Source of the DNA: an uncultured virus (IMG/VR IMGVR_UViG_3300037962_000140)
Lineage: Duplodnaviria; Heunggongvirae; Uroviricota; Caudoviricetes
Virus record (IMG/VR): IMGVR_UViG_3300037962_000140
Span: 61,921 to 81,920 of that record
Length of the DNA stretch: 20,000 nucleotides
Strand: one strand, 5' to 3'
Below, piece after piece: positions 1 to 20,000 of this stretch (position 1 is the first letter of the stretch; every line of letters begins with the position of its first letter). Made by a program: the position numbers and the translations under genes. The notes under the pieces were generated by a model. That model was not told where the DNA came from and ran no database searches. It saw only the letters and a program-made list of their open reading frames with translations.

Positions 1-180
1 GCTGAGATAGAAGAGGCTTGCATAAACAAGTCTACTGTTAACGATGTGGTTGGAACTTATCTTCCCTTAGCATTAGGTAAGTCTTGGATATCCGATGGTG
101 AGAAAAAATCTAAGCGTGGTAGTCAAGCCTTGTTTGCTGCGATGGGCGGTAATTCCTTCGCTGTCTGGACTCGCGTATAG
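1..180 (+). CDS. 3' end of a hypothetical protein (truncated by window edge)
   Basis: Frame 1 is open from base 1 (AEIEEACINK...FAVWTRV) to TAG at 178-180 and is followed by an intrinsic terminator. Confidence 0.65.
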   Translation, partial: AEIEEACINKSTVNDVVGTYLPLALGKSWISDGEKKSKRGSQALFAAMGGNSFAVWTRV

Positions 181-204
181 TTAACTAATTAGTTAGCTAA
201 CACT

Positions 205-229
205 AAGCCCACTTCGGTGGGCTTTTTTA
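205..229 (+). terminator. Rho-independent terminator
   Basis: AAGCCCAC-TTCG-GTGGGCTT stem with a C(UUCG)G tetraloop, followed by a T run, 25 nt after a stop codon. Confidence 0.9.
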
Positions 230-495
230 TGTCTAAAATTAGTGCTTGACTAGCCTAGCTAAATATGATATTGGGGCGGCCCGCTAAATTAGGGGTATAC
301 CCCCTATTGACTTTCCCGCTCCCGCCCACCCACCACTACCTTATTCCCGACTCTTTTTCCGCTGTACTTTTGCTATAGGTTCCCTACTCAAAAATTTTTC
401 GCAATGTGTATTGGGACTCCGGCCTTGAAAATTTTCGCCAAATTTTTTTAGGCTGTTGCGTGGTATGCTATCTGGGAGTTACGATTGGCCCCACT

Positions 496-960
496 ATGAT
501 AATCGAATCAGTCGCCGCCGCCGGTGCAATTCTATCCACGATCTCCACTGCCATTAACAAACTGAACGAAGTTGGCGACGGAGCAGCTAAAGCCGTTGAG
601 TTAATGCAAGGGTTCTCTGACGCCTTGGATTCGTTTGAGCGCGAGAAGAAAGATTCGGTTATCAACAACCTCAGCTCACAGGAGCTTCTGAAATTGGAAT
701 CAATAAAACACAGACGCGATCAGTGGGAGAAGTCACTCCACGATATGCTCGTGATTCACGATCCGGCATTGTTGCAACGCTGGGACGAGGCTAAGGCAAG
801 ACAGAAAGCGAATCACAAACGGCAGATGGAAGCTATCAAAGCTAGGGCCGCTGCCCGAAAGAAAATGATTCGTCAGATTTGGATAATTATGGGGGTAACA
901 GCAATAGGGTTACTTTGTTCATTTATATTAATTGGAGGGGTCATACTGATCTTTAAATAA
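496..960 (+). CDS. Hypothetical coiled-coil protein with C-terminal transmembrane helix
   Basis: ORF 406..960; likely true start is ATG 496 (MIIESVAAAGAILS...), since the upstream 30 codons look like non-coding A/T tracts; charged helical core; hydrophobic C-terminus IWIIMGVTAIGLLCSFILIGGVILIFK after a basic patch. Confidence 0.75.
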   Translation: MIIESVAAAGAILSTISTAINKLNEVGDGAAKAVELMQGFSDALDSFEREKKDSVINNLSSQELLKLESIKHRRDQWEKSLHDMLVIHDPALLQRWDEAKARQKANHKRQMEAIKARAAARKKMIRQIWIIMGVTAIGLLCSFILIGGVILIFK

Positions 961-1166
961 TGGATGTAGGAGCACTTACACCAGCTAACCAAATAGCGTG
1001 GCGGCAGGTAGCCGAAGAGCGGTATCAGAAGTTGATGGAAAATACCCAGCGCGAGGAACGACGGCAGGCGGTACAAAATCTGCAGTCAAAGTTATATATC
1101 GCCAAGAATGGTAAGGTAGAAGTACAGATTGCCAGTACCAGACAGAATATTGACCTACTAGCGTAG
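960..1166 (+). CDS. Hypothetical protein (68 aa)
   Basis: TAATG stop/start overlap with the previous gene; plausible helical protein. Confidence 0.7.
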   Translation: MDVGALTPANQIAWRQVAEERYQKLMENTQREERRQAVQNLQSKLYIAKNGKVEVQIASTRQNIDLLA

Positions 1167-1193
1167 TAAAATTTTTCCAGTTACGATTCGCAC

Positions 1194-1490
1194 ATGGCAC
1201 ACGAAACTCGTAAAGCGAATTTAATTAAGAAGCATAATTTAAAGGGTGTAAACAAACCAAAGCGCACACCTAACCATCCGAAGAAATCGCATATGGTATT
1301 AGCGCAGGAAGGCCACAAGTTAAAACTCATTCGTTTTGGGCAACAGGGTGTAAAAACTGCGGGTAAGCCTAAGAAGGGTGAGTCAGCAAAACAAAAGGCG
1401 CGGCGTAAGAGTTTCAAGGCTCGCCATGGAAAGAACATCGCAAAAGGAAAAATGTCAGCGGCTTATTGGGCCGATAAGGTGAAATGGTAA
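1194..1490 (+). CDS. Small highly basic conserved phage protein (probable nucleic-acid binding)
   Basis: K/R-rich; motifs KLIRFGQQG, ARRKSFKARH and SAAYWADKVKW are typical of a widespread uncharacterised phage family. Confidence 0.85.
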   Translation: MAHETRKANLIKKHNLKGVNKPKRTPNHPKKSHMVLAQEGHKLKLIRFGQQGVKTAGKPKKGESAKQKARRKSFKARHGKNIAKGKMSAAYWADKVKW

Positions 1491-2278
1491 TGGCAGACAT
1501 GCAAGCAATCTACGACGAAGAAGCGGGGCTTAACGACGGAGGCGGCTTGATGTCCCTGTTACGCGGAGGCGGTGAAATGCTCCTTGGTCCAGAGATCATG
1601 GACAACTTACCAATGTTATTGCGAGCACTGCAAAACACGAACAAAGATACGCTGACCATGGAACAGATGCGAGATATGTCTGGGCCGCTGGATGAGTCCA
1701 GTTTATCTGTACGATTAAGTAATACCCCTGGATTGGAAGAGTCTATTGGGCCTGAGTTAGCTTTGATGCTTGGAATGGCTGGTGGTCCTGGAGGAAAAGG
1801 AAAGGGTCTAGGAAGTTTATTTGACATGTTAGGCGATTCGCTGGATCCCTCAAAGATTAAACGATATGACGATAAAGAATTTATGGATTTCCAGAAAGCG
1901 TCTAGGGAAGTTGATGAGCAGATAGGTCTTCCCCGAGAAGGCCGCGAAGGGTTCGATGACCTAGTACAAGAGATGCGTGATGAATATATGGATTCAGATG
2001 AAGCGTTAGAAAAGGCCCAACGAGCGCAGAGAATAATAATGCGTAAAGCCAGACGTGATGGCGATATGATGGCCACGGGTGGTCGCCCAGGATTGTACGC
2101 AAATATACACGCGAAGCGTAAGCGTATAGCAGCAGGGTCTGGTGAGCGGATGCGAAGGAAAGGTGAGAAAGGCGCACCCACCGCTGAGAATTTTAGGCAA
2201 GCCGCGAAAACTGCAAAGAAAGCTAATGGCGGTGCTTTAAGTTATAAACAAGGTTACTACGGCAAGAGCTATAAATGA
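1490..2278 (+). CDS. Modular hypothetical protein: acidic N-terminal part plus basic C-terminal GLYANIHAKRKR module
   Basis: ORF 1484..2278, with likely start at ATG 1490 (TAATG coupling); contains LNDGG, MATGG and KANGG motifs. Confidence 0.75.
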   Translation: MADMQAIYDEEAGLNDGGGLMSLLRGGGEMLLGPEIMDNLPMLLRALQNTNKDTLTMEQMRDMSGPLDESSLSVRLSNTPGLEESIGPELALMLGMAGGPGGKGKGLGSLFDMLGDSLDPSKIKRYDDKEFMDFQKASREVDEQIGLPREGREGFDDLVQEMRDEYMDSDEALEKAQRAQRIIMRKARRDGDMMATGGRPGLYANIHAKRKRIAAGSGERMRRKGEKGAPTAENFRQAAKTAKKANGGALSYKQGYYGKSYK

Positions 2279-2835
2279 GCGAATTGTCGGTTGTAAAAAA
2301 GACTGTTCCGTTAGATCTGGAACACGAATTTACATCTAGTGAAGTACAAGCGTTTGTAGAGTATAAAAGAAAACAAAAAGAGTTCAGAGAAAAAATTACT
2401 CAGTTTGAACAAGCCGTTGTTCAACACCCTTCTAAAATAGAAGACGTTGACGAGGTAAACCCACTTAGACACAGTTTCGCAGATGGACAGTATATTCGAC
2501 AAATGTCCAATCCTGCAGGGGTGTTTATCGTTACGAAAATACATAATAAAAACCATCCGTTTTTCTTGATGAAAGGTGAGATGACGATTTTTTCAGAAGA
2601 CGGGTTAGAGCGTATTTCTGCTCCTTATCAAGGGATTACAAAAGCAGGAACTAAACGCGCAATGTACACTCATACAGAATGTATCTTTATTACCGTACAT
2701 GCAACAGATAAATTAAACATAGACGATGTTGAGGATGAAGTAATCGCTAAGTCGTTTGAAGATGTGAACTTACTTCCCCCTGACATTAAACAGGTTGAAA
2801 ATTTAATTGTTCAATTACAGGAAAAACAATTATGA
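2275..2835 (+). CDS. Cupin-fold (RmlC-like) phage protein
   Basis: LRHSFADGQYIRQM..PAG..IVTKIH...HPFFLMKG and GTKRAMYTHTECIFITVH match the His-containing phage cupin pattern; ATGA overlaps at both ends. Confidence 0.75.
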   Translation: MSELSVVKKTVPLDLEHEFTSSEVQAFVEYKRKQKEFREKITQFEQAVVQHPSKIEDVDEVNPLRHSFADGQYIRQMSNPAGVFIVTKIHNKNHPFFLMKGEMTIFSEDGLERISAPYQGITKAGTKRAMYTHTECIFITVHATDKLNIDDVEDEVIAKSFEDVNLLPPDIKQVENLIVQLQEKQL

Positions 2836-4013
2836 GCTTTATAACGGCAGCGATAATAGGAGCAGTTGCTACTGCGGGAGCAACAGCATATTCGTCAAAA
2901 CAAGCAAGAAAAGCTCAGAAAAAGGCTAGAGAGGATCAACAGCTTCGAGATCTAATTGAAGGTGCAGCTCCCAATATTTCCGCTGTTGAGGAAATTATAG
3001 CAGAGGAGATTGGACAGCAAGACGCGGCTCTACTTGACGATGCATTAAAACAAATGGATTATCAAACTCAACAAGCCCAAGAGGGAGCTGATTTTGCAGC
3101 TCAAGCGCAAGCTGATCAAGCTCTTCAACAAGCACTTACAGAAGAGGAAGCCCTGCAACTTTTACAACAGCAAGGTGGAATTGCGGGCATGGCTCGCGGT
3201 GGTCCTATAGGAACTCCGAACGACACTTATTATTTCAGCGTTCCTCAAGTAATGCAGATGATGAAAGACCCTAATCCCCAGATTCAAGGAGTGGGAATAC
3301 AACTAGCTGACCAGATGACTTCCACTCCTGGAATGTCTATGGTTCCTGCAACACCAGACCAGATTCGAAGCATGGCTTACGGAGGGCAGGTAGAACCAAA
3401 AAAGCTCGCTGACGGCGACGTGGTAGATGAGTTTAGCGTCGCTGATTTAGGAGATGGATTATACGATATGCGACGTTTAGGCTCAGACGGTCGTCATTCA
3501 CAGTATAGAGAGATAACTTATGAAAGACCTCTAACCGAAGACGAAGGAGGCTGGCCTGCTGAAAGGGTAAGAGAATTTAAAGAAAGACGCGAATTATTTG
3601 GAAAATTAGCTACTCCTTATGTTTTAGCTGGAGAAGAAATACCAGACGACATAAAACGATTAAACCCAGAACTACCAGTTGAATATCCCCCTGTTCGCAT
3701 TGAGAGTGAACAAGCTAGTCGACAAAGTAGTAAACCGTATTACGATGATGGCGGGGTAGTTACTGATCCTGACCCAATGAATCAAGTTATTAAAGATTTA
3801 TTAGTGAGTCAGATTCCAGGAGTTTCTCAAGCACGTGCTCTAAAAGATGTAAAGGAAGCTGAAGGTCTGGAAAAATTAGTAGAAGCATTAGACTTAGCTC
3901 CTATAAATCCTGTAAAACTAGGTAGAGGAATGAAAGAAAGAATCGCGGCTCGTAGAGCTGCAAGAAGAGCTGCTGAAGAGGAAGCTGAATCTAGAGTCTT
4001 CGGTCCGAGGTGA
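2832..4013 (+). CDS. Putative internal virion/ejection (DNA transfer) protein
   Basis: Hydrophobic Ala/Gly N-terminus followed by SSKQARKAQKKA, as in small podovirus ejection proteins; Q/A-rich helical region; repeated xxxGG motifs. Confidence 0.55.
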   Translation: MSFITAAIIGAVATAGATAYSSKQARKAQKKAREDQQLRDLIEGAAPNISAVEEIIAEEIGQQDAALLDDALKQMDYQTQQAQEGADFAAQAQADQALQQALTEEEALQLLQQQGGIAGMARGGPIGTPNDTYYFSVPQVMQMMKDPNPQIQGVGIQLADQMTSTPGMSMVPATPDQIRSMAYGGQVEPKKLADGDVVDEFSVADLGDGLYDMRRLGSDGRHSQYREITYERPLTEDEGGWPAERVREFKERRELFGKLATPYVLAGEEIPDDIKRLNPELPVEYPPVRIESEQASRQSSKPYYDDGGVVTDPDPMNQVIKDLLVSQIPGVSQARALKDVKEAEGLEKLVEALDLAPINPVKLGRGMKERIAARRAARRAAEEEAESRVFGPR

Positions 4014-5527
4014 GCGACCCACTAGACCAGTTGCGAAATGTTGATCTTTCGCATCTGTCAAAACAAGAAGCTAAGGAGTTTACCCTTCTTCTTGAAGAGT
4101 TGGATTTACGCGAGAAACGAGATTCTTCCGCAGCGACCTTCTATGATTTTGTATTAAACATCTGGCCTGAGTTTATTGCGGGGTCTCACCATAAGAAAAT
4201 GGCTGAGGCTTTCGACAAGATTGCAAACGGCGAATCAAAAAGACTAATTATCAATATGCCGCCCAGACATACTAAGTCTGAGTTTGCGTCATATCTGTTT
4301 CCTGCCTACTTGTTAGGTAAACGTCCTAAGTTAAAAATCATTGAAGCAACACACACCGCTGACCTTGCAATAAATTTCGGTAGACGTGTGCGTGACTTAA
4401 TTGAAAGCGATGATTATGCAGAGATTTTTCCCAGTACACAGCTAAAGGCTGACTCACGAAGTGCTGGTAAATGGCTGACCTCTCAGGGGGGAGAGTACTA
4501 TGCCTCTGGTATTGGGGGTGCTCTCGCAGGGAGAGGTGCGGATTTGTTTATTATTGACGATCCGCACTCTGAACAAGACGCGTTTTCTGACAAAGCGTTA
4601 GACGAAGCGTACGAATGGTATCAAACTGGGCCGCGTCAGCGTCTACAACCAGGAGGTGCCATCGTTATTGTGATGACTCGTTGGTCTAAAAAGGACTTAA
4701 CGGGTAAGTTAATCAAACGAATGACGCAGGAGAAAGGGGGCGATGAGTGGGAGTTAATAGAATTCCCTGCAATTTTGCCGTCAGGCACACCGTTATGGCC
4801 TGAGTTCTGGAAACTAGATGAACTTCAAGCAACGAAATCTTCGATACCTCCGTCTAAATGGGCAGCTCAGTACATGCAGCGGCCAACTGGTGAAGGTATT
4901 TCTATTATTCCGAAAGAATGGATCAAACATTGGCCTGAAGACAACCCTCCATCTTGCGAATATTTAATACAAAGTTACGATACAGCGTTTCTAAAGTCTG
5001 AACGTGCCGACTATACTGCAATAACAACGTGGGGAGTTTTCCATCCAGAAGGAAAAATTGGTGATGAGTTGTATAGTGGAGCTGATGCACACCTGATTCT
5101 GCTAGATTGTGTTAAAGAACGGCTAGACTTTCCCGAACTCAAGCGTGAAGCGATGCGTTTATACGAACATTGGGAGCCTGATTCTGTAATAATTGAGACA
5201 AAAGCGTCTGGTATCCCGCTAACGCAGGAATTACGGCGACAAGGAATACCGATTAACACGTTTTCTCCTAGCAAAGGACAAGATAAGATTGCAAGACTTA
5301 ACACGGTAAGTGCAATTTTCCAAGAGGGCCGAGTTTGGTTGCCTGAAACGTCTTGGGCACAAGAATTAATGGATGAAATTGTTGATTTTCCTAACGGAGA
5401 GAACGACGATTGCGTAGATGCGACAACTTTAGCGTTAATGCGCTTTAGAAACGGTGGATTTTTGCGTTTAGAAACTGATTATCAGGACGAAGAAGATTAT
5501 TACCCAAAAGTCCGTGCATATTATTGA
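4010..5527 (+). CDS. terL: Terminase large subunit
   Basis: Walker A-like INMPPRHTKSEF, Walker B LFIIDDPH, coupling motif VMTRW, RNase H-like nuclease QSYDTAF...IETKASG...DDCVDA; GTG start overlaps the previous stop. Confidence 0.96.
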   Translation: MSDPLDQLRNVDLSHLSKQEAKEFTLLLEELDLREKRDSSAATFYDFVLNIWPEFIAGSHHKKMAEAFDKIANGESKRLIINMPPRHTKSEFASYLFPAYLLGKRPKLKIIEATHTADLAINFGRRVRDLIESDDYAEIFPSTQLKADSRSAGKWLTSQGGEYYASGIGGALAGRGADLFIIDDPHSEQDAFSDKALDEAYEWYQTGPRQRLQPGGAIVIVMTRWSKKDLTGKLIKRMTQEKGGDEWELIEFPAILPSGTPLWPEFWKLDELQATKSSIPPSKWAAQYMQRPTGEGISIIPKEWIKHWPEDNPPSCEYLIQSYDTAFLKSERADYTAITTWGVFHPEGKIGDELYSGADAHLILLDCVKERLDFPELKREAMRLYEHWEPDSVIIETKASGIPLTQELRRQGIPINTFSPSKGQDKIARLNTVSAIFQEGRVWLPETSWAQELMDEIVDFPNGENDDCVDATTLALMRFRNGGFLRLETDYQDEEDYYPKVRAYY

Positions 5528-5556
5528 TTTACTGACTTAAAAAAGAAGAGTATGGT
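5528..5556 (+). promoter_or_regulatory. Possible sigma70-type promoter for the portal operon
   Basis: TTTACT-17 nt-TATGGT fills the short intergenic gap, ending 8 nt before the ATG. Confidence 0.3.
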
Positions 5557-5564
5557 GGCGAATT

Positions 5565-7937
5565 ATGGCAGAATTCCAAGTTCCACAAGATCTTGAAGGC
5601 GAAGAAGAGCTAGAAATCCTTTTTGATGAGGATGATAATGTTCTTTACCCCGAAGCACTGCAAGCTGAGGGTGAAATGCCTTTCGGTGAGAACATGGCTG
5701 ACTATCTTGAGGATAGTGTTCTAGGTCAAATCTCCTCACAGCTTATTTCTTCTTACGAAGACGACTTATCTTCACGACAAGACTGGTATGAGACCTTTAG
5801 AAACGGTCTTGACTTGTTAGGAATTGATAGCGAAGCTCGCAGTGAGCCGTTTGAAGGTGCAAGCGGGGTATACCACCCGTTACTAGCTGAAGCTACCACG
5901 CATTTTCAAGCACAAGCATACAAAGAACTTTTACCGGCTAATGGACCTGTAGATACAAAGGTTATGGGAGCATCTAACGACCCTAAACTGATGCAGGCTA
6001 ACCGCGTAAAAGATTTCATGAATTATCAGCTAATGTATAAGATGGAAGAATACGATCCTGAAATGGATCAAATGTTGTTCTTCCTTCCGTTAGCAGGATC
6101 TGCATTTAAAAAGTGTTATTACGACCCTTCGATGGGACGAGTCGTTTCTCGTTTTGTTAAAGCTGAAGATTTAGTCGTTCCGTACACAACCACGGATTTA
6201 CATACCACTCCTCGGATTACGCACGTCATTAAAATGACTGAGAACGATATGCGTAAGTTACAGCTTAGTGGTTTCTATCGCGACGTAGGTATGACGCCTC
6301 CTGGATATACTACAGACGAAAATGTCATACAAGAAAAGATTGACGAATTAGATGGAGTTTCTAGAACAGGTTCTTCTGAAGAATACACGTTGTTAGAGTG
6401 TCATGTAGAACTAGATATAGAAGGATTCGAACACACAGATGCGAACGGTGAAACGACTGGATTAGCGTTACCGTATATTGTAACTATTTGCCAAGACAAC
6501 AGTGAAGTTTTGTCGATTAGACAGAACTACGATGAGATTGATCCTATGCGTAAAAAGATTGAATACTTTACGCATTATAAATTCCTTCCTGGATTAGGAT
6601 TTTATGGGTTCGGGCTGATTCACATGATTGGTGGAGTAACTAAGTCTGCTACAGCAATACTGAGACAGCTAATTGATGCAGGCACACTTGCTAATCTACC
6701 GGCTGGTTTCAAATCACGCGGATTGAATATACAGCGTTCAGATGACCCATTACAACCAGGAGAGTGGCGTGACGTTGACGCTCCTGGAGGTACTATTCGC
6801 GATTCCTTCTTACCGTTGCCGTATAAAGAACCTAGTGCAACTTTAGCCCAGCTGCTGGGGTTATTAGTTGAATCTGGACAACGGTTTGCGGCAGTAATGG
6901 ATCAGCAGACGGGAGAAGGCAATAGTCAAGCTCCTGTAGGCACTACTGTCGCCCTTTTAGAAAAAGGCCAGAAGGTTATTTCTTCGATACATAAGCGACT
7001 ACATTATGCACAGAAGAATGAGTTTAAGATTCTAAAACGATTATTCGGAGAGTATCTACCTCCTGAATATCCGTACCAAGTACAAGGAGCACAACAGACT
7101 GTTTTTGCTCAGGACTTCAATAACAGTGTAGACATTGTTCCTGTTTGCGACCCTAACATTTTTAGTACTACGCAACGAATTATCTTAGCGCAGACGCAAC
7201 TACAGATGGCGCAAAGTGCACCTCAGATTCACAATATGAAAGAAGCCTTCCGTAAGATGTATCTTGCGTTAAATATCAAAGATATTGACGACGTGCTTCT
7301 TCCTGACTTTGCCCCTACGCCTAAAGATCCTGTTCAGGAAAACATGGACGCATTAATGAATGTTCCGTTAAAAGCGTTTCCTCAGCAGAATCATGATGCA
7401 CACATCCAAGCACATATGGCGTTTATGCAAAGCCCACAGATACAGCAGAACCCACAAGCAATGTCAGCGTTACAAGCGCATATTCAAGAACACATTGCAT
7501 TGAAGTATCGAGTGCAGATGGAACAGATACTAGCTGAACAAGGTATTCAGTTACCACAGCCTGGACCAGATGGTCAAATGCCGCAGCTTCCACCTGAAAT
7601 GGAAAGTCAGATTGCGGTAGCGGCTGCTCAAGCTACGCAGCAAATAACAGGTCAAGAACAAGCACTAGCGCAAGCGATGGCGGCACAACAACAAGATCCG
7701 CAACGCCAGATGTTTGAAGAACAGATGGAACTTGAATTTGAGAAAATTAATCAACGCGACAGAGAATCTGAACGCAAGATGCAACTTGAAAGAGAGAAGA
7801 TTGAGTCTCAAGAACAGCAAACAGATATTAAGGTTGCTGCAGAACTTCAAGAAGCTGAAATGCAGAATGAGCGAGACATGGACTCTAACCTAACTGAGAT
7901 CGCGAAAGTTGTTCGCGAATCCAGAGAACAGGAATAG
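5565..7937 (+). CDS. Portal protein (podovirus/P22-like, long C-terminal coiled-coil barrel)
   Basis: Directly follows terL; 790 aa; motifs HPLLAEA, GSAFKKCYYD, GFYGFGLIHMIG, LRQLIDAGTLANLP, APVGTTVALLE; Q/E-rich C-terminus. Confidence 0.9.
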   Translation: MAEFQVPQDLEGEEELEILFDEDDNVLYPEALQAEGEMPFGENMADYLEDSVLGQISSQLISSYEDDLSSRQDWYETFRNGLDLLGIDSEARSEPFEGASGVYHPLLAEATTHFQAQAYKELLPANGPVDTKVMGASNDPKLMQANRVKDFMNYQLMYKMEEYDPEMDQMLFFLPLAGSAFKKCYYDPSMGRVVSRFVKAEDLVVPYTTTDLHTTPRITHVIKMTENDMRKLQLSGFYRDVGMTPPGYTTDENVIQEKIDELDGVSRTGSSEEYTLLECHVELDIEGFEHTDANGETTGLALPYIVTICQDNSEVLSIRQNYDEIDPMRKKIEYFTHYKFLPGLGFYGFGLIHMIGGVTKSATAILRQLIDAGTLANLPAGFKSRGLNIQRSDDPLQPGEWRDVDAPGGTIRDSFLPLPYKEPSATLAQLLGLLVESGQRFAAVMDQQTGEGNSQAPVGTTVALLEKGQKVISSIHKRLHYAQKNEFKILKRLFGEYLPPEYPYQVQGAQQTVFAQDFNNSVDIVPVCDPNIFSTTQRIILAQTQLQMAQSAPQIHNMKEAFRKMYLALNIKDIDDVLLPDFAPTPKDPVQENMDALMNVPLKAFPQQNHDAHIQAHMAFMQSPQIQQNPQAMSALQAHIQEHIALKYRVQMEQILAEQGIQLPQPGPDGQMPQLPPEMESQIAVAAAQATQQITGQEQALAQAMAAQQQDPQRQMFEEQMELEFEKINQRDRESERKMQLEREKIESQEQQTDIKVAAELQEAEMQNERDMDSNLTEIAKVVRESREQE

Positions 7938-8627
7938 GTGGCTTATTTATTAAGCAACATACCTCATTTTAACGCATGGATCCGAAAAGAATTTACACAC
8001 AATCACATAGACTATCACGGAGAGTATTTACACGCGGTTGTTTTTGCTGTAAATACCATTCCGGACAGATGTCTATCTTTTCAAGTAGTCTTTACGGGAT
8101 TTGAACTTGATGCAGAAGAGGATGCAGAAAATATACACGGTGGCGCGATGTGGGCTAGGATGCCTATAACTGCGCTTGTTGCAGACTCCGTTTTAGAGGA
8201 GATGCCTGAAGCTATGCCTACGCATTTAGCTCAGCCGTGGGATTGTAGTTCTCATGAACATGCAGTAATCAAAATGGATCGTGTTTCCTCTAGCCCTTGG
8301 CTTTGTAAGATAGATAATGAATTCCACACTGGACGTTATTTATTTACTGTTGACTACACTGGAAATGATATCGCTGATGATCCAGCACAACATAAACAAA
8401 GTCATGTGTTAGAACTAACGGATGCTGGTAAGTGGACAGGTAATATTGTTGCACTTCCTAACAACCGTGTAAGAGCGACTAACCCAGCACTTTGGGAGAC
8501 AGGATCAGGCGCACCTGATTTTTATCCTAGTCAGCATTTACACAGTGCAGAAATTCATGACAGTTACATGGATCCAAAAGTGACTTTTAATAATTTGTAT
8601 TCAGAAGGAGACAAAAGTGAAAGGTAG
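7938..8627 (+). CDS. Conserved phage protein of unknown function
   Basis: GTG start immediately after the portal stop; globular composition with GAMWARMPI, QPWDC, YLFTVD, HKQSH and ALPNNRV motifs. Confidence 0.85.
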   Translation: MAYLLSNIPHFNAWIRKEFTHNHIDYHGEYLHAVVFAVNTIPDRCLSFQVVFTGFELDAEEDAENIHGGAMWARMPITALVADSVLEEMPEAMPTHLAQPWDCSSHEHAVIKMDRVSSSPWLCKIDNEFHTGRYLFTVDYTGNDIADDPAQHKQSHVLELTDAGKWTGNIVALPNNRVRATNPALWETGSGAPDFYPSQHLHSAEIHDSYMDPKVTFNNLYSEGDKSER

Positions 8628-8712
8628 AAAGAAAATGCCTAAGATGATGAAAAAAGGTGGGCCAACTAAAAAGAAAACTAAAAAATCTCCTAAGATGAAG
8701 AGGAGGAAGTAA
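8617..8712 (+). CDS. 31-aa lysine-rich peptide MKGRKKMPKMMKKGGPTKKKTKKSPKMKRRK (absent from ORF track)
   Basis: AGGAG at 8606-8610, GTG at 8617, TAA at 8710-8712 overlapping the next ATG; fills the gap exactly. Confidence 0.75.
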   Translation: MKGRKKMPKMMKKGGPTKKKTKKSPKMKRRK

Positions 8713-8915
8713 TGAAGCGATATAACCGAGAGTATCCTGCACCTAGTTCTCAACCAGCAGGCGTTAAGGTAGAGCCTATGACTGCTTCTTCAGAAGGGTT
8801 TGCAACTCCTACTGAACTCAAGCAAAAAACTATCGACATTCCTGGGAAAAAAGTGAAGACTAAAGGAACAGGAGCGGCGACTAAAGGTTTAGATTTCATT
8901 AGTTATGTTAACTAA
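8712..8915 (+). CDS. Small conserved hypothetical protein
   Basis: AGGAGG RBS; TAATG coupling at both ends; C-terminal KGTGAATKG motif. Confidence 0.8.
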   Translation: MKRYNREYPAPSSQPAGVKVEPMTASSEGFATPTELKQKTIDIPGKKVKTKGTGAATKGLDFISYVN

Positions 8916-9115
8916 TGGATTTTATAAAAACTTCGGAGCATTTGCTCCGCAAATTACGAGAGCGTCAATACGACCTTTCGCAATCACTCGCTTCGGGGAG
9001 TGCAAACGACTATGTTCAGTACCAACGAATAGTTGGGGAAATTTCAGGGTTAAATTTCGCTGAACAAGAGATAACAACCCTGCTTGGAAATATGGAAGAT
9101 ATAGATGACGACTAG
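8915..9115 (+). CDS. Small helical conserved protein upstream of GroES
   Basis: Coupled start; LASGSANDYVQYQRIVGEISGL helical-hairpin pattern. Confidence 0.8.
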   Translation: MDFIKTSEHLLRKLRERQYDLSQSLASGSANDYVQYQRIVGEISGLNFAEQEITTLLGNMEDIDDD

Positions 9116-9536
9116 CAAAAAAGTAGAGGATAGAGTTTTAAATTTCGGGTCTGATACGTCTGAAGAACCGAAACCTACTCTAACGCACGAGAACGTAGAT
9201 TCTCATACAGAAAAATTACCCAATCCAACAGGATACAGGGTTTTAATTCTACCGTTTACTCCTCCAGAGAAAACGAAAGGCGGCATTATGTTAGCTAAAC
9301 AAACTCTTGATAAAGAGCGGATAGCTACCATAGTTGGGCTTGTTGTAAGACTAGGCCCAGATGCTTATTCCGACGAAGAAAAATTCCCAGAAGGCCCGTG
9401 GTGTAAAGAGGGTGATTGGGTGATTTTTGGTCGCTACGCAGGAGCTAGATTTAATATTGAAGGTGGGGATATGCGTCTCCTCAACGATGATGAAATCTTA
9501 GCCACTGTTAATAACCCAGAAGATATTCTGCAATAA
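9105..9536 (+). CDS. groES: Co-chaperonin GroES (Cpn10) homologue
   Basis: PTGYRVLI, mobile loop EKTKGGIML, VVRLGP, KEGDWVIFGRYAG and LLNDDEILA are diagnostic Cpn10 motifs. Confidence 0.93.
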   Translation: MTTSKKVEDRVLNFGSDTSEEPKPTLTHENVDSHTEKLPNPTGYRVLILPFTPPEKTKGGIMLAKQTLDKERIATIVGLVVRLGPDAYSDEEKFPEGPWCKEGDWVIFGRYAGARFNIEGGDMRLLNDDEILATVNNPEDILQ

Positions 9537-9546
9537 GGAACTTAGA

Positions 9547-10416
9547 ATGGCTGAATCACAAGAAATTGAGTTAGAACTTCCCGAGGAAGAAGTAGATATT
9601 CATGAGGCTGATGTAATTCAAGAGTCTGCGCAAGACGTAAACTTTTCTGCTGAAGAGGAAACGTCTAATGAAGACGAGCTTAATGAGTATAGTGATGGCG
9701 TAAAGAAACGTATTGATAAATTAACTTATCGTATGCGTGAAGCTGAACGTCAGCGCGAAGAAGCAGTAAAACTTGCTAAACAGATGGCTGAACAAAATGC
9801 TCAGCTTCAAACTAAACTGCAGTCTTCTGACTCTACTTTAGTTAACGAATACGCTACTCGTGTAGAGAGTCAAAAAGAGCAAGCACGAAAAGCGTTGAAA
9901 GAAGCTCAAGAGTTAGGTGATGCTGAGGCTATTGCATTAGCTACAGAAGCAGTTGCTAAAACTTCCTTAGAAGAGCAAAATGCTCAACGACTGAAACAAA
10001 GACAACAAAGACCGGCAGCTCAACAGCCTCAACAGGGGGCTCAACAACCTCAGCAGCAAAACTTACAACCTGCACCTGTTGATCCAAGAGCTGAAGAATG
10101 GGCAGAAGAAAACCCATGGTTTGGAGAAAATGAAGGAATGACCTATGCAGCAATGGGCATCCATCAGAAATTATTAGGTGAAGGAGTTCCTCCGAATACT
10201 AAACATTATTATCAAAGAGTGGATAGTGAAATGAGAGAACTTTTTCCGCAACAGTTCGCCGATGAGACGAAGAACGTGAAATCCCCTGTAGCAGGAGCTA
10301 GCCGTGGTGTTGGTTCCGCTAAGAAAGGCTCACGCAGTGTAAAACTCACTCCATCACAGATAGCTATTGCTAAACGTGTAGGGGTGCCTCTTGAAGAGTA
10401 CGCAAAATATGTATAA
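9547..10416 (+). CDS. Probable capsid scaffolding protein
   Basis: Acidic N-terminus, long coiled coil (VKKRIDKLT...), W..ENPWF motif, C-terminal LTPSQIAIAKRVGVPLEEYAK helix-turn; located upstream of the capsid genes. Confidence 0.75.
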   Translation: MAESQEIELELPEEEVDIHEADVIQESAQDVNFSAEEETSNEDELNEYSDGVKKRIDKLTYRMREAERQREEAVKLAKQMAEQNAQLQTKLQSSDSTLVNEYATRVESQKEQARKALKEAQELGDAEAIALATEAVAKTSLEEQNAQRLKQRQQRPAAQQPQQGAQQPQQQNLQPAPVDPRAEEWAEENPWFGENEGMTYAAMGIHQKLLGEGVPPNTKHYYQRVDSEMRELFPQQFADETKNVKSPVAGASRGVGSAKKGSRSVKLTPSQIAIAKRVGVPLEEYAKYV

Positions 10417-10428
10417 AGGAGATGACAA

Positions 10429-10896
10429 ATGACAGATCGAACCTCCAGATCTGCTGAAACCCGAGCAAAAAAAGCTCGCAAAAAGAAATGGCAACCACCT
10501 TCAATGTTGGACGCCCCAGAAGCACCTGAAGGATTTAAACACAGGTGGATACGTGCAGAAGTCAGAGGACACGATGACAAAGCGAATATGTCTAAGCGTA
10601 TTCGTGAAGGATTCGAACCAGTAAGAGCGGAAGATCATCCAGATTTTGATGCTCCTACAGTGGACGATGGAAAGCACGCGGGTATAATTGGAGTAGGTGG
10701 CTTAGTTCTTGCAAAAGTTCCAGAAGAAACCGTAGAAGAAAGAACCGATTACTTTGCACAAAGAAGTCGGGAACAACTTCAGGGAGTAGACAATGATCTT
10801 TTGCGGGATAGTGATCCTAGAATGCCTATAAGTAAAAGAGACATTCAAAGGAACTCTAAGGTTGAATTTGGCAGTCGGAACTCAGGTTCTGATTAA
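10429..10896 (+). CDS. Conserved head-module hypothetical protein
   Basis: AAGGAG RBS; WQPPSML, HRWIR and REGFEPV motifs; lies between scaffold and capsid genes. Confidence 0.8.
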   Translation: MTDRTSRSAETRAKKARKKKWQPPSMLDAPEAPEGFKHRWIRAEVRGHDDKANMSKRIREGFEPVRAEDHPDFDAPTVDDGKHAGIIGVGGLVLAKVPEETVEERTDYFAQRSREQLQGVDNDLLRDSDPRMPISKRDIQRNSKVEFGSRNSGSD

Positions 10897-10924
10897 TTTA
10901 TCACTCTAATATGAGGGTTTAATA

Positions 10925-11464
10925 ATGGCTAATACGGATGCACCTAATGGGTTCACTCCTGTAAAGTCCCTGTACGGGGGCACGGTTAGACCCAAGAAAA
11001 TGCGTATTGCAAGTGCATACGGAACTGCTATTTATAGCGGTGATGTTGTCACACTTTCTTCGGGCTATGTTAATCAGGCGGGAGCAACTTCAACTCCTGT
11101 TGGCGTGTTTTACGGTGTGTATTACACGGCTACAGATGGGACTCCTACGTTTTCTAAATCGTGGACTGCAAGCACAGCTACACTTGGCAGCGCAGATGCG
11201 GAAGCATATGTGTATGCTGATCCTGGCATTGTGTTTGAAGCACAGTTCACAGCAGGAACTCCTGCGGTAAGTTTTATCGGCAATAAGTACACTTTGAGTA
11301 CTACTGCTGGTAGCTCTACTAACGGTCGTTCTAAAGAGGGTGTAACAGCCACTACTTCTAGTGGTGTTGCTTTATGTGTCGGTTTTGTAGATTCTCCTAG
11401 CAATAGCATCGGTGCTTATGCTCGGGCGTACTTTACATTCCCAACTAACACCTTCGCAGTTTAA
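10925..11464 (+). CDS. Probable capsid decoration/cement protein
   Basis: Small-residue, beta-rich protein (MANTDAPNGFTPV...IYSGDVV) immediately upstream of the major capsid gene. Confidence 0.6.
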   Translation: MANTDAPNGFTPVKSLYGGTVRPKKMRIASAYGTAIYSGDVVTLSSGYVNQAGATSTPVGVFYGVYYTATDGTPTFSKSWTASTATLGSADAEAYVYADPGIVFEAQFTAGTPAVSFIGNKYTLSTTAGSSTNGRSKEGVTATTSSGVALCVGFVDSPSNSIGAYARAYFTFPTNTFAV

Positions 11465-11476
11465 GGAGAGTAATTA

Positions 11477-12385
11477 ATGGCTATCAATAGAGCACAACTC
11501 GTTAAAGAGCTTGTTCCTGGCCTCCATGCTCTCTTTGGACTTGAGTATGATAGGTATCCGAATGAGCATGAGGAAATTTTCGATACGGAAAGTTCCGAAA
11601 GAGCATTCGAAGAAGAAGTTATGCTTTCTGGCTTTGGCGAAGCCCCTGTTAAGAGCGAAGGCTCTGCAGTGGACTACGACAGCGCACAAGAAGCATGGAC
11701 TGCGCGTTATACACATGACACGGTCGCTTTGGCCTTCAGTCTAACTGAAGAAGCGATCGAGGATAATTTGTATGACACGTTATCTTCTCGTTACACACGC
11801 GCACTAGCACGTTCCATGATGACCACTAAGCAAATTAAGGCAGCTAACATTTTAAACAATGCTTTTAGTTCGTCTTATGTTGGTGGTGATGGAAAAGAGC
11901 TTTGTGCAACTGACCACCCCACCGTTGCAAATGAAGATCAAAAGAATGAGCTGTCTACCGCAGCTGATTTGAATGAAACTTCATTGGAACAAGCGTTGAT
12001 TGATATTGCTGCGTTCGAAGACGAGCGCGGTCTTAAAATCAATGCTCAAGCAAGAAAGCTGATTATCCCACCTGCTTTGCAGTTTGTTGCGGATAGGCTT
12101 CTTGAGTCAGCGGGAAGAGTAGGTACAGCAGACAATGATATCAACGCAGTTCGTAACATGGGCATGGTTCCTGAAGGTTACACTGTAAATCATTATCTAA
12201 CTGATACTGATGCTTTCTTCCTAAAGACTGATGTTCCTAACGGACTCAAGCATTTCGTTCGTACGCCTGTATCAACGAATATGGAAGGTGACTTTGAAAC
12301 CGGAAATGTTCGATATAAGGCCAGAGAGCGTTATAGCTTTGGTTGGTCTGATTGGAGAGGTATTTTCGGCTCTCCTGGAGCATAA
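11477..12385 (+). CDS. Major capsid protein (HK97 fold, Mu gpT-like family)
   Basis: TAAGGAG RBS; 302 aa; KSEG, GGDGKELCATDHP, KLIIPPAL and RYKARERYSFGWSDWRG motifs; followed by a terminator-like hairpin. Confidence 0.92.
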   Translation: MAINRAQLVKELVPGLHALFGLEYDRYPNEHEEIFDTESSERAFEEEVMLSGFGEAPVKSEGSAVDYDSAQEAWTARYTHDTVALAFSLTEEAIEDNLYDTLSSRYTRALARSMMTTKQIKAANILNNAFSSSYVGGDGKELCATDHPTVANEDQKNELSTAADLNETSLEQALIDIAAFEDERGLKINAQARKLIIPPALQFVADRLLESAGRVGTADNDINAVRNMGMVPEGYTVNHYLTDTDAFFLKTDVPNGLKHFVRTPVSTNMEGDFETGNVRYKARERYSFGWSDWRGIFGSPGA

Positions 12386-12391
12386 TACCAC

Positions 12392-12416
12392 AGGGGGGCT
12401 ATGCCCCCCTTTATTT
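12392..12416 (+). terminator. Intrinsic terminator/attenuator hairpin after the capsid gene
   Basis: AGGGGGGC-TAT-GCCCCCCT stem followed by TTATTT (imperfect U tract). Confidence 0.7.
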
Positions 12417-12493
12417 CTGGGAATATAATAGCCCTAGCGACTGTCCCAGCAGACGCTTACGAAGACTCTAGGGCGAAACCTTTCGTAAGGAGG
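12417..12493 (+). ncRNA. Pseudoknotted structured RNA downstream of the capsid gene (candidate Mu-gpT-DE-type motif)
   Basis: Three crossing helices: 12417-22/12444-49, 12431-37/12468-74, 12456-63/12482-89; position downstream of a gpT-like gene fits my recollection of the Mu-gpT-DE motif. Confidence 0.7.
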
Positions 12494-12500
12494 AAAACCG

Positions 12501-13007
12501 ATGGCTCAGACGACTTTCGCTGGCCCCGTTAGATCACTCGCTGGTCTTATTAATGCTGGATACAATGGTGTTGTTAGCTTAACAGCTAATACAACAATTA
12601 CTGTTGCTGATCATGCAGGACGACCACTTCTTTGTAATGATGCAGATGGTGTTTTTACACTGCCTAGTATTGTTGTTACAGAACCTACTGATAAAGGTTC
12701 TCCAAGTCAAACAGCCAATTTAGGTGCGCAATTTACATTTATAGTTGTAACAGCTGCTACTGACATGGACATCGTAACGGATGGTACTGACAAATTTGTT
12801 GGTGGAATTTACACAGGCGTAGATGATGCAACTGGTAAAACTTTCATCTCAGGTGCGTCTAATGACGTTATTACTCAGAACGGTTCTACTAAAGGTGGAT
12901 TAGCTGGAAGTATTATCAGAGTTACTGCTATAGCAAGTGCTAAATATGCGGTAGAAGGATTAATACTTGGTTCAGGTACACTTGTTACTCCATTCGCTGA
13001 CTCTTAA
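12501..13007 (+). CDS. Putative virion structural protein (minor head/decoration)
   Basis: TAAGGAGG RBS; MAQTTFAGPVRS N-terminus; T/G/V beta-rich; directly after the capsid gene. Confidence 0.7.
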   Translation: MAQTTFAGPVRSLAGLINAGYNGVVSLTANTTITVADHAGRPLLCNDADGVFTLPSIVVTEPTDKGSPSQTANLGAQFTFIVVTAATDMDIVTDGTDKFVGGIYTGVDDATGKTFISGASNDVITQNGSTKGGLAGSIIRVTAIASAKYAVEGLILGSGTLVTPFADS

Positions 13008-13024
13008 TAGAGGAGTAAATTGAT

Positions 13025-13432
13025 ATGGCAGATGCAGTTACCAGTACAACTATTATGGACGGTACGCATAGAGCAGTCATCCAGATAACCAACCTTAGTG
13101 ACAGCACTGGAGAAAGTGCTGTTACAAAAGTTGACGTTAGCGCGTTGAATGCTAGAGCCGATGGAACTGCGTGTAGTGGTGTTACTATTGATAAAGTGCA
13201 CCACTCTATAACCGGCTTCACCCAAGTACAATTACTTTGGGATGCAGACACGAATACGATCGCATTAGCATTGGCAGAGTCAAGTAATGGACATATGGAC
13301 TTTAGCGGTTTTGGTGGATTACAGAATACTTCTGGTACTGGAAAGACAGGAGATATTGCTCTAACTACCATAGGAGCTGCCGCTAACGATACTTATGTTA
13401 TCGTTCTTGATTTATTAAAGCATTACGGATAG
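13025..13432 (+). CDS. Putative virion structural protein
   Basis: GAGGAG RBS; beta-rich; DFSGFGGL and TGDIALTT motifs. Confidence 0.7.
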   Translation: MADAVTSTTIMDGTHRAVIQITNLSDSTGESAVTKVDVSALNARADGTACSGVTIDKVHHSITGFTQVQLLWDADTNTIALALAESSNGHMDFSGFGGLQNTSGTGKTGDIALTTIGAAANDTYVIVLDLLKHYG

Positions 13433-14110
13433 ATGGCTACTTCAGGTACTAGAACTTTTAGTTTAGACGTAGCGTTAGCTATAGAGGACGCATACGAACT
13501 AGCAGGACTCGAACTTCGTACAGGTTACGATGCGGTCACTGCTAGGCGTTCTTTAAATCTAATGTTTGCAGATTGGTCTAACAGAGGTGTTCAGCTTTGG
13601 GAAGTTGTAGAGGTCTCTCAGACTTTAACTGAGGGAGATTCTTCTTACGACCTGAATGCTTACGATATTGATATACTAGACGCGATAATTCGAAGAACTG
13701 TTAATGGTGTTCAAACTGATTTTCAGATCTCTAGGGTTGATCGTAATGAGTACTTCAATATTCCTAATAAGAACTCTAAAGCTAGGCCCACACAGTTTTA
13801 TGTAGAACGCACAATAACACCTAAAGTGTATTTGTGGCCTTCTCCAGAAAACTCGACGGATCAGTTTATATCGTACAGATGGCAACGTATCCAGGATGCT
13901 ACTGCTTCTGTTAACGATCTTGATGTACCTAGTCGATTCTTACCTTGTTTAACTATGGGATTAGCTTACTACTTAGCAGTTAAAAAGAACCCAGATAAAG
14001 TTGCTTTATTACAGCCTATGTATGAGCAAGCTCTTATGAACGCAATGAGGTTTGATGAAGATAGAACATCTGTACATCTGATTCCTAAAATAAGTTCTGT
14101 TTTCACCTAA
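13433..14110 (+). CDS. Putative head-tail adaptor/neck ring protein 1
   Basis: Helical N-terminus (IEDAYELAG, ARRSLNLMFADWSNRG), beta insert with RPTQFY and LWPSPE, helical C-terminus GLAYYLA. Confidence 0.6.
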   Translation: MATSGTRTFSLDVALAIEDAYELAGLELRTGYDAVTARRSLNLMFADWSNRGVQLWEVVEVSQTLTEGDSSYDLNAYDIDILDAIIRRTVNGVQTDFQISRVDRNEYFNIPNKNSKARPTQFYVERTITPKVYLWPSPENSTDQFISYRWQRIQDATASVNDLDVPSRFLPCLTMGLAYYLAVKKNPDKVALLQPMYEQALMNAMRFDEDRTSVHLIPKISSVFT

Positions 14111-14478
14111 TGGCCTATGCACAAGGTAAACACTCACTAGGCGTTTGCGATCGCTGCGGTTGGGCATATAAGTACTTACAACTCCGTATGGAGTGGACAG
14201 GTTTTAAGGTCTGTCCTGAGTGCTACGAGCCTAAAAACCCCCAGCTTGATCCTCCGCTTATACCTACAGATCCTGAAGCACTTCATCAACCTCGACCTGA
14301 AGTACCGTTACCTCAAGCGCAACTTGGACTGGTCATAGCTAACAGCGCAACTTTTACAACGAGTGCTGGGGTTAATGTAGGTGCTCTTCCAGCCACTACA
14401 GCAGACCCTATTGGTTCAGACTTTTCAGCAGAAGGGGCTACAGGTAGTATTGGCACAGTAACAGTGGTGACTACATGA
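14110..14478 (+). CDS. Zn-finger (CxxC...CxxC) protein of the neck module
   Basis: CDRCG and CPECYE; Pro-rich linker; coupled to both neighbours. Confidence 0.75.
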   Translation: MAYAQGKHSLGVCDRCGWAYKYLQLRMEWTGFKVCPECYEPKNPQLDPPLIPTDPEALHQPRPEVPLPQAQLGLVIANSATFTTSAGVNVGALPATTADPIGSDFSAEGATGSIGTVTVVTT

Positions 14479-15113
14479 GCTGGACATACGCAACATTAAA
14501 GACTGCTATTCAAGATTATTGTGAAACGAGTGAAACCACATTTAACAATAATTTATCAGTCTTTATTCAAGAAGCCGAAGAGCGGATTCTAAAAACTGTT
14601 GAGATTCCTGATTTTAGAAAGAACGTAACAGGTACAGCCACTTCAGGCAGCACTTATTTGTCTATGCCTAGCGATTTCCTGGCTCCGTTGAGTTTAGCGG
14701 TTATCTCTAGTAGCGTGTATACATACTTGTATTTGAAGCACGTTTCCTTTATTAGAGACTATACGCCGAACGCATCGACCACAGGAACTCCTATCTATTA
14801 TGGATTATTTGATAGCTCAACTTTTATTTTGGCTCCTACACCTGACGCTAATTATACTTTTGAGCTTCATTACAAGTACAGACCGGCGTCGTTAACAGCT
14901 GGCTCTGACAGTGGTACAACTTGGCTATCTACGGATGCTCCTGACGCGCTCTTATATGGTTCTTTAGTAGAAGCGTCAACATTTATAAAGACCCCAGAAG
15001 AAACTTCTTACTACGAAGAGCGTTTTCAACAAGCTATAGCAGGGTTGAAAAAACTTGGAGAAGGTTACGGAATTCGAGACGAGCATCGTTATGATATATC
15101 TAGGATGGGTTAG
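14475..15113 (+). CDS. Putative head-tail adaptor/neck ring protein 2
   Basis: TYATLKTAIQDY, FIQEAEERI, MPSDFL, GTPIYY, LAPTPDANY and PDALLYGSLVEA fit the adaptor pattern. Confidence 0.65.
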   Translation: MSWTYATLKTAIQDYCETSETTFNNNLSVFIQEAEERILKTVEIPDFRKNVTGTATSGSTYLSMPSDFLAPLSLAVISSSVYTYLYLKHVSFIRDYTPNASTTGTPIYYGLFDSSTFILAPTPDANYTFELHYKYRPASLTAGSDSGTTWLSTDAPDALLYGSLVEASTFIKTPEETSYYEERFQQAIAGLKKLGEGYGIRDEHRYDISRMG

Positions 15114-15115
15114 TT

Positions 15116-15406
15116 ATGTTTAAGATGTCTGTTGAATCAAATCTAGGAGACGTTGTTGTTAAAACAACAGAACGCAGAGGGTTGTCTCCTGAAGAACTAG
15201 CTGAACGAGCGGTGGAACAAATAGTTAGTGTTTCTTCCTCTGTCGACCCTGTTGTGCGACAACAAGCAGAAGCGTTTAGAAACCGCATTTATCATGTAGT
15301 ATTAGGTATAATCAAACAAGCAATCAAAAGCGACAGGACAACGCTTATTAATGAGTTTATTCAACAGGGTCAGTCAGACACTGCTGATATTTTAAGGAGA
15401 CTATAA
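15116..15406 (+). CDS. Conserved hypothetical protein
   Basis: RGLSPEELAERAVEQI and AIKSDRTT motifs; TAATG coupling with the next gene; start may be 15125. Confidence 0.75.
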   Translation: MFKMSVESNLGDVVVKTTERRGLSPEELAERAVEQIVSVSSSVDPVVRQQAEAFRNRIYHVVLGIIKQAIKSDRTTLINEFIQQGQSDTADILRRL

Positions 15407-15882
15407 TGGCTATCACCACAGCTATGGCAACCTCGTTCAAATCAGAGCTTTTACAGGGAATACATAATTTCCATAACGGTTCTGGTGGAGGAACGACTAC
15501 CACTACAGGTACGGGCAATACGTTTAAGATTGCTTTGTATACCAGTAGTGCAACTATGTCAGCGTCTACTACGGCTTATGCAACGACTAACGAAGTCTCT
15601 GCTACAGGCACAGGGTATACCGCTGGCGGTAATACATTAACGAATGTAGACCCGACCACATCAGGAACTACTGCACTGACAGATTTTGCTGATACTACTT
15701 GGTCTAGTAGTTCGATTACTGCAAGAGGATGTTTAATTTATAACTCCTCAACTACCGCAGGAACAGCTAATAGAGCAGTAGCGATATTAGATTTCGGAGC
15801 GGATAAGACATCTACAAGTGGGGACTTTACTATTCAGTTTCCAACAGCAGACGCTTCTAACGCGATTATAAGAATCGCATAG
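15406..15882 (+). CDS. Putative fibre/tail-associated structural protein
   Basis: TAAGGAG RBS; FKIALYTS, NEVS.TGTGYTAGG, ITARGCLIYN and LDFGADKT motifs; Thr/Gly-rich. Confidence 0.7.
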   Translation: MAITTAMATSFKSELLQGIHNFHNGSGGGTTTTTGTGNTFKIALYTSSATMSASTTAYATTNEVSATGTGYTAGGNTLTNVDPTTSGTTALTDFADTTWSSSSITARGCLIYNSSTTAGTANRAVAILDFGADKTSTSGDFTIQFPTADASNAIIRIA

Positions 15883-15892
15883 GATATAGTGT

Positions 15893-16594
15893 GTGGCTGA
15901 TGTCAAGGTTGCCTTTGATGGATGGAATTCTTCCTCTCATGGATGGGGCGAAGGAACGTGGGGTAATGGCGAAGCAGTTCCTGGAGCAACAGGGACTCTT
16001 GGTACAGTCTCGGTTACGGCAGACGCTAATGTCTCAGTTACAGGCGTTGCGGGAACGGGGACTCTTGGGTCGGTTTCTGTATCCGCTGATGCGGATGTTA
16101 GTGTATCTGGTGTATCAGGTACTGGTGCTCTTGGTTCACTTACGGTTACGGGTACGGCAACTGTTAGTCCTACGGGAGTTGCAGGCACGGGAACACTTGG
16201 GTCAGTTACGGTCTCGGCTGACGCAAGCACTTCGGTCACTGGCGTGGCAGGCACAAGCTCGCTGGGATCAGTTACGGTTACAGGCACGGCGACAGTCTCT
16301 GTCACAGGCGTGGCAGGAACAACAGGGCTTGGAAGCGTCACCACGATCACAAGTAACACGATTGAAGTTTCTACACCAGAAATGGTCGGAGCTGTTGGAG
16401 CGGTTACGTTTGATGGAGATGCGAATGTTTCGGTTACAGGTGTGGAAGCGGCCTGTACAACGAGTGGCGTTAATGTTTGGGGGCTTATCGATGATAGCCA
16501 AACAGCGAATTGGTCAGGAATTGATGACAGTCAGACGCCGAATTGGTCAACTATTGACGATAGTCAAACACCAGATTGGAAAGAGGTAGCGTAA
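15893..16594 (+). CDS. Repeat-rich structural protein (22-aa V/T/G/S repeats, 11-aa Trp repeats)
   Basis: GTG start after AGGA; N-terminal GW..GWG.GTWG; periodic protein whose repeats vary mostly at synonymous positions. Confidence 0.75.
   Translation: MADVKVAFDGWNSSSHGWGEGTWGNGEAVPGATGTLGTVSVTADANVSVTGVAGTGTLGSVSVSADADVSVSGVSGTGALGSLTVTGTATVSPTGVAGTGTLGSVTVSADASTSVTGVAGTSSLGSVTVTGTATVSVTGVAGTTGLGSVTTITSNTIEVSTPEMVGAVGAVTFDGDANVSVTGVEAACTTSGVNVWGLIDDSQTANWSGIDDSQTPNWSTIDDSQTPDWKEVA
16019..16348 (+). repeat. Five degenerate 66-bp (22-aa) coding repeats
   Basis: Consensus (AD/GT)AxVSVTGVAGTGxLGSVTVx, with partial copies on either side. Confidence 0.85.
16478..16579 (+). repeat. Three 33-bp (11-aa) coding repeats WxxIDDSQTxN/D
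   Basis: WGLIDDSQTAN WSGIDDSQTPN WSTIDDSQTPD W. Confidence 0.9.
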
Positions 16595-19500
16595 ATGGCT
16601 AGTACATATGTAAACGATCTTCGCCTAAATGAAATGGCGACAGGAGATGGTTCAGGAACGTGGGGAACGACCACGAATTTAAACCTGGAGATGATCGCAG
16701 AAAAATTTGGAACAGGGTCTGAAGCTCTTTCAGACGCCTCTACCGCCACCATAACGATGGCTGACGGGGCTTCAGACGCTTTTCGTTCTACAGCACTAAC
16801 ACTTACAGGTTCTTTATCACAAGCCTGTACCGTGACGTTTGCTCCTAACACTATTAGTAACGTATGGGTAGTTCAAAACTCTGCTGGTGATACCGTAACG
16901 ATTTCACAAGGCACAGGCGCAAATGTAGTCATACCAAATGGCGGTATTAGGATGATCGCCACTGACGGTGCTGGCTCTGGTGCAGCGGTTACAGATGTAC
17001 TCGACGTATTAGGCGGTACAGGCAACGTAGGGCTTGGTTCAGGTGCGTTTGGCACAGGGCTGACCACAGGTACAGATAACGTAGCGATAGGTGAGGCTGC
17101 TGGCGATGCTCTAACCACTGGGTCTGATAATACTTTGATTGGAGACAATGCGGGTGGCGCATTGACAACTGGGGGAAGTAACGTAGCTGTCGGCTCTAGT
17201 GCGCTTCTTACTGAAGATGGAAATGGCAACAATGTTGCGGTAGGTTTTGAAGCACTTAAAGTATTAAATGCTGGTACGGATGGTTATAACGTAGCTATTG
17301 GTTACCAAGCTGGCGCATCAATGACTACTGGTACGTCAAATACTTTGATCGGCGGAGTTTCTGGAGACGTTATAACAACAGGATCGAACAATGTTGGTAT
17401 CGGAATTAATACGTTAGGTCAACTTACGACTGGGAGCCAAAATATAGCCATCGGCACTGCTGCTTTAGATGCAGCTACTACCGCAGATAATAACACAGCT
17501 ATTGGACATGGTGCTTTAGGTGCTAACACTTCAGGTACACGCAATGTTGCGGTTGGGCATAGTGCGTTAGACGCACTTACCACTGGGACGGACAACACGG
17601 CTGTTGGAAAAGACGCTCTAACTGCCGCTACTACTGGAAACTACAACATAGCTTTTGGAACAGCTTTAGCCGCTAACACCACTGGAGGCCAAAATGTAGC
17701 TGTTGGATTTGCAGCGTTAGGGTCAAACACAACGGCAACCGGAAACACTGCGGTAGGAGATTATGCACTTAATGCAAACACCACAGGTATACGCAATGTG
17801 TCTGTCGGAAAAAATGCATTAGACGCAAATACTACCGCAGACGATAACACAGCGGTGGGATATAATGCCGCTACTACTAATACGACTGGAACAAACAACT
17901 CTGCTTTTGGTGCTTACGCACTAGGTTTAAACACCACAGGTTCTCAAAACACTGCGATTGGAAGAAGCACTTTATACCAAAACACGACTGCGGATAACAA
18001 CACCGCTGTAGGCACAAGCGCGTTAAATGCGAACACCACAGGTGACACGAATGTAGCTGTCGGTAAAGATTCAATGTTAGCGAACACCACCGGAACAAAT
18101 AATACTGCGGTGGGTGCGCGATCTTTACAGGACAACACTACAGCGGCAAACAATGTTGCCGTGGGCGATCTTGCGTTGGGGTCTAACACCACTGGTGCTA
18201 GCAATGTGGCGGTAGGAGTAGAGGCGTTAATGACTAGCACAACGAGTACAGAAAATGTTGCGGTTGGCTACAATGCTTTAAAACTTACCACAGCAGGTGC
18301 AAACACCGCAGTTGGATATGCTGCTGCGGATGCAAACACAACAGGTTCAGCTAACACAGCAATAGGCAGTAACGCTTTACACTCAAACTCAACAGGGTCA
18401 CAAAATACTGCGATTGGAGAAAACACCTTATCAGCTAACACCACCGCAGATAATAACACGGCGATAGGTTATAGGGCACTTTTATCTAATACTACAGGTT
18501 ATGCCTTAGTTGGTGTTGGTAGAACTGCTTTAGCGGATAACACAACTGGTGCTGCAAACGTGGCGGTTGGTCAGAACGCACTAGCCAATAACACCACAGC
18601 AAGTAACAACATTGCCATTGGGTTAGAAGCGTTATTTACCAACACTACTGGGGCGCAATGTATTGCAATTGGTGGTGGTGCAGCCGCTGCATCAAACATA
18701 TCTAATACTCTTGCTATTGGATATAGCGCACTTAACGATCTTACAACAGGGGCCAGAAACGTAGCGATTGGAAATTATGCGTTAGATACTACTCAATCAG
18801 GCTCAAATAGTGTTGCTGTTGGTTATGCGGCGGGCGATGCGGTTACTACAGCCAGCTCCCTTGTCTTGGTAGGCGATGTAGCTGGAGATGCTATAACAAC
18901 GTCTAGTCACTGTGTAGCTGTTGGGGCAGGTGCGTTAAGCACTCACGCAACGGGTACTGGAAATACCGCTGTTGGTTTTACTGCTTTAGCGAATTGTACT
19001 AATGGAGGAAATACAGCAGTAGGGCTTGAAGCAGGGGCAGCTGTTACAACAGGCTATAACAATACTTTTGTTGGAGAAGATGCAGGAGATAGTATTACAA
19101 CAGGGTATGGCAACACTTGTGTCGGAATTAATGCTAATCCCAGTGGTAGTAATGGAGAAAAACAAATTGTTATTGGTTACGACTTTTCTGGTAATGGAGA
19201 CAATAAAGTAAACCTTGGAAGTTCTGGTGGATATGTTTGGAACTCATTTACAGTAAACAATACTTGGACTCAGGTTTCGGACGAGAGAACTAAAAAGAAT
19301 ATTGAGTCAGACGATTTAGGTTTAGAGTTTATAAACGAATTAAGACCAGTAACTTTTAATTGGAGACATTCTTCTGAAATTGATCCTGAATTTATTGAAC
19401 AAACTGTCAATATTGGTAAGGGTGAAAAAGACACAGAAACTTTAATTCACGGGCTTATTGCTCAAGAGGTTAAAGCTGCGATGGATTCTGTTGGCAATAC

Positions 19501-19645
19501 AACATTTAATGGCTGGGAAGAAGGCCAAGATGGACAAGCGGTTTCAAGAGAAATGTTTATTACTCCGTTGATAAAAGCTGTTCAAGAATTGTCTGCTCAA
19601 GTTACTACATTGAAGTCGGAAATAGCTGCGCTCAAAGGAGGCTAG
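16595..19645 (+). CDS. Tail fibre/spike: beta-solenoid repeats plus C-terminal peptidase S74 intramolecular chaperone
   Basis: Virion-anchor N-terminus (GTWGTTTNLNL); long 17-aa repeat array; SDERTKKNI...GLEFINELRPVTFNW...GLIAQEV...LIKAVQEL followed by a coiled coil. Confidence 0.9.
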   Translation: MASTYVNDLRLNEMATGDGSGTWGTTTNLNLEMIAEKFGTGSEALSDASTATITMADGASDAFRSTALTLTGSLSQACTVTFAPNTISNVWVVQNSAGDTVTISQGTGANVVIPNGGIRMIATDGAGSGAAVTDVLDVLGGTGNVGLGSGAFGTGLTTGTDNVAIGEAAGDALTTGSDNTLIGDNAGGALTTGGSNVAVGSSALLTEDGNGNNVAVGFEALKVLNAGTDGYNVAIGYQAGASMTTGTSNTLIGGVSGDVITTGSNNVGIGINTLGQLTTGSQNIAIGTAALDAATTADNNTAIGHGALGANTSGTRNVAVGHSALDALTTGTDNTAVGKDALTAATTGNYNIAFGTALAANTTGGQNVAVGFAALGSNTTATGNTAVGDYALNANTTGIRNVSVGKNALDANTTADDNTAVGYNAATTNTTGTNNSAFGAYALGLNTTGSQNTAIGRSTLYQNTTADNNTAVGTSALNANTTGDTNVAVGKDSMLANTTGTNNTAVGARSLQDNTTAANNVAVGDLALGSNTTGASNVAVGVEALMTSTTSTENVAVGYNALKLTTAGANTAVGYAAADANTTGSANTAIGSNALHSNSTGSQNTAIGENTLSANTTADNNTAIGYRALLSNTTGYALVGVGRTALADNTTGAANVAVGQNALANNTTASNNIAIGLEALFTNTTGAQCIAIGGGAAAASNISNTLAIGYSALNDLTTGARNVAIGNYALDTTQSGSNSVAVGYAAGDAVTTASSLVLVGDVAGDAITTSSHCVAVGAGALSTHATGTGNTAVGFTALANCTNGGNTAVGLEAGAAVTTGYNNTFVGEDAGDSITTGYGNTCVGINANPSGSNGEKQIVIGYDFSGNGDNKVNLGSSGGYVWNSFTVNNTWTQVSDERTKKNIESDDLGLEFINELRPVTFNWRHSSEIDPEFIEQTVNIGKGEKDTETLIHGLIAQEVKAAMDSVGNTTFNGWEEGQDGQAVSREMFITPLIKAVQELSAQVTTLKSEIAALKGG
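17024..19135 (+). repeat. About 40 degenerate 51-bp (17-aa) repeats NxAxGxxALxxNTT(G/A)xx
   Basis: For example NTAVGDYALNANTTGIR / NVSVGKNALDANTTADD / NTAVGYNAATTNTTGTN; boundaries are approximate. Confidence 0.9.
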
Positions 19646-19647
19646 AA

Positions 19648-19986
19648 ATGTCGGTTACTAAAACATTAATTGATGCCGTTCCTACTAGTGAGGACGGAAA
19701 GGTGGTTGGTTGGTATATAGATTTTAAATATGAAAAAGGTACGAAGGGAGAAGCTGACTACCACTCGAATGTTTTTCATAGAACAATTGAATCAGTAAAG
19801 AAAAAACCCAGTGAAACAATTACAAGGTTTACGCCAAAGCCTGAAGCTGAATGGACAAAAGCAGACATTATAGCAGTTTGTCCTATAGAACAATGGGATG
19901 CAGCTTTTGAAGCGCAGTATGATTCTGTTATCACTAATCCAGATAAAGAACAATCCGCAAACCCAAATTTTGTTATACCTGATTAG
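19648..19986 (+). CDS. Hypothetical protein downstream of the fibre (possible fibre assembly factor)
   Basis: AGGAGG RBS; 112 aa; adjacent to the fibre gene; function inferred from position only. Confidence 0.75.
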   Translation: MSVTKTLIDAVPTSEDGKVVGWYIDFKYEKGTKGEADYHSNVFHRTIESVKKKPSETITRFTPKPEAEWTKADIIAVCPIEQWDAAFEAQYDSVITNPDKEQSANPNFVIPD

Positions 19987-19995
19987 GAGACTTAA

Positions 19996-20000
19996 ATGGC
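19996..20000 (+). CDS. Start of the next gene (truncated)
   Basis: AGGAG at 19985-19989 followed by ATGGC at 19996. Confidence 0.5.

What the first reader, a model, noticed from the sequence alone, without database searches (positions are those of the whole stretch)
12417..12500. Compact double-pseudoknot RNA between the capsid terminator and the next gene, pairing into its RBS
Seen: in under 80 nt, three perfect helices cross each other: CTGGGA(12417-22)/TCCCAG(12444-49), GCCCTAG(12431-37)/CTAGGGC(12468-74) and CTTACGAA(12456-63)/TTCGTAAG(12482-89). TCCCAG also sits in the loop of a small AGCG-A-CTG...CAG-A-CGCT hairpin that partly competes with helices 2 and 3. The last helix covers the first half of the TAAGGAGG Shine-Dalgarno of gene 12501. 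Knowledge (from memory): a motif of unknown function called Mu-gpT-DE was described downstream of Mu gpT-like capsid genes. Inference: this could be a translational switch, a protein-binding autoregulatory element that sets capsid-to-minor-protein stoichiometry, a ribozyme/processing site, or a structural RNA.
Basis: partly seen in the sequence, partly recalled or inferred. Interest (0 to 1): 0.8.

Follow-up and report, generated by a model that had tools for sequence, protein, structure and literature searches.

The report
Double-pseudoknot leader before capsid-spike gene
A small, tightly knotted RNA in front of the gene that follows the capsid gene is real and conserved across a very common group of ocean phages, is a knotted cousin of a catalogued motif of unknown function, and most likely controls how much of a capsid-surface protein is made.

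Summary
The three perfect crossing helices lie exactly where stated. No chain of three crossing helices appeared in 0 of 5000 shuffles. All three helices, plus a 3-bp inner hairpin (P3), covary in relatives. On 81 distinct sequences 92% of cells pair, against 67% when shuffled and 27-40% when slid, and 16 of 18 pairs change on both sides. The third helix occurs in about 30 different complementary versions of 5 bp or more.

The fold is a three-way junction with invariant GAC-GAC-GAC linkers, locked by two pseudoknots. It ends at or inside the Shine-Dalgarno site. It always sits upstream of a gene whose product starts M-x-x-T-T-F-x-G-P and folds like a phage capsid spike.

It has no Rfam match. 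In 12 of 80 close relatives the same site holds Mu-gpT-DE (RF03012), which shares the junction, and intermediates exist. I therefore file it as a pseudoknotted variant of that orphan class.

The best reading is a cis-acting leader that controls translation of the spike gene, possibly by sensing a protein. No function has been tested. Cultured carriers exist: pelagiphages HTVC023P and HTVC027P, and lake phage DSL-LC04.

The parts
11477..12385 (+). Major capsid gene (302 aa), upstream neighbour
   Evidence: Pfam Phage_capsid_4 2.2e-14 and Mu-like_gpT 5.8e-08. PHROG major head protein 4.4e-24.
12392..12416 (+). Intrinsic-terminator-like GC hairpin plus T run, ending just before the motif
   Evidence: Scan: stem 12392-12410, 8 pairs of which 7 are G-C, followed by a T-rich tail. 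All 23 unique upstream contexts without a -10-like box have such a hairpin within about 10 nt of H1, as read by eye from the printed sequences.
12417..12422 (+). H1 5' strand (pseudoknot 1); the conserved core is 12417-12421
   Evidence: Pairs with 12444-12449. Columns 1-5 covary with columns 39-35 of alignment A6 (for example UA 56 / CG 24; GC 38 / AU 32 / UA 9). H1 was not part of the model that made the alignment.
12423..12430 (+). A/U-rich linker between H1 and H2
   Evidence: Across 81 sequences the linker is 5-13 nt and 92% A+U. Its TATAAT (12424-29) is not conserved among close relatives.
12431..12439 (+). H2 5' strand
   Evidence: Pairs with 12466-12474. All 9 pairs show changes on both sides and 95.7% of cells pair.
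12440..12440 (+). Invariant junction A between H2 and P3
   Evidence: A in 81 of 81 sequences.
12441..12452 (+). P3 hairpin (CUG / CAG); its 6-nt loop 12444-12449 is the H1 3' strand
   Evidence: C-G is invariant. The middle pair is UA 60 / GC 16 / CG 5. The third pair is G-C in 65 of 81.
12453..12465 (+). Junction strand J: invariant AC, then the H3 5' strand (12456-12463), then invariant GA
   Evidence: A 81/81, C 80/81, G 79/81, A 81/81. The middle part varies and is complementary to each sequence's own downstream partner.
12466..12474 (+). H2 3' strand
   Evidence: See H2 5' strand.
12475..12481 (+). A-rich spacer (GAAACCT) between H2 and the H3 3' strand
   Evidence: Semi-conserved in the window's subtype and in the subtype of L283/L306.
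12482..12489 (+). H3 3' strand (pseudoknot 2), overlapping the Shine-Dalgarno site by 3 nt
   Evidence: 8 bp with 12456-12463. Compensated versions occur in relatives, such as CUUACCAA/UUGGUAAG, CUAACGAA/UUCGUUAG and UUUACGAA/UUCGUAAA.
12487..12503 (+). Shine-Dalgarno AAGGAGG (12487-93), spacer, and start codon (12501-03)
   Evidence: Read directly from the sequence. The distance from the 3' end of H3 to the start codon is 4-19 nt, mode 11, in 90 unique forms.
12501..13007 (+). Controlled gene: 168-aa virion-surface protein, capsid-spike or cement-like

Best explanation
The element is a cis-acting leader RNA of about 75 nt on the + strand, belonging to the gene that follows the capsid gene.

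Fold. It forms a three-way junction of H2, the short hairpin P3, and H3. The three linkers are invariant and read A / AC / GA, so the sequence shows GAC three times. Two pseudoknots lock the junction. The P3 loop pairs with the extreme 5' segment (H1). The junction strand J pairs with the segment that abuts or overlaps the Shine-Dalgarno site (H3).

Proposed action (inferred). In the folded state the 5' half of the ribosome-binding site is held in a rigid knot just upstream of the start codon. This sets or switches ribosome loading on the capsid-spike/cement gene relative to the capsid gene. I think the invariant junction is most likely the docking site for a trans-acting factor. My preferred candidate is unassembled virion protein, which would give assembly-coupled feedback. 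This is an inference by analogy with ribosomal-protein leaders and the P22 scaffolding protein, both recalled from memory.

Shown here: the fold by covariation, the strand, the tie to the downstream gene, and the contact with the ribosome-binding site.

Inferred, not shown: that the fold changes translation, in which direction, and whether any factor binds.
For: Structure. On 81 distinct sequences 92.2% of cells pair, against 67.4% when shuffled (0 of 500 shuffles reach it) and 27-40% when the partners are slid. The covariation score is 0.734 against 0.251. Changes on both sides occur in 16 of 18 pairs, including all 5 core H1 pairs, which the alignment model did not contain.

H3. Of 120 unique J/tail combinations, 90 have their own helix of 5 bp or more, in about 30 distinct sequence versions. 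The median share of non-self tails reaching the own score is 0.004, and 77 of 90 are at or below 0.05.

Strand. Many G-U cells occur in H2 (for example UG 8, 6, 8 and 5), which fits RNA read from the + strand.

Context. The model hits once per locus, on the gene strand, directly before the gene: 66 of 80 capsid relatives, one hit in the 81,920-bp own record, and 6 of 7 MAG loci. In a pattern-based sample that did not use any protein, 56 of 80 loci were model-positive. Of those 56, 47 are followed by an ORF starting M-x(1-3)-[ST][TS]-F-x-G-[PA], and 7 more by a variant of that motif. In HTVC027P the motif stays with this gene although two ORFs separate it from the capsid gene.

Link to the ribosome-binding site. 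H3 ends 4-19 nt (mode 11) before the start codon. In the window it covers 3 nt of AAGGAGG. The related Mu-gpT-DE puts its outer stem in the Shine-Dalgarno site. Its J tetramer matches the start-codon region: GCCA with UGGC in 45, CCCA with UGGG in 3, GCCG with UGGC in 1, and no mismatched case among 49 unique sequences.

Invariant junction nucleotides are counted.
Against: There is no expression or probing data.

H3 does not always overlap the Shine-Dalgarno site. In several subtypes it ends 4-6 nt upstream.

Of 120 unique forms, 30 have no own H3 of 5 bp or more. Their possible 4-bp pairings, with GGAG or with the start codon, cannot be told from cross-pairings because every tail contains those words.

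In the window GAGG of a strong Shine-Dalgarno site stays unpaired, so the effect could be small or even enhancing.

Plain occlusion needs only a hairpin. The elaborate fold is explained only if something more, such as a bound factor or a 5'-end function, is at work.

In the window lineage no promoter-like site lies between the terminator and H1. The leader would then be made only by terminator read-through.

The Mu-gpT-DE start-codon compensation may be a single evolutionary event: 3 sequences that share neighbouring bases.
Confidence: 0.6

Rival explanations
1. The knot is a 5'-end protection or mRNA-stability element. It buries the first nucleotides of the transcript, or blocks a 5'-to-3' exonuclease as viral exonuclease-resistant RNAs do. 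This would stabilise the spike mRNA, with translation only a bystander.
For: In 52 of 75 unique upstream contexts a -10-like hexamer ends 4-10 nt (mode 7, 25 cases) before the first base of H1. The predicted transcript would then start at H1. The fold is compact, doubly knotted and 5'-terminal. That paired 5' ends protect bacterial mRNAs, and that viral exonuclease-resistant RNAs are knotted three-way junctions, is recalled, not tested.
Against: The -10 boxes are consensus matches in A/T-rich DNA. The tool's own scan did not call a promoter at the HTVC027P site, and no control at other offsets was run. In 23 of 75 contexts, the window included, there is no such box. A plain 5' hairpin would be enough for protection. 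It does not explain why the 3' partner of H3 always lies next to or inside the ribosome-binding site.
Confidence: 0.17
2. It is a small-molecule riboswitch. The invariant junction binds a metabolite or ion, and binding stabilises the knot that holds the ribosome-binding site.
For: Eight junction positions are (nearly) invariant while all the helices around them vary. A pseudoknot reaches the Shine-Dalgarno site, as in some translational riboswitches (recalled).
Against: Every instance found precedes one gene family, a virion-surface protein, and never a metabolic or transport gene. There are few conserved unpaired nucleotides. No Rfam riboswitch family matches.
Confidence: 0.1
3. It is a self-cleaving ribozyme or a nuclease processing site that cuts read-through capsid transcripts just 5' of H1, giving the spike mRNA its own 5' end.
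For: It has a nested double-pseudoknot topology with its first helix at the extreme 5' edge. In the window lineage it directly follows the terminator, with no promoter in between.
Against: No known ribozyme family matches at E<=10. Most lineages appear to have their own promoter-like box, so cleavage would be needless there. The strand order differs from HDV-like ribozymes: the H1 3' strand lies inside the P3 loop (order read from the sequence; the HDV layout is recalled).
Confidence: 0.05
4. It is a 3' element of the capsid message or a free small RNA (a 'downstream element' of gpT), unrelated to the next gene.
For: Rfam types Mu-gpT-DE as a gene/sRNA and names it for its position after gpT. 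The element follows the capsid gene in most loci.
Against: A terminator lies between the capsid gene and the motif. HTVC027P has two ORFs in between. The length from H1 to the start codon is nearly constant, 80-88 nt in 34 unique sequences. H3 and the Mu-gpT-DE outer stem pair with the next gene's initiation region.
Confidence: 0.05

Closest known systems
Mu-gpT-DE RNA motif (Rfam RF03012; the name and accession come from the Rfam search output; function unknown)
   Same: It occupies the same genomic slot. Of 80 close capsid relatives, 12 carry it where 66 carry the knotted form. Roseobacter phages CRP-901 and CRP-902 carry it before the homologous gene, at 72.3 bits. It has the same core: outer stem, a single A, an inner hairpin opening with C-G, then AC...GA on the 3' side, so GAC appears three times. 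Its J strand is nearly identical to that of one knotted subtype. Intermediate forms with the CUG..CAG inner hairpin score 43-49 bits, just under the 49-bit cut-off.
   Different: RF03012 does not match the window at E<=10, nor four other knotted loci at E<=1. My knot model gives Mu-gpT-DE-type loci at most 15.5 bits, E 0.9. In the window the outer stem is a long variable helix about 13 nt upstream of the Shine-Dalgarno site, not CCUG/CAGG inside it. The hairpin loop forms a 5-6 bp pseudoknot with a 5' strand that Mu-gpT-DE lacks. J forms a 5-8 bp pseudoknot with the pre-SD segment.
Double-pseudoknot translational operators of ribosomal-protein operons (E. coli alpha-operon leader bound by S4; rpsO pseudoknot bound by S15). 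Recalled from memory.
   Same: It works like them in outline: a knotted leader that includes or abuts the ribosome-binding site of the first gene. In those systems the free gene product binds the leader and blocks or traps the 30S subunit.
   Different: There is no sequence or model similarity and no Rfam hit. No binding protein is known here. The gene encodes a virion protein, not a ribosomal one.
Phage translational autoregulation (T4 gene 32 leader pseudoknot; P22 scaffolding protein feedback). Recalled from memory.
   Same: A phage protein whose synthesis is tuned after transcription, in the T4 case through a 5' pseudoknot. Feedback is tied to how much protein is already engaged in its job.
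   Different: Those RNAs are simple H-type knots or are undefined. This one is a three-way junction with two pseudoknots, and binding is unproven.
Exonuclease-resistant RNAs of flaviviruses and plant viruses. Recalled from memory.
   Same: Similar size, a three-way junction locked by two pseudoknots, and involvement of the 5' end.
   Different: No Rfam match. The strand order differs. The setting is bacterial, and no resistance has been tested.

Membership tests
Mu-gpT-DE (RF03012) | Scores at or above the curated Rfam cut-off of 49 bits | tested here: not met
   No RF03012 match in the window at the gathering score, nor at E<=10 in 12300-12600. True members in relatives score 58.8-74 bits.
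Mu-gpT-DE (RF03012) | Lies between a Mu gpT-like capsid gene and the next gene, ending at that gene's start codon | tested here: met
   The capsid gene matches Pfam Mu-like_gpT at 5.8e-08. The motif spans 12417-12489 and the start codon is at 12501.
Mu-gpT-DE (RF03012) | A 4-bp outer stem (CCUG/CAGG) whose 3' strand is part of the Shine-Dalgarno site | tested here: not met
   The outer stem H2 is 9 columns, variable in sequence, and ends at 12474, 13 nt before the Shine-Dalgarno site.
Mu-gpT-DE (RF03012) | Asymmetric internal loop: one A on the 5' side, AC...GA on the 3' side, around an inner hairpin | tested here: met
   A 81/81, AC 81/81 and 80/81, GA 79/81 and 81/81 in the knotted family. 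The same letters appear in the Rfam consensus and in 49 Mu-gpT-DE-like sequences.
Known self-cleaving ribozyme classes in Rfam (HDV-like, hammerhead, twister, twister-sister, pistol, hatchet and others) | Match to the family covariance model | tested here: not met
   The only matches at E<=10 in 12300-12600 are two chance hits on the terminator hairpin. Catalysis itself cannot be tested with these tools.
Known riboswitch classes in Rfam | Match to a family covariance model | tested here: not met
   for the window. for relatives with the knotted form.
Protein-binding translational operator (functional class, not a sequence family) | The leader includes the ribosome-binding site in a conserved structure | tested here: met
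   H3 overlaps the Shine-Dalgarno site by 3 nt in the window. It ends 4-19 nt before the start codon in 90 forms.
Protein-binding translational operator (functional class, not a sequence family) | A specific protein binds the leader and lowers translation | not testable with these tools
   No RNA-protein prediction or assay was available.

The most novel reading that the evidence does not exclude
The knot is a sensor, not a passive structure. Its invariant, pseudo-threefold GAC-GAC-GAC junction would be the docking site for unassembled virion protein, most attractively the spike or cement protein encoded just downstream. The structural neighbours of that protein are, as I recall, trimeric phage proteins. 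Spike synthesis would then be feedback-coupled to capsid assembly. Mu-gpT-DE would be the minimal form of the same operator. This would be the first RNA operator family for virion-decoration genes, carried by some of the most abundant viruses in the sea.
Probability: 0.3. Interest if true: 0.75.

Novelty: new variant of a known kind. Interest (0 to 1): 0.7.

Why it matters
Mu-gpT-DE has been an orphan motif with a two-stem model and no assigned role. This work shows three things about it.
- It is the simple end of a larger family whose other members are double pseudoknots built on the same three-way junction.
- The family belongs to the 5' leader of one gene family, a capsid spike or cement protein with a fixed N-terminal anchor, not to the capsid gene.
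- The variable junction strand always finds a partner in that gene's translation-initiation region.

Together these turn an unexplained motif into a testable model of translational control.

The carriers include the HTVC023P-type pelagiphages. [quoted passage not shown] Cultured phage-host pairs exist for both forms: HTVC023P and HTVC027P on Pelagibacter, and CRP-901 and CRP-902 on Roseobacter.

The RNA is also a compact natural double pseudoknot with very rich covariation, which makes it a good target for structure determination.

Tried and rejected
Rfam. The whole window gave nothing at gathering scores. The region at E<=10 gave only two chance hits on the terminator.

Nested folding. The minimum-free-energy fold is -41.8 kcal/mol with z -2.13, and 8 of 200 shuffles fold as well. 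This program cannot model pseudoknots, so it says little here.

MAFFT alignments A1, A2, A4 and A5 put the H1 5' strand in three different registers. I used the covariance-model alignment A6 instead.

Model R1, built without the F subtype, scored F-subtype loci at only 8.5-17.4 bits and Mu-gpT-DE loci not at all. I rebuilt it as R2.

The TATAAT in the window's linker (12424-29) is rejected as a promoter. It is not conserved among the closest relatives, and it would start transcription inside H2.

A DNA-level element is rejected. G-U pairs are tolerated on the + strand only.

The 4-bp pairings of two subtypes (CUCC with GGAG; GCCA with UGGC at the start codon) could not be separated from cross-pairings. 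They remain possible, not shown.

No read mapping was done.

The supplement of Weinberg et al. 2017 (PMC5737381), which should describe Mu-gpT-DE, could not be read. Its main text does not mention gpT.

The CaCoFold paper (PMC7657543) lists Mu-gpT-DE in its supplementary file 8. Judging by row position, the entries fall under loop or non-Watson-Crick covariations, not under 'new pseudoknot'. That placement is my inference from row numbers.

Literature searches found no description of the knotted form. Terms used: Mu-gpT-DE; 224 candidate structured RNAs; HTVC023P; pseudoknot + major capsid protein + translational + pelagiphage; pelagiphage + riboswitch/structured RNA/ncRNA/RNA motif.

The scan's earlier notes hold nothing on this sequence.

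Full report
**What is in the window.**
- H1: 12417-22 with 12444-49.
- H2: 12431-37 with 12468-74.
- H3: 12456-63 with 12482-89.

H1 crosses H2, and H2 crosses H3. Within the 73-nt stretch they are the only perfect helices of 6 bp or more. A chain of three crossing helices turned up in 0 of 5000 dinucleotide-preserving shuffles, and any crossing pair in 64 of 5000.

The upstream gene, 11477-12385, is a major capsid gene: Pfam Phage_capsid_4 2.2e-14, Mu-like_gpT 5.8e-08, PHROG major head protein. It is followed by a terminator-like hairpin at 12392-12410 and a T run. H3 overlaps the first 3 nt of the Shine-Dalgarno AAGGAGG (12487-93) of the gene that starts at 12501.

The window is part of an 81,920-bp IMG/VR virus record. 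Its capsid module is about 65% identical in DNA to pelagiphage HTVC023P and its relatives.

**It is not a catalogued family, but one sits in the same place in relatives.** Rfam gives no match in the window at curated cut-offs. At E<=10 in 12300-12600 it gives only two chance hits on the terminator.

I fetched the 80 closest capsid relatives from viral contigs and classified the region after the capsid gene in each.
- 66 of 80 carry the window's motif: one model hit each, on the gene strand, just after the capsid gene.
- 12 of 80 carry a different, simpler element that Rfam recognises as Mu-gpT-DE (RF03012, 60-74 bits).
- 2 of 80 contigs end before the region.

**Anatomy from comparison.** Further loci came from relatives of three downstream proteins: the window's own, HTVC023P gp41, and the protein that follows Mu-gpT-DE in L013. 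Together they show one architecture in many sequence guises, in this order:
1. H1 5' strand, 5-6 nt.
2. Linker of 5-13 nt, 92% A+U.
3. H2 5' strand, 9 columns.
4. An invariant A.
5. P3 hairpin (CUG/CAG, CCG/CGG or CG/CG) whose 6-7 nt loop is the H1 3' strand.
6. Invariant AC.
7. A variable stretch.
8. Invariant GA.
9. H2 3' strand.
10. An A-rich spacer.
11. H3 3' strand, then the Shine-Dalgarno site.

Because J pairs downstream, H2, P3 and H3 meet in a three-way junction. Its three linkers make the sequence read GAC three times: 12439-41, 12452-54 and 12464-66 in the window. The junction counts are A 81/81, C 81/81, G 81/81, A 81/81, C 80/81, G 79/81 and A 81/81.

**Covariation of H1, H2 and P3.** I built a covariance model that contains only H2 and P3 and used it to align 81 distinct instances. 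On that alignment:

| Measure | Observed | Shuffled | Partners slid |
|---|---|---|---|
| Cells paired | 92.2% | 67.4% (0 of 500 shuffles reach it) | 27-40% |
| Covariation score | 0.734 | 0.251 | at most 0.146 |

- 16 of 18 pairs change on both sides.
- All nine H2 pairs covary.
- The middle P3 pair is U-A in 60, G-C in 16 and C-G in 5.
- The five core H1 pairs covary strongly, for example G-C 38 / A-U 32 / U-A 9.

H1 was not in the model, so its support does not come from fitting. H2 and P3 counts do lean toward the model that made the alignment. The sixth H1 pair forms in 20 of 81 sequences, the window included. Frequent G-U cells mark the + strand RNA as the folded molecule.

**Covariation of H3.** The position of H3 varies, so I tested it at the level of whole helices with my own script. 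Among 120 unique combinations of J and downstream tail:
- 90 have their own helix of 5 bp or more, in roughly 30 different sequence versions.
- For these 90, the median share of non-self tails reaching the own score is 0.004.
- 77 of 90 are at or below 0.05.

Single compensated changes relative to the window are seen. Examples are CUUACCAA/UUGGUAAG, CUAACGAA/UUCGUUAG and UUUACGAA/UUCGUAAA. Wholly different pairs also occur, such as GUAUAG/CUAUAC in HTVC023P and CCUAG/CUAGG changing to CCUAA/UUAGG.

The other 30 forms belong to two subtypes and offer only 4-bp matches, to GGAG or to the start-codon region. Every tail contains those words, so my control cannot support these pairings.

H3 ends 4-19 nt (mode 11) before the start codon. 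It therefore abuts or overlaps the Shine-Dalgarno site.

**The motif belongs to the downstream gene.** Four observations support this.
- The length from H1 to the start codon is 80-88 nt in 34 unique sequences.
- In HTVC027P two small ORFs lie between the capsid gene and the motif, yet the motif stays directly upstream of gp62, the homologue of the window's gene.
Of those 80 loci, 56 are model-positive at E<=0.01.
- Of the 56, 47 are followed by an ORF beginning M-x(1-3)-[ST][TS]-F-x-G-[PA]. Seven more have a variant of that N-terminus, one contig is cut, and one start is unclear.

The proteins share only this N-terminal stretch of about 16 residues. Their bodies differ, at 168-301 aa.

**Relation to Mu-gpT-DE.** The Rfam consensus and 49 unique Mu-gpT-DE-like sequences show the same plan: an outer stem, a single A, a hairpin, then AC...GA. 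Their J strand is almost the same as that of one knotted subtype.

Forms with the outer stem of Mu-gpT-DE but the CUG..CAG hairpin of the knotted family score 43-49 bits, just under the 49-bit cut-off. Four knotted loci give no RF03012 match at E<=1. My model gives Mu-gpT-DE-type loci at most 15.5 bits.

In Mu-gpT-DE the outer stem itself lies in the Shine-Dalgarno site. In addition, its J tetramer is complementary to the start-codon region:
- GCCA with UGGC in 45.
- CCCA with UGGG in 3.
- GCCG with UGGC in 1.
- No mismatched combination among the 49.

This suggests an unreported third helix there too. It may rest on a single evolutionary event.

I conclude that the window's element is a pseudoknotted variant of the same class. 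It is not a member of RF03012 as currently modelled.

**Upstream context.** In 52 of 75 unique upstream contexts a -10-like hexamer ends 4-10 nt (mode 7) before H1, which would put the transcript's first base at H1. These are consensus matches in A/T-rich DNA. The tool's own scan did not flag the HTVC027P site, and I ran no control at other offsets, so this is an inference. The remaining 23 contexts, the window among them, have only the terminator hairpin within about 10 nt of H1 (read by eye). No + strand promoter-like site was found in the window. Here the leader would be made by read-through.

**Mechanism.**
- Shown: a conserved + strand RNA fold, its tie to one gene family, and its physical contact with that gene's ribosome-binding site.
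- Inferred: the knot sets or switches translation initiation of the spike gene (confidence 0.6). The invariant junction is a binding site for a trans factor, most plausibly unassembled virion protein (about 0.3). The restriction to a single gene family resembles ribosomal-protein leaders more than metabolite riboswitches.
- Rivals: 5'-end protection (0.17), riboswitch (0.1), ribozyme or processing site (0.05), capsid 3' element or free sRNA (0.05).

**Distribution and tractability.**
- Knotted form: pelagiphages HTVC023P (61.7 bits) and HTVC027P (46.8 bits), lake phage DSL-LC04 (40.7 bits), and 6 of 7 loci found in MAG contigs.
- Mu-gpT-DE: Roseobacter phages CRP-901 and CRP-902.

The own record holds a single copy. 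[quoted passage not shown] I could not examine those data.

**Literature.** The searches named under Tried and rejected found no description of the knotted form. The Weinberg 2017 supplement that defines Mu-gpT-DE could not be read, so what it says about function or pseudoknots is unknown to me. Earlier notes of this scan describe other structured RNAs after capsid genes in unrelated phages. They contain nothing on this sequence.

Noticed in passing
L013:1335-1393, L032:2407-2465, L281 and L277 (upstream of position 409): In Mu-gpT-DE the J tetramer is complementary to the start-codon region. It is GCCA with UGGC in 45 unique sequences, CCCA with UGGG in 3, and GCCG with UGGC in 1, with none mismatched among 49. 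This points to a possible third helix that the Rfam model, which stops at AUG, cannot see.
   Followed up: partly
L341, L336, L346, L390, L380 (tails after the motif): In some relatives the H3 3' strand sits in the loop of a small extra hairpin (GGU...ACC). H3 would then be a loop-to-junction contact rather than a pairing with a free tail.
   Followed up: no
L290:about 290-400: Before a homologous gene (start AUGGGU) there is a simpler element. It is an 8-bp pairing between a 5' strand and the loop of a 6-bp hairpin, with no P3 and no GAC junction. It may be a degenerate or independent knot.
   Followed up: no
window 12501-13007 and L010, L013, L049, L055: The genes after the motif share only the first 16 or so residues (M-A-x-T-T-F-x-G-P-V-R/K-S...). 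Their bodies differ, at 168, 182-206 and 301 aa. This looks like a fixed capsid anchor with swappable outer domains.
   Followed up: partly
window 7938-8627 (+): This ORF matches a PHROG annotated as ferredoxin in the auxiliary-metabolic-gene category (1.2e-30). It lies between the portal gene (5565-7937) and the head genes.
   Followed up: no
L399:151-294 (- strand): The search pattern matched three times at 57-nt spacing in one viral contig, which suggests a tandem repeat. The RNA model did not hit it at E<=0.01, so it is probably unrelated.
   Followed up: no
L184, L323:2325-2368 and other F-subtype loci: A conserved block (TTGCAC, 17 nt, TATAAA) lies upstream of H1 and looks like a full promoter. 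The tool's scan does not call it, because it requires T at the last -10 position.
   Followed up: partly
window 16595-19645 (+): A 1016-aa ORF has several tail-spike and virion-structural PHROG matches (best 4.9e-128, in 9 stretches), suggesting a repetitive tail spike.
   Followed up: no
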